Made by a program: the position numbers and the translations under genes. From Candidatus Kaiserbacteria bacterium RIFCSPLOWO2_01_FULL_50_24 (GTDB lineage Bacteria; Patescibacteriota; Minisyncoccia; Phycocordibacterales; UBA2100), in contig MFLU01000010.1 of NCBI GenBank assembly GCA_001783335.1, positions 30,122 to 94,121 of the forward strand: 64,000 nt of DNA, read 5' to 3'. The notes beneath the pieces were generated by a model. It was not told the origin of the DNA. It did no database searches and was given only the letters and a program-made list of their open reading frames with translations. Shown here piece by piece: positions 1 through 64,000 of this stretch; within the stretch, counting starts at the first letter, position 1; the number at the start of each line of letters is the position of its first letter.

Positions 1-551
1 AGAAATTTATAACGCAAGCGACGGAGTATGAGGGATACTTGTATCCAGATACTTATTTTTTCCTTCCCAATGTAGATGAGGCGGTGGTGATACGCACTAT
101 GCAGCAGAATTTTGATGCTCAAACCGCGACAATCGCGAGCGAAGTGGAGGCGTTCGGCGAGCCATTTTCAGACATTGTCATTATGGCGTCACTTTTGGAG
201 CGAGAGGCGAATAACACCGAGGATAGAAGAAAAATAGCGGGTGTGCTGTGGAATCGCGTGGAGCGCGACATGCCGCTTCAGGTAGACGCGGTGTTTCTCT
301 ACACGCTCGGCAGGACCACGTTTGAGCTCACCACAGAGGATCTCGCATCCGATTCTCCGTACAACACCTATCGGTATAAAGGATTTCCGCCGACGCCGAT
401 AGGAAGCCCGTCGCTTGATTCGCTCCGCGCGGCGGTAATGCCTGAAAATCACGATTATTTGTTTTATCTCGCCGACCGAAACCATGTGACGTATTACTCA
501 CGCACGTATGAGGAGCATTTGCGGAAGAAAGCGATGTACCTGGGAAGTTAA
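1..551 (+). CDS. mltG: Endolytic murein transglycosylase MltG/YceG, C-terminal part (the 5' end lies outside the window)
   Basis: The frame is open from the window edge. The translation (EGYLYPDTYFF ... GVLWNRV ... YNTYRYKGFPPTPIGSPSLDSLRAA) carries the YceG/MltG family signature. Confidence 0.8.
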   Translation, partial: KFITQATEYEGYLYPDTYFFLPNVDEAVVIRTMQQNFDAQTATIASEVEAFGEPFSDIVIMASLLEREANNTEDRRKIAGVLWNRVERDMPLQVDAVFLYTLGRTTFELTTEDLASDSPYNTYRYKGFPPTPIGSPSLDSLRAAVMPENHDYLFYLADRNHVTYYSRTYEEHLRKKAMYLGS

Positions 552-587
552 TGTAAAAATAAAATATCACGAAGAAATCCACACAGT

Positions 588-766
588 TTAAATCCAAATT
601 TCAAAGTTCAAATGTCAAATAAAATCCAAAACTTAAATATCAAATACAACCCGCGTCGCAAAGAGTGGGATGCGTTTAGTCATTTGAATTTTGGGCTTTG
701 TTTGACCTTTGGATTTTGACATTTGAAATTACTTTTAATTTCGGGCTTTGAAATTTGGATTTACTT
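588..766. repeat. Family-A MITE-like foldback element (arms built from aaatccaaat / caaagttcaaa / aaaatccaaa units)
   Basis: A second copy at 60979-61122 has a nearly identical 55-nt left arm. The right arm is an imperfect reverse complement of the left. Confidence 0.75.
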
Positions 767-963
767 AAGGATATCCACACCCCCATCTTGCGTCATCGCC
801 AACACTTGGCATATTCTTACTCTTGGTGAGGGTGGAGCACCGGAAGAATGACTCCCACGACCATCAGGCTTCGGCCTTCGGCGTGCGACCCTCCCTTCCA
901 AACATCTGCCCTCACTGCTTCTCTTCGAGCTCGCACCTCGCGGGCTCTTTTGTTTCTAAAAAA

Positions 964-989
964 CATGCCCCACGGATTTCCGTGGGGCA
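964..989 (-). terminator. Intrinsic terminator for the minus-strand repeat-protein gene (perfect palindrome atgccccacggaTTtccgtggggcat followed by a T-run on the minus strand)
   Basis: A 12-bp GC-rich stem is followed by TTTTTTAG on the minus strand, immediately 3' of the stop at 997. Confidence 0.7.
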
Positions 990-996
990 TACATGA

Positions 997-1605
997 CTAT
1001 TCGGCCTCAAGCGTTGAGAAAACGGCGAAGGGTCGAAATACTTTCCCCGGTACTTTTTGAAAAGCGAGACCGACAGAATTTATTGCCTTTTGACCAGCGT
1101 TTTGGTACGCGATGCCGAAACCCTGTGTGGCCTCCGTTCCCGCATTCTGGACCGCGATGCCGCCCATCTGCGTAACATCTGCCTCCGCATTTTGGAACGC
1201 GATGCCGAAACCATGCACGGCATCTTCCCCCGAGTTTTGGTACGCGATGCCGTAAAACTGTACGGCCCTCGTTCCCGCGTTTTGGACCGCGATGCCGAGA
1301 AACTGTCCGGCATTCGTCCCCGCGCTTTGATATCCAGCGTTCACCATAGCGAACGCGTCCCTCTCTGCACTCTGATACACGGAGAATAGCGAGTACACGC
1401 CATTTTCCGAGCGGGCGTTTCCTGCTATCGTCCAGACATTTCCGCCGATATTGAAGGGCATTACCAAGGCGGCGATGACAAGAAGGGCCCAAAGGTCGCG
1501 TTTAGTGGGGTATCTGGACCACGCATTGTCGAGCGACACCCAGAGCAAAAAACAACCAAAGCCCGAAATGACAAACAGGAATATGTTTATTATACCGATT
1601 TCCAT
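997..1605 (-). CDS. Hypothetical membrane-anchored protein with about five tandem 15-aa repeats (GIAxQNAGxxAxQxF)
   Basis: There is an N-terminal TM helix. The repeat region is encoded by a 45-bp tandem DNA repeat (cgcgatgccg recurs every 45 nt, 1090-1330). A dedicated terminator hairpin lies downstream. Other frames are also open across the repeat, so the choice of frame is supported mainly by the TM segment and the terminator. Confidence 0.55.
   Translation of the reverse strand: MEIGIINIFLFVISGFGCFLLWVSLDNAWSRYPTKRDLWALLVIAALVMPFNIGGNVWTIAGNARSENGVYSLFSVYQSAERDAFAMVNAGYQSAGTNAGQFLGIAVQNAGTRAVQFYGIAYQNSGEDAVHGFGIAFQNAEADVTQMGGIAVQNAGTEATQGFGIAYQNAGQKAINSVGLAFQKVPGKVFRPFAVFSTLEAE
1090..1330. 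repeat. 45-bp tandem repeat, about 5 copies, inside the 997..1605 gene
   Basis: The motif ttttgg(a/t)(a/c)cgcgatgccg recurs at 1109, 1154, 1199, 1244 and 1289. Confidence 0.8.
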
Positions 1606-1654
1606 TGCCAGCTCCTCTTTTTTCCACTATACTACTCCTGAAGAGATATATATC

Positions 1655-2755
1655 ATGCCTGCTATGGCAAGTCAAGCCAGCACCGTGTATGTTGGTTTAT
1701 CGGGTGGGGTTGATTCCGCTGTTTCAGCGGCGCTCCTCAAAGAGCGAGGATTTACGGTCGTCGGTGTATTCATAAAAATCTGGCAGCCGGAATTTATTGA
1801 ATGCACATGGGAGCGCGATAGGTTAGACGCAATGCGCGTGGCCGCGCATCTCAACATTCCGTTCCGTGAGATTGACCTCTCGGCAGAGTACAAACGGCAC
1901 GTGATCAATGAAATGATTGCCGGCTACACGCGAGGCGAGACGCCGAACCCCGACACACTTTGCAACGAGCGCATAAAATTCGGTTCGTTTTTCAACTGGG
2001 CGCGCACGGAGGGAGCCGACTTTGTTGCTACGGGTCACTATGCACAGATAATGCAAAAATCAAAAATCAAAAATCAAAATGACAATATAAAATCTAAAAA
2101 TCAACACCGACTCATACGCTCAAAAGACAAAGAAAAAGATCAGTCGTATTTTTTGTACGCGCTGACGCAGGAGAATCTTGCACACATTCTGTTTCCCGTG
2201 GGCGGAATGACGAAGCGCGAGGTGCGTCGCGCGGCGGAGCGTTTGCGCTTGCCGGTTGCAAAAAAGCAGGACAGCCAAGGACTTTGTTTTGTGGGCGATG
2301 TTTCCATGCGCGAATTTTTATCTCGCTATATTGCTATAGAGCGCGGCGATGTGGTTGATCTGGATGGGCGTGTGGTTGGAGAACACGAGGGCGCGGCACT
2401 TTACACGATAGGGCAAAGACACGGATTTTCACATGAGAAACAGACCGCCCTTCCGCACTATGTTGTTAGTGTTGATACTGTCCAAAACATCGTGCGCGTG
2501 TCGCCACGGCGCGAGGACGCAACGGTATCTGCTATCACCGTCGGCGATATCCATTGGATTTCCGGTAGTGACGACACGACTAGAGTAAAAGCGGTACAGA
2601 TACGCTATCGCGAAGTAGCATCGCCGTGCCGCACACTAACGCAAGAAACATGCGTTAGTGTGGAGATCATTGAGCCGCGCGTTGCGGCACCCGGCCAGGC
2701 GGCAGTATTTTTTAACGGTGAGGAATGTCTTGGTGGCGGAATCATCCACACATAA
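1655..2755 (+). CDS. mnmA: tRNA-specific 2-thiouridylase MnmA
   Basis: It has the PP-loop SGGVDS, ATGHY and KDQSYFLY motifs. The internal Met at 1655 (MPAMASQ) was chosen over the upstream start at 1451 of the ORF track. It contains a low-complexity insertion encoded by a heptamer repeat (CAAAAAT)x3 at 2054-2080. Confidence 0.9.
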   Translation: MPAMASQASTVYVGLSGGVDSAVSAALLKERGFTVVGVFIKIWQPEFIECTWERDRLDAMRVAAHLNIPFREIDLSAEYKRHVINEMIAGYTRGETPNPDTLCNERIKFGSFFNWARTEGADFVATGHYAQIMQKSKIKNQNDNIKSKNQHRLIRSKDKEKDQSYFLYALTQENLAHILFPVGGMTKREVRRAAERLRLPVAKKQDSQGLCFVGDVSMREFLSRYIAIERGDVVDLDGRVVGEHEGAALYTIGQRHGFSHEKQTALPHYVVSVDTVQNIVRVSPRREDATVSAITVGDIHWISGSDDTTRVKAVQIRYREVASPCRTLTQETCVSVEIIEPRVAAPGQAAVFFNGEECLGGGIIHT

Positions 2756-2781
2756 CGAGCGCACCGTCTCGTTGTCTCGGA

Positions 2782-3213
2782 ATGGCGCGGTACAATAAAA
2801 GGATGGGCGCCGTTTTACTTCGTCTTCTATGGATGTCGGTCATTTCAAGTGCAATCGCGTATGGCGTTTTTTTGATGGCAGGTAGCGCGATTCAAGCGAA
2901 AGCCGACGCGGAATTAAAGCGCATTGTCGCACGCGACATTATAGACCGCGGCGCACATCACATAAGCGGTATGGTGTTTGTGCCGACCGGTTGCCATGAG
3001 CTCTCTGTGCGCACGGAAGAACGTAACGACAAAGTACAACATATTGCGTTTTCAACGTGGGAAACGCCGTACGTTGAATGCGTTCGCGAGCCAGTACCGC
3101 GCGCGTTCAGTATCGTTGTGTTTGAATCAACGGCCGATGTGGAATTTATTGCGACCGTTGATGGGGAACCGGTTTCGTTTGTGGTCATTCCGGTGTCCGG
3201 AAAAAGAATTTAA
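2782..3213 (+). CDS. Hypothetical protein with an N-terminal TM anchor
   Basis: The ORF has a hydrophobic N-terminus (AVLLRLLWMSVISSAIAYGVFLMAG). Met 2782 was chosen as start so that it does not overlap mnmA. Confidence 0.45.
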   Translation: MARYNKRMGAVLLRLLWMSVISSAIAYGVFLMAGSAIQAKADAELKRIVARDIIDRGAHHISGMVFVPTGCHELSVRTEERNDKVQHIAFSTWETPYVECVREPVPRAFSIVVFESTADVEFIATVDGEPVSFVVIPVSGKRI

Positions 3214-3227
3214 AATTTCATATTGCC

Positions 3228-4061
3228 ATGTCATACATGCTTATCACCAAAGCAGACGGAGAGCAGGAGCCATTTAGCCCCGATAAACTACGCACATCAC
3301 TTCGGCGCGCGGGCGCGTCGAAAGATGCGGAACACAATATCGTGGAGCGTATTACCAATACTCTGCGTCCCCACATAACAACAGGAGACATTTATCGGCA
3401 GGCGTTTGACGAACTACGCCGTGTTGAGGAGAAACCGATTGCGGCTCGGTATTCCATAAAACGGGCGATTTTGGATCTCGGCCCCTCTGGGTTTCCGTTT
3501 GAACAATTTTTTGCAGAGGTGCTTCGCGCACATGGGTGGGTATGTCGCGTGGGAGTTGCTTTAACCGGCCGCTGTGCTCCGCACGAGGTGGATGTTGTTG
3601 CTGAGAAAAATGGAAAGCGCGTCGGCGTTGAGGCGAAATTTCATAACGACGCTGGTGGTAAGACCGACATCAAAGACGCGCTCTATGTGAAAGCCCGTTT
3701 TGACGACCTTCACAGTGCGCCGGAGAACTCTTCGCGAACAGACGAATACTGGCTAGTTACTAATACTCGCTTTACCAGAAACGCCATACGCTACGCGCAG
3801 TGCTCCAATCTGAATCTCATAGGCTGGGATTATCCGCGTTCGCGGAATTTATTGACGCTCATAGAAGAGGCGCACGTACACCCACTCACATGCCTTACCA
3901 CACTTTCAGAAGGCGAGAAAAAACGGCTACTGGATCAGCGAGTGGTACTTTGTAAAAGCGTTCAAACTCCGCATGTGTTGAAAGAACACGGCGTACAGCC
4001 AAATCGCATTCCCGAAGTGCTAGACGAAGCAAGGCGCTTGTGCGGCCCCCACACCTATTGA
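3228..4061 (+). CDS. ATP-cone domain protein fused to a restriction-endonuclease-like PD-(D/E)XK domain
   Basis: The N-terminus (MLITKADGEQEPFSPDKL...) is ATP-cone-like. The central segment FEQFFAEVLRAHGW...VDVVAEKNGKRVGVEAKF fits a D...E-x-K nuclease core of the Mrr/REase fold. Confidence 0.55.
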   Translation: MSYMLITKADGEQEPFSPDKLRTSLRRAGASKDAEHNIVERITNTLRPHITTGDIYRQAFDELRRVEEKPIAARYSIKRAILDLGPSGFPFEQFFAEVLRAHGWVCRVGVALTGRCAPHEVDVVAEKNGKRVGVEAKFHNDAGGKTDIKDALYVKARFDDLHSAPENSSRTDEYWLVTNTRFTRNAIRYAQCSNLNLIGWDYPRSRNLLTLIEEAHVHPLTCLTTLSEGEKKRLLDQRVVLCKSVQTPHVLKEHGVQPNRIPEVLDEARRLCGPHTY

Positions 4062-4183
4062 GGCATCGTGTTTTATTGCCAATCGTGGGTTAACCACTAA
4101 AACTTGTTTCAAAAGCATTGGCGGATATAGAGGTTTGGCGCACGAAAACACAGAGGGCAATTATGCCTCAATAGGTGTGGGGG
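4046..4183. repeat. Perfect 21-bp inverted repeat (cccccacacctattgaggcat / atgcctcaataggtgtggggg) enclosing 96 nt
   Basis: The arms are exact reverse complements at 4046-4066 and 4163-4183. The left arm overlaps the stop of the upstream gene. Confidence 0.85.
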
Positions 4184-4217
4184 CGTGGAACGTGATATAC
4201 TAATGGGGTACCACAAG

Positions 4218-4440
4218 TAAAAACTAAAAATGAAAAATGAAAAACGACCCCGCACCAAAAATCTCACCATTCCTCTTTATGCATTCAAACCACGTTCGCA
4301 GATTTTGGTACGGGGCATGCAATGAAAAATTAAAAGTTAGGCTCAAGGGTGCTCCCGACGGAATGTAACTTTTAACTTTTAACTTTTAACTTTTAACTTT
4401 TAACTGCAATTTTTACCTTTTCATTTTTACTTTTTAATTT
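4218..4440. repeat. Family-B-related AT-rich foldback element containing an (AACTTTT)5 tandem heptamer at 4367-4401
   Basis: The left arm aaaactaaaaatgaaaaatgaaaaacga and right arm ttttaccttttcatttttactttttaattt are inverted copies. The arm motif is shared with the repeats at 16251, 18171 and 18621. Confidence 0.7.
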
Positions 4441-4447
4441 ACATACC

Positions 4448-4918
4448 ATGGGCATTGAACAATTCAACGATCCAATGCTGATCATGTTTGGGAAGCTCTT
4501 GTTGGCCGCGTTTCTTGGCGCGCTTGTAGGAACGGAGCGTGGTGTTGTTGCGCGCCAAGCGGCGGGAACGCGCACATTCGGGCTCGTGTCGCTCGGCGCG
4601 TGTCTCCTTATTCTTACATCCTCGTATGTGGATATTACTTATATGGGATACACGCAGTTTGACCCGACGCGAGTTGCGGCGGCAATCGTGCAGGGAATAG
4701 GATTTATCGGCGCGGGCATCATGATTTTTCGAGGCTCAACGGTGCACGGCATCACTACTGCGGCGGGTCTTTGGGTAGCCGCGGCGCTCGGAATTGCCGT
4801 CGGATTTGGATTGTACGCAATCGCCATTTTTACAACAGTCATTATGCTTATCGTGTTGTTTGGCATGTGGCATGTGGAGCAACACTTTAAAAAGGAGTTT
4901 TCGGAAGTTTCGGAATGA
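4448..4918 (+). CDS. MgtC/SapB family membrane protein
   Basis: The sequence LLLAAFLGALVGTERG...AGTRTFGLVSLGA and its 4-5 TM profile are typical of MgtC-family proteins. Confidence 0.7.
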   Translation: MGIEQFNDPMLIMFGKLLLAAFLGALVGTERGVVARQAAGTRTFGLVSLGACLLILTSSYVDITYMGYTQFDPTRVAAAIVQGIGFIGAGIMIFRGSTVHGITTAAGLWVAAALGIAVGFGLYAIAIFTTVIMLIVLFGMWHVEQHFKKEFSEVSE

Positions 4919-4927
4919 AGTGCTATA

Positions 4928-5743
4928 GTGGTTGGAATGTCGTCTTACTATAAGCCGGATAGAAATCCAAATTGGAATTATGGTGGGGAGCGCTTTCGGC
5001 TCTCGCGCTCGAAAATTAGCCTCTTTTTAGATTGTCCGCGTTGTTTTTATATAGACAACAAGCTCGGCACGGCGCGCCCGCCCGGCTATCCGTTTGCCTT
5101 AAATAGCGCTGTGGACGCGCTTTTCAAAAAAGAATTTGACGCGCACCGTGCGAATGGCACAAGGCATCCTTTGATGGAGCAATATGATGTGGACGCCGTG
5201 CCGTTTGACGACCCGCGCATGGATGGGTGGCGCGATTCTCTCCGCGGCGGTGTGGTTTACAAACACAAATCCGGTTTTACCGTGTGTGGCGGTGTAGATG
5301 ACGTCTGGGTCAAGCCGAACGGCGAACTTATCGTGGTGGATTACAAAGCGACAAGCAAGGATGAGAAAATAGAGGCGCTTGATAAGGCGTGGCACGATGG
5401 CTATAAGCGGCAAATGGAAATATATCAGTGGCTCTTTCGCCAGAATGATTTTAAGGTTTCCGACACCGGCTATTTTGTGTATGCGAATGCATCTAAGGAT
5501 AGAAAAGCATTTGATGGCGTACTTGAATTTGAAGTAACGCTTGTGCCGTACAAGGGCGACGATTCGTGGGTGGAGGGTGCTATCCAAAATATTCATGTGT
5601 GTCTTGAGAGCGAAACGATCCCGACCGCATCGGAGGATTGCGACCATTGCCGATATCGCGAAGCGGCTAGGAAAAAGCTCTTGGCGCATGCAACAAAAGG
5701 CACTGAGAAGAAAAAGGACAAACAGGAAACGTTGGGGTTATGA
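4928..5743 (+). CDS. PD-(D/E)XK nuclease with Cys clusters (Cas4/RecB-nuclease-like, standalone)
   Basis: Motifs LIVVDYKAT and QMEIYQW match RecB-nuclease motifs II and III. N-terminal CPRC and C-terminal CDHC residues are positioned like the Fe-S cysteines of Cas4/AddB. Confidence 0.6.
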   Translation: MVGMSSYYKPDRNPNWNYGGERFRLSRSKISLFLDCPRCFYIDNKLGTARPPGYPFALNSAVDALFKKEFDAHRANGTRHPLMEQYDVDAVPFDDPRMDGWRDSLRGGVVYKHKSGFTVCGGVDDVWVKPNGELIVVDYKATSKDEKIEALDKAWHDGYKRQMEIYQWLFRQNDFKVSDTGYFVYANASKDRKAFDGVLEFEVTLVPYKGDDSWVEGAIQNIHVCLESETIPTASEDCDHCRYREAARKKLLAHATKGTEKKKDKQETLGL

Positions 5744-6016
5744 ACACATTTGTTGAGACAGTGTGTGGCATTGTGAGGAGAATTCCGATAGGGAAAACTA
5801 TGACCTATGGCGAGGTGGCGCGGGCCGCTGGCAAGCCCCGAGCGTGTCGAGGGGTCGGAGCTATTATGCGCGCAAATTACGACCCCGCTATTCCATGCCA
5901 TCGCGTTGTGTGTGTGTGTGGACGGAAACTTAGGCGGCTACAATCGTGGTGGCACAAAACAAAAAAGAATTTTACTTATGCGCGAAAAAATTCAGAGCCC
6001 CAACACAATGAATTGA
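5740..6016 (+). pseudogene. ogt: Methylated-DNA-protein-cysteine methyltransferase (MGMT/Ogt, single-domain form), frameshifted inside a (TG)7 tract
   Basis: Frame 1 gives ...TYGEVARAAGKPRACRGVGAIMRANYDPAIPCHRVV. The rest of the conserved domain (VDGNLGGYNRGGTKQKRILLMREKI) continues in the +1 frame after gttgtgtgtgtgtgtgg at 5906-5919. Confidence 0.6.
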
Positions 6017-6042
6017 CCACCGGAGTAAATATCGACGGTGTC

Positions 6043-6415
6043 ATGGAAAACGAGAACACAATCTACGTAAGTGACTCAAAAAATGGCAAGGGGCTTTTCT
6101 CCGGTCGGTTGATTAAGAGTGGCGAAAAAATCATTGAATTCCACGGGCCAAAAAAGAGGATGCAGGATTTGCCAAATCCATACAGCGCTGTAGATGACCA
6201 CTATGTACAAACGGGATATATTTAAAGGACAAGAAATTACCTGGGATTACTCAACCACAATGGATGAAGACGATTGGGAATTGGATTGTGTATGCGCAAA
6301 CGCGCTATGTCGCGGTAAGGTTCGGGATTTTAAATATCTGCCCAATGAATTGAAATCAAAATATACACACCTCGGTATAGTTCCGGACTATAATTTGAAG
6401 TATGCCCCACTTTAA
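6043..6415 (+). pseudogene. SET-domain protein (putative protein-lysine methyltransferase), interrupted by a frameshift at an (AT)3 run near 6216-6221
   Basis: The N-terminal SET region (GKGLFSGRLIKSGEKIIEFHGP) ends at a stop at 6225. The SET C-terminal and post-SET region (FKGQEITWDY...CVCANALCRGKV) continues in the +1 frame from 6194. No NHSC motif is detectable. Confidence 0.45.
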
Positions 6416-6418
6416 ATT

Positions 6419-7009
6419 ATGTTAAATGCATACACTGAAATGAAAAAAGTTCGCGATGAGGTATTCTCGCTTGACGGCGAATTGGCGGAATATAGAAAAA
6501 AGAATAATTATTTTGCGGTTTTGGGAGAGGGGAGCCACGATGCGAACATTATGTTTATCGGCGAGGCACCTGGTAGAAATGAGGCAAAAACCGGCCGGCC
6601 GTTTTGTGGCGCGGCCGGGCGTATCTTGGACGACCTTCTCCTTTCCATCAACGTGCCGCGCGAGGATGTGTATATTACCAACATTGTGAAAGACAGGCCG
6701 CCGGAAAATCGCGACCCGCTACCGTCTGAAATTGAACTCTATGCGCCGTTTCTAGACCGTCAAATTGATATCATCAAGCCGAAAATACTTGCAACGCTTG
6801 GCAGATTTTCCATGGAATATATCATGCGGAAGTTTGAGCTCGTGTTTGAGCTGGAATCCATCAGCGCGGCCCACGGCAAAATGTACGATGCCTTTGCCTC
6901 GTATGGCGCGATTAAAATCATTCCTCTCTACCACCCCGCCGCCGCCATCTATAATCAGTCTCTCAAAGAAACCCTCAAAAAGGACTTCCAAGAGCTTAAA
7001 ACCCCGTAA
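6419..7009 (+). CDS. Uracil-DNA glycosylase, family 4
   Basis: It carries the GEAPGRNEAKTGRPFCGAAGRILD motif and a C-terminal HPAA segment. Confidence 0.85.
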   Translation: MLNAYTEMKKVRDEVFSLDGELAEYRKKNNYFAVLGEGSHDANIMFIGEAPGRNEAKTGRPFCGAAGRILDDLLLSINVPREDVYITNIVKDRPPENRDPLPSEIELYAPFLDRQIDIIKPKILATLGRFSMEYIMRKFELVFELESISAAHGKMYDAFASYGAIKIIPLYHPAAAIYNQSLKETLKKDFQELKTP

Positions 7010-7766
7010 AACCCTAGAGGCGTCGCCTCTAGGATTTATCAGAACGAACTCTCAGTCTCCGTGTAATAGGTAGCGGCATCACGCAAGACAGATGAAAGTT
7101 TTGGAAGACCGTCTGCCAATATGTTGTATACATTGTCGTCTAATATCGCTCGTTCTACGCGTTCCAATCCGCAGTAGTCCGGCATGCTGGAAAAAGGATA
7201 ATTTAAAAGTTTGTGTTCCAGATTTTTAAAATCAGATACTTTTCCATGTTTCCAATTAGGTTCAAACTTTTCCGCCACATTCAGATGAATATATTGAAGA
7301 ACATGACGTAGGTACGTTTCGTCGTCAACATGCTTGGAACGAAACGGCTTCACAAATATATTGCCGACGCGCGAGCGTTTTTCATTAAAATACATTGCAT
7401 ATCCGGTTCCAAGTTTTTGCATGAATTTGGATATGCCTCTGTCTTCGATCTCTTGCATTAAAATATGGTAGTGGTTTGGCATGAGGGAGTATCCGCCAAT
7501 GGCGACGATATTTTGTTCACGAGGCAGTTGTAAGATATCGTGATGGGGCATATGTTGAAAATTTCCGCGAACAATTGGTTTCGTATCGTTCGACAAGTAC
7601 ATTAGCTCGACGAATCTGTTGCAGTCATCCCCGGTTTCAAAAGTGGTACGTTTGTCAATGCCACGATCAAAGCAGTGATACCACTCGTTGATGGCGAAAG
7701 GAGTGCGTCTATATCCCATACTAACCAACCATAACATAATCCTAGAGGCGTTGCCTCTAGGATTAC
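7008..7766 (-). mobile_element. REP-RAYT-REP unit: an IS200/IS605-like HUH (Y1) transposase gene flanked on both sides by the palindrome cctagaggcg(t/c)(c/t)gcctctagg
   Basis: REP copies lie at 7013-7033 and 7741-7761, a few nt outside the stop (7039) and start (7737) of the transposase ORF. A third copy is at 9657-9677. Confidence 0.65.
7039..7737 (-). CDS. REP-associated tyrosine transposase (RAYT) / IS200-like Y1 transposase
   Basis: The HUH motif LMPNHYHILM and a downstream catalytic-Tyr region (RHVLQYIHLNVAEK) match the Y1_Tnp family. The gene is flanked by REP palindromes. Confidence 0.65.
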   Translation of the reverse strand: MLWLVSMGYRRTPFAINEWYHCFDRGIDKRTTFETGDDCNRFVELMYLSNDTKPIVRGNFQHMPHHDILQLPREQNIVAIGGYSLMPNHYHILMQEIEDRGISKFMQKLGTGYAMYFNEKRSRVGNIFVKPFRSKHVDDETYLRHVLQYIHLNVAEKFEPNWKHGKVSDFKNLEHKLLNYPFSSMPDYCGLERVERAILDDNVYNILADGLPKLSSVLRDAATYYTETESSF

Positions 7767-7871
7767 AGGATTATGCTTTCAACACGCCACACGCGTGGCG
7801 TATTCGGAATCGGGGTTGTATTTTGTGTGTTTTCCTATATAGTGCCGACAGAGAAGAAAGGGAGAAACGAA

Positions 7872-9641
7872 ATGACGGTTGAGGCAACTTGGATTAAGAC
7901 CAAATGGAATCTTGGACTTCTATACGATTCGCTGACGGACCCAAGAATAGAGGAAGATATATCAAAACACGAGCGTGCGTTTGAGGACTTTGAAAGGCGG
8001 TATCGGAACGACACGGCGTATCTTGGAGATGTGGTCGCACTATGTATAGCGCTCCCGGACTACGAGTCTCTCTGGCGCGTGGGTAATTACAAACCCTTAC
8101 GCTATCTGTCGTTTGTAAACACGCTTGATAGCACAAACGCAGAGTGCAAAGCGCTCCAGCAAAAAATCACAGAACGTTTGGTGCGTGCTGGGAATCGCAT
8201 TAAATTTTTCCCGCTATCACTTGGAAAAATTTCCAAAGAAGCACAGGAGGCGTTTCTTGCAAGGGAATTACTGGCGCCGTATCGGTATTGGTTATCAAAA
8301 CTTTTTGAGGAAGCGCGACACAAACTCACAGAGCCGGAAGAGAAAATTCTTGCACTGAAAGCAAATACGTCAAGCGGAATGTGGACTTCGGGCGTGAAAA
8401 ACACCCTCAACAAGCAGGTTATCACGTTTGATGGCACAGAAATTCCTCTCAATGAAGCTGAAGGTAAAGTGTCAACGATACACGATACCGAAAAGCGCCG
8501 CGCCTTGTGGAGTGCGGTCATAGAAGGGTACCAGCGATTAGGTGATTTTGCGGAAAGCGAAATTAACGCCGTGTTCACCGACAAGAAAATCAACGATGAA
8601 TTGCGTGGGTACAAGGAACCGTACGATGCGACAATCCTCGGATACGAAAACAAAAGAGAAAGCGTGCTGGCGCTCGTAAAAACGGTAACCGAGAATTTTT
8701 CGGTAAGCCAGCGATTCTTCGAGGTCAAGTGCCGCATGCTTGCATTGCCGGAATTGACATATGCCGATCGTGGCGTGTCTCCGGGCCGTCAGATGCGTAG
8801 TTACTCATTTACCGAGTCGGTGCGGATTACTGAAAATGCCCTTGACCGCGCAGATCCAAGGTACGGAAACATATTTAGGGATTATCTTCGACACGGACAG
8901 ATAGATGTGTTTCCGCACGCGAACAGAGCTAGTGGCGGATTCTGCGCGGGCACGATAGATCTGCCGACCTTCATTTTCTTGAATCATGCGGACAACTTGC
9001 GCTCCTTGTCTACGTTGGCGCATGAGGTGGGGCACGGCATCCACTATGAACGCTCAAAGGTCCAATCGCCCATGTATCAACAATTTACGATACCGGTCGC
9101 GGAAACGGCCAGCACATTCTTTGAGGGCCTCGCGTTTAACCGAGCGATGAAAGAGATGGATGCGAGTGAGAAAGCGATAGCGCTTCACGAGCGGCTGAAT
9201 GGTGAAATTGCAACCATTTTCCGACAAATCGCCTTCTTTAACTTTGAGGAAGAATTACATCGCGCGGTGCGGGAAGACGGTTGGGTTACCAAAGAGGAAA
9301 TCGCGCGGATGCTCAACAGGCACACGGGGGCCTACATGGGCCCCACGATGAAATTGCGGGACGAAGACGGCTATTTCTTCATCACCGTGCCGCACTTCCG
9401 CTATATGTTCTACGTGTATTCATATGCGTATGGTCAATTGATAAGTCGGGCTCTCGTGCGACGGGTCCAAAATGACTCTGCGTACATCAAGCAGGTAGAT
9501 CGGTTTCTCTCTGCTGGCGGAAGTCAAAAGCCCGAGCACATATTTGCCGACATCGGCATTGAAGTAAACGAGGAGTTTTTCCGCGAGGGCATCGCGGAAA
9601 TTGAAAAAGACCTCTCGGAACTTGAGCAACTGGTTGCGTAA
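7872..9641 (+). CDS. pepF: Oligoendopeptidase F (M3B family metallopeptidase)
   Basis: It has the HEVGHGIH zinc motif and PepF-like length. The start at 7872 has a GGGAG RBS and was preferred over the upstream ORF-track start. Confidence 0.85.
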   Translation: MTVEATWIKTKWNLGLLYDSLTDPRIEEDISKHERAFEDFERRYRNDTAYLGDVVALCIALPDYESLWRVGNYKPLRYLSFVNTLDSTNAECKALQQKITERLVRAGNRIKFFPLSLGKISKEAQEAFLARELLAPYRYWLSKLFEEARHKLTEPEEKILALKANTSSGMWTSGVKNTLNKQVITFDGTEIPLNEAEGKVSTIHDTEKRRALWSAVIEGYQRLGDFAESEINAVFTDKKINDELRGYKEPYDATILGYENKRESVLALVKTVTENFSVSQRFFEVKCRMLALPELTYADRGVSPGRQMRSYSFTESVRITENALDRADPRYGNIFRDYLRHGQIDVFPHANRASGGFCAGTIDLPTFIFLNHADNLRSLSTLAHEVGHGIHYERSKVQSPMYQQFTIPVAETASTFFEGLAFNRAMKEMDASEKAIALHERLNGEIATIFRQIAFFNFEEELHRAVREDGWVTKEEIARMLNRHTGAYMGPTMKLRDEDGYFFITVPHFRYMFYVYSYAYGQLISRALVRRVQNDSAYIKQVDRFLSAGGSQKPEHIFADIGIEVNEEFFREGIAEIEKDLSELEQLVA

Positions 9642-9656
9642 CGCGCATCCAAAAAC

Positions 9657-9677
9657 CCTAGAGGCGTCGCCTCTAGG
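9657..9677. repeat. Third copy of the REP palindrome cctagaggcgtcgcctctagg, downstream of pepF
   Basis: It matches the copy at 7013-7033 exactly. Confidence 0.9.
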
Positions 9678-9751
9678 ATTATGAGTGGTTTGACCGACTA
9701 TATTCTTCACCCTCGTGGCACACGCGCCGCGGGGGTGATATTCTTTGTGTT

Positions 9752-11572
9752 GTGCAGGTAAATGAAATACGAGAAAAATATTTGGCGTTTTTCAAAGCGC
9801 GGGGGCATGTAATAGTGTCATCGGCGTCACTGGTTCCAGAGGGAGACGCAACGACGCTTTTTACGGGGAACGGCATGCAGCCGATGGTTCCGTATCTCCT
9901 CGGAGCGTCGCATCCAAGCGGTACACGAATCGCCGACGTGCAAAAGTCGTTTCGAGCGGAAGATATTGCAGAAGTGGGGGACAATCGCCACACGACATTC
10001 TTTGAAATGCTGGGCAACTGGTCGTTCGGCGACTATTGGAAAAAAGAACAGCTCACATGGTGTTTTGAATTTTTGACCAAAGAGCTCGGATTTCCGAAAG
10101 AGCGCCTATGGGTCACCTGTTTTGAAGGTGATACGGAAAAAGGAATACCGAAAGACACGGAATCGGCGGAAATCTGGAAAGAATTGGGAATTCCCGAAGA
10201 TCACATACGTTTCTATGAAGCCAAGAATTGGTGGAGTCGCGCGGGTGCTCCTTCCGAAATGCCGGAAGGTGAGCCGGGCGGGCCGGACTCGGAGGTGTTT
10301 TATGAATTTACACAAGTAGCACATGATGCAAAATTTGGCGACGAGTGCCATCCGAATTGCGACTGCGGGCGGTTTCTTGAAATATGCAACTCGGTATTTA
10401 TGCAGTACGTGAAAATTGCTGGAGGCGGGTTTCAGCCGCTCCCGAAACAAAATGTTGATTTCGGAGGCGGACTGGAACGTATCGCGGCGGCTTCGGAAAA
10501 TAATCCGGATATATTCGTAACCGACGTGTTTATTGAGCCGATACGGCTTTTGGAGCACATGAGCGGAAAACATTATGTTGATTCTCGTTACGCGCGTAGC
10601 TTTCGCATTATTGCAGACCACGCGCGGGCGGTCACTTTCATACTGGCCGACGGCGTTCGGCCGTCCAATACCGAGCGCGGCTATGTGCTTCGCCGCCTTA
10701 TTCGCCGTGCGGCGCTTCACGCTTTGAAACTTGATTTTGTGGATAAAGACAAAGAGGATTCCGCGCTCGTGCGGTGTGCCACCATATATCTTGAAAAATA
10801 CAGGCAGGCATATCCGGAACTCGCTGGCGAAGAAATGTATGCTACGGTAACGAATGGGCTGTGGGAGGAGGAAAGAAATTTTGCAAAAACACTTACACGC
10901 GGCATGCGGGAGTTTGAGAAAATTGCCGCCGATGGGCATATCTCGGGCGAGCAGGCATTTCTCCTCACCACCACCTACGGCTTTCCGTTTGAAATGATGG
11001 CAGAGTTGGCGCATGAGCGCGCAATAGAGGTGGATGAGGTTGATTTTCAGAAACTCATGAAGGAACATCAAGGAACATCGCGTGCGGGTGCAGAGAAAAA
11101 ATTCAAGGGCGGGCTCGCGGATAGCTCGGAGCAAACGACGCGCCTCCACACCGCGCACCACCTTTTGCTCAAATCACTCCAGATGGTGCTCGGACCGCAC
11201 GTAAAACAGCGTGGGAGCAACATCACGCAAGAACGTTTGCGTATTGATTTCTCGCATGGAGAGAAAATGACAAAAGAGCAAATCGCAGAAGTGGAGCGTA
11301 TCGTGAACGAGAAAATCGCGGAGGCCTTGCCAGTTGTATGCACGGAGATGGCGCGCGAGGAGGCGGAACAACTTGGCGCGGAACATGAGTTCGGTGCGAA
11401 GTATACGGAGCGCGTTTCCGTGTATTCAGTCGGCCAACCAGACAACGTATTCTCCATAGAATTTTGCGGCGGGCCGCATGTAGCGAATACCGGCGGACTC
11501 GGTACATTCAAAATTTTGAAAGAGGAGGCCGTGGCGGCCGGTATACGCCGTATCAAGGCGACACTCGCGTAA
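9752..11572 (+). CDS. alaS: Alanyl-tRNA synthetase, short form (catalytic, tRNA-binding and editing domains, no C-Ala domain)
   Basis: It begins with a GTG start. The N-terminus (VNEIREKYLAFFKARGH...) is AlaRS-like, and the editing-domain motifs HTAHHLL and CGGPHV are present. At 606 aa the protein ends right after the editing domain. Confidence 0.9.
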   Translation: MQVNEIREKYLAFFKARGHVIVSSASLVPEGDATTLFTGNGMQPMVPYLLGASHPSGTRIADVQKSFRAEDIAEVGDNRHTTFFEMLGNWSFGDYWKKEQLTWCFEFLTKELGFPKERLWVTCFEGDTEKGIPKDTESAEIWKELGIPEDHIRFYEAKNWWSRAGAPSEMPEGEPGGPDSEVFYEFTQVAHDAKFGDECHPNCDCGRFLEICNSVFMQYVKIAGGGFQPLPKQNVDFGGGLERIAAASENNPDIFVTDVFIEPIRLLEHMSGKHYVDSRYARSFRIIADHARAVTFILADGVRPSNTERGYVLRRLIRRAALHALKLDFVDKDKEDSALVRCATIYLEKYRQAYPELAGEEMYATVTNGLWEEERNFAKTLTRGMREFEKIAADGHISGEQAFLLTTTYGFPFEMMAELAHERAIEVDEVDFQKLMKEHQGTSRAGAEKKFKGGLADSSEQTTRLHTAHHLLLKSLQMVLGPHVKQRGSNITQERLRIDFSHGEKMTKEQIAEVERIVNEKIAEALPVVCTEMAREEAEQLGAEHEFGAKYTERVSVYSVGQPDNVFSIEFCGGPHVANTGGLGTFKILKEEAVAAGIRRIKATLA

Positions 11573-11587
11573 ATCTTTATAGACTTT

Positions 11588-11623
11588 TTATGCCATGGCA
11601 TAAAAAGTCTATACACAGACAAT
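11588..11623 (+). terminator. Perfect 36-bp palindrome (tatagactttttatgcc|atggcataaaaagtctata) immediately after alaS
   Basis: A 16-bp stem follows 16 nt after the alaS stop. It could act as a terminator in either direction. Confidence 0.6.
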
Positions 11624-11721
11624 GGCGATACAAAATAGCCATAAAATTATGGGGTTGTATTTGTTCACAGCATGATAGTGCGCCCCGTTTAAACACGCCG
11701 TGACGCGTTATAATTTAGACA

Positions 11722-12891
11722 ATGTTCTCCATTCCCTTTCTGCAAAAACGCGAGCGCGTTGCGATTGTTGTATATGTCGGGGGTGCCTCGGCAGGTGTAG
11801 CCTTCGGCGTATTGCGCGAAAACTCTTTTCATATTGTCGCATCAGAGACCGTGGAAGCGACGCTTGCTGATCGTACGCGCGAACACACAATCGCTGCGGT
11901 GAAGACGGCGCTCCGCGAAGCGTCCGAGAAAGCGCGCGCGGCATATGCGGCGACCCTCGTCTTCAACATGCATGGAACTCCACATATCGGATATGTCGTT
12001 TTGGAGTCGCCATGGTCAGAGACCTGTGCTGTCGGAGCGGAGAGGGAGCTTCAAGAGGAAACAAAGATAACAAACGAAATCTTAGGCGAAATTTCGCGCG
12101 AAGCTATCGCGAGCGAATGTGAGCCGCCGAGAGAGATAGTGGCACGCGATAGTACATTTGAAGCAACGACTGTGCGTGTTCTTTTAAACGGCTATCCGAC
12201 GGCAAAACCGGCGGGAAAGTATGCGGCGCATGTTGCCGTTCGCGCCATTGTCTCCAGTGCCGAACCAACCGTACTTCGTGGCGCAACCGAAGTGCTTGTA
12301 TCGTTTGGCATTGATAATCCGGTTTTACGTTCCGGCGCGCGCGCGCTTTTCTCTGCAGCGCGCAGGATGGCGGATGTGGGCGAAGAGTATGTGCTCGCGC
12401 ATCTCACCGACGGCTCCCTCTACTTTTTAATCGTGCACGAAGGGGTGCCTGTTATTTCTGCCGTTATTCCTATGGGGCTTCATGAGATATTGAAACGCGT
12501 GTCTCCCCAACAGTCGCCGGAGGAAACACTGAGCTTATTTTCCCTTACAGAAAAGGAAGCGTGCAGTCAGGAAGCATGCGCCGCGTTTCAAGAGGCATTA
12601 GGGAAATTTGAGCCGGAATTCGTGCGCGTGGCCGGAGAAAGTATGGCGGGAATGTGCGACGGAAGAAAGTTGCCGCAGCGTTTGGTGCTTCACGCGGATG
12701 CACGCATCGCGGAGTGGCTTTCCAACGTATTTTCACGCATTGACTTTGAGCAGTTTACGATAACTGTTCAGCCGTACTCGGTGCGGCTTCTCACGCTTCC
12801 TGATACGCTCGTTTCTCTCGGCGAGGGGGTGCATGTGGAACCATCGTTAAAAATTGCTTCTGCGCTCGTGCCGCTTGAGGCAAACATCTAG
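11722..12891 (+). CDS. Hypothetical protein
   Basis: This is a long ORF with coding-like composition and no motif I can name confidently. Confidence 0.5.
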   Translation: MFSIPFLQKRERVAIVVYVGGASAGVAFGVLRENSFHIVASETVEATLADRTREHTIAAVKTALREASEKARAAYAATLVFNMHGTPHIGYVVLESPWSETCAVGAERELQEETKITNEILGEISREAIASECEPPREIVARDSTFEATTVRVLLNGYPTAKPAGKYAAHVAVRAIVSSAEPTVLRGATEVLVSFGIDNPVLRSGARALFSAARRMADVGEEYVLAHLTDGSLYFLIVHEGVPVISAVIPMGLHEILKRVSPQQSPEETLSLFSLTEKEACSQEACAAFQEALGKFEPEFVRVAGESMAGMCDGRKLPQRLVLHADARIAEWLSNVFSRIDFEQFTITVQPYSVRLLTLPDTLVSLGEGVHVEPSLKIASALVPLEANI

Positions 12892-12892
12892 T

Positions 12893-13060
12893 GCATGTTC
12901 AAAAAACACAGAGCACAGATTGCACAAAGCACAAATAAACAAGGCCGCGCCGTCTATCCCCGCAGCAAGCCCTCGACACTTACTCTGGTGTTATTGCATG
13001 CGTGTTTTTGTGTTCTGGTTCCTGTGTTTTGTTTTCCTAAACAAATTCCCAGTGTCCACA
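12893..13060. repeat. Family-E element (caaaaaacacag...ctggttcctgt), paralogous to the 5' end of the M23 peptidase gene at 40197-40345
   Basis: The blocks caaaaaacacagagcacagattgcacaaag and tgtgttctggttcctgtg are shared with 40203-40235 and 40320-40340. Confidence 0.65.
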
Positions 13061-13102
13061 GCGTTCACCATTGTTCCACATAGTCGTGATATACTACACA
13101 TA

Positions 13103-14521
13103 ATGCCGAAGGATTACTTTGAAGACATCGCTCCTCCTCTCGCAAAGTCCGCCGAGAAGGCGTCTACTGCCTTGACTCCCGCGTCTGTTTCAATCAAATC
13201 CAGAGAACAAAAATCTGCTCTTCCGCGCTCCGCGCCACCTCCCCCGTCTCCCGTTGTTGGTGTGGGCGATCGTTCTATACGAAATATCGCGTCGTCGCGC
13301 TCGCGTCTTCGCCAAGCACCTCCTCCCGTTTCCCCACCGCCGAATATGTGGAATACTGGAGGTATGGCACAAGCAGTAACAAAACATTCGCGTTGGTGGC
13401 TGTGGCTTGTGGCTCTCGGCGCACTCTTACTTCTTGGAGGTGTCCTGTTGTTTGCGAATCGCGGAACGACCGTAACGGTAGTGCCACGCTCCCACACCGT
13501 AGTTTTTGACGCATCCCATCGCTATACCGGATACCCGGCGGCCAGTGCAGAAGCGGGCGCACTCGCGTACACGCTGCAAACATTTGAATTTGAGGACTCT
13601 GCGGCCGTGCCCGCCGAAGGAGTGGAGCGTGTGGAGGAAAAAGCACACGGCACCATTACAATTTTTAACGAACACTCTGCATCGTCCGTACGACTCATTA
13701 AAAATACCCGTTTCCAAACCCTGGCAGGCCTGGTATTTCGGGTTCCAGATACCGTTACCGTTCCAGGAAAGAGCGCGTCGAAAGCCGGTACTATTTCGAT
13801 TGAAGTGTACGCCGACTCTCCGGGGGAGGAGTACAATGTTGGACCCGTAGCACGCTTTACACTTCCCGGATTAAAAACGTCTCCCGACATGTACTCTGCG
13901 GTGTACGCAAAATCAGATACACCGTTTTCCGGCGGGTTCATCGGCGAGCGTCCGCGTGTGGCGCCTCAGACTCTCGAAAGTGCTCGTGCGAATGTGCGCG
14001 CGCGTTTGGAAGAAAAAGCTGTAGGAGTGCAAAGCACCGACATTGCGGGGATTTTGCTTCCGGGATTGTATCGCATCTCATTCGTGTCCGAGTCGCAGAC
14101 CACCGAAGCCGGTGGCGGAGTCCGTATTCACGAAAAGGCGGTGGTGATGTATCCCGTGTTCACGCCGGAATCATTCTCTGCTGTGGTAGCGAGTAGCATC
14201 GCGGCAGACGCAGAGAACGCGTCCGTTCGTTTTACTCCCGGCGCTGCCTTTTCTGCGATAGCTGACGCTTCCGCACTCGGAGCACTTGAATCTGGGTCGT
14301 TCCCATTCTCACTAAACGGGCAAGGCAGGATCGTTTTTAACGTTGATGCGGAGGCGCTTACAAACGCGCTCGCAGGGCGTGAGAAATCGGCATTTGAGGC
14401 GATTTCTGCGAGTTTTCCCGGCATTGAAACTGCGCGCGCTCGCGTGAGTCCGTTTTGGTCCGGCACTTTTCCAAAAGATCCTGCCGACATCAACATTGTA
14501 TTGGAATCGGCATCCGAATAA
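13103..14521 (+). CDS. Hypothetical membrane-anchored protein (Pro-rich linker, one TM, large extracytoplasmic domain)
   Basis: The TM segment is WWLWLVALGALLLLGGVLLF. The start was set at Met 13103. The upstream in-frame extension runs through the family-E repeat. Confidence 0.5.
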   Translation: MPKDYFEDIAPPLAKSAEKASTALTPASVSIKSREQKSALPRSAPPPPSPVVGVGDRSIRNIASSRSRLRQAPPPVSPPPNMWNTGGMAQAVTKHSRWWLWLVALGALLLLGGVLLFANRGTTVTVVPRSHTVVFDASHRYTGYPAASAEAGALAYTLQTFEFEDSAAVPAEGVERVEEKAHGTITIFNEHSASSVRLIKNTRFQTLAGLVFRVPDTVTVPGKSASKAGTISIEVYADSPGEEYNVGPVARFTLPGLKTSPDMYSAVYAKSDTPFSGGFIGERPRVAPQTLESARANVRARLEEKAVGVQSTDIAGILLPGLYRISFVSESQTTEAGGGVRIHEKAVVMYPVFTPESFSAVVASSIAADAENASVRFTPGAAFSAIADASALGALESGSFPFSLNGQGRIVFNVDAEALTNALAGREKSAFEAISASFPGIETARARVSPFWSGTFPKDPADINIVLESASE

Positions 14522-14569
14522 TTGATATCGTGTATTGTTTCTGTTACGCTAGAGTTATAGTTACTGCCG

Positions 14570-14779
14570 ATGACCGAACCGCAACTAAAAGAGGGAATTG
14601 TAGACGAGGCGCTGCCGAACGCTCTTTTTCGCATAAAGCTAAAAGAAGGGGGTGAACTCGTGCTTGCGTACCTCGCCGGCAAAATGCGTCTCCACAGAAT
14701 TCGCGTACTTCTTGGTGATCGCGTTGAGCTCCAAATGGACCCGTATGGCGGGCGAGCGAGAATAGTGAAGCGCCTATAG
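14570..14779 (+). CDS. infA: Translation initiation factor IF-1
   Basis: The 69-aa protein has an S1-like fold sequence and a full-length match to the IF-1 pattern. Confidence 0.95.
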
Positions 14780-14794
14780 TGGGGCGCTTCGTCG

Positions 14795-14896
14795 GCACAC
14801 CTGTTTGGGAGACCGCTCACGCCTCGCTCCAGTTTTGTCTTTCAGCAAAACTGGAGCGAGGCTCCACTACGGTTAAGTCTCCCAAACAGGTGTGCC
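14795..14896. repeat. Nested perfect palindromes between infA and rpmJ (outer 20-bp arms ggcacacctgtttgggagac, inner 17-bp arms gcctcgctccagttttg)
   Basis: The exact reverse-complement arms are 14795-14814 with 14877-14896, and 14821-14837 with 14847-14863. Confidence 0.85.
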
Positions 14897-15016
14897 TCCT
14901 CCGCTGAGGGTGGTTGGATACAGAATTGCATACGTGTCTGCGGGTGACAAAGAAACCTTGCATTTTTTGCGGTTTCAGGTTACATTCTCTCGTACCCATG
15001 TCCGATTGGGTTTATG

Positions 15017-15131
15017 CATGAAAGTTAAAGCATCGGTGAAGAAAATTTGTCAGCACTGCCGCCATGTGCGCCGGCGAGGGCGATTACGGGTTATTTGCAA
15101 GAATCCGAGGCATAAGCAGAGACAGGGGTAG
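15017..15131 (+). CDS. rpmJ: 50S ribosomal protein L36
   Basis: The translation [37 protein letters not shown] matches L36. Confidence 0.9.
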
Positions 15132-15240
15132 CTTCTAGCTTTGAGCTTCTAGCTTCTAGGAAAAACCTGGAGGTTGGAAGCTCCAAGTCAGGGGCACAAA
15201 GTAAAAACCTATAAGCTAAAAGCTAGCACCTAGAAGCTAT
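15132..15240. repeat. Family-D intergenic repeat (agcttctag units, ending ...cctagaagctattc)
   Basis: Other copies lie at 44909-45001 and as a fragment inside leuS at 50228-50269. Confidence 0.75.
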
Positions 15241-15245
15241 TCATT

Positions 15246-15626
15246 ATGCGTATCTCCGGTATTACAATCCCAGAAAATAAGCGGCTTGAGATAGGCCTCA
15301 CGGCGGTGTATGGTGTGGGGCGGCCACGCGCGCGCGCCACACTTGCGCTACTTGGTATTGACTCGGGCGCGCGCCCGAAGGATTTGTCACAAAAAGAGGA
15401 AGGCGCGCTTCGAGAGGCGGTAGAGAAAAATAAGGTGGAGGGCGAGTTGAAGCGTTTTATTTCAGCCAACATTCGGCGGCTTAAAGACATCAAGGCGTAT
15501 CGAGGAGGGCGCCATGCAAAACGACTTCCGGCTCGGGGACAGGGAACTAAAACAAACTCGCGCACCGTGCGCGGCAATGTGCGAAAGACGATGACCTCAG
15601 GCAAACGCAAATTAGAAAAGACATAA
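15246..15626 (+). CDS. rpsM: 30S ribosomal protein S13
   Basis: The N-terminus is MRISGITIPENKRLEIGLTAVYGVGR. Confidence 0.95.
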   Translation: MRISGITIPENKRLEIGLTAVYGVGRPRARATLALLGIDSGARPKDLSQKEEGALREAVEKNKVEGELKRFISANIRRLKDIKAYRGGRHAKRLPARGQGTKTNSRTVRGNVRKTMTSGKRKLEKT

Positions 15627-15639
15627 TATGTGCCAATCT

Positions 15640-15800
15640 GCAAATATATTTCAACCTGCAAATGGCTACGAATTTACAAAAAGCACCAAATTCCAAGCAC
15701 CAAATCACAATGAACAAAATACAAAATACAAAACAAAATACGTTTGAGACATTAGGATTTAGAATTTCGGTATTGTTTGGAATTTGGGATTTGTAATTTG
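15640..15800. repeat. Family-C intergenic repeat (ccaagcaccaaatcacaa ... tttggaatttg-gatttgtaatttg)
   Basis: Its ends are shared with 23305-23455 (inverted orientation) and 30271-30410, with fragments at 46903-46958 and inside leuS at 50612-50686. Confidence 0.75.
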
Positions 15801-15815
15801 TTATTTTCCTTATCT

Positions 15816-16250
15816 ATGGGTAAAAAACGCATAATTCGAAAAAGCGGCGGCTCGGTAGACCAAGGCCTTAAATCGAGGTCGTTAGCTCGTGTTGCAAAAA
15901 AGAACATGCTCGCCGGTACTCTTCATATTCAGGCAACGTACAACAACACAAAGGTACTGCTTGCCGATAAGGAGGGCAACACGGTTGCGTGGTCGTCTTC
16001 CGGAGCACTCGGATTCTCCGGCGCAAAGAAAGGAACACCGTTTGCGGCGGCGAAAGTTGGAGAGCTCATTGGTGAGAAAGCAAATATCATCGGCGTTAAA
16101 GAGGTTGATGTAGTTATTCGGGGCGTCGGTGCAGGTAGGGAATCGGCCTTGCGCGCGTTTGCGTCAAAAGGAGTTGACGTATCGCGCATAAGAGACAATA
16201 CCCCCATTCCGCACAATGGGCCGAGACCGCCGAAGCCACGCAGAGTTTAA
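15816..16250 (+). CDS. rpsK: 30S ribosomal protein S11
   Basis: The sequence MGKKRIIRKSGG...LHIQATYNNT matches S11. The start was set at the internal Met rather than the ORF-track start. Confidence 0.95.
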   Translation: MGKKRIIRKSGGSVDQGLKSRSLARVAKKNMLAGTLHIQATYNNTKVLLADKEGNTVAWSSSGALGFSGAKKGTPFAAAKVGELIGEKANIIGVKEVDVVIRGVGAGRESALRAFASKGVDVSRIRDNTPIPHNGPRPPKPRRV

Positions 16251-16378
16251 ATTAAAAACTAAAAGTGAAAAATGAAAAACGACAACTTAAAATGTAAAAC
16301 CACACACACGCTTCTCGGAAGTTTTTAACTTTTCATTGTCGTTTTTAGATTTTCATTTTAAATTTTAAACTTGTTATT
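16251..16378. repeat. Family-B intergenic foldback repeat (arms aaaaatgaaaaacgacaa / ttgtcgtttttagattttcattt, core cacacgcttctcgg)
   Basis: It is nearly identical to 18621-18748, and a truncated copy lies at 18171-18266. Confidence 0.8.
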
Positions 16379-16993
16379 ATGTTGCCCATCAAATCAAAAT
16401 ACAAAATCGCCAAGCGCCTTGGCGCGCATATCTTTCCGCAAACGCAAACGCAGAAGTTTGCGCTTTCCGAAGCGCGCACAAAAAAGCAGAAATCACACAA
16501 ACGTGCCGGTTCAGATTTTAGTAAACAGCTCTTGGAAAAACAGCGTGTTCGCTACACGTACGGTCTTTCGGAGCGCCAACTTTCAAATTATGCGGCACGC
16601 GCTATGAAAGATCCAAATCCGCCGCAGGCGCTTCATCGAGCGTTTGAGTTGCGCCTGGATAGCGTAGTATACCGCGCGGGGTTCGCGCACACGCGGCGCT
16701 CGGCGCGCCAGAGTACCTCTCACGGACACTTCACAGTGAATGGGCGACGCGTGACGACTCCCTCGTTTCAGCTGTCCTTGGACGATGTGGTCGCCGTGCG
16801 AGAGGGAAAGACGAGAGCGTCTCCGCTCTTTTCTGCCCTTACTTCAAACGAGGGAGAAGATATTCGCGCGATACCGAGCTGGCTTTCGGTAGACATATCT
16901 CTCCTCCAGACGACCGTCTCGTCTCTGCCGGAATATACTCAAACGGAGGGAGGCCTTGAGTACCCGCTTGTCTTTGAGTACTACAGCAGATAA
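16379..16993 (+). CDS. rpsD: 30S ribosomal protein S4
   Basis: It shows the S4 N-terminal pattern and S4-domain region. Confidence 0.95.
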   Translation: MLPIKSKYKIAKRLGAHIFPQTQTQKFALSEARTKKQKSHKRAGSDFSKQLLEKQRVRYTYGLSERQLSNYAARAMKDPNPPQALHRAFELRLDSVVYRAGFAHTRRSARQSTSHGHFTVNGRRVTTPSFQLSLDDVVAVREGKTRASPLFSALTSNEGEDIRAIPSWLSVDISLLQTTVSSLPEYTQTEGGLEYPLVFEYYSR

Positions 16994-17201
16994 GATTTTC
17001 TTTCGAGCGGAGTGAGTTAGAAACAACCTTACCCGGCACCTTTTCTATCCACCTATGATATCTACTACCTTGCACAACATGGGATGCTATGTTACGATGG
17101 TTTCTTAATGTGCAAACCCGCACAAAAGGTGTCGGGTGTAAGTTTTTGTAACTCATACATACTCACTTTAGTTCGTATTTATTCATAACAAAATCTAACA
17201 C

Positions 17202-18170
17202 ATGTCTGACTACCACATCGCCCTACCTAGCAAACCGCGCATTGTCTCTGAGTCAGAGACCAGCGGTTCATACGAAATAGACGGCTTGTATCCAGGATAC
17301 GGCTACACACTCGGCAATTCTTTGCGGAGGATTATTTTGTCTTCCTTACCCGGCGCCGCGATTACCCATGTAAAAATCCCTGGGATTTCGCATGAATTTT
17401 CCACCATAGAAGGAGTGCGCGAAGATGTGGTGACTTTACTTCTCAACGTACGAAAAATTCGTTTGCGTCTTGTTTCCGATGAACCGCAAACACTCACACT
17501 ATCAGTAAAGGGTCCCAAAGAGGCCACTGCGGCAGATATTACCACTCCGGGGCAAGTGGAGGTTCTGAATCCGGAACAGCACGTAGCAACCATAAGTAGC
17601 AAGACAACGCTAGAGATGGAGCTGCATGCAGAGCGCGGCTTGGGATATGTGCCTAAAGAGGTGCACCAAAAAGAGCGCGTGGATATCGGAACTATCGCGC
17701 TTGATGCAGTGTTCTCTCCTATTCGCCGCGTAAACTACGAGGTGGAGAACATGCGCGTTGGTGATAGAACGGACTTCAACAGATTGCGCATCTTTATAGA
17801 AACGGATGGAACCATTACGGCGCACGAAGCGCTCACGCGCTCTATTGAGACCATGATTCACCAATTGAAGGCGGTCGTTGGATTTAAGGAAGAAGAGGAG
17901 GTGCCGCAAGAAGTGGTTGCGGCCGGCGAGTTGCCCGCCGTGCGAGAAGATAGACTCTCTGCTGACGCCGAGCTCTTAAAAACGCGCATATCGGAGCTGA
18001 AGCTTTCGGCACGTGTTGAGGATGCGCTTAATGAAGCATCTATTCGCACAGTGGGCGGATTGGTACGGAAGCGTGAAGATGACCTTCTGGCGATAGAGGG
18101 ACTGGGGCAAAAGGGGTTGCAGGATATTAAGAGAGCACTTTCAAATTTAGGGCTCACTTTGAGGCAATAG
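17202..18170 (+). CDS. rpoA: DNA-directed RNA polymerase subunit alpha
   Basis: It has the LYPGYGYTLGNSLRRIILSSLPGAA motif and an alpha-CTD helix-hairpin-helix at the C-terminus. Confidence 0.95.
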   Translation: MSDYHIALPSKPRIVSESETSGSYEIDGLYPGYGYTLGNSLRRIILSSLPGAAITHVKIPGISHEFSTIEGVREDVVTLLLNVRKIRLRLVSDEPQTLTLSVKGPKEATAADITTPGQVEVLNPEQHVATISSKTTLEMELHAERGLGYVPKEVHQKERVDIGTIALDAVFSPIRRVNYEVENMRVGDRTDFNRLRIFIETDGTITAHEALTRSIETMIHQLKAVVGFKEEEEVPQEVVAAGELPAVREDRLSADAELLKTRISELKLSARVEDALNEASIRTVGGLVRKREDDLLAIEGLGQKGLQDIKRALSNLGLTLRQ

Positions 18171-18266
18171 AAATTAAAAATGTAAAACCGAATACACGCT
18201 TCTCGGCAGTTTTTAACTTTTCATTGCAACTTTTAGATTTTCATTTTAAATTTTTAACTTACTACC
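18171..18266. repeat. Family-B repeat, truncated copy
   Basis: It shares cacgcttctcggcagtttttaacttttcattg...tttagattttcattttaaattt. Confidence 0.75.
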
Positions 18267-18620
18267 GTGCGTCATCACAATAAAAACAGAATACTGGGTC
18301 GCACAAAAAGGCAACGTACAGCGCTTTTACGCGGCTTGGCGCGTTCACTTGTGCTTCACGGCGCCATTGTGACTACCGAGGCGAAAGCAAAAGAGCTTCG
18401 TCCGTTCATAGAGCGTGTTGTCACAGATGGTAAGAAGAAGACGCTTGCCTCACGTCGTTCCGTGACGACCAAGCTGGCTAGCTCACGTGAAGCGACTCAA
18501 AAACTTTACGAAACGTACGCGACACGTTTCATAAACCGCGCAGGCGGATATACGCGCATTGTAAAACTCGGGACACAAGGTAAGCGTGTGGGCGAAATGG
18601 CGAGGATAGAGTTTGTATAA
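18267..18620 (+). CDS. rplQ: 50S ribosomal protein L17
   Basis: The translation matches L17. Confidence 0.95.
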   Translation: MRHHNKNRILGRTKRQRTALLRGLARSLVLHGAIVTTEAKAKELRPFIERVVTDGKKKTLASRRSVTTKLASSREATQKLYETYATRFINRAGGYTRIVKLGTQGKRVGEMARIEFV

Positions 18621-18748
18621 ATTAAAAACTAAAAGTGAAAAATGAAAAACGACAATTTAAAATGTAAAACGGCACACACGCTTCTCGGCAGTTTTTAACT
18701 TTTCATTGTCGTTTTTAGATTTTCATTTTAAATTTTAAACTTGTTGTT
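18621..18748. repeat. Family-B repeat, full copy
   Basis: It is nearly identical to 16251-16378. Confidence 0.8.
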
Positions 18749-19093
18749 ATGTTTGAATACAAAATAAATGCAACAGGGAAATCTCTCGGGCGTGTTGCGT
18801 CCGAGGCCGCTAAAGCGCTCATTGGGAAAACAAGCGCCGAATATACGCCGCGCATTCCTTCTCGCGTGCGTGTTACCATAGAGCACGCCGCTAAAATCTT
18901 TATGACGGAACGGAGAAAGCGGGACATTAACACGCGTTACTCCGGTTATCCGAGTGGCTTAAAACGAGAAACTCTCGGCGCGCTTGTTGGGCGCCGCGGC
19001 ATAGAAGAAGCGCTCCGCATAGCGGTGAAGGGTATGCTCCCGCGCAACCGTCTTTTAGTGGGGAGAATGAAAAAACTTATCGTCAGTGAGTAA
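18749..19093 (+). CDS. rplM: 50S ribosomal protein L13
   Basis: The translation matches L13. Confidence 0.95.
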   Translation: MFEYKINATGKSLGRVASEAAKALIGKTSAEYTPRIPSRVRVTIEHAAKIFMTERRKRDINTRYSGYPSGLKRETLGALVGRRGIEEALRIAVKGMLPRNRLLVGRMKKLIVSE

Positions 19094-19111
19094 TCTGACA
19101 CACACACTAGT

Positions 19112-19507
19112 ATGGTGAAAGAACACACATATACGGAGGGGATTGGACGGCGGAAGACCGCGAGTGCGCGTGTGCGTATTGAAAAAGCAAAAAACGCGTC
19201 GCTAATCGTCAACAACAAGAAAGCGGATGAATACTTTCCGCTTGCCGCTATGGTAAAGACTGCCTATGCGCCCTTGAGTTCTCTCAATGCCCACTATGCA
19301 GTATCCGCGCATGTTTCCGGTGGGGGTCATAAAGCACAGGCAGAAGCCGTGCGTATGGGAATTGCGCGCGCAATCGTGAAGGTGGATGGCGAACAAAGAA
19401 AGCAGCTAAAGGTGTTGGGATTTTTGAAACGCGACCCGCGCGCCAAGGAACGCAAGAAATTCGGCCTAAAGGCGGCGCGCCGAGCTCCCCAGTGGTCTAA
19501 GCGGTAG
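19112..19507 (+). CDS. rpsI: 30S ribosomal protein S9
   Basis: The translation matches S9 and ends ...RRAPQWSKR. Confidence 0.95.
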   Translation: MVKEHTYTEGIGRRKTASARVRIEKAKNASLIVNNKKADEYFPLAAMVKTAYAPLSSLNAHYAVSAHVSGGGHKAQAEAVRMGIARAIVKVDGEQRKQLKVLGFLKRDPRAKERKKFGLKAARRAPQWSKR

Positions 19508-19575
19508 ATATGAAAATTTAGCTTCCTATTTTCGGACTATGGGTCCTACAGCGACCTAGTTCCTAGGCCGCATTT

Positions 19576-19603
19576 TTGCATCCGGCAATATCTCTGGTAT
19601 AAT
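19576..19603 (+). promoter_or_regulatory. Sigma70-like promoter for grpE (TTGCAT - 16 nt - TATAAT), predicting a near-leaderless grpE transcript
   Basis: The -35 box is at 19576-19581 and the -10 box at 19598-19603. The grpE ATG is at 19612. Confidence 0.5.
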
Positions 19604-19611
19604 GTTCTTTA

Positions 19612-20193
19612 ATGACGGAACGGCAAGATGAAGGCGAGCTGTTCTCTAGCGAGGACGGGATAACTGTTGAACCGAGCGAAGAGCTGGGAGAACTTGGCGT
19701 GCTGAAGCAAAAAATACAAAAGCTCAAGGTGGAGCTTGAAGAATGCAAGAAAGAACGCACGGAATATTTGGATGGCTGGCAGAGATGCAAGGCGGATGCT
19801 ATAAACGCGAGAAAAGACAGTGAGTCAAAAGTGGCGCGAAGCGCTGAAATTTTGCGCGAAGCGCTCGTTCACGATATTATTCCCGCACTGGATAGTTTTG
19901 ATATGGCGGCGGGGAGCGAGGTATGGACAGAAGTGAACGATGGCTGGAAAACGGGTATGGAGGCTGTGCGTGACCAGCTTATTGACGCTCTGCGGCGACA
20001 CGGTATTGAGCGATTTGGCAAGGTTGGCGACGTGTTTAATCCTGCGCTTCACGATGTTGCGGAGGAAAAAGACGATGTCGTCGGTGAGGCGGGCAGTATT
20101 GCTATCGTTTTGCGATTCGGGTACAGAGCTGGTGATAGAGTGTTGCGTCCGGCGCAGGTGGTAGTAAAATCTTTAGAAAAGCAAGGAGCGTAG
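19612..20193 (+). CDS. grpE: Nucleotide exchange factor GrpE
   Basis: It has a coiled-coil N-terminus, and the RCKADAINARKD motif resembles the GrpE signature. Confidence 0.85.
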   Translation: MTERQDEGELFSSEDGITVEPSEELGELGVLKQKIQKLKVELEECKKERTEYLDGWQRCKADAINARKDSESKVARSAEILREALVHDIIPALDSFDMAAGSEVWTEVNDGWKTGMEAVRDQLIDALRRHGIERFGKVGDVFNPALHDVAEEKDDVVGEAGSIAIVLRFGYRAGDRVLRPAQVVVKSLEKQGA

Positions 20194-20308
20194 CGACTAT
20201 GTTTTACCTAACCCCAGTGAAATGCGCCTTCGGCGCTCGCCGCTTCGCGGCGATTTCACGGGGTGTAAGAGCTTCTAAATTCATTATCATTCATTAAGAA
20301 TCTCTAAC

Positions 20309-22210
20309 ATGTCCAAAATATTAGGTATAGACCTCGGTACCACAAACTCCGCGATTGCGGTGGTAAGGTCAGGCGAGCCTGAAATTATTGAGAACGCTGA
20401 AGGGGCTCGTACGACGCCATCTGTCGTTGCGATCTCAAAAACCGGAGAGCGTTTGGTCGGACTTCTTGCGAAGCGTCAGGCAGTAACGAATCCGAAAAAT
20501 ACTGTTTATCAAATGAAGCGCTTCATCGGGCACATTTTTGACGAACCGGCGGTAGCAAAGGATAGAGAGGCGGTACCGTTTGAAACGCGCAAGTCCGCCA
20601 ACGGCGGCATTGAGATACAAATGGGCGACTCTTCGACAGGCTCAGGGCAAGCTAAGTGGTACCGTCCCGAAGAAATATCCGCAATGGTTCTGCAGAAATT
20701 GAAACACGATGCGGAGGCGCGGCTTGGAGAAACGATTACAGAGGCGATTATTACCGTACCGGCGTACTTTAACGATTCTCAACGACAAGCAACGAAAGAC
20801 GCGGGGCGTATTGCCGGTCTTGACGTGAAGCGAATAATCAATGAGCCGACCGCCGCGGCGCTCGCGTATGGTTTCAACAAAAAGAAAAACGAAAAAATAG
20901 TTGTATTTGACTTTGGTGGCGGCACGTTTGACATATCCGTTTTGGAAGTCGGGGATGATGTGATAGAGGTTCGCTCTACTGATGGCGATGCACATCTTGG
21001 CGGCAAAGACGTGGACCAGAAAATAATGCACTGGCTTGCGGATGAATTTAAAAGAGAGTCTGGAGTGGATGTGCGCAAAGACCCGCTAGCGCGCCAGCGT
21101 TTGGATGAGGCGGCGGAAAAGGCCAAAATTGAACTCTCTACGGCGCTTGAAACGGAAGTAAATATTCCGTTTATTACCTCTACTGATGCCGGCCCCCAAC
21201 ACCTTCTTATCAAATGTACGCGAGCGAAACTGGAGGAACTCACGGAAGAGTTTATTGAACGAGCCGTTCTTATAACGAAACGCGCGATGGACGCATCGCC
21301 ATTCAAGGTTGGCGATATACACGAGGTGATACTTGTGGGTGGGCAAACACGCATGCCGGCTATCCAAAAGGCGGTTGAGGGGATTTTCGGAAAAAAACCG
21401 CACATGGGTGTGAATCCGGATGAGGTGGTGGCAATTGGCGCCGCGATACAGGGCGGCATCATGCAGGGGGATGTAAAAGACGTTTTACTTTTGGATGTCA
21501 TTCCGCTCTCACTCGGCATTGAAACGCTTGGCGGCGTGGCGACAAAACTCATTGAGCGCAACACGACTATCCCCACGTCGCGTTCGCAGGTGTTTTCAAC
21601 CGCCTCAGATAACCAGCCGTCGGTGGAAATTCACGTGGTGCAGGGCGAGCGGCCCATGGTCACAGATAATAAATCACTCGGGAGGTTTAATTTAGACGGC
21701 ATTCCGCCGGCGCCTCGCGGAACACCGCAAGTTGAAGTGTCCTTTGATATTGATGCGAACGGTATATTGAGCGTAAAAGCACGCGACAAAACAAGCGGCA
21801 AGGAGCAGTCCATCCGCATTGAAGCATCCTCGGGACTTTCCGAAGCGGATATTAAAAAAATGAGGCAGGATGCCGACGCGCATGCCGACGAGGATAAAAA
21901 GAAACGCGAACTTATTGAAGAGCAAAACGCCGCTGACCAGATTGTATATGCCGCCGAAAAAGCGCTCAAAGAACACGGCGACAAGGTGGGCGATGACATT
22001 AAGAAAAACGTGCAGGAAAAAATAGACGCCGCTAAAGCGGCACGCGGCGGCACAGATACGGCCAGCATAAAATCCGCTGCCGAGGCGCTCTCGCAGGCGA
22101 TGAGCGCAATCGGCCAAGCGATGAGTCAACAGCAAAATCAACCGCCGAAAGAAGGAGGTGAACAATCGTCTTCGAACGGGGATCAGCCGCCGTCCGCAGA
22201 ATCTAAATAA
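20309..22210 (+). CDS. dnaK: Chaperone DnaK (Hsp70)
   Basis: It carries [16 protein letters not shown] and the other Hsp70 signatures. Confidence 0.97.
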
Positions 22211-22218
22211 CATCGCGC

Positions 22219-23292
22219 ATGAAGAAGGACTATTACGACATACTCGGCGTCCATAAAGGAGCGAGCGAGGAGGAAATAAAAAGTGCATTTCGCAAGCTCG
22301 CGCATCAGCATCATCCTGATAAAAAGGGGGGCGACGAGAGTCGTTTCAAGGAAGCATCCGAAGCGTATGCGGTTTTGGGTGACAAAAAACGCCGTGCGGA
22401 ATACGATACGTATGGCCGAACATTCGCGGGCGGCGCTGGCGCGGGCGCAAGCGGATTTTCCGGATTTGATTTTTCGCAGTTTACACAAGATTTTGGCGGA
22501 GGTGGAGGCGTGGAGTTTGACTTCGGCGATGTGTTCTCGGAATTTTTCGGCGGTTCACACCGAGCAGAGTCGAGGGGCCGAGACATCTCCATAGACATTG
22601 AACTTTCATTCCGCGAGAGCGTTTTCGGTACCGAACGTCGCGTTCTAATAGCAAAAGTGGGAGTGTGTGACGTATGCAAGGGAAGTGGCGCTGCTGCCGA
22701 CTCTAAAAAGCACACTTGCAAGGCCTGTAACGGTAAGGGTGAAGTGCGCGAAACACGCTCTACCTTCTTCGGACAATTCACGTCGCGCAGAGTTTGTGCC
22801 GAATGTCGTGGAAAAGGCGAGATGCCGGATGCGCTGTGTGCGGTATGCCGCGGTGCGGGAGTCTTGAAACGCGAAGAAGAAATCCGTATAACCGTACCCC
22901 ACGGTGTTTCAGACGGCGAAATGATACGCATGCCGAAGATGGGCGAAGCGATAAGCGGGGGAGAAACGGGTGATTTGTATGTAAAACTGCACGTGACGCC
23001 AGATCGGGCGTTCTCGCGCGAGGGCAATAATATCCTCATGTCGCTTTCCATTAAACTCACCGATGCGCTCCTTGGCACGGAGTATAAAATTCAAACGCTT
23101 GACGGCGAAGAAAAAGTGCATATTCCGAAAGGGGTGGCTCACGGGGAACTTATTCGCATCAAAGAGCTTGGCGTACCTTATGGACGAGGAAGTCGCGGCG
23201 ATTTATTGGTGCGTATTTCAATAGGACTCCCTAAAAAACTGTCGCGTGAGGCACAAGAGTTGATTGAACAACTTAAAAGAGAAGGATTATAA
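22219..23292 (+). CDS. dnaJ: Chaperone DnaJ
   Basis: It has a J-domain with HPD, a G/F region and four CxxCxGxG zinc-finger repeats. Confidence 0.95.
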   Translation: MKKDYYDILGVHKGASEEEIKSAFRKLAHQHHPDKKGGDESRFKEASEAYAVLGDKKRRAEYDTYGRTFAGGAGAGASGFSGFDFSQFTQDFGGGGGVEFDFGDVFSEFFGGSHRAESRGRDISIDIELSFRESVFGTERRVLIAKVGVCDVCKGSGAAADSKKHTCKACNGKGEVRETRSTFFGQFTSRRVCAECRGKGEMPDALCAVCRGAGVLKREEEIRITVPHGVSDGEMIRMPKMGEAISGGETGDLYVKLHVTPDRAFSREGNNILMSLSIKLTDALLGTEYKIQTLDGEEKVHIPKGVAHGELIRIKELGVPYGRGSRGDLLVRISIGLPKKLSREAQELIEQLKREGL

Positions 23293-23304
23293 TACCACTG
23301 ACGT

Positions 23305-23455
23305 AATAAATAACAAATTACAAACCTCAAATTCCAAACAAATTCAAATAACCGAAATCACAAATTCAAAACTGGTACGTCGTGTTTTGTATTTAGTAAT
23401 TAGAATTTAGATATTTTGATATTTTTTGTGATTCGGTACTTGGAATTTGGTGCTT
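23305..23455. repeat. Family-C intergenic repeat (inverted relative to the copy at 30271)
   Basis: It contains ggtacgtcgtgttttgtatttagtaattagaattt, the reverse complement of the segment at 30310-30345. Confidence 0.75.
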
Positions 23456-23530
23456 TTTAGAAATTTGTAACCACTTGTAGTATTCGTATCATTTGCAGAT
23501 CGGCCATAATTTTCGTAGTAGTATATTGCC

Positions 23531-24013
23531 ATGGACTCCCTACCCATCAGCGAATGGCTTCCTTTTGTCACCATGGATTGGTTAATCCTCGGCGGCCTTG
23601 TGGCACTCGTTGGCATTGATTCACTTCGGAGCGGCTCGCGCCGCGCTGCGGCGCTTGCTCTCGCATTTCCAATCGCCGCGCTGCTTCACATCTCCATCGG
23701 AAGTGCGCGGGGTGTCGGAGAGCTTGTGGTGTCTCTTGGCGCAACGGGACAGACGATTGCCTTTCTAGTACTCGCTCTTGTGCTATTCTTTTCTTTCACA
23801 CGATTTACCGACTCTTACGATGGAGGAGGCTTTCTTCACGCGGCTCTCGTAGGGGTAGCAACTACAGTCGTTGTCATAGTCTCGTGGCTTAGCGTCCCGC
23901 CACTTTTAGAATTCTGGCAGCCGAATGCCGTAATTATAGCTCTATTTGGCGAAACATACCGCTTCTGGTGGCTTTTTGCCGGACTCGTCACCCTGTCTTT
24001 TGTACGTAAGTAG
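23531..24013 (+). CDS. CvpA-family (colicin V production-like) membrane protein
   Basis: It has four TM helices, and the N-terminal pattern DWLILGGLVALVGIDSLRSG is typical of CvpA. Confidence 0.45.
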   Translation: MDSLPISEWLPFVTMDWLILGGLVALVGIDSLRSGSRRAAALALAFPIAALLHISIGSARGVGELVVSLGATGQTIAFLVLALVLFFSFTRFTDSYDGGGFLHAALVGVATTVVVIVSWLSVPPLLEFWQPNAVIIALFGETYRFWWLFAGLVTLSFVRK

Positions 24014-24044
24014 CCAATTGCTCCAGAGCTGATCCTATACAAAC

Positions 24045-24073
24045 TTGTATTTTCAGTTAAGTAGTGTTATAAT
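24045..24073 (+). promoter_or_regulatory. Sigma70-like promoter (TTGTAT - 17 nt - TATAAT) directly upstream of the PaaK-like gene
   Basis: The -10 box ends 2 nt before the ATG at 24076, so the real start may be the in-frame ATG at 24082 and the mRNA may be leaderless. Confidence 0.45.
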
Positions 24074-24075
24074 AT

Positions 24076-25554
24076 ATGCACATGGTACTAAAAGAATTGC
24101 GTACGCACACATCTGATATGTGGTCTAAGATTCAAACTAAGTACATGTGCACTTTGTTCACACGAGCTGCGAAACGTGTTCCCGCATACGCGCGTTTTCT
24201 AAGAAACAGTAAAGCGCATCAACGAACTCCAACGGCACAAACATTTCTTGCAATCCCGCCAATCACAAAAGACAATTATCTTCGAAAATCTTTATTCCCC
24301 GATTTATTTTGGGATGGGGTAATCAGTTCGCCCCACATGCTTACAGCGACTTCTGGCTCGACGGGGAAACCTGTGTACTTCGCACGCTCTCACTCGGTAA
24401 ACGATCAGTCATCCGCCATCCATGAACTGTTCTTTACTTCGTGCTCGCTTTCCTCAAAGAAATCAACACTCGTTATTGTGTGTTTTGGGATGGGTGTATG
24501 GATAGGTGGTTTCATTACGAGCGAGGCGTTTGAACTTATGGGCCGGCGCGGCTATCCGGTTGCCGTAATAACTCCGGGACTTAACAAGCAAGAAATTTTT
24601 AAGGCGCTAAAGCAGTTGGCGCCGCAGTACGAACAGCTTATTATTGCCGGCTATCCGCCATTTGTTAAAGACGTGCTCGATGAGGCCGAAGAAAATGGTA
24701 TCTCTATACGAAAACACAAAACAGCACTCGTGTTTGCAGCCGAAGCATTCACGGAATCATTTCGTGAATACGTTGCAAAAAAAGCGAATGTGCGAAATGT
24801 TTTGACAGACACAATGAACATTTACGGGAGTGCAGATTTGGGGACCATGGCGTTTGAGACGCCCGTGTCCATACTTATCCGACGACTTGCATGTAAACAT
24901 CCCGATCTTTTCCGAGCCCTATTTGGTGGAACAGATAAAACACCGACGCTTGCGCAGTACATCCCACACTTCACATCCTTTGAGGCATTGAAAGGCGAGT
25001 TATTGGTAACCGGAGACAGCGCGACGCCACTCATACGATATGCGATAGGAGATCGCGGCGGCGTGTACACCTATGATGAAATTTCAAGCATATGCAAAAT
25101 GCACGGCGTACATCTTACAAAAGAACTTGCCCGCGCGGGTATCGCGACAAAAACCGCTAAGCTACCGTTTGTGTTTGTCTACGAACGTCTTGACCTCTCC
25201 ACAACACTATACGGCTTGCAGATATATCCGGAGATTATTCGCGAGACATTGCTCCAGAGTGGATTTGTACAACGTCTAACGGGACGCTTAACGCTTGTAA
25301 CAAAATTTGATGATCGTCAAAATCAATATCTGGAAATAAACGTTGAACAACGGCGTGGGGCAGAAGTTGAAAAAGCGCTTGCCGCAAAGTTAAAAGCGGA
25401 GATCGTAAAAAACTTAAAACTAAAAAGTGCAGAATTTTACGAGCTCTCCTTGCATCTCGGCGAACGTACAGAGCCGCGACTCATATTCTGGCCGCATGAA
25501 GACCCTACATACTTTCGGCCGGATACGAAACAGAAATGGGTCGTGAAGTCTTAA
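24076..25554 (+). CDS. PaaK/F390-synthetase-family adenylate-forming enzyme (phenylacetate-CoA ligase-like)
   Basis: It has the AMP-binding motif TSGSTGKP and PaaK-like length and layout. Confidence 0.7.
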   Translation: MHMVLKELRTHTSDMWSKIQTKYMCTLFTRAAKRVPAYARFLRNSKAHQRTPTAQTFLAIPPITKDNYLRKSLFPDLFWDGVISSPHMLTATSGSTGKPVYFARSHSVNDQSSAIHELFFTSCSLSSKKSTLVIVCFGMGVWIGGFITSEAFELMGRRGYPVAVITPGLNKQEIFKALKQLAPQYEQLIIAGYPPFVKDVLDEAEENGISIRKHKTALVFAAEAFTESFREYVAKKANVRNVLTDTMNIYGSADLGTMAFETPVSILIRRLACKHPDLFRALFGGTDKTPTLAQYIPHFTSFEALKGELLVTGDSATPLIRYAIGDRGGVYTYDEISSICKMHGVHLTKELARAGIATKTAKLPFVFVYERLDLSTTLYGLQIYPEIIRETLLQSGFVQRLTGRLTLVTKFDDRQNQYLEINVEQRRGAEVEKALAAKLKAEIVKNLKLKSAEFYELSLHLGERTEPRLIFWPHEDPTYFRPDTKQKWVVKS

Positions 25555-25564
25555 AATCCACGCT

Positions 25565-26599
25565 ATGCCAGAAAAATTCAGTGCAGAGACGTATAAAAAA
25601 GATTTTGAGAGTAAAGATTCGTGTAACGCTCGCATTAAGCATATTTTGTCGTATGCTATCCGTGCGCCGTCTACGCACAACAGTCAGCCGTGGAAGTTTA
25701 TCCTCACGGGAAATCGACTATCTATTATCAACGACGAGTCGATACGGTTGCCGAAAAGTGACGCACTCGGACGCTATCGGCACATTAGCTTTGGATATCT
25801 TATTCATCATATCGTGTTGCTTGCGGCGTACAGTGGCACGCAAACGATGACGCGACTTGGGCGAGCGCCGGTTATTGCAGAAATAGAGTTCCACACACAG
25901 CATGGAGTTTTTGACGTTACCATCGCTCCGTTAATAAACGCCTTGTGCTCCAGGCGGAATCGCCGCGGTATATTTGAGCGCGACAGTGCGATACCACACA
26001 ATACGCTTGAGGCGGCGTCTGCACGTTCTCCACTTTTTCCCGCCGCACTAGCAAAGCCGGAATGCGCCATCGCGAGTGGGAGAACAGTTGCATGTATTGC
26101 ATCATGCACGGCCGAGGGCATGCGGCGAGCGTATCGCTCAAATGCGTTCCGTCGAGAAATGGCCTCATGGATTACACCAACAGGCTCATGGAGAAAAACA
26201 GGTATTCCCGGCTATTCGCTGAACCAGCCCGCGATACTTTCGTGGCTTTTGCCGAACATTATTCGTTTTATAGACATTGGAAGATTTCTCTCAAAGTTAA
26301 ACGTCACGTCTATTTCTTCCGCACCATGTGTATTTGGATTCGCCGGAGACGACACGGTTTCTTCATGGATTGGAGTTGGTTTTCAGGCATCACATACGGC
26401 ACTTACGCTCACTGCCGCAAGATTTGACGTTTCTGTATATGTAGCGGCCATGGAGTATGACGATACGCGCCGAGAGGCGGGACGCGCATTCGGATTTTCC
26501 CATCCGCTCCAATTTTTATTTGCAACCGGCGCACTTAAGGGCAATGTGTCGTGGTGCACTCCTCGTGTCCCCGTATCGCAAAAACTCACCGAGCGTTAA
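25565..26599 (+). CDS. Tandem nitroreductase-fold protein (Acg-family-like)
   Basis: The N-terminal motif AIRAPSTHNSQPWKF is the nitroreductase signature. At 344 aa it is about twice the single-domain size, as in Acg-type proteins. Confidence 0.6.
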   Translation: MPEKFSAETYKKDFESKDSCNARIKHILSYAIRAPSTHNSQPWKFILTGNRLSIINDESIRLPKSDALGRYRHISFGYLIHHIVLLAAYSGTQTMTRLGRAPVIAEIEFHTQHGVFDVTIAPLINALCSRRNRRGIFERDSAIPHNTLEAASARSPLFPAALAKPECAIASGRTVACIASCTAEGMRRAYRSNAFRREMASWITPTGSWRKTGIPGYSLNQPAILSWLLPNIIRFIDIGRFLSKLNVTSISSAPCVFGFAGDDTVSSWIGVGFQASHTALTLTAARFDVSVYVAAMEYDDTRREAGRAFGFSHPLQFLFATGALKGNVSWCTPRVPVSQKLTER

Positions 26600-26624
26600 T
26601 ACGGTCGTACGGTACAATAGTGAA

Positions 26625-27668
26625 ATGGGAAAGGCATCGCTTATTACCATACGTTCGTTTGGCGGTGAGCCCGAACGAGATGCATACGTACGTTCTCTGA
26701 AAGAGCGCCAGATTTCGTACCATGATCTCTACGATATGCAGTGTGCGGAACTTGCGGAAATTCGCGACCCCCGCTCATTCGGAAAAAAGCCGCTTCCCCT
26801 TACGTCTCTGCCCGACGATAGGATAGTTGAGTATCCGTGGCGTAACACGGCAATTCGCACAGTTGAACTACACGCTTTTTCAGAATTGCGCACCGCAAGA
26901 AACCACAACCTTATTACTCCAGAGGAGCAGTCTATTTTTGCGACTTCGCATATTGCATTTGCAGGTCTAAACGTTGGCAATCCGGGAGCCGTGTGCGTGG
27001 CGCTTGAAGGTGGCGCGCGCTCCATGTCGCTTGCGGACCCGGACATTCTTTTAACGGCGAATCTCAACAGATTTCGTGCGGGATTGCCGGATGTCGGTCT
27101 GAACAAGGCGGAACTCACGACACGACAAATACTTGAAATAGACCCCTACTACACCCTCTCCGTCTCAGCCGAAGGATTGACGTCCGGTTCGCTCATGCAA
27201 TTTCTCTCTGAACCGAAAGCGCGAGTGCTTGTAGAAGAAATGGACGCTCTGCCGCTGAAACTTTTTATCCGGGACGAGGCGCGAAAGCTTGGGGTACCGG
27301 TTGTTATGGTGACGGGTATCGGAGATGGCGTGCTTCTTGATGTTGAGAGGTATGACCTTGACCGTAATACGCCGCTTCTCAACGGCTTACTTGACCGAGC
27401 GGTTGAGGACGCTATTCGTTCCGCCGAGTCAATGTCGCCGGAAAAAAAGATAAAACTTGCCCATGATTTCATCGGAACTTCATATCTCGAACCGCGCCTG
27501 AATGATTCGTTTGCAGAGATAGGAAACACTCTCGTGGGCATTCCGCAAATAGCCGAGTCGTCGTTTATGCGTGGCGCCGCCATCGCGCGAGCGGTGCGGA
27601 CCATTGTGTGCGGTGGGAACATGCCCTCCGGACGTTACTCGTTTTCTCTATCTCCATGCCTGAAGTAG
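26625..27668 (+). CDS. ThiF/MoeB/E1-like adenylyltransferase-family protein
   Basis: The Rossmann and E1 signature HIAFAGLNVGNPGAVCVALEGG...ANLNRF matches VxGxGxxG...SNLNRQ. Confidence 0.6.
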   Translation: MGKASLITIRSFGGEPERDAYVRSLKERQISYHDLYDMQCAELAEIRDPRSFGKKPLPLTSLPDDRIVEYPWRNTAIRTVELHAFSELRTARNHNLITPEEQSIFATSHIAFAGLNVGNPGAVCVALEGGARSMSLADPDILLTANLNRFRAGLPDVGLNKAELTTRQILEIDPYYTLSVSAEGLTSGSLMQFLSEPKARVLVEEMDALPLKLFIRDEARKLGVPVVMVTGIGDGVLLDVERYDLDRNTPLLNGLLDRAVEDAIRSAESMSPEKKIKLAHDFIGTSYLEPRLNDSFAEIGNTLVGIPQIAESSFMRGAAIARAVRTIVCGGNMPSGRYSFSLSPCLK

Positions 27669-29251
27669 TAAATATAGACCTTATGCTCGTTGGTGCCGCT
27701 GTGGCGGGTGCCGCAATGCTTGCGCTTGTGGTATACGTATCCAACTCGCGCTCCGCCACAGCACAAGCGCTTCTTTTATACTCCGCGGTAACGATTGGCT
27801 GGAGCTTGGCAAATTTCATCAGCTACCGCCTAACCGATGAAGTGCATATCCTTTGGGCAATACGCCTCGTCCTTTTCTTTGCTTCGTGGCACGCATATGC
27901 ATTTTTGCTTCTAGCTCTAGAATTTCCGAACAAGGTGAACAAAACAAAAGGATGGGCTCTTGCGGCGCTTGCGGGATGGACTGGTCTTGTTTCTGCGCTC
28001 GTTATGACTCCGTTTGTATACGAACGGGTGATCTTCATCGGTCCATCCTCCATAGAAACCTCGGTGGGATGGGGAATTATTGTGTTCGGCTCGACAGTGC
28101 TCGTATATGTCTCGGCAGGCGTCGTATTTCTTGCACAGAAACTACTACGAACGAGCGGGGTAGAGCGGCGGCAGTACGAATTTGTGTTCGCGGGAGTTGC
28201 AATCACCTTTTTCTTTATTCTTACGTTCAACTTTATTCTTCCAGCCTTTTTTAATATTGCCGACCTTATTCCGTTTGGCGGATTATTCCAACTTCCGCTT
28301 ATAGCACTTACTGCATATGCGATTCTCCGACACCATCTCTTTAATGTGAAAATAGCCGCTACCGCGCTACTCATATTTATTCTTTCTGTAATCAGTGTTT
28401 CCGAGATTATTGTCGCCGAGGACACCGCAATCATGGTGTTTCGTATCGTGATTTTCCTTCTCATTTTGCTTTCCGGCGCGCTCCTTATACGCGGTGTATA
28501 TAAAGAAATATCACAGCGTGAACTCATAGAAGCGCAAGAGAAGGAGCTAGAGCTGGTGAATCGTGAGCAGGAGGCGCTTTTGCACTTTTTGAGTCATGAG
28601 GTGAAGGGGTATTTGGCAAAAGGCGAAGCGGGGTTTGCGGCTATTATAGACGGCGCCTATGGCCGCGTCTCGGAAGGTCTTGAAACAATGGCGAAACTCG
28701 CACTCCAAGAGATGCGCGCCGGGGTAGGGGTAGTGATGGGTATTTTAGATGCGTCAAATTTGAAAAAAGGCACGGTGTCGTATAAAAAAGAACCTTTTGA
28801 TTTTAAAAAGATTGTGGAAGCGATCGTGGGTGAAATGCGCACATCGGCAGAAAAGAAAGGCCTTCAGCTCTCGCTCACCGCGCCCGAAGGCGTGTATACC
28901 GTGATGGGGGACGATGAGAAACTCCGTCAGCATGTCGTTAGAAATCTTATCGGTAACTCCATTACCTACACACCATCCGGAAGCGTGTCGGTATTTCTCG
29001 GCGGCAAAGGGGGAAGGGTGCGTATGGTGGTTGAAGATACCGGCGTCGGCATTTCACCGGAGGATATGGAGAAACTTTTCACCGAAGGCGGACATGGTCA
29101 GGATTCCATCAAAGTAAACGTGCATTCCACGGGCTTTGGTCTTTACATCGCAAAGCAAATCGTGGAAGCACATGGCGGCAAAATCTGGGCGGAGTCCGAG
29201 GGCGTAGGAAAGGGCTCGCGGTTCGTGATTGACTTGCCAACTGCGGCGTGA
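27656..29251 (+). CDS. Sensor histidine kinase with a multi-TM (about 7 helices) N-terminal sensor domain; no cognate response regulator nearby
   Basis: It has a HisKA H-box (FLSHEVKGYL) and an HATPase region (GTGFGLYIAKQIVEAHGGKIWAESEGVGKGSRF). The ATG at 27656 overlaps the upstream stop by 13 nt. Confidence 0.8.
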   Translation: MPEVVNIDLMLVGAAVAGAAMLALVVYVSNSRSATAQALLLYSAVTIGWSLANFISYRLTDEVHILWAIRLVLFFASWHAYAFLLLALEFPNKVNKTKGWALAALAGWTGLVSALVMTPFVYERVIFIGPSSIETSVGWGIIVFGSTVLVYVSAGVVFLAQKLLRTSGVERRQYEFVFAGVAITFFFILTFNFILPAFFNIADLIPFGGLFQLPLIALTAYAILRHHLFNVKIAATALLIFILSVISVSEIIVAEDTAIMVFRIVIFLLILLSGALLIRGVYKEISQRELIEAQEKELELVNREQEALLHFLSHEVKGYLAKGEAGFAAIIDGAYGRVSEGLETMAKLALQEMRAGVGVVMGILDASNLKKGTVSYKKEPFDFKKIVEAIVGEMRTSAEKKGLQLSLTAPEGVYTVMGDDEKLRQHVVRNLIGNSITYTPSGSVSVFLGGKGGRVRMVVEDTGVGISPEDMEKLFTEGGHGQDSIKVNVHSTGFGLYIAKQIVEAHGGKIWAESEGVGKGSRFVIDLPTAA

Positions 29252-29328
29252 CACCCTGTTTCTCGAAAGTTAAGGAGAAAAATTTCGGCCAAGTACAAGA
29301 TGTGCTTGGCCGCTTCGTTTGCTATAAT

Positions 29329-30270
29329 CTACCAATGCAACGACTCTTGACCGGACTTCAGCCCTCGGGCGCGCTTCACATCGGGAATTATTTTGGAGCG
29401 TTGAAACCGTTCGTTGATTTGTATGGCGACTACGAGAGCTCTCTTTTGGTGGTGGATTACCACGCTCTGACGACGCTCAAAAACCCAGAGGAACTTCGGC
29501 AGAACATTGTGAACGTGGTGAAGGATTATCTCGCAGTTGGTGTGGACCCGAAGAGGGCGACCATTTTTAAGCAATCGGACGTACCGGAGCATACGGAACT
29601 TGCGTGGATTTTTGAGACGCTCGTTACCGTGCCGTTTTTGATGCAGGCGCACGCATATAAAGACAAGGTGGCGAAAGGGCTTGAAGCGAATGCCGGACTT
29701 TTCAACTACCCAATGCTCATGGCGGCAGACATTCTTTTATACGACATTGACGTAGTGCCGGTCGGCGCCGATCAGCGTCAGCACATTGAATATGCGCGCG
29801 AAGCGGCGGCGAAGTTTAACGAAACATTCGGAGAAACATTCAAAGAGCCGAAAGAGCGCATTTTGGAATCAGTTGCGACCGTTCCGGGCACGGACGGGCA
29901 AAAAATGAGCAAGAGTTATGGCAACACCATTCCTCTTTTCGGAACAAAAGATGAAATCGCGAAAGCGGTGATGAGTATTGTTACCGACTCGTCCGGCGAG
30001 AGCCCAGAGCACGTATACAACATTCACTCGCTTTTCAAAGAGAGGGGAGAGCTTGGGGCGCTATACAAGGCAAATAAGGGAAACTACAAGGCGAGCAAAG
30101 AGGCGCTCGTTGAGGACATTGAAGCGACGGTTGCTCCTATGCGCGAACGCCGTGAATCAATTTCAGACGACGAGGTGCGCACCGTACTTGCCGAGGGGGC
30201 AGAGAAAGCGCGCGAGCGCGCGAGTAAAAAAATGACCGAGGTGCGGAAGAAGATTGGTGTTATGATTTAA
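29329..30270 (+). CDS. trpS: Tryptophanyl-tRNA synthetase
   Basis: It has the HIGH-class motif GALHIGNY and KMSKS. Confidence 0.9.
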   Translation, partial: LPMQRLLTGLQPSGALHIGNYFGALKPFVDLYGDYESSLLVVDYHALTTLKNPEELRQNIVNVVKDYLAVGVDPKRATIFKQSDVPEHTELAWIFETLVTVPFLMQAHAYKDKVAKGLEANAGLFNYPMLMAADILLYDIDVVPVGADQRQHIEYAREAAAKFNETFGETFKEPKERILESVATVPGTDGQKMSKSYGNTIPLFGTKDEIAKAVMSIVTDSSGESPEHVYNIHSLFKERGELGALYKANKGNYKASKEALVEDIEATVAPMRERRESISDDEVRTVLAEGAEKARERASKKMTEVRKKIGVMI

Positions 30271-30410
30271 AATCCCAAGCACCAAGCACCAAATCACAAA
30301 CAATATCTAAATTCCAATTACTAAATACTAAACACGACGTACCCATTTTGAATTTGTTATTTCGGTGATTTGAATTTGTTTGGAATTTGTTATTTGTAAT
30401 TTGGAATTTA
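30271..30410. repeat. Family-C intergenic repeat
   Basis: See the entry at 15640. Confidence 0.75.
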
Positions 30411-30412
30411 TT

Positions 30413-31750
30413 ATGTCAAGTATGGAACGTACTCTCATAAAAAATCTCTCGGAAAATATCGGGAAAGCCGTCTCGGTAAGCGGCTGGGTATCGGTACGGC
30501 GCGACCAGGGAAAACTCGTATTTTTTGAGATTCGCGACCGTTCTGGAAGCGTACAGGGGGTGGTGTTGCCAAAGTCCGATGCCATTGAGGCGGCAAAGGG
30601 GGTGCGCCCGGAGTATGTCGTTTCCATATCAGGCCAAGTGAATAAACGACCGGAAAAAAATGTGAACCCGAATGTACAAAATGGCGATATTGAGCTTGAG
30701 ATACAAGAAATTGAGATACTTTCTAAAGCGGAGACACCGTTTGAGCTTGGTGCCGAGCTCAACCTTGATACCTATTTAGACCATCTGCCATACACCGTAC
30801 GCTCGCCACGGGCGCGAGATATTTTTGCCCTGCAGGCGACCATCATAGAGGCGTTTCGCGACTCGCTCCGTAAACGCGATTTCGTTGAATTTCAGGCACC
30901 GGCAATCGTAGGAGGCGATGCCGAGGGTGGCGCCGCCGCGTTTAAGGTTGATTACTACTACGACCAAAAGGCGTACCTTGCCACAAGTCCCCAGCTCTAT
31001 AAGCAGATCATGGTTGGCGCGTTTGAGAGAGTATTCACAACACCGAAGATTTGGCGGGCGGAAAAACACGCTACCCCCCGCCATCTTTCCGAGCTCACAC
31101 AAATGGATTTTGAGATGGGATTCATCAAAGACCATTTTGATGTGATGGATGCGCTTGAAACCACCATGCGTGATGTGGTAGCGGTCGTGCGCCACAAGCA
31201 CGCCGACGCACTTCAGCGTTTCAATGTTGAATTGCCCAAGCTTCCTAATGAGAAGTTTCCGATACTCAAACTGAAAGAGGCGCAAGAGTTGCTCGGCGTA
31301 CCGCATGAGCCAGATCTTGAACCCGAGCAGGAACGACTGCTTCACGAGTGGGCGCTTAAAGAGCACGACTCAGATTTTGTTTTTGTAACACATTTTCCTA
31401 CATCCAAGCGTCCGTTCTATACATATGAAGACCCGGAAGATTCCGGCCATACACGTTATTTTGACCTGCTTTTCCGCGGGCTCGAAATAAACTCCGGTGG
31501 TCAGCGCGTGCATGAGCACGATGTGCTTGTGGAACGCATTAGACAAAAGGGGTTAGACCCGGAAAAATTCGCTTTTTATTTGCAAACATTCAAAGTGGGC
31601 ATGCCACCTCACGGCGGGTGCTCCACTGGCCTAGAGCGCTTAACTGCGCGCATGTTGGGACTTGCAAACATTCGTGAAGCCACTCTCTTCCCGCGCGATA
31701 TGACCCGTATTGACGCTCGCTTATCGGAAAATACGGAAGAAGAAACATGA
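30413..31750 (+). CDS. aspS: Aspartyl-tRNA synthetase, archaeal/short class IIb type (an AsnRS assignment cannot be excluded)
   Basis: It has an OB-fold N-terminus, class II motifs (FRAEDxxxxRH-like, GGCSTGLERL), and a length of about 445 aa. Confidence 0.85.
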   Translation: MSSMERTLIKNLSENIGKAVSVSGWVSVRRDQGKLVFFEIRDRSGSVQGVVLPKSDAIEAAKGVRPEYVVSISGQVNKRPEKNVNPNVQNGDIELEIQEIEILSKAETPFELGAELNLDTYLDHLPYTVRSPRARDIFALQATIIEAFRDSLRKRDFVEFQAPAIVGGDAEGGAAAFKVDYYYDQKAYLATSPQLYKQIMVGAFERVFTTPKIWRAEKHATPRHLSELTQMDFEMGFIKDHFDVMDALETTMRDVVAVVRHKHADALQRFNVELPKLPNEKFPILKLKEAQELLGVPHEPDLEPEQERLLHEWALKEHDSDFVFVTHFPTSKRPFYTYEDPEDSGHTRYFDLLFRGLEINSGGQRVHEHDVLVERIRQKGLDPEKFAFYLQTFKVGMPPHGGCSTGLERLTARMLGLANIREATLFPRDMTRIDARLSENTEEET

Positions 31751-32472
31751 ATGCGGCATTTACCGTGAGCACGCGCGCGTTCGCGGGATCCCTTGAGGTT
31801 TTGCTTGACTTGATAGAGGCACGGAAGCTTCCCATATCAGAAGTGTCGCTTTCGGAGGTAGCTGACGCATATCTTGCGCATGTTGAAAAACTGCCTGCAT
31901 ATCCTCTCGCGGAAGCATCGCAATTCGTGCTTGTTGCTTCCACACTTCTCCTCATCAAATCGCGCGCACTTCTGCCGTTTCTAACGCTTTCTGAAGAGGA
32001 AAAGGAGAGTGTGGATGAATTGGAACGGCGGCTTAAGCGTCTGCGTCTCGTCCGTAGAGGCGCAAAACTTTTACGGAGTGAGTGGGGGAGGGCACCGCTC
32101 ATATTTCCAAAACGCGCGCCGCTTCGAGAAGTAAGGTTTGCGCCCGGAGAAGTGAGCGTGGAAACGCTCGGAAATGCAATTCGGCGACTCATCGCCTTGC
32201 TCCCCGTGGCGGAAAAAATGGTAAAGGCCGTTGTCGCACCAGTTCTTGCGCTTGAAGATGTCATAAAACGCCTTCACGAACGCCTACGGAGTGCCATGAA
32301 AACACGCTTCAGCGAGCTTACAAAAAAAGCAGATAAACACGAAGTAATCGTATATTTTCTCGCCGCGCTTGAGCTCGTCCGCTCCGGCTCTATTTCCGCA
32401 ACGCAAGAGAAACTCTTCAGCGACATTACCCTTGAAGCTGAGTCTCTCGCAACCCCAAAATATGGAGCGTAG
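31747..32472 (+). CDS. scpA: Segregation and condensation protein A (kleisin)
   Basis: The N-terminus is LEVLLDLIEARKLPISEVSLSEVADAYL, and the start overlaps the aspS stop. Confidence 0.8.
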   Translation: MNAAFTVSTRAFAGSLEVLLDLIEARKLPISEVSLSEVADAYLAHVEKLPAYPLAEASQFVLVASTLLLIKSRALLPFLTLSEEEKESVDELERRLKRLRLVRRGAKLLRSEWGRAPLIFPKRAPLREVRFAPGEVSVETLGNAIRRLIALLPVAEKMVKAVVAPVLALEDVIKRLHERLRSAMKTRFSELTKKADKHEVIVYFLAALELVRSGSISATQEKLFSDITLEAESLATPKYGA

Positions 32473-32682
32473 AACACCGCCGTAGTATAAACGGTAGTCC
32501 CAAACACACATATTGAGAATTAACCCTTGTTATTTTTGCGTAGAGCGGAATCCAGCATCAAAATCAGCGCGTGTACGGTGGTTCATAAACACACAAGAGC
32601 GTACTCACTACATGCGTTTTTTCTCACAAAACTCCTCGTGATATTTTTGGTGCTCGGACGGCGCAGAACATATTTCCTATTT

Positions 32683-32715
32683 GTTAATTCAATTGAATTA
32701 GCAAATAGGACGCGA
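32683..32715. promoter_or_regulatory. Long palindrome cctatttgttaattc-aattg-gaattagcaaatagg (family G, operator-like)
   Basis: It is a near-perfect 14-bp inverted repeat. A second copy (tatttgctaatt-tgcttg-aattagcaaata) lies at 37268-37298. Confidence 0.5.
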
Positions 32716-32799
32716 GACATACCTTTAATTATCGTCACCTATGACAGGTTATCATGTTTCATGATAGGGTATTAATTAGTTGCAGAGGAGAAACCAGAG

Positions 32800-33153
32800 A
32801 TGGAAGAATTCGACATGGTGTGCCCGTACAGCGAGCTGGATTTGATGATTGCTCGTTTAGGTATGGATTTTGGTCAAGAAAAGTATTCTGAAGAAAAATT
32901 TGAGAAAGTGAATAAGGAGATCCACGCAGTGTTTCCGATGCCCAATGATACTGCGACGGTAAACAAACATATCGCTGCGGAAAATGGGATTAGCGTGGAG
33001 GCGCTTCTTAATAGCCCAAATTATTCCATTCTCGTTTCAGATCTGAAGAAAAGGATTGTGCTCGCGACCATCCAAAAGCTTAGGGATGAGTTTGAGCTTG
33101 ACGACAAAGAGGCGTGGGCTCTCCTCTTAACGATTAGCAAACAACTCGGCTGA
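32800..33153 (+). CDS. Hypothetical protein
   Basis: The ORF has coding-like composition and two terminator-like hairpins downstream. Confidence 0.4.
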   Translation: MEEFDMVCPYSELDLMIARLGMDFGQEKYSEEKFEKVNKEIHAVFPMPNDTATVNKHIAAENGISVEALLNSPNYSILVSDLKKRIVLATIQKLRDEFELDDKEAWALLLTISKQLG

Positions 33154-33175
33154 TTCGTACGAGAAGATTCTCTCA

Positions 33176-33203
33176 AACCGCATGGCAACATGCGGTTTTT
33201 TGT
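33176..33203 (+). terminator. Intrinsic terminator (ccgcatg-gcaac-catgcgg + TTTTTTG)
   Basis: It has a canonical stem-loop and T-run. A perfect 38-bp palindrome follows at 33209-33246 (cccagcactaatcccgcc|tgggcgggattagtgctggg). Confidence 0.7.
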
Positions 33204-33274
33204 TGTCAACCCAGCACTAATCCCGCCTGGGCGGGATTAGTGCTGGGTAAAAATTGCGATACAATTACATCTAT

Positions 33275-33883
33275 ATGCCACATGCCGACCACTCAAAACC
33301 CACGCTTTCTACCCGCATTGAGGCCCGGCTGTTTAGCGAGGGCGCGTCGATAACGCTTTCAAGGATGGAAAAGATGCTAGATGTTTCTCGCACTGAACTT
33401 GATGAGGGTTTGGCGGCTCTCGGCGACCGCCTTGCGGGAAGCGGAATGGTGCTCGTGCGCACGGAAACAGAAGCGGCGCTTGCGGTATCCGCCTCATGCT
33501 CGCGTGAGCTTGAAGAGTCGTATGCGGCAGAACTTGAGCGCGACATCGGCGATGCGGGGCTTGAGGTGCTTTCCATCGTGCTCTATCGCGGTCCCTCAAC
33601 GCGCACAGAAATTGACTACATCCGCGGCGTCAATTCTTCGTCTACCATGCGCACTCTTCTTCAGCGCGGCCTCATAGAACGCACAAACAACCCTAAAGAC
33701 GCGCGGGAATATCTCTACCGCCCAACCACTGACCTTCTCGCGCACCTCGGCGCTACGCGAGCAGAAAATCTACCGGAGCATGCTACAATAGTCGCCGAAC
33801 TCGCCGCGTTTGAGAGAGAAAACAGCGCGTTCACTCATAATAAGCATGATGGAAATTCAGGAGAACAATCAGAGCCGGTCTAA
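33275..33883 (+). CDS. scpB: Segregation and condensation protein B
   Basis: It has winged-helix repeats (LEVLSIVLYRGPSTRTEIDYIRGV). Confidence 0.8.
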   Translation: MPHADHSKPTLSTRIEARLFSEGASITLSRMEKMLDVSRTELDEGLAALGDRLAGSGMVLVRTETEAALAVSASCSRELEESYAAELERDIGDAGLEVLSIVLYRGPSTRTEIDYIRGVNSSSTMRTLLQRGLIERTNNPKDAREYLYRPTTDLLAHLGATRAENLPEHATIVAELAAFERENSAFTHNKHDGNSGEQSEPV

Positions 33884-34823
33884 CGAGCCAAAATCGGCCG
33901 TTTCAACTCCGCAACTTGCCATTGCGGCGCTGATCCTTTCCTCACTTACGGGAGCAATTTTTTTCACTGACGTATCGTTCCCCAAGACCCCTGCCGCTGT
34001 TGCGGCGGCGGATTTCGCGACAGAAGATGTACCCGACCCATTTTTCGGAATGATGTTGGAGGCAAGAAGTGCCATAGCAGTTGATCTGCGGAGTGGAGAA
34101 GTTTTATACGAACGAAATCCCGATGTGCAACTTCCGCTTGCTTCAATTGCAAAGATTGCTCTGATTCTCTCCATCGCTCCGGTAATGGACCCTGAAGAGT
34201 ACATTCTGCTCGCGAACGGGGCATATTCAGTTGGTAGCTCGGACCATCTGGAAGCGGGAGAGCGGTGGCTTGTGAAAGACGTGATTGACTACACTCTGCT
34301 CGGCTCCTCCAACGGCGGTAGTATCGCTCTCGCGGCGGCGGCCGACGCCTCACTCCGCGTGTTGTATCCGGATGCGAAAAGTAACGAGGCGACGCTGTAC
34401 GCTATGAACGTGCTTGTCGATGAATTAGGTCTTGAACATACCTACTTTTTGAATACGAGTGGCTTAGATGAAGACGGCATCGTGTCGGGCGCGTATGGTT
34501 CGGCACGAGACGTAGCAAAACTTCTCGCACGCGCTCTTGCATCTCCAAAACTTTTTTCAAGTACCGCGCAAGAAAAACTGGTGGTTTGGGAGGCGAGAGG
34601 CGGAAAAGCTGCGGTCGCGTTTAATACCAACGAGGCCCTGCCGGTCATCCCCGGGCTTATCCTTGGCAAAACCGGCCTTACTGACCTTGCCGGCGGGAAT
34701 CTTGCGATTGTGTTTGAACCGGAACCCGCGCACGCGATAGCGGTTGTGGTACTCGGGAGTACGCAAGAAGGTAGATTTCACGACATGGAAGAACTCGTGC
34801 GCCGCATCCGCGATTCCTTATAG
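33846..34823 (+). CDS. D-alanyl-D-alanine carboxypeptidase (S11, PBP5-like)
   Basis: It has the SxxK motif ASIAK, SxN-like and KTG motifs, and an N-terminal signal/TM segment. Confidence 0.75.
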   Translation: MMEIQENNQSRSNEPKSAVSTPQLAIAALILSSLTGAIFFTDVSFPKTPAAVAAADFATEDVPDPFFGMMLEARSAIAVDLRSGEVLYERNPDVQLPLASIAKIALILSIAPVMDPEEYILLANGAYSVGSSDHLEAGERWLVKDVIDYTLLGSSNGGSIALAAAADASLRVLYPDAKSNEATLYAMNVLVDELGLEHTYFLNTSGLDEDGIVSGAYGSARDVAKLLARALASPKLFSSTAQEKLVVWEARGGKAAVAFNTNEALPVIPGLILGKTGLTDLAGGNLAIVFEPEPAHAIAVVVLGSTQEGRFHDMEELVRRIRDSL

Positions 34824-35010
34824 AGTATGTTTGAAACCTGTTTACAGAAAGCGAGCGCACATATTGCCCGAGAGAACATCGCGCAGGAAACTCTCAAGCT
34901 ATTGCCACATCTCGCAGTAGTGATACAGAATCCTTTGTTCCCCACGTCCTGTTCGGGTCGGGCAATATGCAGCGAGCGGAAGTTTTCAAACATGCTTTAA
35001 ATACGCACCT

Positions 35011-36069
35011 ATGATATCAATTGAAATATTCGAACTTGTGCGCGTCCTGGTGCCGGCGGCGGCGGCGTTTTGTGTCGGTATGTTTGGCGCGCGGATCCTC
35101 ACCCACTACCTCTACAAATATAAGGCGTGGAAAAAGACCCCGGGAAAAATTGCTCTGGACGGCTCTTCCGCTTCTGAATTTAATCGCCTTCATGAAAAGC
35201 ACGAGGTGCGCGCGCCACGCATGGGCGGCATCGTTGTCTGGGGGAGTGTTGTTCTCGTGGCGCTCGGTATCGCGCTTCTTGAAATTACCGAGTTGAATTT
35301 TGTAACGAGAAGTCAGACATGGATACCGCTTGCGACTCTTCTCATCGGCTCGCTTGTCGGCCTCGCAGACGACCTGGCGGTTATCCGTTTAAATGGAAAC
35401 GGCAGAGGCGTGCCGCTCTGGCTCCGTCTGTGTGTCGTCGTTCTACTATCCACTTTTATCGGCTGGTGGTTTTACGACAAACTGGATGTCGTTGCCATAA
35501 ATATTCCTTTTTCCTCTCCATTTGAAATAGGAATTTTTATCGTGCCGCTTTTTGTGTTCGTGTCTTTAGCGCTCTACGCCTCGGGTGTTATTGACGGCAT
35601 AGACGGACTTTCGGGCGGAGTCTTTGCTTCGGTGTTTGCGTCGTACGCACTTATCGCATTTTCGCAACAGCAAATAGACCTTGCCGCATTTTGCGCGACT
35701 GTCGTTGGGGGAATTCTCGCTTTCTTATGGTACAACATTCCGCCGGCGCGTTTTTACATGACCGACACGGGCACCATGGGGCTCACGCTCACCATAGCGG
35801 TTGTCGCGTTTATGACCGATAACCTTGGCGGGGGAGTGGGTATCAGTGTTCTGCCCATTGTCGGCGCGCTACTCGTCGCCACCGTTGCTTCAGACGTTCT
35901 GCAAGTTGTCTGGAAAAAATTCTTCGGGCGGAAACTTTTTCTTATCGCCCCTCTCCATCATCATTTTGAAGCGCTCGGCTGGCCCGGCTATAAAGTTACC
36001 ATGCGCTATTGGGTGCTCTCTATGGTCTTTGCATTTCTCGGTGTCATTTTCGCCCTCGTTGCAGTTTAG
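35011..36069 (+). CDS. mraY: Phospho-N-acetylmuramoyl-pentapeptide transferase
   Basis: It has the DD-x-x-D motif (GLADDLAVI), GVIDGIDGLSGG and PLHHHFE. Confidence 0.95.
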   Translation: MISIEIFELVRVLVPAAAAFCVGMFGARILTHYLYKYKAWKKTPGKIALDGSSASEFNRLHEKHEVRAPRMGGIVVWGSVVLVALGIALLEITELNFVTRSQTWIPLATLLIGSLVGLADDLAVIRLNGNGRGVPLWLRLCVVVLLSTFIGWWFYDKLDVVAINIPFSSPFEIGIFIVPLFVFVSLALYASGVIDGIDGLSGGVFASVFASYALIAFSQQQIDLAAFCATVVGGILAFLWYNIPPARFYMTDTGTMGLTLTIAVVAFMTDNLGGGVGISVLPIVGALLVATVASDVLQVVWKKFFGRKLFLIAPLHHHFEALGWPGYKVTMRYWVLSMVFAFLGVIFALVAV

Positions 36070-36129
36070 CAAAATGGAAGTCTCTCATGTGCGAGGGGCT
36101 AGAGTGTGGCATAGATATATACTGTATAT

Positions 36130-37239
36130 ATGAGCGCTGTTAGAAGACACGCGGATCGCTGGCTACTTCTCCTCGTTGGTACTCTTGTTACTTTTGGCAC
36201 GCTGATCTTTGCGTCCGGCGCGTTCGGTCTCCTTGCGCGAGGTGAGACGCATATAACATCTGTGGTTTTTAATCACGTGGTACTCGGCATCGGCATCGGT
36301 CTCGTTGTCCTCATCGCGACGTCCGTAATTGACCACCGTGCATGGCGGCACTGGGCGCTTCCTCTCTATCTCTTTTCTCTAGGAATAACCGCGCTTGTGT
36401 TCGTTCCCTCACTCGGCATTGAACATGCGGGCGGAACGCGCTGGCTTGATTTTCGCTTCTTTTCTTTTCAGCCGGCAGAGATGATAAAAATAGGCGCTAT
36501 CATTCTCGCGGCTGCATATTTCTCTGTCAATCAAAAACGTATAACAACGATGCGCTATGGGCTCGGTGGATTCCTCGCCATTCTTGTGCTTCCAGTCATT
36601 ATTCTTCTTTTACAGCCAGACGTCGGTACGCTCGGTATCGTTATAGTCGCCGTGGGAGCCGTATACATTGCTGCTGGCGCGCGTATACGCCACCTGGTGC
36701 TTGTGGCGCTCATTGGAGCATTACTTATAGGAGCACTTGCTTTCGCCAGGCCCTACGTTAAGGACCGCATCGTAACGTTTTTTGATCCTGCGCAAAACCC
36801 CCAAGCGGAAGGATATCAAATTCGCCAGTCGCTCATCGCCATCGGTTCCGGTGGTTTTTCGGGAAGAGGATTCGGGCAGGGCGTGCAGAAATTCACCTAC
36901 CTGCCCGAGCCGATGGGGGATTCGGTGTTTGCCGTTGCCGCGGAAGAGTTCGGCTTCGTGGGCAGTGTGTCTATTATTGTGCTCTTTCTCCTTCTGGCAC
37001 TCCGAGGGTTTGCGGTATCTGTGCGAGCGAGCGATTCGTTCGGCATGCTTCTCGGAATAGGCATAGCAAGCTACCTCTCCGCAGAGGCGTTCATAAACAT
37101 TGCCGCGATGCTCGGACTCATTCCCCTCACGGGTATTCCACTCACTTTTTTCAGCCAAGGCGGCACAGCGATGCTCGTATCGCTCGGAAGCGTTGGCATT
37201 CTTTTATCCATCTCAAAACGAGCTACCGCTCGAATGTAG
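36130..37239 (+). CDS. ftsW: SEDS-family peptidoglycan glycosyltransferase FtsW/RodA
   Basis: It has 10 TM helices and SEDS conserved segments. Confidence 0.9.
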   Translation: MSAVRRHADRWLLLLVGTLVTFGTLIFASGAFGLLARGETHITSVVFNHVVLGIGIGLVVLIATSVIDHRAWRHWALPLYLFSLGITALVFVPSLGIEHAGGTRWLDFRFFSFQPAEMIKIGAIILAAAYFSVNQKRITTMRYGLGGFLAILVLPVIILLLQPDVGTLGIVIVAVGAVYIAAGARIRHLVLVALIGALLIGALAFARPYVKDRIVTFFDPAQNPQAEGYQIRQSLIAIGSGGFSGRGFGQGVQKFTYLPEPMGDSVFAVAAEEFGFVGSVSIIVLFLLLALRGFAVSVRASDSFGMLLGIGIASYLSAEAFINIAAMLGLIPLTGIPLTFFSQGGTAMLVSLGSVGILLSISKRATARM

Positions 37240-37267
37240 ACCACGTTACCGCTACGCTCACGGTTTT

Positions 37268-37298
37268 TCTTATTTGCTAATTTGCTTGAATTAGCAAA
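37268..37298. promoter_or_regulatory. Family-G palindrome, second copy, between ftsW and murG
   Basis: See the entry at 32683. Confidence 0.5.
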
Positions 37299-37716
37299 TA
37301 AAGGCAATAACCTTTTTTGCGGCGTCGCCCCGCCTGCCATCGCCTAATGCGCTGTGCGTGGTTATATAAATGATACTGTGTATAGGCACCAGGACTATAA
37401 TATCAACTTCTATCGCTCTGGCATTGGCGGGCAGGTCGGACTAGTCGCGCGCGTTGAATTGGAAAAAGAAAAAGCCGAGGGGTGTCCTCGGCTTACAATT
37501 ACGCGTAGAGCATGTCAGGAACTCAGGATGTTTTCTTGGCGACTATTTCCAAAGAGCGTGGCAGATGTCTTCAGTACTCGCCAGCAGTTTTCTCATTTGT
37601 TTCTCCTCTTCTTGTCGTGAACGGGCGTTCACTACCCATCCCCTTTATACCACACCCCCCTCGGCAATTGCAAGTGTTTTGCGGAGCCGACGGCTGACTC
37701 GTGGTACAATATCAAA

Positions 37717-38856
37717 ATGAAAATCGTTCTCGTCGGAGGAGGAACAGGTGGACATTTTTACCCGCTTATTGCCGTTGCTGAAGCAATTGAGGAAATTGTG
37801 GAAGAGCGCGTTCTGATAGAGCCGGAAATCACCTATATCGGCCCCGCGCCGTTTGATGAAGTTGCGCTTCTTGAGCACAACATCACCTACGTCCACTCTT
37901 CGGCGGGAAAGATGCCGCGTGATTCAAAAATACCGAATCCATTCTTAATGCTCAAAATCGTATTCGGTACTGTCCACTCACTTATCCGTCTATTCCGACT
38001 CTATCCAGATGTGATTTTTTCTACCGGTGGCTATGCCGCATTTCCCACACTGTATGCGGCTCGTATCCTGAATATTCCAGTCATCATATACGATGCCGAT
38101 GCAACGCCCGGACGCGTATCATTGTGGTCTGCAAAATTTGCGCGCTGGATTGCGGTAGCACACCCAGAAGCGACGGAACATTTTCCGAAGTCGTTATACG
38201 AAAGAATAGCGAATACGGGGCATCCAATACGAAGAGCGATAGAGCATCCGGCGCCAGAGGGCGGACATGAGTTTTTAAAGATTGATCCTTCGGTTCCCTC
38301 TGTTTTTGTGCTCGGTGGTTCGCAGGGTGCGCAGGCAATCAACAGCGTTGTCTTGGATGCGCTCCCCACACTCTTGGAGCGCTATAATGTCGTACATCAG
38401 GCAGGCTCCGCGAATGTTGAGGAAATAAATGAACTCATATCCGTTATACTTAAGGACTCACCGCACCGAAATCGCTACCGCATATTCGGCCTTTTGAACA
38501 CACTTGCACTCCGCATGACCGCCGGCATCACCTCGCTTATTGTGTCGCGTGCGGGAAGCGGAGCCATTTTTGAGATTGCTTCATGGCGCATTCCTTCCAT
38601 AATTGTGCCGATTCCGACTGAAATATCACATGACCAAACAGAAAACGCTTTTTCATACGCGCGAGCTGGCGCCGCAGTAGTCATTGAACAGAGAAATCTG
38701 ACTCCACACCTCCTCACTGCAGAAATCGCGCGCATACTGGATAATGCGGAATTGCAGAATAAAATGCGGGAAGCAGCCGCGTCGTTCGCGCGGCCCGACG
38801 CCGCAAAAAAAATCGCTAAAATTCTCATTGAGACAGCTTTGGAACATGAAAATTAG
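37717..38856 (+). CDS. murG: Undecaprenyldiphospho-muramoylpentapeptide beta-N-acetylglucosaminyltransferase
   Basis: It starts with the N-terminal GGGTGGH motif and has a GT-B layout. Confidence 0.9.
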   Translation: MKIVLVGGGTGGHFYPLIAVAEAIEEIVEERVLIEPEITYIGPAPFDEVALLEHNITYVHSSAGKMPRDSKIPNPFLMLKIVFGTVHSLIRLFRLYPDVIFSTGGYAAFPTLYAARILNIPVIIYDADATPGRVSLWSAKFARWIAVAHPEATEHFPKSLYERIANTGHPIRRAIEHPAPEGGHEFLKIDPSVPSVFVLGGSQGAQAINSVVLDALPTLLERYNVVHQAGSANVEEINELISVILKDSPHRNRYRIFGLLNTLALRMTAGITSLIVSRAGSGAIFEIASWRIPSIIVPIPTEISHDQTENAFSYARAGAAVVIEQRNLTPHLLTAEIARILDNAELQNKMREAAASFARPDAAKKIAKILIETALEHEN

Positions 38857-38894
38857 TAAGTAGAGAGTGGTTAATAGAAAGTGACCAATTATTT

Positions 38895-40196
38895 ATGCAT
38901 GTCATTACTCGCTTTCCGCCATCGCCGACCGGTTTTTTTCACATCGGGAGCGCACGCACGGCACTTTTCAATTATCTTTTTGCCAAAAAACACGGCAGTA
39001 CAATGCATCTGCGGTTTGAGGATACAGATAGGGATCGTAGCAAAACCGAATACGAAGATGATATTATTAGTGGACTCGCATGGCTCGGCATATCGTATGC
39101 GCCGGAAGTTACGCGGCAATCGGAACGGCTGGAAAAATACCGCCCGTACATCGCGAAACTTTTAGAATCGGGTGCGGCATACGAGGCCGAACCCTCGGAA
39201 GGCGACCCGGCAAAGAAGGCGGTGCGGTTCAAAAATCCGAACACGACGATTACGTTTTCCGACGCCATTCGCGGCGATGTGTCGTTTGATACAACCGAGC
39301 TCAAGGATTTTGTAATCGCAAAGAGTGTCGAAGAGCCGCTCTACCATCTCGCGGTCGTTATAGACGATCACGACATGGAAATTACTCATGTCATCCGTGG
39401 CGAAGATCATCTATCAAATACGCAGCGCCAAATACTTATAATGGAAGCGCTTGGTTTTGCACGCCCGGTATATGCGCACATGCCGCTTATACTTGGGTCG
39501 GATCGTTCAAAGCTGTCAAAGCGGAACTTTGCGGCTTCCGTAAACGATTATCGAATTTTGGGTTACAAACCAGAAGCGTTTCTGAACTACCTCGCCCTCC
39601 TTGGTTGGACCCCGCCTTCCGGAAAAGAGAAATTGTCGCTCGACGAAATGGTTGCGGAATTTGAACTCTCCGATATTCACAAGAGCGGCGCCATGTTTGA
39701 TATGGAGAAACTGAAATGGCTAAACCGTGAGTATTTACTTGAGATGCCAGAGCCGCTTTTTGAAGATGAGGTGCGCCAACGCACCAGTACGCTAGATTGG
39801 GAAATGACAAAAAAACTTACCCCTTTCGTGAGAGAGCGTATCCACACATGGTCCGACCTCAAAAATCTGGCTGGGGAATATGGATACTGCTATGCACCTC
39901 CGACTCTTGACCCTAAGGAAATTTCCGGAAAAAACACGGACGCGGAAGGCGCCGCGCGGCATCTTGAAGAACTCGGCCACATGTTAAAAACAGCATCTTT
40001 CGAAAATGCTGATTCAGTGAAAACGGCTGTTTGGGACTACGCAACAAAAGAGGGTAGGGGGGCGGTCTTGTGGCCTCTGCGCTACGCGCTTTCCGGCCGC
40101 ACTCGCTCACTTGATCCGTTTGCTATTGCGACAATACTCGGCAAAGAGAAAACACTTAAACGCATAGACGTGGCGCTTGATATACTGAAAGAATGA
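38895..40196 (+). CDS. gltX: Glutamyl-tRNA synthetase (short form)
   Basis: It has the HIGH motif (FHIGSARTALFNY) and KLSKR. The stop overlaps the next gene's start (ATGA). Confidence 0.9.
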   Translation: MHVITRFPPSPTGFFHIGSARTALFNYLFAKKHGSTMHLRFEDTDRDRSKTEYEDDIISGLAWLGISYAPEVTRQSERLEKYRPYIAKLLESGAAYEAEPSEGDPAKKAVRFKNPNTTITFSDAIRGDVSFDTTELKDFVIAKSVEEPLYHLAVVIDDHDMEITHVIRGEDHLSNTQRQILIMEALGFARPVYAHMPLILGSDRSKLSKRNFAASVNDYRILGYKPEAFLNYLALLGWTPPSGKEKLSLDEMVAEFELSDIHKSGAMFDMEKLKWLNREYLLEMPEPLFEDEVRQRTSTLDWEMTKKLTPFVRERIHTWSDLKNLAGEYGYCYAPPTLDPKEISGKNTDAEGAARHLEELGHMLKTASFENADSVKTAVWDYATKEGRGAVLWPLRYALSGRTRSLDPFAIATILGKEKTLKRIDVALDILKE

Positions 40197-41569
40197 CGCC
40201 AAAGTACAAAAAACACAGATTGCACAAAGTACGAACAAAATACAGAGCACAGGAACCGAAAACGCAAACGAATACAAGCAGTTTGTGCTTTGTGTTTTTA
40301 ATCGTTTGTGTTTTGTTTGTGTCCTGGTTCCTGTACTTTTTGCTTTTCGCCACAGTTTCAGCGCAAACGCGGGAAGAACTTGAGAGCGACATTGCTAAAT
40401 ACAACAAGCAGATAGAAGAACTGGATAAAGAAATCGCCCAGTACGAGCGTGAGCTCACAGAGATAGGCACACAAAAGCAAACGCTTCAGAGCATCGTTGA
40501 CGGACTGGATCTTCAGAGAAGACAGCTCCAAGTAAAAATACGCTCCACGAGAAGTAAAATAGGTACATTAGAACTTGAAATAGAACGACTGGACGAAAAC
40601 ATCGGAAACAAAGAGGTTCTTATAGGACACGGCATGGAAGCGCTCGGAGAGACCATACGCTCCATAGACCGCGCTGATCGTCAGAGTTTTGTGGAAACGG
40701 TGCTTGGCGGAGGCACTGTAACGTCGTTGTGGGACGCCGTGGAGACCGTGCAGAAAGTCCAGCTTGCCGTGCGGGAGAATATCACCGCGCTAATGCGCGC
40801 CAAAGAATCTCTGGCCGAAAACCGCACCGTCTCCGAAAAGAAACACTCCGAACTTTCTGCAGAAAGAAGAACGCTTTCCTCGCAAGAGCAGTCATTGGCC
40901 ATCACCGCACGAGAGCAGAAGAATCTCCTGGATGACACGAAGTCGCAGGAGTCCGCGTATCAGGCCACCGTGGAGCAGAAACAAGCGGAAAAAGTGGCGT
41001 TTGAAGCCGCGCTTTTTGAACTCGCATCCGCACTTGAATACACATTTGACCCAAGCCGTATTCCACCGCCAGGCAAGGGAATTCTACGCTGGCCTCTGGA
41101 CAACGTTTTCGTCACACAAGAATTCGGAAAAACATCTTCTTCTGGACGTCTTTACGTTTCGGGCACTCATGACGGTGTGGACTTTCGCACAAAGACGTCC
41201 TCTAATCCTTCTGGGATAGGAACGCCAATAAAGGCCGCACTTTCTGGAATCGTTCTGGAGGTAAATCACGGCGCGGTGCCTTATTGTCAGTATGGAAAAT
41301 GGATACTTATACGCCACAGTAACAATTTAACAACTCTTTACGCACATCTTTCAGACATCGCCGTAAAAAAAGATAGCACTGTCGCAACAGGTGAAATCAT
41401 AGGATACTCAGGTAATAGTGGCTATGCGACCGGTCCGCATCTCCACTTCACCGTGTACGCATCAGATGCGCTATCTTTCAGGGACCACAAATGTAACAGT
41501 GGCAAAACCGTCGCCATCCCCATCGCCGCGCCGACAGGATACCTGAATCCGTTAGATTATTTGAATTAA
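40193..41569 (+). CDS. M23-family metallopeptidase with an N-terminal coiled-coil (EnvC/NlpD-like murein endopeptidase)
   Basis: The C-terminal LytM domain has HxxxD and HLHF motifs. A basic N-region plus hydrophobic segment (signal/anchor) is encoded by the family-E repeat. Confidence 0.8.
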   Translation: MTPKYKKHRLHKVRTKYRAQEPKTQTNTSSLCFVFLIVCVLFVSWFLYFLLFATVSAQTREELESDIAKYNKQIEELDKEIAQYERELTEIGTQKQTLQSIVDGLDLQRRQLQVKIRSTRSKIGTLELEIERLDENIGNKEVLIGHGMEALGETIRSIDRADRQSFVETVLGGGTVTSLWDAVETVQKVQLAVRENITALMRAKESLAENRTVSEKKHSELSAERRTLSSQEQSLAITAREQKNLLDDTKSQESAYQATVEQKQAEKVAFEAALFELASALEYTFDPSRIPPPGKGILRWPLDNVFVTQEFGKTSSSGRLYVSGTHDGVDFRTKTSSNPSGIGTPIKAALSGIVLEVNHGAVPYCQYGKWILIRHSNNLTTLYAHLSDIAVKKDSTVATGEIIGYSGNSGYATGPHLHFTVYASDALSFRDHKCNSGKTVAIPIAAPTGYLNPLDYLN

Positions 41570-41672
41570 AATATCGTGCAGACAAGATTTATATTTCACT
41601 CGTTCCGCTTCGCCGGTAAACAAACTTACGTCTTGTTTTCCGGCTCCTCGGCTCGGAAATATAAAAGCTTTT

Positions 41673-42341
41673 TTATATTTCACTCGCCCTACGTCGCCGG
41701 TAGCGCGAGGTGCGAACGCGCCAATCAACGAGGCCCATTGCGCGCCGCTCGGTATAGGACACCGGTCGCAAACAAATATTTTTGGCAGGGGAAGGGAAGT
41801 GGGGCGCGTTGTCCAACGCTTCTGCAAGCCAGTTCAGATCTTCCTCCGTCGTAACCCACGAAGCAATGTCAAAGCGCAAGATACTAAACGGTTTTGAAAA
41901 ACATGTGAGTGTCTTTTTTCCTCTGTCCGGCAAAAAGTACTCATTGAAGTAGGACATGCCGAGCTCGTGCGGCGTTTTATATATTGGATCACGGTAGCGC
42001 AAAAACGCGCGATTCGTTTTGCTGACTGCGCCCCATTTGCCTCGCTCGCGGAAAAGAGTAACCACGTGATCGTAGTCATCAAGAGTCGCTTGAAAGTCCA
42101 TCAGGTAGGGGACTCGGCCGTGGTAAAGAAAGGCAGCGGCCGCCAAAAATGCGCCCTCTATACAATGTGCTGTCTTTTTACGCATCACAAGACGTGGCGA
42201 CATGCATGTCTCGCGCGCATATTCAAAGTTGATTGGTAACGTATCTAAATAATCCTGAATCCTCTGTGAGGAGGAGAGGGGAGAGAGGACATGATGTTCT
42301 TGCGGTGTCAAGAGAGCATGTATGCGCTCGCGGTAGGTCAT
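41673..42341 (-). CDS. Hypothetical protein, possibly with a transglutaminase/papain-like Cys-His-Asp core
   Basis: The segment AHCIEGAFLAAAAFLYHGRVP weakly resembles the G-x-C-x-x-x-A...GIP core. The Arg-rich C-terminal tail is encoded by a duplicated 35-bp segment. Confidence 0.4.
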   Translation of the reverse strand: MTYRERIHALLTPQEHHVLSPLSSSQRIQDYLDTLPINFEYARETCMSPRLVMRKKTAHCIEGAFLAAAAFLYHGRVPYLMDFQATLDDYDHVVTLFRERGKWGAVSKTNRAFLRYRDPIYKTPHELGMSYFNEYFLPDRGKKTLTCFSKPFSILRFDIASWVTTEEDLNWLAEALDNAPHFPSPAKNICLRPVSYTERRAMGLVDWRVRTSRYRRRRASEI

Positions 42342-42508
42342 AGTTCCCAGTATAACGTAGCTTCATGGTGATATCGCGTAGCCGAGATTGAAATACTTGA
42401 CATGTGTGTTGTAATAATAAGCCAAAAGTTCGTACCTGTGGATAACTTTTTGAGGAGGGGCGGGGGGTTCCTCTCAATAAGGATTCTGTATGCTATACTG
42501 GTTTTTGT

Positions 42509-42736
42509 ATGAGAAGTGGGACATTCGATCTGGTATTCTATACCGTCGCCATTATCGTTGCTAACATACTCTACATCCAATACGGTGCTCTCTCTTGGAA
42601 GGCTGCACTCTTCGGCATGGTCACGTATGTAGTTTTGGCCGTTGCGTATGAAATCTTGGCCTACTTAAAGCACTGGAAGCACCTGCCCACAGGTCGCGCC
42701 GTTGAAAGCATTATCGTCCTCCTACTGCCGCACTAG
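42509..42736 (+). CDS. Small hypothetical membrane protein (2 TM helices)
   Basis: An extended -10 promoter (TGcTATACT) lies upstream at 42485-42494. Confidence 0.35.
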   Translation: MRSGTFDLVFYTVAIIVANILYIQYGALSWKAALFGMVTYVVLAVAYEILAYLKHWKHLPTGRAVESIIVLLLPH

Positions 42737-42821
42737 CCGAGTCATCGCATGTCAGGCGCTATCTTTAGTGACCCCTGCTTTATGGGTCAGAAAAGATATA
42801 TTGTGCGACGTTAAATATATT

Positions 42822-43361
42822 CTATTCGCGCTTCTCCCCCGCCTCTAAATATACGGCCCCTAGTGCATTTTTAAGAACATCTAAAGATGTATATAATCGC
42901 TTTGATGCGCGTGTTTCGGGACCTCCAGAGAGCTCTATAGCCTCCTCTTGTGACACGAAGCGACATTCTTCTATTTCATCCTCACCGCATTTGACCTTGC
43001 GCTGCTCTTCTGGCATCACTTCCCCACCAAAAAATGTAAATTGAATGCGGTCACCAAACGAATCGTCTTTCGGCACGTAGTGAACACACAGTAACGACAG
43101 TTTTTTAAGCGTTAAGCCAGCCTCTTCCAATACCTCGCGTTTGCATGCGTCGTGTGGCGATTCGTCTGCATCAACCAAGCCGCCGGGCAAAGACCAATGC
43201 TTCTTATAGTGTGCTTTTACGAGTAGGAGCTTTCCATGCTCGTCAAAAATTATTGCGCCTGAGGAAATCGGCTTTTTGGGCAGCGTCTTGTAAAATTCAT
43301 TCGGCGGTAGAAATACACCCATCAGTGCATTGTACTCTTTAAAAAAAGAACGACCACCCAC
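42822..43361 (-). CDS. NUDIX hydrolase
   Basis: It has the Nudix box GGLVDADESPHDACKREVLEEAGL. Confidence 0.8.
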   Translation of the reverse strand: MGGRSFFKEYNALMGVFLPPNEFYKTLPKKPISSGAIIFDEHGKLLLVKAHYKKHWSLPGGLVDADESPHDACKREVLEEAGLTLKKLSLLCVHYVPKDDSFGDRIQFTFFGGEVMPEEQRKVKCGEDEIEECRFVSQEEAIELSGGPETRASKRLYTSLDVLKNALGAVYLEAGEKRE

Positions 43362-43391
43362 GGTTTACCGAGATGATCGCTACGATTTTTC

Positions 43392-43667
43392 TTAAGGGCC
43401 ATATCCCCCGAGGTCGAGGGAGTGGAAATTGTCAAGAGCGCGCAAATGCCGCCCTTTTTCTTTTTCAGGCAACTCGGGCTCCCGCCCCTTCAATTCTTGC
43501 GCATGTTCTCTGAGAAACTGTGCTGCAGCGACCGGACTATCAGTGTCTAAAAGTGCTTCCAGCGCCTTAGACCAGTTCTCCCCTCCGACACCACACACTT
43601 TGTCACGCAGTTTGTAAAACAGATCGTACGCGTGATGCGGAATACCACCGAGCTTGAATTTGCTCAT
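43392..43667 (-). CDS. Hypothetical protein
   Basis: The ORF lies between two Nudix genes on the same strand. Confidence 0.4.
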   Translation of the reverse strand: MSKFKLGGIPHHAYDLFYKLRDKVCGVGGENWSKALEALLDTDSPVAAAQFLREHAQELKGREPELPEKEKGRHLRALDNFHSLDLGGYGP

Positions 43668-43756
43668 CCCGTCTTCTCCTATCCTAAGTTCCCTACCCCA
43701 CAGATTACATTAACATGTTCTATGTTGGTGTCAATCACGGTAACGTCACAGTAACG

Positions 43757-44263
43757 TCACCATCGCCCGCGCTCATTTCGCACACCTGCGCAGTATGCCT
43801 CTATTCTTCTACGATTCGCTGGAGACGTCGTATCCGGCAAGTTATCAAAAGCAAAAATGCCGCGCTGCATAATCTCCCCGTTAGGGACAAATTTTATACT
43901 TCCGTCGTAGTCATTCGTAAACAGCACTTGAACGATGTCGTGCTTTCCGAGCGCTCCCTCATACACACCCAGCTCACCGGTAAAGTTGTTTACTATATAA
44001 CCGGTTTCTTCGCGCACCTCACGCTTTCCAGCGGCTTCCGGTGACTCGCCCGCGTCAACCGCGCCACCGGGGAGAGTCCACACTCCAGGAGCAAACCAGT
44101 GCCGCACAAGCACAACTCTCCCATCTCGCTCCAAAATCACACGCACGCCGTGTATTTGTTCTTGCCCACCGAACCAGCGTAGAAGCACGTAACGCCCAGC
44201 GTGCGCAATAAACAAAATCGTTTGCGATATGAGTGCGCCAAGGCGCCTAAGTAGCCGCCGCAT
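43757..44263 (-). CDS. NUDIX hydrolase (second, divergent copy)
   Basis: It has the Nudix box GGAVDAGESPEAAGKREVREETGY. Confidence 0.75.
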   Translation of the reverse strand: MRRLLRRLGALISQTILFIAHAGRYVLLRWFGGQEQIHGVRVILERDGRVVLVRHWFAPGVWTLPGGAVDAGESPEAAGKREVREETGYIVNNFTGELGVYEGALGKHDIVQVLFTNDYDGSIKFVPNGEIMQRGIFAFDNLPDTTSPANRRRIEAYCAGVRNERGRW

Positions 44264-44314
44264 AAAGTCATCAGTAGTTATTGGCGTGAGCGAGTAGTGA
44301 TGTCCAACTACGTC

Positions 44315-44908
44315 TTATTTTCTCCAAGGAATTTCGTACTGTGTAAACTCCGGCAGTAATTTTCTACTGTACAGAAGGCGCGAGATGACTTCCGCGTGCG
44401 AAAGCGCGCCCGTCTGCGCATTGTGCGGCGTGGGTTCCATTGGAATACCACAATACACAAGGATGGCGTCCAGGTCCAGCGCCGAGCGGCGATGCGCGGT
44501 TGGCGGCTGAAGCCCTCTTTGGATCATATGCGTGTAGCAAAGCGTGTGAGCGTCAATCGTTCTAAATGCAAACGGCCACTCGGTATGCCCCGCGCGCTCT
44601 GCCGCCGCACTCAAGAAATCTCGATCAAAAGAAACGTTTTGCCCGGCGAGTGTTCGCTCTTCCAATTTTTCCGACCACTGTAAAAATGCATGAATGGTAT
44701 CCGCCTCGCTCGGCTTCGCGCTATCAATAATCTGTTCACGCGTAAAGCCGTTCACATCAAGCGACTCTGAAGATATGTGTGCACCGTCCCACACGCGGCA
44801 CTCTTCGTAAAATCTATTGTCCGGGTGTGCGAAATCCAAAGCGCCAACACTCACAATGGAGTCGGTTTTCGGGTCCAGCCCGGAGGCCTCAACGTCTACG
44901 ACAAGCAT
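44315..44908 (-). CDS. DEDDh 3'-5' exonuclease (DnaQ/RNase T-like)
   Basis: Exo motifs are present: VVDVEASGLDP (motif I), GQNVSFDRDFL (motif II), and HNAQTGALSHAEV with H-x4-D (motif III). Confidence 0.8.
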   Translation of the reverse strand: MLVVDVEASGLDPKTDSIVSVGALDFAHPDNRFYEECRVWDGAHISSESLDVNGFTREQIIDSAKPSEADTIHAFLQWSEKLEERTLAGQNVSFDRDFLSAAAERAGHTEWPFAFRTIDAHTLCYTHMIQRGLQPPTAHRRSALDLDAILVYCGIPMEPTPHNAQTGALSHAEVISRLLYSRKLLPEFTQYEIPWRK

Positions 44909-45001
44909 AGCTTTTAGGTTTCAGTTATTAGCTTAATAGAAAACCATACATGTTATTTTCCCACACCTAGAAGCTAGAAGCTAGTACCTAGAAGCTATTC
45001 C
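44909..45001. repeat. Family-D intergenic repeat
   Basis: It ends with cctagaagctattc, like the copy at 15132-15240. Confidence 0.75.
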
Positions 45002-45360
45002 AGACCCTTACAATTCTTCGCCGGCCGATATCCCGCTTTTTGCGCCTCTTCCTCACTTTTGAACCACCGTTTATTCTGCTCCGTTATTTGTTTTGCGCCC
45101 GCGCACCACGGAAAATGATACGTGCTTCCATTCCGCGAACCAACCAAAAGTCCGCCCATGTTCATTGGTGGAAGCGCTTCCGCCGCTGTGGCATGTTGAA
45201 GTGACACCTGTGGACGCATTTCTTCTATCATGGAGAATCGCCCTAATCCGAACGACGCAAGCCCGACCAAAAGCACTACGAGCGGCACGCCCCATGTTCC
45301 AAGTATGTCATTCAAACGACTGGCGAATGAGGGAAACATTGCGATACTATATACCAACAT
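44995..45360 (-). CDS. Hypothetical membrane-anchored protein with a C-terminal Cys motif (YHFPWCAGAKQI...GYRPAKNC)
   Basis: It has an N-terminal TM segment and a short C-terminal domain with the conserved-looking Y-x-x-P-x-C ... GYRP-x-K-x-C pattern. Confidence 0.45.
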   Translation of the reverse strand: MLVYSIAMFPSFASRLNDILGTWGVPLVVLLVGLASFGLGRFSMIEEMRPQVSLQHATAAEALPPMNMGGLLVGSRNGSTYHFPWCAGAKQITEQNKRWFKSEEEAQKAGYRPAKNCKGLE

Positions 45361-45461
45361 TATACCTGCGTCACATACACTAATTATTCACGACTGTGAA
45401 TAATTAGTGTATGAGAAAAGTGACAAAAAGACCCCGCTAATAACGCGGGGCCGACAAGATG

Positions 45462-45749
45462 TCAACAACGAGACGAGAGGGTTTTGCGATGCGTAACAAC
45501 ACCGTTGCGGTCAAGTACTTCTATAGCAACAACTTCACTCTCCAAAAAATCCCTCTGCTCGTCCGATATCTCCAGCATCTGGCATGCTATGGCTGAAATT
45601 TCGTAAATAATTGTCCCATCGTTCAAATGAACATTAACCAATTGGTACCCCATACCACTCTCTGGCATATCGGCTAACGCGCGTACGAGCACCCCGTCCA
45701 TCCTCAATTGCCTGATTCTAAAAGAAGCTGCCGATTTCCTATCGTGCAT
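45462..45749 (-). CDS. Hypothetical protein
   Basis: Support comes from the ORF only. Confidence 0.35.
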   Translation of the reverse strand: MHDRKSAASFRIRQLRMDGVLVRALADMPESGMGYQLVNVHLNDGTIIYEISAIACQMLEISDEQRDFLESEVVAIEVLDRNGVVTHRKTLSSRC

Positions 45750-46084
45750 GCAATTCCTCTCTTATTTTTTACCTGCCCGAGTGTACCTTGTATTTCAACC
45801 AAAAACAATCCGCCACAATGCGTTTTGCATTCCACGCCCCGAGCGGAGACGCCTGTTGCCCGAGAAAACATCGCGCACTAAGTATTTAAACGTGAAGACG
45901 TTGCCGCAGTAGTGATGTGCTCCCACGCCACCACAAAATACGATATTCGGCGCGGATAACAGACGCCGGAGCGCTCCCCTTGCAATTCAAGACGTTCTTG
46001 TGTATCTTTGTTATAACTTCGGCGACAGAGCTTTTTATCTTCTCTAGAAGTTAAAAGCTGACCGCAAGAAGTCATTCAACCAAT

Positions 46085-46357
46085 ATGGCAACAACAAAAG
46101 CTGGAGGAACAGCGAAGAATTTGCGCGATTCAAATCCGAAGTACCTGGGCGTTAAACGCGCTGACGGGCAAGAGGTTTACATAGGAGAAGTGATTGTGCG
46201 TCAACGCGGCACAAAAATCCTTCCGGGGAAGCACATCGGGGTCGGAAAAGACCATACTCTTTTTGCGCGAAAGTCCGGTGTCGTTAAATTTTCTACAGTG
46301 CGCAAAACAAACTTTGATGGTAATAGTGCTCGCCGAAAAATGGTGAGTATTGACTAG
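46085..46357 (+). CDS. rpmA: 50S ribosomal protein L27
   Basis: The translation is L27-like. There is no rplU immediately upstream, only about 330 nt of non-coding sequence. Confidence 0.95.
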
Positions 46358-46368
46358 AGAGAAAAACG

Positions 46369-46394
46369 AAAACCGCCTTGTGAGGGCGGTTTTT
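46369..46394 (+). terminator. Intrinsic terminator after rpmA (aaaccgccttgtgagggcggttttt)
   Basis: It has a stem-loop plus T-run. Confidence 0.75.
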
Positions 46395-46449
46395 GGTATG
46401 GGAATGAGTCAGATCATTCCATCCAGACCTTGATTTCTGCTGTTCGTTG

Positions 46450-46902
46450 TCAAGTGCTAGTGCCGCCCTTTACCCGAATCTTGAGCTCGGCGCTGGATTT
46501 TCCAAGCCGCACGTGCACGGTTGATTCCCCCACTTTTCGCAAGGGTTCTGTAAAGGATATCGCGTCTGGCGGTATGGTGATGTCGAGTTCTTTTTTAATC
46601 TGTCCCGTTATCGCTTCTGGTGTCACGTGCTGATATAATTTTCCGAGTTTGTTCGCCGCTATTAAAATTGTTACCCTGGAACCGTCTAGCTGTGTTCTGA
46701 TCGCCGCCACCTCCTGCTCTCGTTTCTTCCGCGATTCTTCCACCGCTTTTTTCCACGCTTCATGCTCTGCAATTTTTTTCGGTGTCGCATGTTCGGCAAG
46801 ACCGCGTGGGATAAGAAAGTTAAGCGCATAACCATCCATAACATTCTTTATTACTCCTCTCTGCCCTACCCCACTTACGTCTTTCAATAAAATCACTTGC
46901 AT
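46450..46902 (-). CDS. rplI: 50S ribosomal protein L9
   Basis: The N-terminus is MQVILLKDV...GYALNFLIP. Confidence 0.9.
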
Positions 46903-46954
46903 AGTTTTGGTATTTGATATTGTTATTTATTTGGAATTTGTGTTTTGTAATTTG

Positions 46955-48235
46955 TTATTTGCCAGTGAGTAGCAACTCAATGGCCGCCTCCATCTGCGGA
47001 TCGCGCTTCGCTTCCCTGTCTTCGTCAGAAATTTCCACCTCAACATCCGGCACGATGCCATCTTGCGGGATTTGCGCCCCATCGGGTCCGAGCCAACGCG
47101 CCACGGTAATCTTCAGTGCCGTTTCTGGAGTAATGTCCACCAATTCCTGCACTGAGCCCTTGCCAAAGGTGCTTTCTCCGACAAGTGTTGCTTTACCGTA
47201 ATGCTGGAGCGCCACGGCAAAAATTTCTGAAGCGGAGGCAGAGCCTTGGTCTATAAGAACAACCACTTTCAAATTGTTATTAAAAATATCGTACCCGCGA
47301 CTTCTGTGAACAATATTCCCTACATTTCCCCCGTAATCTTCTTCCACAACGATCTTTCCGGATGGCAAAAACCAACTCGCCATTTCCACCGCCGCCTCAA
47401 GATAGCCACCCGGATTGCCACGCAGATCAATGATAAGATTTTGTGAACCGGATTCTACGAATTCACGCAAGGCACTCCTGAAAAGCCCCGCAGAATTTGC
47501 CGAAAAATTCATAAGTTCAATAACAAACACGTCTTGTTTTGCTTCCTTGGAATCCCCGCTTTCCGTACTGATGGTTTGCTTTATGCGCTCCGTACTGATA
47601 GTGGGGATGTCAATGGTGTCGCGCGTAACGCTAATGTCGCGCGGCTCGCTCCATCCTTCGCGCACGACCGTAAGCACAACCACCGTCCCTTTCGGGCCAC
47701 GAATGCGGCGCACTGCTCCGCTAATGTCTAGGCCGCGTGTCTCGAGATGATCTATATGCGTAATTCTGTCGCCACTTTTTAACCCGGCACGTTCCGCAGG
47801 CGTCCCCTTAAGCGGTGACACCACTGTAAGCACCTGGTTGCGTACGGCAATTTCCATACCTACGCCCTCGAAACTTCCGTTCATGTCTTCGCCAAAAATT
47901 TGATTTTCAACGGGCGGCAAAAAGAAGGTATAGGGATCATCAAGCGAGTTCGCAAGGCCTTGTATCATTCCCCATACGCGAATCTCTTCAACACTTGCAG
48001 TGGTTGTCGGGGTTGAGGTAGAAACGGCAGCGGGAACAAAACGCTCGTCAATAATACGCCACGCCTTCCAGACTGGCGAAAAATTGACTCCTTCCGGCGG
48101 TGTCTCCGCTAACATCGCAAGAGAAACATCCGTGCGCGCACCCATTACCAAACCGATAGAGAAGCTGACCGCAGTAAGGCCCACCACACCAAGCACGAGA
48201 AGCGCGCGTCTATTGTGTTGTGATGTTTCTGGCAT
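46955..48235 (-). CDS. ctpA: Carboxyl-terminal processing protease (S41) with a PDZ domain
   Basis: It has the GNPGGYL motif, the LIDQGSASASEIFA motif and a PDZ segment. Confidence 0.9.
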   Translation of the reverse strand: MPETSQHNRRALLVLGVVGLTAVSFSIGLVMGARTDVSLAMLAETPPEGVNFSPVWKAWRIIDERFVPAAVSTSTPTTTASVEEIRVWGMIQGLANSLDDPYTFFLPPVENQIFGEDMNGSFEGVGMEIAVRNQVLTVVSPLKGTPAERAGLKSGDRITHIDHLETRGLDISGAVRRIRGPKGTVVVLTVVREGWSEPRDISVTRDTIDIPTISTERIKQTISTESGDSKEAKQDVFVIELMNFSANSAGLFRSALREFVESGSQNLIIDLRGNPGGYLEAAVEMASWFLPSGKIVVEEDYGGNVGNIVHRSRGYDIFNNNLKVVVLIDQGSASASEIFAVALQHYGKATLVGESTFGKGSVQELVDITPETALKITVARWLGPDGAQIPQDGIVPDVEVEISDEDREAKRDPQMEAAIELLLTGK

Positions 48236-48336
48236 TCGAAGATTATATCAACGAATAACCGAGCATGGTAGGATTAATGCATCATATGCGATGGTTCAAG
48301 GATTTTTTTGATTCAAGGAAGGTGCCGGTAGTCCCT

Positions 48337-49755
48337 TTGCGGCTTCACAACACTCTCGGGAATGCGCTTCAGGAGTTCACACCGCCGCGATACGGACCGG
48401 TTAAAATGTATAATTGCGGACCCACCGTATACGACGTACAGCATATCGGAAATCTTTCAATGTTCGTTTTTGCCGACACCTTGCGTCGGACACTTGAATA
48501 CAACGGCCTTAATGTGCAGCAGGTAATAAATATTACGGACTTCGGTCACCTCACCTCTGACACCGATGAAGGGGAGGACAAAATGTCAAAAGGTCTCCGG
48601 CGTGAGGGTTTGGAATTGACACTTGAAAATATGCATGCGCTTGCAGAGCGCTATACTGCCCTATTTCTTGATGATCTTCGCAAGCTCAATATTCCCGTGG
48701 ACACAATCGAATTTCCGCGCGCGTCTGATTACATCCCTGCGCAAATTGCGATGGTCAAGACGCTTGAAGAAAAGGAGTACGCGTACCGCGGAAAGGGCGG
48801 CGTGTATTTTGATACCACGCGTTTTTCTCGCTACGGCGAACTGGGAAATATTGATATATCAAAACAAAAAGAGGGCGCTCGTATCGCGACACGCGCAGAA
48901 AAGAAAAATTCCGCTGATTTTTTGCTCTGGAAATCTGACAAAAAACTCGGCTGGGAGAGTCCCTGGGGCAAGGGATTCCCGGGCTGGCACATTGAATGCT
49001 CCGCGATGATACGCTCCATTCTCGGTGAAAAAATAGACATCCACACGGGCGGTCCGGAACACATCGCGGTGCATCACAATAATGAGATCGCGCAATCAGA
49101 GGCGGTAACCGGAAAACGCCCGTTTGCGCGTTTTTGGCTGCATCGTGCGTGGATTCAACTCGAAAACGCAAAGATTGCAAAATCCGAAGGAAGTGTAATC
49201 TACCTTTCCGATATTGTCTCGCGAGGTTTAGATCCGTTAGTATATCGCTACTGGCTTTTGACCGCACACTACCGCACACCTGCGAATTTCACCTGGGAAG
49301 CGCTTGAAGCCGCACAGAATGCACTTCAACATCTTGTACGCGCTCTTAAAACACAAAAAACGGATACACATGGCGCGCCGCCCGTCGCATATACAAAACG
49401 CTTCCATGAGCGCATCAACGACGATTTGGACACACCTGGTGCCCTCGCCGTGATGTGGGAAATGGTGAAAGATACGACGCTCAAAGTGGAGGACGTTCTC
49501 GCCGGGCTTTACGATATGGACAGAGTACTAGGTCTTGGGCTTAAGAATGCCGACAAGACGTTTGCAAGTTCTATGCTTGCAGAAGAAATAACACTCACTG
49601 AATTGCCGGAGAATGTGCGAAAACTTGTTGCCGAGCGCGAAGGCGCGCGTGCGATAAAAAACTGGCAAAAAGCCGATGACTTGCGCGCGCAGATAGAAGC
49701 CGCCGGCTACTCAATAAAAGATACCGATACCAGCCCACAGATATTTAAGAAATAG
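48337..49755 (+). CDS. cysS: Cysteinyl-tRNA synthetase
   Basis: It has CGPTVYD, HIGN and KMSKGL. A TTG start at 48337 gives an N-terminus (RLHNTLGNALQEF) that aligns to the canonical CysRS N-terminus. The ORF track begins at 48265, only 29 nt from the divergent ctpA. Confidence 0.85.
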   Translation: MRLHNTLGNALQEFTPPRYGPVKMYNCGPTVYDVQHIGNLSMFVFADTLRRTLEYNGLNVQQVINITDFGHLTSDTDEGEDKMSKGLRREGLELTLENMHALAERYTALFLDDLRKLNIPVDTIEFPRASDYIPAQIAMVKTLEEKEYAYRGKGGVYFDTTRFSRYGELGNIDISKQKEGARIATRAEKKNSADFLLWKSDKKLGWESPWGKGFPGWHIECSAMIRSILGEKIDIHTGGPEHIAVHHNNEIAQSEAVTGKRPFARFWLHRAWIQLENAKIAKSEGSVIYLSDIVSRGLDPLVYRYWLLTAHYRTPANFTWEALEAAQNALQHLVRALKTQKTDTHGAPPVAYTKRFHERINDDLDTPGALAVMWEMVKDTTLKVEDVLAGLYDMDRVLGLGLKNADKTFASSMLAEEITLTELPENVRKLVAEREGARAIKNWQKADDLRAQIEAAGYSIKDTDTSPQIFKK

Positions 49756-49768
49756 AGATTTTGGTCAG

Positions 49769-52645
49769 CTAAGTTCTTAAAACAAAGTTTACAAGGCGAT
49801 TTGGAACGACGATTACTTTTACCACTTCCCTGCCCTGTAGTCGCGTGGCCACCACTTCACGAGCGGCGCGTTCGTGCTCGACTTTGTCTGCCCTCGTAGC
49901 GATGGTCACCTCGCCGCGCACCTTGCCATCTATCTGCACGGCAATGGTTACCGTTTCGTCTTTCAGAAACTTTTCATCATATTCCGGCCACTTTTGGAGA
50001 TGAATGGACCCTTTTCCGCCACATTGAGACCATAGCTCCTCCGCGACATGCGGCACAAATGGAGCAAGGAGTTTCAAGAATATTTCCCACTGTTTTTTTC
50101 CTATCGTTTTTTCTTTCTCTGCGGCATTCATAAAAATCATCAATTGACTTATTGCCGTATTGAATTTGAACGCCGCAATATCTTCCGTAATTTTCTTTAT
50201 TGTTCGGTGTAAAGATGTTTGCAGATTTGGATTTTCTGGAAGCTTAAAGCTAGAAGCTGGAAGCTGACCCCGTCGCCATATACGCTCCAAAAAACGGCGC
50301 ACGCCTATCAGACTCTCGGTTTTCCATGCAATCGTATTCTCAAATGGCCCCATGAACATTTCGTAAAGGCGTAGAGTATCAGCTCCGTAAAGCTTCACCA
50401 CGTCGTCGGGATCAATGGTGTTTTTGAAGCGCTTACTCATTTTTCGGCCGTCTTCGGCAAGCACAAGCCCGACAGTATGAAGCTGTATGAATGGTTCCAT
50501 CGTTGAGACGATGCCTATGTCGTGCAGAAATTTGTGCCAGAAACGGGCATATATGAGGTGTCTCGTTGCATGTTCCACGCCGCCCACATACACGTCAACC
50601 GGCAACCATTTTTGTATTTTGTTTTGAAGTTTGGTACTTAGAGATTGTTTGGAATTTGGTACTTGTGATTTGAGATTTTCGCTTATGCAATAAGCGATGT
50701 GGTACCAGCTTGAGCCCGCCCACTGCGGCATCGTATTCGTTTCGCGCCTCCCTTTCCCGCCGCACGTCGGACACTTCGTATTCACCCACTTCGTGATATT
50801 GGCAAGCGGTGATTCACCGGTGCCGGACGGCGCATACGATTTCACTTCCGGCAATATAACTGGCAGATATTTTTCCGACACCGGCACCACGCCGCATTTT
50901 TCGCAATGAATCATGGGGATCGGCTCACCCCAGTATCGCTGGCGCGAAAAAATCCAATCACGCAATTTGTAGGTAGTTTTTGGTGTGCCGAAACGCGCAG
51001 TTATTTTTTTTCTCGCCTCCGCACTATCCGTACCGCTAAACTCGCCCGAATCAATGAGAATACCCTCGCCCATATATGCATCCATGCCAGAAAATATGCG
51101 TTCAGTAATGATCTGTGCTTCAGAATGTTGAAACCGTGTTTTAGTGAGGTCACGGGCGGGTATCCACACCACCTCATGCTTCTCCGCTTCTTTTGGATCA
51201 ATCTTCTCGCGTGCATCGCTTGCAAGCTCAAAAAGCAATAGAGAATTACGTGCAACGCGATTGACCCCCTTGTGCGCCGCATAGAATTCCGCCTGCGCAT
51301 CGCCACCAAGTTTGCGCACAAATCGCACATCGGTGTATCCGGTTTCCTCGGCTATCTCGCGCCGCGCCGACTCGACAACGTCTTCCCCATTCTCCACGCC
51401 GCCCGTAACATACGTGATCCACGGTTGTTTTTTCCAGCGGAGCGTCAGATAGCGATCGGTTTTCGGATCGTACACAATGTTGATCGTTGCACGCCGATGC
51501 ACCACTTCCTTGTTCGGTTGATGCGGATTGGTCGGATCCGGCAGATGCGGCATGATAACGTCGCGTATGGAAATATTGTATTTTTTAGCAAACTCAAAAT
51601 CGCGCTCGTCGTGCGCCGGAACCGCCATAATGGCACCTGTTCCTACACCCGCCAGCACATAGTCTGCGACAAATATCGGTATTTCTTCTTTCGTCGCCGG
51701 ATTAACTGCCCTTATTCCTTCAAGTAGAACTCCCGTCTTTTCCTTATGTTCCTGCCGTTCCAGATCAGACTTTTTTGCTGCAGCTTTTATATAATCCTCC
51801 ACCTCATCTGAATTTACGCAAGTCTGACTTGCGTAAATAGACTGTACGAGCGTATGCTCCGGTGCGAGTGTAAGATATGTCGCTCCAAACAGTGTGTCGG
51901 GTCTCGTTGTAAAAACCTCTATTTGAAATTTGGATTTTAAAATTTGAAATTTTATCAGTGCGCCCTCGGATTTTCCGATCCAATTTCTCTGCAGTTCTTT
52001 TATGTACTCCGGCCACGGCAGAGTGTCGAGGTCGGCAAGCAGTCGGTCGGCGTAGTCGGTAATGCGTAGAACCCATTGCGGCAAGCGTTTTTGCTCCACA
52101 ACCGTGCCGCAGCGCTCGCACGCATTTCCTTCCAGATCTTCATTTGCAAGCCCCGTCTTGCACGACGGACACCAGTTGATCGGCTCATCAGACTGATACG
52201 CGAGGCCTTTTTTAAAAAGCTGGAGAAAGATCCACTGCGTCCACTTGTAGTATTCCGGGTCGGTAGTGTTTATTTCGCGGTCCCAATCGTAGTCAAAACC
52301 TATATGCGAGAGCTGTTCCTTAAAGCGCGCGATGTTTTTCTTCACCGCCACGCGCGGATGCACTTTATTTTGGAGCGCATAGTTCTCCGCCGGAAGACCG
52401 AATGCATCCCACCCCATTGGGTGTAGCACCGATCTTCCGCGCATACGCTGAAATCGCGAGTAAATATCGCTCGCGATGTAGCCCTTGGGATGCCCCACGT
52501 GGAGCCCCTCTCCCGAGGGATACGGAAACATATCAAGTACATAGCACTTCTTTTTTCCTTTTTTTTCAGTGGAGCGGTATACTTTTTTCTTCGCCCATTG
52601 CAGTTGCCATTTTCGCTCAATAGATTTGTGATCGTATCGCTTCAT
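49769..52645 (-). CDS. leuS: Leucyl-tRNA synthetase carrying an inserted Nudix domain (about aa 365-520) and two repeat-derived low-complexity inserts
   Basis: It has HVGH (HIGH), KMSKR, the editing-domain motif TTRPDT and a LeuRS C-terminus. The insertion after the editing domain contains a perfect Nudix box GGVENGEDVVESARREIAEETGY. Confidence 0.95.
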   Translation of the reverse strand: MKRYDHKSIERKWQLQWAKKKVYRSTEKKGKKKCYVLDMFPYPSGEGLHVGHPKGYIASDIYSRFQRMRGRSVLHPMGWDAFGLPAENYALQNKVHPRVAVKKNIARFKEQLSHIGFDYDWDREINTTDPEYYKWTQWIFLQLFKKGLAYQSDEPINWCPSCKTGLANEDLEGNACERCGTVVEQKRLPQWVLRITDYADRLLADLDTLPWPEYIKELQRNWIGKSEGALIKFQILKSKFQIEVFTTRPDTLFGATYLTLAPEHTLVQSIYASQTCVNSDEVEDYIKAAAKKSDLERQEHKEKTGVLLEGIRAVNPATKEEIPIFVADYVLAGVGTGAIMAVPAHDERDFEFAKKYNISIRDVIMPHLPDPTNPHQPNKEVVHRRATINIVYDPKTDRYLTLRWKKQPWITYVTGGVENGEDVVESARREIAEETGYTDVRFVRKLGGDAQAEFYAAHKGVNRVARNSLLLFELASDAREKIDPKEAEKHEVVWIPARDLTKTRFQHSEAQIITERIFSGMDAYMGEGILIDSGEFSGTDSAEARKKITARFGTPKTTYKLRDWIFSRQRYWGEPIPMIHCEKCGVVPVSEKYLPVILPEVKSYAPSGTGESPLANITKWVNTKCPTCGGKGRRETNTMPQWAGSSWYHIAYCISENLKSQVPNSKQSLSTKLQNKIQKWLPVDVYVGGVEHATRHLIYARFWHKFLHDIGIVSTMEPFIQLHTVGLVLAEDGRKMSKRFKNTIDPDDVVKLYGADTLRLYEMFMGPFENTIAWKTESLIGVRRFLERIWRRGQLPASSFKLPENPNLQTSLHRTIKKITEDIAAFKFNTAISQLMIFMNAAEKEKTIGKKQWEIFLKLLAPFVPHVAEELWSQCGGKGSIHLQKWPEYDEKFLKDETVTIAVQIDGKVRGEVTIATRADKVEHERAAREVVATRLQGREVVKVIVVPNRLVNFVLRT

Positions 52646-52702
52646 TGCTTAAAACGATACCACGGCTAGAGTTTCCCTTCCAGATACTTTGTCGCGATCC
52701 TA

Positions 52703-53644
52703 TTAGCGTAGCAACGCCTTTTCAAACGGGGGGTATCGCTCCGGATCAATGGTGCGTGAGAAGCAGACCTTGCCGACGTCGCGGAGCCAATTATCGTTCT
52801 CGACTCCATCTACATACGGAGTGAGAGGCACATTCGGAACGCGAGATGAGGAACGACTATTCGTGTTGAACGTCGCGCACAACTCGAACGAAAGCGGCCC
52901 CATGACAGTATACCCATACCGCTCGCCCGTTTGTGAGTCCACCGGGATGTAATTGCCGCCAATCGGATCAATAAGCTCGTCGAGTGTCGCCGGCAACATC
53001 TTTTTCTGCTGCCAAAAATTCACGACCTGCCACTGGATGTTCTGAAGGTCACTCACCTTTTGGTCGTCAAAGCGATGCAAGCGCACCTCACCCGGCGTTC
53101 CCATAATGAAAAAACCGGCAATTATAACGGCGAGCATCAGGATACCCACCGCTAGTCCCACCGTCTTTGCGCGCGCTGGATTTGTGTTCCAATAGCCGCG
53201 AAGATCGGCAAGAAAGTGGAGAAAGACCCCGCCCGCTACAAAGAGCACAACGAGAATCTTGAGAATAAATCGCGTTGTGAGATCGCCGCCCAAGAATGTG
53301 TTGATGAGTGCGATAAGATCGCCCACTACCATGGCGCCTGCGATGAAAACGGTGAAAACCAACGCCCAACGGCGCACCCAGAGCTCGGCTTTTTCCGCCG
53401 CGCGCGCAATATCATTTCGAATAAAGCGCATCAGAACGATCGTTACCGGCACAAGCACAATCAAGGACGCCATCGCAAACCGAATGCCGCCGGAGTAGGG
53501 GTCTACATAGTGTTCAAGCGAGTCGGGGTAGGTGCGATCAATGTATTCAAACAAGAGCGCGATAAGTGCGATAACGCTTCCGTAGAGCGCAACCATCGCA
53601 CCCGCCCAGAGAAAGAAATCTTTCGGTGTTACTTTTTTGTCCAT
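52703..53644 (-). CDS. Hypothetical integral membrane protein (about 5 TM helices plus a C-terminal soluble domain)
   Basis: Support is the hydrophobicity profile. This is a generic topology and is not proof of homology. Confidence 0.5.
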   Translation of the reverse strand: MDKKVTPKDFFLWAGAMVALYGSVIALIALLFEYIDRTYPDSLEHYVDPYSGGIRFAMASLIVLVPVTIVLMRFIRNDIARAAEKAELWVRRWALVFTVFIAGAMVVGDLIALINTFLGGDLTTRFILKILVVLFVAGGVFLHFLADLRGYWNTNPARAKTVGLAVGILMLAVIIAGFFIMGTPGEVRLHRFDDQKVSDLQNIQWQVVNFWQQKKMLPATLDELIDPIGGNYIPVDSQTGERYGYTVMGPLSFELCATFNTNSRSSSRVPNVPLTPYVDGVENDNWLRDVGKVCFSRTIDPERYPPFEKALLR

Positions 53645-53652
53645 ACTTATTT

Positions 53653-53931
53653 TTATTTAAATGCTAAATGTTTCTCAATTCGCAAAATTGGTTTTTCATG
53701 ATTGACGGTCGTTATGGCATCTTTATCCACCGCCCTTGCCATAGGACGTATTTCAGCCATTAGTTCATCTTTTGCGTCATCGACAGCTTTATCTACTATC
53801 GCCCGCACATCCTCTTTCGTGGCGAACGCTTTCAAGTCATCTTTGGTCGCCATGATGGCGCGTATATTGTCTGATTCCTCCTTTATCAACCGTGCAAGCT
53901 TTTCAAGCCCCGATTCTTTTTTCTTTTCCAT
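53653..53931 (-). CDS. Small hypothetical protein (93 aa, coiled-coil-like)
   Basis: The start was set at the internal Met (MEKKKESGLEK...). The longer ORF-track version overlaps ychF. Confidence 0.35.
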   Translation of the reverse strand: MEKKKESGLEKLARLIKEESDNIRAIMATKDDLKAFATKEDVRAIVDKAVDDAKDELMAEIRPMARAVDKDAITTVNHEKPILRIEKHLAFK

Positions 53932-53962
53932 AAGATACAGTATATACCACAATCGTGGCCAA

Positions 53963-55063
53963 TCAACTGTGAAGAAACTCCATAACATCGCCATCCTGTA
54001 CGATATATCCCTTACCCTCCGTGCGCAAAAGTCCCTGTTCGCGCGCCTTTGCATGGGAACCTGAGGCAAGGAGTTTATCCCACTGAATAACTTCCGCTCG
54101 TATGAATTTGTCGCGGAAATCGCTGTGAATGGCGGCACCCGCCTCTGGCGCGGTACTCCCGCGCCGCACGGTCCACGCACGGCTTTCTTTCTCGCCGGTC
54201 GTGAAAAATGAAATTAGGTTGAGTGTTTCGTACCCCTTTTTGATAAGCGCGTCCAAGCCGTCTTCCGAAACGCCAAGCTCACGCCGGAAATCCGCGCGCT
54301 CCGAATCCACCACGTCCGAAAGTTCGTGTTCCACTCCCGCGTCTACAACAACAAATGGCGCATTTTGTTCTGCAAGAAAATTTTTCAGGACACGAAATCG
54401 TTCCCCCTCTTCCGCGTCCACATTCACCGCGCCACTCTTGCGATTCAACACATATAAAATCGGCTTCATGGTGAGCAGATGAAACTGTTTGATGAGTTCT
54501 CGCTCCATGTCGTTCAACTCCAGAGAATGCGCCATTTTGCCACTTTCCAAAACCGGTGCGAGCTTCGCTAGCAAATCACGCTCTGCAATTTTTTCCTTGT
54601 CACCGCTTTTTGCCTCGCGCTCCACGCGCTCCAACTGTTTGGAAACACTTTGCCAATCGGCAAGTATCAATTCTAAATTAATCACTTCAATGTCGTTGAG
54701 GGGATCAACGGAGCCATGCACATGCGTTATATCAGGGTCATCAAACATGCGAACCACTTCGGCAATAGCGTCCACTTCGCGAATGTGCGAGAGAAACTGA
54801 TTGCCGAGACCCTCGCCTTCAGAAGCGCCCTTCACCAAACCTGCAATATCTACAAACTCCACCGCCGCAGGAATCGTCTTCGCCGAATGCGACATTTCAC
54901 TCAAGCGCGTCAGCCGCGGGTCCGGCACTGCAACAACCCCCACCGATGGGTCAATGGTACAAAACGGATAGTTCTCTGCCGGCACGCCCTTTTTTGTGAG
55001 CGCATTAAAGAGCGTTGACTTACCGACGTTGGGGAGGCCTACAATTCCTATTGACAGAGACAT
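53963..55063 (-). CDS. ychF: Ribosome-binding ATPase YchF
   Basis: It has the G1 motif GLPNVGKST, YchF-like length and a C-terminal TGS domain. Confidence 0.9.
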
Positions 55064-55119
55064 GAAAATAAATTATATTGTAACCGGTTGAAAGTGCAAG
55101 GAAAAAGAGGGAGTAAGAC

Positions 55120-55641
55120 GTGGGAGCATTTCGCCGTTTGCTCATGTACGTGTTCGTGTGCGTCTCGGCATCAATAGTATTAGCACTCCTTATTGATCCA
55201 AGCACTGATCCAATAAGAGTGCGACAGTTTTTCTTCTATTATGTAAAAGAAGACCCGATCCGTGCCGCATTCGGTGGTTGGTTTTCGTCATGCGGGAACC
55301 CCTGTGTCGTAACATACAATAAAGGCGGTCCTATAGCGATATTCGAAGAGGCGGCACATGCTATCCGTAATTCGGATACATTACTCATCATCGACGGTGC
55401 TTGCAAGTCGGCCTGCGCTATAGCAGCAGACCAAGCGCGCGACCACGTCTGTATCACCAAAAAGGCAGCGTTCTCTTTTCATAAAGCGTACATTGTGGGA
55501 AGAATTCGATTTGATCCGACACAGTCACCAGACATAGATACGTGGGTGAAGGATCGTGGCGGTTATCCGACGGGGAGCTTCCTCACCATGCTTTACGAGG
55601 ACGCAAAGCGGTTTTGGAAGACGTGCCCGCCTCAACTTTAA
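55120..55641 (+). CDS. Hypothetical Cys-rich secreted/anchored protein
   Basis: It has an N-terminal hydrophobic segment. A terminator follows at 55644-55672. Confidence 0.45.
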   Translation: MGAFRRLLMYVFVCVSASIVLALLIDPSTDPIRVRQFFFYYVKEDPIRAAFGGWFSSCGNPCVVTYNKGGPIAIFEEAAHAIRNSDTLLIIDGACKSACAIAADQARDHVCITKKAAFSFHKAYIVGRIRFDPTQSPDIDTWVKDRGGYPTGSFLTMLYEDAKRFWKTCPPQL

Positions 55642-55643
55642 TA

Positions 55644-55672
55644 ACCACTCTAGCAGGTGGTTATTTTTTTGT
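55644..55672 (+). terminator. Intrinsic terminator (accac-tctagcag-gtggt + TTATTTTTTT)
   Basis: It has a stem-loop plus T-run. Confidence 0.65.
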
Positions 55673-55795
55673 AGTATTCGGGAACAGGCATGCTCCGTAG
55701 AAAACACCCCCCGATTGGCTGACAATCGGGGGCGAAGTGTGACAAGGCACGGCCTTGCCGAAGTTGCTGTAATTGGGACAAACTCTAAATTTCAA

Positions 55796-57115
55796 TTACG
55801 TATGTATGATATTGACCGCCAGCTCTTCCACTTTCCCGCGCAGGTGCGCGTAGATCCGCGGATTACGAGCAGAAAGAATCTGCAGAGCGGCGAGAGCGGC
55901 ATTTGCCGGCTCAAGCACGGTCATGACCGGCACATTGCTCGGCACGTGAAGCGAAGACCATACGTCATCGGGAAAATTCTTGACGCTTGCCGGTACCGTA
56001 ATGACCGGAATAGTCGACAAAGCGGAAAGGACCGGGCCCGCGCCGTTGCTTCTGCCGATGTAGGCGATGACTACCGAATCCGGTACTTCCTGCACCAAAC
56101 GATACAGAATCGACGCGGCGGCCACCGGCTCTTTGTGAACGGAGCAGATAATAACCGGGATATTCTCATTCGGAAAGTGCGGCGATAGCAAGTCGACCAT
56201 CTCTTCGACATTGTCACTTTCGGACCCGCGCCAGAGAATAATCCTCTGCCGCGGTAGCTTAAAGAGAGCAGTGATATCAGCCACATGACGATACTTCGCC
56301 GCAACATCGTCAAGCGCGCCGCCGTCGCGATAGGCCTGCTTGTCGATGTAGATGCCGTCTTCGACGACACGCCACGAGTCATTGTCAATGACATCTGTGA
56401 GAAGAAGACGGCCTTTCGAATCAATGCCTAATTCAACTTTGAAGTCAACCAACCTCCGACCCGCAAGCTGCCACGCCTTCTCAAGAACGAGGAACGCCTG
56501 CGAAGCGATACGACGCATCTCCGGAAAAATCTTCCACTCCTCCTGATATCCGAAGACTTGCATCTCCGGAAGGGTAAGGAACGGCTTTTGCCCGTGAATT
56601 GGCTCTGTGGGGTTGTAGAGAGCAATCTCACCCGCGCCCTCGGCATAGAACATGAGCGGGTCATCGCAGACGAGCTCGTGTGCTTTCCACCGCCTATCCT
56701 TCGTCTTGAGGAAAAACTCGATAAGAAGCTTCGGAAACAAGTGCCCCTTTTCTATGTGCGGGTTTCGCTTAAGATAGGACCCGTGCGCCTCGCGCCTCAC
56801 CACCACCTCGTAGGGAAGCATGAGACACTTCGGTGCAGTAAATGAATTCGCGCTCACCTGTTGCTTGAAAGCGACGGGCACCCCGCATGCTTGGAGAAGT
56901 CGGAAAACATTGCAGGTCGTCTCATTGGCAAGACGACCCTTGTCAGGAATCACATCGTGCTTCGCTCCATCACCTGCGGTAATGTCGTCCTTAGACGTGA
57001 GAACCACCAAACGATCATCACCCTTAACTTGATGAATCGTCTTGGTCTTTCCTTCGGCTATCAACATGCCGAGGGGATACTTGGTTGAAAGCCGTTCAAC
57101 CGTTTGAGCGCCCAT
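55796..57115 (-). CDS. purCE: Bifunctional SAICAR synthetase (PurC, N-terminal) and PurE-type AIR carboxylase/N5-CAIR mutase (C-terminal), a PAICS-like fusion
   Basis: The PurC N-terminus is LIAEGKTKTIHQV...DDITAGDG. The C-terminal half carries PurE signatures GSESD, SVHKEP and IGRSNGAGPV. The start at 57115 has an AAGGAAAGGA RBS. Confidence 0.8.
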   Translation of the reverse strand: MGAQTVERLSTKYPLGMLIAEGKTKTIHQVKGDDRLVVLTSKDDITAGDGAKHDVIPDKGRLANETTCNVFRLLQACGVPVAFKQQVSANSFTAPKCLMLPYEVVVRREAHGSYLKRNPHIEKGHLFPKLLIEFFLKTKDRRWKAHELVCDDPLMFYAEGAGEIALYNPTEPIHGQKPFLTLPEMQVFGYQEEWKIFPEMRRIASQAFLVLEKAWQLAGRRLVDFKVELGIDSKGRLLLTDVIDNDSWRVVEDGIYIDKQAYRDGGALDDVAAKYRHVADITALFKLPRQRIILWRGSESDNVEEMVDLLSPHFPNENIPVIICSVHKEPVAAASILYRLVQEVPDSVVIAYIGRSNGAGPVLSALSTIPVITVPASVKNFPDDVWSSLHVPSNVPVMTVLEPANAALAALQILSARNPRIYAHLRGKVEELAVNIIHT

Positions 57116-57255
57116 GGCCTGTCCTATCCTTTCCTTGGTTTGGATTACGTAAAAGACCAGACTCTGCCGATATCTTACTCTAGAGTCCCAGAATAGCAAA
57201 AATTTTCATATCAATATCTGCTTCCGCATCTTTGTGATATATGATATAAGATTGT

Positions 57256-58698
57256 ATGCCAAAAGAGCTTGCGCTGACTCGCTTTGATACGCCTCACGTA
57301 CCGCGGCCACATGTAAATGCCATCGTTCGTCCACATCACTTCTTCTCACCCGAAGATCGCCGAAGGGCCGCTCTCATCGCTGGCTGGAACGTATTCCAGT
57401 TTCCGTCTGAAATGCTTCAGGGTGGTGATTTACTTTCGGATTCCGGTACAACGACACTAACCCTTGAGCAACTTTCAGCCATGGTTTTAGGTGACGAGGC
57501 ATATGGAAGCAATTGGGGGTATTTCCAGTTACTTGAAACATTTGAAAAAACATTCGGCATTTCACAGAAAACTTGGAACATATATCTTTTTCATCAAGGT
57601 CGTGCGGCCGAACATGCTCTCTACTCGCACATTGGCAAGAGCGGTCTTGTGATACCTTCAAACGGATTTTTTGATACCACACGTGCAAACGCTGAAGCAA
57701 ATGGCATTAGAGCGCTTGATATACCAAGAGTACGCTATACAAAAAATGAGATTTTTGGAGGAGATATAGACCTCGTCGAACTTGAACGTACGCTGAAAAC
57801 GCATACCGCATCAGTGCCATTTGTACTTCTTACCATCACAAACAACACCGGTGGCGGCCAGCCGGTCTCTATGGAGAACATACAAGAGGTGCGGACATTG
57901 TGTAAACGCTATAAAACGTCACTATTTCTAGACGCATGCCGATTTGCTGAAAACGCGTGGTTTATCAAGCGGCACGAAGCGGGCCATGCACAAAAATCAA
58001 TCTCAAAGATTGTGCATGACATGTTCTCACTATGTGACGGATTTACTATCTCACTCAAAAAAGACGGTCTCTCGCACATGGGGGGTGCGTTGGTGATTCG
58101 TAACTCCGCTCCCCTCCTCAAACATAAACCGCAACTTGCGGAGGAGTTGCGCGATCACCAAATACTTACCGAAGGACATCCAACGTACGGCGGTATGACG
58201 GGTCGAGACATTATGTCTGCTGTGGAGGGGTTACGGCATGTTGTGGACGAGCATTACCTTGAGGGGCGTATTGGGCTTGTGCATGATTTTGGGTCATACC
58301 TTGCAAAACTTGGAATTCCGATTGTGAAGCCCGTGGGAGGACATGCGGTGTATATAGATGTAGACCGTTTTTTTGCCGGAACCAAGATGAAGCGCGAAGA
58401 TTTTGGCGGCATATCACTTACGGCGCTGTTACTTCTTAAGGGTGTGCGCTTATGCGAGTTGGGTGCATTTGCATTTGGAACATATGATTCAAAAGCAAAA
58501 AAGGATGTGCTTCCTCCAAAAAATTATGTGCGCGCCGCGGTGCCGAGAAATAAGTACGAACAGAACGATTTATATTATGTTGCCGATTGCATAAAGGGGC
58601 TTTTTGAAAATCGGGAGAAACTGCCCAGAGCAGTCCCAACGTATGGAAGAGATAAAACCCTGCGACATTTTAAAGCGCGATTTAGACTCGAGTGGTAG
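57256..58698 (+). CDS. Beta-eliminating lyase (tryptophanase / tyrosine phenol-lyase family)
   Basis: It has the PLP-lysine region KKDGLSHMGG, plus SGTT and GDEAYGSN motifs and about 470 aa. Confidence 0.8.
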   Translation: MPKELALTRFDTPHVPRPHVNAIVRPHHFFSPEDRRRAALIAGWNVFQFPSEMLQGGDLLSDSGTTTLTLEQLSAMVLGDEAYGSNWGYFQLLETFEKTFGISQKTWNIYLFHQGRAAEHALYSHIGKSGLVIPSNGFFDTTRANAEANGIRALDIPRVRYTKNEIFGGDIDLVELERTLKTHTASVPFVLLTITNNTGGGQPVSMENIQEVRTLCKRYKTSLFLDACRFAENAWFIKRHEAGHAQKSISKIVHDMFSLCDGFTISLKKDGLSHMGGALVIRNSAPLLKHKPQLAEELRDHQILTEGHPTYGGMTGRDIMSAVEGLRHVVDEHYLEGRIGLVHDFGSYLAKLGIPIVKPVGGHAVYIDVDRFFAGTKMKREDFGGISLTALLLLKGVRLCELGAFAFGTYDSKAKKDVLPPKNYVRAAVPRNKYEQNDLYYVADCIKGLFENREKLPRAVPTYGRDKTLRHFKARFRLEW

Positions 58699-58741
58699 AA
58701 AAAGTCGCCATCCCAAATAATTGATATGGCGACTGGAATAT

Positions 58742-59260
58742 CTACTCTGGAGGGGGCTTGGCGCCGTGGCCGGTGCCGCGAACGTGCACGGGATCGGTGA
58801 GCTCACGAGACATGCGGTATGCACGTCCAAAGCCCTCCACGTAAAATGCCTCGAGCGGTTCAAGACAAAACAGAACAAAATCGGGAAGCGGCCGTATGCG
58901 CGCAAACGCCTCGCCAAACGTGTTCTCAAATTGCCCAATCGCCTCATTCCATTCGGGTGTCTGGCGCGGTATCTCGAGCACGAAACATGAAAATGTAATG
59001 CGCCTGCGCGCAAACAGATTCTCGGCGCTCGCCTCGTTCTCTATTACGAGTATGCTTGCGTCTCCCGTCATGCGAAGGTCTGCCGTGTGGCGCGAAAGTT
59101 CGCTTGTGTAAACGTAAAAATCTTTACCTTTTCGCACAAACGGCGCATAACTTGCCGTTGGCGTGCCTCCTACAGTGGACGTGGCAAGCTGAAGCGTCTT
59201 TTTTGACGCAAGCAGTTTTTGCGCCCGCGCCTCTATCTGACTCTTGATGTCGTCTTGCAT
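58742..59260 (-). CDS. Pyridoxamine 5'-phosphate oxidase-like FMN-binding split-barrel protein
   Basis: The N-terminal split-barrel pattern is TLQLATSTVGGTPTASYAPFV...FYVYTS. Confidence 0.55.
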   Translation of the reverse strand: MQDDIKSQIEARAQKLLASKKTLQLATSTVGGTPTASYAPFVRKGKDFYVYTSELSRHTADLRMTGDASILVIENEASAENLFARRRITFSCFVLEIPRQTPEWNEAIGQFENTFGEAFARIRPLPDFVLFCLEPLEAFYVEGFGRAYRMSRELTDPVHVRGTGHGAKPPPE

Positions 59261-59342
59261 TAATGCCTCCTTCTTGCTCCGAAAAGTACAATATCACAAA
59301 AGAATAGAGGTGCACAGTACTTAAACATAAGACAACTTAGAG

Positions 59343-59382
59343 AAACACACTCTCAATATCTTAAGATATTGAGAGTGTGTTT
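59343..59382. promoter_or_regulatory. Perfect 40-bp palindrome (aaacacactctcaatatc-ttaa-gatattgagagtgtgttt), about 85 nt upstream of the PNPOx-like gene
   Basis: It has 18-bp exact arms around a TTAA centre, which could be an operator-like site or a bidirectional hairpin. Confidence 0.6.
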
Positions 59383-59873
59383 ACTGGCGACATAGAGCGA
59401 GTGAAATGAAAATGTACTCATTTGCATTTCCGAGCCGAGCCCACACACTTACTTTTGGTTTTCGCTTTGCGCGTTCTGGCAAGCCAAAACAAACCGAAAG
59501 TAAGTGTGTGGGCCGCGGAGGGAGACAACCGGTGTTTAACGCCCCGTGGTCTCGCAATGCGCCGGTTTACGCGTCATTTTTTCTGCCACCACTACACCAT
59601 AATATAACGACACTACACATCTGAGCCGGTCGGCCCAGATGTGTAGTGTGTGGTTCGGTGACTATGCAGGCAAAGGAATTGACGAGTAGACAGATATGCA
59701 CGGCCTATACTGACAGCCTATACCAGAACAACTCACTTTCGAAATCGTCGCGTGTTATTCTTGTGAAAGAGAAAGATAATGGATTGTTGTGGTTGTAATC
59801 ACCGGGTTGATCGTGGGGATATTCATTGTGAACTGAAAGAGCGTACCGGCACTGCAGTGCCGGTCTTTTTTTG

Positions 59874-60470
59874 TCAGATGCCTTTTCTTCCGAGTGCGCG
59901 GACTTTTAGAAGCCAACGTTTTCTTTTTTCTTCCGGCACGTATTCCGCAGAACCGAACCACGTTAAGCGCGTGGCAAAACCGGCAAACCACAAAATCCCC
60001 CATCGCAGTTGCGTGTTCGCGCCCCCCGGTAAAAGTCGCACGATAAGCTGTGGCGTGCCGCTTGTCACGATGATACGTGCGGTTTTTCCGCGGTAGAGTC
60101 GGTGCCAAAAAATAGTGCTTGCGCCGTGCTTTGTTTTTATGTAGCGAAATGACGAGCCGGGAAGCCACGCGCGATCAAATAATCCTTTTGCCTTTGCGGG
60201 AAGACCATACCACCAAATAGGGTGCACGATAACGAAATGGTCGCACTCGCCAACATATTTCTGAAATTTCACCAAATCCGATTCCAGGTCTTGGACTGCC
60301 CGGTATCCTTGCTCGAGGTTCGCGTCAAACTGCATATCGCTGACATTCATTCTGTTCACCGTGTGCCCCGCTTCGTGAGCCGCCGATTCATACGCATCAG
60401 CGAGTTCGCAACACATGCCGTTTTTGTCGGGATGCGCGAGTAGAATAAAAATGTTTTTAACTGCGGCCAT
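59874..60470 (-). CDS. Flavodoxin-like fold NAD(P)H dehydrogenase (quinone) family protein
   Basis: The sequence ILLAHPDKNGMCCELADAY...HPIWWYGLPA is the Flavodoxin_2/NQO-like pattern. Confidence 0.7.
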   Translation of the reverse strand: MAAVKNIFILLAHPDKNGMCCELADAYESAAHEAGHTVNRMNVSDMQFDANLEQGYRAVQDLESDLVKFQKYVGECDHFVIVHPIWWYGLPAKAKGLFDRAWLPGSSFRYIKTKHGASTIFWHRLYRGKTARIIVTSGTPQLIVRLLPGGANTQLRWGILWFAGFATRLTWFGSAEYVPEEKRKRWLLKVRALGRKGI

Positions 60471-60671
60471 TGTGTTCTATTGTACCTGCGATACCAGAAA
60501 ACACAACCCGCACACTTACTCTGGCATTGCTTTTAATTCTGCCGACCGAACCATGTTGGTAGAGCGATTTTTATGAGATAACACAAGGTCAAGCACTGAA
60601 TATGTTGAAAAAGCAGAATAATGCCAAAGTAAGTGTGCGGGAAAGACACCAAGCGCAAGTAAGTGTGCGGG

Positions 60672-60986
60672 CTACGCGCGACAGGAAGCAAGAAAGCAGA
60701 GCGCCTGCACGTTGTCCTCACTCATTTGACGCGTTGGGCGCTTCGCGCCACATGTTGTGCATCGGTGAATAATGCGGTAGGTTGGACTCGAGCCCTCCAC
60801 GCGCGTTGGTTCCATCAAACCACCGCACTTGTTTGCCCTATCGCCGGGTTCGTTGTCCACATGTTTACTCCATAAACAACGCGGACAGTGATTGGTATAG
60901 CCGTTCCCCTTTACATCAAGACCACACCTATCACACGCGAAATCTTCAACTTGTTTTATGAAAACCATAGGTATAAGCAAATCCAA
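60672..60986 (-). CDS. RNHCP-domain zinc-ribbon protein
   Basis: It has CDRCG...TNHCPRCLWSKHVD...YRIIHRCTTCG. Confidence 0.6.
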   Translation of the reverse strand: MDLLIPMVFIKQVEDFACDRCGLDVKGNGYTNHCPRCLWSKHVDNEPGDRANKCGGLMEPTRVEGSSPTYRIIHRCTTCGAKRPTRQMSEDNVQALCFLASCRA

Positions 60987-61122
60987 ATTTCAAAGCTCAA
61001 ATGTCAAATAAAATCCAAAACTTAAATATCAAAAAGCCTGCGGTACAAAGAATTGTATGTGTTTAGTCATTTGGATTTTGGGCTTGGTTTGAACTTTGGA
61101 TTTTGTCATTTGGATTTAAACT
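60979..61122. repeat. Family-A MITE-like foldback element, second copy
   Basis: It matches 54 of 55 positions of 591-645. Confidence 0.75.
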
Positions 61123-61144
61123 ATTTGAACTTCTTGGTATGCAT

Positions 61145-62938
61145 TCACCGCACAATGACACTTGTCTCTTTTGTAACCATTTCCCCTCCTGCAACTTTAC
61201 ACCGAAATACAAACGTATGCTCTCCGGGAGCGAGGTCAGAGGTCTGAATTACCTTGTTAGAGCTCTCCTTGCTCTCGGAGATGCGCGCAATACCTTCGTC
61301 CGGTTTTTTGTGACCAACCTCGCATGTCACGTTGGGAAACGCCGTGCCAACACTTGTCCATGACACAAGTATCGGATCTCCTTTGTCCAATTCCTCTGAT
61401 TGCGTGATTATCAAAAGTATCGGCTTAAACTGTTGAGGAGTAGCGGGCAGCGCTATGTCGCCACTTTTCGGCACAACGCCAGGCACCGACCACAGAATGG
61501 GACCCACGCTTCGGCTTTGGGGCGGAGCATATTGTGGCTGTTGCGGCGACGCGTTACTGCTGCCGTATGGGTTTCCGATAGCAAAAGGACTTTGTGGAAC
61601 TGGGGGAGATGTGTATGTGTAACCATTGCTCGTATCTGGAATCGGACTCTGTACGTATTTATTGTACGAGCCAGAAGGCGATACCGTACCTTTGAAAAGT
61701 GCAGAAAACCTTGCTTCATATCCATTTACCCCTGTGCCAAGCTGATCACCCGGGCACCGCTTATACACACAACCCGGCCCCGCAAACCACGCGCGTGCCG
61801 CTCCACTCGGTCCATACTGAGCCATGTATTCGCCAAATTGATGCTCAAATACACGCTCTTGCATTTCTGGACTGTCTACAAATTGCTGGGGTGTCATACA
61901 TTGACCAACTTCGCACGTCCATTGGCGAACGTTTACTCCCATAACTTGGTACTTCCCATACGCCCTATCGCCCGTTCTCGTTATGGACCCGAGCTTGTAA
62001 TAATTGCAACCGCTTTCGGGAAAACAGATCGCATATTTTGCACGGTCCATATCCGAGAGTTCGCTTTGAGTAATGCTTGCGGGAGCATTCTGGTTGAACC
62101 CCGTGGCGCTCGGCACGCCGACATATGGAGTGTTTGGATCGCCGGAGGCGGCAACTGTGGAGTCTTGTTTTATTTCATCACTGATTCTCCCCACGTTCGA
62201 AATCACCTCATCGTTGAGCTTTAGTTCCCGCGCGATACTTTCCGCTCCAGTCTTGTTTCCTTCTGCCATCGCACGAAGCATATCTGATGCTCGATTGGGA
62301 TTGGATGCGATAACCTCGTTGGCATTCGCGACCCCCATAGTGCGCAATTGCTCGGCAAGTTGTTGCCTTCCCGCATCGGTGGAGGGATCGGCCGGAAGTG
62401 TTAGGGCGTTGAAGAGGCCGCGCGTTGAAGGGCCCTCTGCGATTACTTGCGCAAGACTCGGCGCTTGCTCCCGCGCAAGCGCTTCCAGTGACGATACGCT
62501 TTCTGAATCAATGGAGGCGCGGAATGCTTGATTTAATTTATTCTTGTCGCATTTTGATACAGTGATTTTCTTGGAGTCGGAAGAGTTTTTCAAAATAATG
62601 ACCACGCGCGGTGGGATTTGTCCCTTCGCACAACCATATTTTTCCTTGTCCGCTTCGGTACGGCATTCGCGTGTCGTCTGTATGCTCAAAGTAGAACTCA
62701 GCACTCTTTGGGTCAAAGTTATCTCTTCATCTGAACAAAGATCTGCACAGCTTACTTGCCTTTCGGCCTGTCCCTTTACGGCATCTTTTGATGTCAGCGT
62801 AACAGTTTGGCCTGATTTAAGGCATTGCGGTTCGGCGGCATATACAAATACAAAGGGTGCGCCAACACCAATAACGAACAAAGCCATCAACGCGCCCGAA
62901 AGTCGCATAGCTACCATTGTAGCAAGAATATGCTGCAT
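61145..62938 (-). CDS. Large secreted hypothetical protein (signal peptide; Cys-rich central domain, possibly lysozyme/SLT-like; C-terminal beta-rich domain)
   Basis: It has an N-terminal signal sequence. Only a weak family assignment is possible. Confidence 0.5.
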   Translation of the reverse strand: MQHILATMVAMRLSGALMALFVIGVGAPFVFVYAAEPQCLKSGQTVTLTSKDAVKGQAERQVSCADLCSDEEITLTQRVLSSTLSIQTTRECRTEADKEKYGCAKGQIPPRVVIILKNSSDSKKITVSKCDKNKLNQAFRASIDSESVSSLEALAREQAPSLAQVIAEGPSTRGLFNALTLPADPSTDAGRQQLAEQLRTMGVANANEVIASNPNRASDMLRAMAEGNKTGAESIARELKLNDEVISNVGRISDEIKQDSTVAASGDPNTPYVGVPSATGFNQNAPASITQSELSDMDRAKYAICFPESGCNYYKLGSITRTGDRAYGKYQVMGVNVRQWTCEVGQCMTPQQFVDSPEMQERVFEHQFGEYMAQYGPSGAARAWFAGPGCVYKRCPGDQLGTGVNGYEARFSALFKGTVSPSGSYNKYVQSPIPDTSNGYTYTSPPVPQSPFAIGNPYGSSNASPQQPQYAPPQSRSVGPILWSVPGVVPKSGDIALPATPQQFKPILLIITQSEELDKGDPILVSWTSVGTAFPNVTCEVGHKKPDEGIARISESKESSNKVIQTSDLAPGEHTFVFRCKVAGGEMVTKETSVIVR

Positions 62939-63186
62939 TAAAGCAATACTGTGGCTGTATTTCCGGAAAACTCCAGGACGCCAGAGCGTACTGGAAATTC
63001 CCGCGGCTCTTCGGACTGTGTGCGCACAGTGATAGTGCCGCCATTAAGCGTCGTTACGAGTGGCTCGTGGTGAGGAAGTACGGTTAACTCCCCATCTGAC
63101 CCGGGAAAAGTTGCGGAGAGCGCCACGCCGTCAAAGAGCGTCTCTCCGACGGAGGCGATAATTATGTGAAAAGTGTTCGCGCTCAT
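62938..63186 (-). CDS. atpC: F0F1 ATP synthase subunit epsilon (short form lacking the C-terminal helices)
   Basis: It has a beta-sandwich N-terminal domain pattern (VVSPEKTLFDGEV...LPHHEPL-like) and lies directly downstream of atpD. Confidence 0.8.
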   Translation of the reverse strand: MSANTFHIIIASVGETLFDGVALSATFPGSDGELTVLPHHEPLVTTLNGGTITVRTQSEEPREFPVRSGVLEFSGNTATVLL

Positions 63187-63268
63187 AGATTCACGATTTA
63201 GGACATATGATTAAAGAATTTTTATTCATAAATCTTAAATCGTACCTCTTGAATCTCCACCAACGAGT

Positions 63269-64000
<732 letters not shown>

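Follow-up and report, generated by a model that had tools for sequence, protein, structure and literature searches.

A PAICS-type PurC-PurE fusion in a Kaiserbacteria genome belongs to a large bacterial family of predicted bifunctional purine enzymes

The window, that is, the whole 64-kb stretch of Candidatus Kaiserbacteria DNA analyzed here, encodes a protein in which a SAICAR synthetase (PurC) domain is followed in the same reading frame by a class II PurE (AIR carboxylase) domain. We consider it probable, at roughly three chances in four, that this fusion is a genuine bifunctional PAICS-type enzyme of purine biosynthesis, with formation of both CAIR and SAICAR predicted from its sequence. 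The class II PurE domain would carboxylate AIR (5-aminoimidazole ribonucleotide) directly with CO2 to give CAIR, using neither ATP nor PurK, and the PurC domain would join aspartate to CAIR with ATP, giving SAICAR. In the 10-step (human-type) de novo pathway these reactions would be steps 6 and 7, after which SAICAR would pass through adenylosuccinate lyase (PurB) and PurH to IMP; the partner enzymes are presumably encoded elsewhere in the Kaiserbacteria genome. The PAICS-like architecture in this CPR bacterium is real, but it is widespread in several bacterial groups rather than unique, and the gene is a further member of a large, uncharacterized bacterial fusion family.

The fusion gene is complete and lies on the minus strand (55796..57115), running from an ATG at 57115 to a TAA at 55796-55798, with 440 codons including the stop and a product of 439 aa, as given by the ORF list, its translation and Pfam. 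The first-pass annotation had placed PurC and PurE in a single ORF and named a frameshift or stop between them as evidence to the contrary. Pfam finds both domains in this ORF, which reads through from end to end with 0 internal stops and 0 frameshifts. A longer alternative start, a TTG at 57199, is possible, but we prefer the ATG because the fusion homologues (437-445 aa long) begin at that position and because 6-21 nt 5' of it there is an AGGA/AAGGAAAGGA stretch that resembles a Shine-Dalgarno sequence. This purine-rich stretch, AAGGAAAGGATAGGA (57122..57136, minus strand), ends 6 nt before the ATG and is identified by consensus resemblance only. About 64 nt 3' of the stop codon, a pattern scan places a terminator-like hairpin (55708..55732, minus strand) with a 10-bp stem, 7 GC pairs and a T-rich tail, which is weak evidence because the scan gave 4 such sites against 2.0 expected. 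The protein is 100% identical to NCBI entry A2673_00795 from a Candidatus Kaiserbacteria MAG, a 'hypothetical protein' that could now be renamed bifunctional AIR carboxylase (class II PurE) / SAICAR synthetase.

Both domains are recovered well above the Pfam cut-offs (SAICAR_synt, 1.6e-40, 139.7 bits, cut-off 20; AIRC, 5.8e-20, 71.8 bits, cut-off 30). PF01259 covers aa 19-140 and a second stretch and PF00731 covers aa 297-429 of the same ORF, which bears out PurC at the N-terminus and PurE at the C-terminus, the order found in PAICS. We delimit the PurC domain at aa 13-285 (56261..57079, minus strand; PF01259, TIGR00081) and the PurE domain at aa 291-435 (55811..56245, minus strand; PF00731). 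The NCBIfam equivalog models score below their trusted cut-offs (purC, 94 versus 189.9; purE, 68 versus 149.6), and the fusion is therefore a divergent subfamily. Its best relatives of solved structure are insect PAICS (4ja0, 2.8e-60) and human PAICS (2h31, 2.3e-54), both of which match both halves. The AF2 monomer model (pLDDT 95.5, pTM 0.94) likewise has human octameric PAICS (6yb8_A of 6yb8) as its top Foldseek match, with an E-value of 1.6e-34 and TM-scores of 0.69/0.72 across 433 columns, and Bombyx PAICS is also among the best matches. The octamer of PAICS and PurE has been described (PMC10484210).

The residues of the C-terminal half point to class II chemistry. The three motifs on which the first-pass annotation had based its PurE call, GSESD (aa 297-301), SVHKEP (aa 325-330) and GRSNGAGPV (aa 354-362), are all present, and a check of class I against class II signatures assigns the half to class II. 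GSESD (56213..56227, minus strand) forms the phosphate/ribose-binding loop, equivalent to human G273-S274-T275-S276-D277. SVHK (aa 325-328; 56132..56143, minus strand) carries the catalytic Ser and His followed by the class II-specific Lys; in the alignments S325-V-H327-K328 matches human S301-A-H303-K304, and the class I sequence of E. coli is SAHR. The roles of the SVHK residues are taken from PMC9376930 and PMC10484210, the latter of which states the difference between class I Arg and human Lys304. The GRSNGAGPV loop (56030..56056, minus strand) is what class II enzymes have in place of the class I AGGAAHLPG, and its G354-R-S-N-G358 aligns with human G330-G334; the corresponding sequences are GRSNGLGPV in human, GRSNAL in Treponema denticola and GGAAHLPG in E. 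coli. The class I motifs SAHR(T)P and AGGAAHLPG are absent from the fusion, which has SVHKEP and GRSNGAGPV instead. Taken alone, the PurE half finds closer matches in PAICS and in the class II PurE of T. denticola than in most class I PurEs, and E. coli PurE reaches only E = 0.29 against the fusion, with no tblastn match at 1e-5. A LarB-type PurE-like enzyme was considered and rejected, as each of the 36 PDB sequence matches of the C-terminal half is a PurE or PAICS chain.

The PurC half is similarly conserved at its functional positions. The N-terminal motif LIAEGKTKTIHQV quoted in the first-pass annotation is present at aa 18-30 and includes the EGKTK nucleotide-binding loop (aa 21-25; 57041..57055, minus strand), in which G22-K-T-K25 aligns with G16-K17-T18-K19 of human PAICS, the loop residues described in PMC9376930. 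Alignment to E. coli PurC shows that all CAIR, ADP/ATP and Mg residues that were checked are kept: R94, S100, D175, E179, D191, R199 and R215 correspond to R107, S113, D224, E228, D241, R249 and R263 of the fusion. We take E. coli D191, and hence D241, to be a Mg ligand. The roles of the other six are from PMC3261824. The domain also contains a family-specific insertion of ~30 aa (approximately aa 141-176; 56588..56695, minus strand), seen as a gap in E. coli PurC; in PAICS, chain 149-168 corresponds to aa 150-200 of the fusion. AF2 models the insertion as confident beta strands (154-157 and 163-167, the next strand being 180-183), and the mean pLDDT of the 10-residue blocks spanning aa 141-180 is 95-97.

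Conservation among homologues further supports a working enzyme. The S, H and K of SVHK are kept in 84 out of 84 sequences of the close bacterial clade, and the tested catalytic residues as a whole are kept in the same 84 as well as in most of the distant homologues, which indicates purifying selection on catalysis. The first-pass annotation regarded the fused arrangement as characteristic of animal PAICS. The shared domain order stands, but the arrangement is not restricted to animals, given that at least 588 bacterial species representatives have it: among GTDB species representatives, full-length relatives are encoded by at least 588 out of 600 candidate stretches. At 90% identity, more than 3,264 clusters match the fusion, and at 50% identity 484 clusters score below 1e-30. 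Among the matches listed, the family spans Xanthobacteraceae, Verrucomicrobiota, Planctomycetota, Myxococcota and many CPR lineages, and it is common in CPR/Patescibacteria, Verrucomicrobiota and Xanthobacteraceae. These relatives carry machine annotation. Literature searches on bacterial PurCE/PAICS, on horizontal transfer of PAICS and on Kaiserbacteria purine metabolism found no paper describing the bacterial fusion family and no enzymatic data for any member; the sole mention of a fused PurCE in the literature searched calls it 'common in eukaryotes' (PMC3261824).

The neighborhoods of these relatives were compared by tblastn with reference Pur proteins, since greedy ORF calling in high-GC loci produced spurious antisense ORFs. 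In six CPR loci (L085/L100, L095, L102, L103, L104 and L106) purB adjoins the fusion, and in the first two of these purH comes after purB, which ties the family to the AIR-to-IMP section of the pathway. The salvage-oriented enzyme suggested in the first-pass annotation finds no evidence here, as these neighbors are partners in biosynthesis. About 75 non-CPR loci show no conserved pur neighbor, and clustering of neighbor proteins from 80 GTDB loci finds none conserved across phyla. Two alphaproteobacterial contigs have the fusion divergent from a xanthine-dehydrogenase-like operon. A tblastn search of plasmids returned ordinary purC genes only (at most 31% identity), with no fusion and no sign of plasmid carriage.

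The first-pass annotation offered horizontal acquisition as one possible origin of the gene. Kaiserbacteria may have obtained it recently by transfer from, or exchange with, an alphaproteobacterium of Xanthobacteraceae type instead of by descent within CPR, an account that we regard as a substantial minority possibility. Among the matches listed, the fusion is 65-74% identical to MAGs of Xanthobacteraceae, Hyphomicrobiales and other Alphaproteobacteria versus 59-63% to other CPR, and a neighbor-joining (NJ) tree groups it with Xanthobacteraceae and Polyangiaceae, although the bootstrap of that grouping is only 47.5-64.5%. CPR sequences, however, branch on all sides of the clades of Verrucomicrobia and Alphaproteobacteria, and transfer outward from a CPR donor is therefore equally possible. 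In CPR contig L095, as in this window, YchF and LeuRS are found close to the fusion, albeit in different orientation, and this shared proximity hints at an old position. The GC3 of the fusion (0.62 versus a window mean of 0.52 +/- 0.04) would fit a foreign origin, but a CPR-typical DUF5671 gene exceeds it, and composition is thus not diagnostic. With the fusion only second of 51 genes in GC3, we rejected base composition as a decisive transfer signal. Rooting the tree with E. coli PurC and stand-alone PurC relatives was also rejected: deep nodes have ~0% bootstrap and the stand-alone PurCs intersperse with the fusions, and the tree thus supports no particular direction of transfer.

The absence of other pur genes from the 64-kb window, reported in the first-pass annotation, holds up. 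tblastn with E. coli PurK, PurE, PurB, PurF, PurM, PurN, PurL, PurD, PurH, GuaA and Upp, with Vogelbacteria PurB and PurH, and with PurM, PurL, PurQ, PurA, GuaB, PurB, PurE and PurC of the CPR locus L097 returned the fusion alone, and no purine gene emerged from Pfam scans of ~50 ORFs of the window. The 10 kb past the right end of the window hold only an ATP synthase operon and an IS200-like gene and no pur partner, so that purB, purH, purM and the like are absent from the ~74 kb searched. A tryptophanase-family gene occupies the slot that purB holds in relatives. No PurK homologue was found by tblastn in the window or in ~170 related loci. Among 120 matches listed for Vogelbacteria PurH, none is labeled Kaiserbacteria, most being without a taxon name. 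The matches listed include Patescibacteria-group, Paceibacterota, Taylorbacteria, Parcubacteria and Pacebacteria sequences.

These observations leave some room for an orphan or partial-pathway enzyme, in which the upper pathway and perhaps PurH would be missing and the protein would use imported AIR, its riboside or host CAIR, or would be a relic of decay. Nucleotide synthesis is often lacking in CPR genomes (PMC8407418), and organisms without the purine pathway that retain purC or purB are documented (PMC6486802). The ~74 kb free of other pur genes and the tryptophanase-like gene in place of a purB(-purH) partner fit this account, as does the fact that in CPR relatives the genes clustering with the fusion are purB and purH alone, both of the lower pathway. 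Nevertheless, pur genes often lie scattered and 74 kb covers a small fraction of the genome; large pur clusters exist in some CPR (L097), and a survey reports complete de novo purine modules in 32% of 399 CPR MAGs (PMC11608272). No kinase or transporter for AIR or nucleosides is seen near the fusion, and the intact ORF, with all tested catalytic residues kept and an identical sequence in at least 24 contigs, argues against decay. On balance we think an orphan role unlikely.

It is far less likely still that the fusion is a neofunctionalized paralogue acting on another carboxylated heterocycle or with another amino acid. In free-living Xanthobacteraceae or Verrucomicrobia, for instance, such a paralogue might occur alongside canonical purC, purE and purK. 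The sub-cut-off equivalog scores, the insertion in the PurC domain, the xanthine-dehydrogenase-like operon of the two alphaproteobacterial contigs and the ~75 non-CPR loci lacking a conserved pur neighbor could be read this way. Against it, the residues contacting CAIR/AIR, ATP and Mg are all conserved with human PAICS and E. coli PurC, purB adjacency recurs among CPR loci, and the PDB matches of the PurE half include no LarB or other PurE-like enzyme. Finally, eukaryotic contamination, chimeric assembly or a pseudogene, for which the resemblance to animal PAICS is the sole point in favor, is effectively refuted by an identical locus with CPR housekeeping neighbors in at least 24 independently assembled contigs (NCBI, ENA, JGI), by an identity to human PAICS of just 36%, by an unbroken ORF with no internal stops and by relatives in hundreds of bacterial genomes.

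The reading of the fusion as a bifunctional PAICS-type enzyme touches on a common generalization. Reviews and drug-discovery papers (for example PMC10484210 and PMC11451730) assign direct AIR carboxylation and the PurC-PurE fusion to humans or animals, and the PurK/class I PurE route to microbes. PAICS-type fusions in hundreds of bacterial species qualify this animal-versus-microbe rule, and small bacterial homologues of PAICS could serve in structural and mechanistic work. The fusion also bears on the extent of purine synthesis retained by CPR symbionts, and its family raises the question of where animal PAICS originated. A split uniting animals with sequences P0360 (Woykebacteria) and P0379 has NJ bootstrap support of 100% with full-length sequences, against 54% when the PurC domain is taken alone. 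Speculatively, the PAICS architecture may be no animal invention but part of an old, diverse, CPR-rich bacterial family in which animal PAICS shares an ancestor with a Microgenomates/Woykebacteria-type fusion, and CPR with only the fusion and purB(-purH) may run a host-fed, truncated AIR-to-IMP route; we hold this joint reading to be doubtful. If the shared ancestry were true, it would imply an ancient transfer of the fused gene between bacterium and eukaryote, in either direction.

In E. coli, PurC, class I PurE (SAHR, AGGAAHLPG) and PurK are encoded by separate genes and the PurE route needs PurK and ATP, yet together they hold the same pathway position as the fusion, from AIR to SAICAR. E. 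coli PurC is 27% identical to the fusion and shares its catalytic residues, whereas it is without the ~30-aa insertion. The CPR locus L097, from the same superphylum as the fusion host, contains a large pur cluster and thus shows that CPR can encode purine synthesis. Its PurE, however, is class I (SAHRTP, AGGAAHLAG; 51% identical to E. coli PurE) and its two genes, purE and then a long-type purC, are in the order opposite to that of the fusion. T. denticola PurE (3rg8/3rgg), a characterized bacterial class II AIR carboxylase, has SxHK (as SAHK) and GRSN in common with the fusion, and PurK-independent chemistry is expected of both. It is a stand-alone protein of 159 aa, whereas the fusion carries PurE behind PurC, and it matches the PurE half (E 4.8e-07) less closely than animal PAICS does. 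Metazoan PAICS (human 2h31/6yb8, Bombyx mori 4ja0) shares the domain order, with a class II PurE at the C-terminus, the active-site residues of both domains and a similar length (425 versus 439 aa). It differs from the fusion in having a shorter segment at the PurC-domain insertion and in its setting, as the host of the fusion is a CPR bacterium, outside the context of the purinosome.

The fusion (55796-57115, minus strand) is encoded by one uninterrupted reading frame of 439 codons plus stop, which runs from an ATG at 57115 to a TAA ending at 55796. The PurC and PurE motifs listed in the first-pass annotation all lie where it had placed them, and its assignment of both domains to a single reading frame is borne out by Pfam (SAICAR_synt, 1.6e-40; AIRC, 5.8e-20; each far above its cut-off). 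An alternative TTG start 28 codons upstream would extend the protein to 467 aa; homologues are 437-445 aa long and start at the position of the ATG. On the 5' side, a stretch rich in purines, AAGGAAAGGATAGGA, stops 6 nt short of the ATG, and about 64 nt 3' of the stop there is a terminator-like hairpin, which is weak evidence given four such sites against two expected by chance. The protein is 100% identical to the NCBI entry 'hypothetical protein A2673_00795' from a Candidatus Kaiserbacteria MAG. NCBIfam purC and purE both match it with scores below their equivalog cut-offs, so it is a divergent subfamily.

The solved structures nearest to the fusion are insect PAICS (2.8e-60) and human PAICS (2.3e-54), in which both halves are matched, and stand-alone PurC or PurE chains rank far below these. 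An AlphaFold2 model built from an alignment of 90 sequences is very confident (pLDDT 95.5, pTM 0.94). Its top match in a Foldseek search of the PDB is human octameric PAICS (6yb8; E 1.6e-34, TM 0.69/0.72, 433 columns), and Bombyx PAICS is also among the top matches.

Fused PurCE has been described as 'common in eukaryotes' (PMC3261824), and the first-pass annotation had taken the arrangement for an animal trait. The latter view does not hold, as the fusion is widespread in bacteria, with relatives encoded by at least 588 stretches from GTDB species representatives among the 600 candidates listed. The best 80 of these are Xanthobacteraceae, Pseudolabrys, Rhodoplanes and Undibacter (65-74% identity), Verrucomicrobiota (60-65%), one Polyangiaceae MAG, one Tepidisphaerales MAG, and the CPR groups Parcubacteria, Paceibacterota, Saccharibacteria and Vogelbacteria (59-63%). 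A word-indexed search matched more than 3,264 clusters (each built at 90% identity), the best 120 of which are all about 437 aa long with both domains and align over nearly their full length at 67-74% identity, except for one 538-aa match that covers only 64% of the query; many of these are named PAICS-like by JGI. An exhaustive search of 50%-identity representatives returned 2,081 clusters with E-values under 1e-3, of which 484 were under 1e-30, with Uhrbacteria, Woykebacteria/Microgenomates and animals among the named members. PurC of this subtype also occurs on its own, as proteins of about 280-300 aa with 45-52% identity. One alphaproteobacterial MAG (MFD02416.bin.2.216) carries two fusion copies on separate contigs. 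Literature searches found no papers on bacterial PurC-PurE fusions, and the bacterial PAICS-type fusions are a large yet unstudied family.

Among the matches listed, the proteins closest to the Kaiserbacteria fusion are from Xanthobacteraceae (up to 74% identity), and neighbour-joining trees group it with these and a Polyangiaceae sequence, with support of only 47.5-64.5%. Since the CPR fusions branch around verrucomicrobial and alphaproteobacterial clades, transfer between phyla has clearly occurred within the family, possibly in either direction. The GC3 of the gene is not diagnostic of origin. Animal PAICS is monophyletic (98.5% support), and a split uniting it with the Woykebacteria/Microgenomates fusion and one metagenomic protein has a bootstrap of 100% at full length and 54% for the PurC domain alone. 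This split is a lead on how PAICS arose and not an established result. The deeper nodes lack resolution, and an attempt to root the tree with E. coli PurC failed.

Gene neighbourhoods in related CPR bear on the role of the family. In a Vogelbacteria locus (L085, covering the same region as L100), the fusion and purB (TIGR00928, 6e-78) point away from each other, with purH (PRK00881, 8e-105) following purB, and the same trio is found on a 672-kb CPR contig (L095). The fusion also adjoins purB in four further loci, divergently in L102, L103 and L104 and upstream of it on the same strand in L106. The product of PurC is the substrate of PurB, and PurH stands at the end of the pathway. This linkage to purB, in places with purH, recurs in two distinct arrangements, which supports a genuine role for the family in purine synthesis between AIR and IMP, and the neighbourhood in relatives points to biosynthesis, not salvage. 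The favoured reading is that the fusion is an ordinary purine-pathway enzyme. At non-CPR loci neither a pur gene nor any conserved neighbour was found nearby. On two alphaproteobacterial metagenome contigs (L005, 5956-9796; L006, 5549-9603), a xanthine-dehydrogenase-like operon (Fer2, MoCoBD, FAD_binding_5) lies divergently beside the fusion, a hint that in those hosts the gene may be tied to the catabolism of purines or to its regulation.

The rival reading is that the Kaiserbacteria fusion is an orphan or partial-pathway enzyme. As the first-pass annotation had stated, no other pur gene was detected in the 64-kb window when 22 reference proteins were run against it by tblastn and about 50 ORFs were scanned with Pfam, nor was any found in the 10 kb past its right end. 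The place held by purB in related CPR loci is taken here by a divergent gene of the tryptophanase subfamily (tryptophanase/tyrosine phenol-lyase family; 57256-58698, plus strand; NCBIfam PRK13238, 1e-132, above cut-off), whose GC3 of 0.43 is the lowest among 51 window genes; it may be a recent insertion. CPR can, however, encode the purine synthesis pathway: a survey reports complete de novo purine modules in 32% of 399 CPR MAGs (PMC11608272), and a 255-kb CPR contig (L097, 6571-21615) carries purL-purQ-HAD gene-purE-purC-purB-purM-purH-guaB-purA. The more novel evolutionary or partial-pathway readings seem to us unlikely. Contamination or chimeric assembly is excluded because the locus recurs with identical neighbours in at least 24 contigs (NCBI, ENA and JGI samples) amid typical CPR housekeeping genes, namely those for six aminoacyl-tRNA synthetases, ribosomal proteins, RpoA, DnaK, DnaJ, GrpE, MraY, MurG, FtsW, YchF, DUF5671 and the F-type ATP synthase.

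YchF and LeuRS are encoded close to the fusion both in the window and in L095, in differing orientation. In the window LeuRS (49769-52645, minus strand, 958 aa), aa 383-513 form an inserted NUDIX hydrolase domain right behind the editing domain (Pfam 3.4e-13); the L095 LeuRS aligns only with aa 1-364 and 492-956 and thus lacks the insert. Two separate NUDIX hydrolase genes lie near each other (42822-43361 and 43757-44263, minus strand), which, counting the LeuRS insert, brings the NUDIX domains in 64 kb to three. Directly 3' of the ATP synthase epsilon subunit gene, a 597-aa ORF without Pfam domain (61145-62938, minus strand) has its start at position 62938, shared with the epsilon stop, and is conserved in 22 contigs. 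An IS200-like Y1 transposase gene is present at 7039-7737 (minus strand) in the window, and a second lies just past the ATP synthase operon on a longer contig from this organism (L098, 463-1173). Other features include a 277-aa protein (3228-4061, plus strand) with an unusual pairing of an N-terminal ATP-cone and an Mrr-type restriction endonuclease domain, and three genes in a row (24076-27668, plus strand) for a 492-aa protein without domain match, a TM1586-type nitroreductase-like and a ThiF-like protein, a trio reminiscent of peptide-modification clusters.

Both halves of the fusion can be compared with characterised enzymes. The E. coli PurC residues contacting CAIR, ADP and Mg (R94, S100, D175, E179, D191, R199 and R215) are all kept in the fusion. 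The roles of R94, S100, D175, E179, R199 and R215 have been described (PMC3261824). The catalytic positions of the fusion are invariant or almost so in 84 close bacterial homologues and mostly retained in 71 distant representatives. Unlike E. coli PurC and animal PAICS, the PurC domain carries an insertion of about 30 residues (approximately aa 141-176), modelled confidently as beta strands. The L097 cluster differs: its PurE is of class I and its PurC of the long type, and the two have separate genes in the reverse of the fusion order; no purK was found within the 21 kb analysed there. The PurE half, for which the first-pass annotation had called for a class check, proves to be class II by S325-V-H327-K328 and G354-R-S-N-G-A-G-P-V362. 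The fusion as a whole is a predicted PAICS-type enzyme whose PurE is of class II. An Arg to Lys change distinguishes class I from class II PurE (PMC10484210). In human PAICS the His acts as general base and Lys304 binds phosphate, with further roles assigned to Ser301 and the G-S-x-S-D loop (PMC9376930). Human PAICS has S301-A-H303-K304 and G330-R-S-N-G-L-G-P at the equivalent sites, and the characterised AIR carboxylase of T. denticola, class II like the fusion, has SAHK and GRSNAL, whereas the class I PurE of E. coli has SAHRTP and GGAAHLPG.
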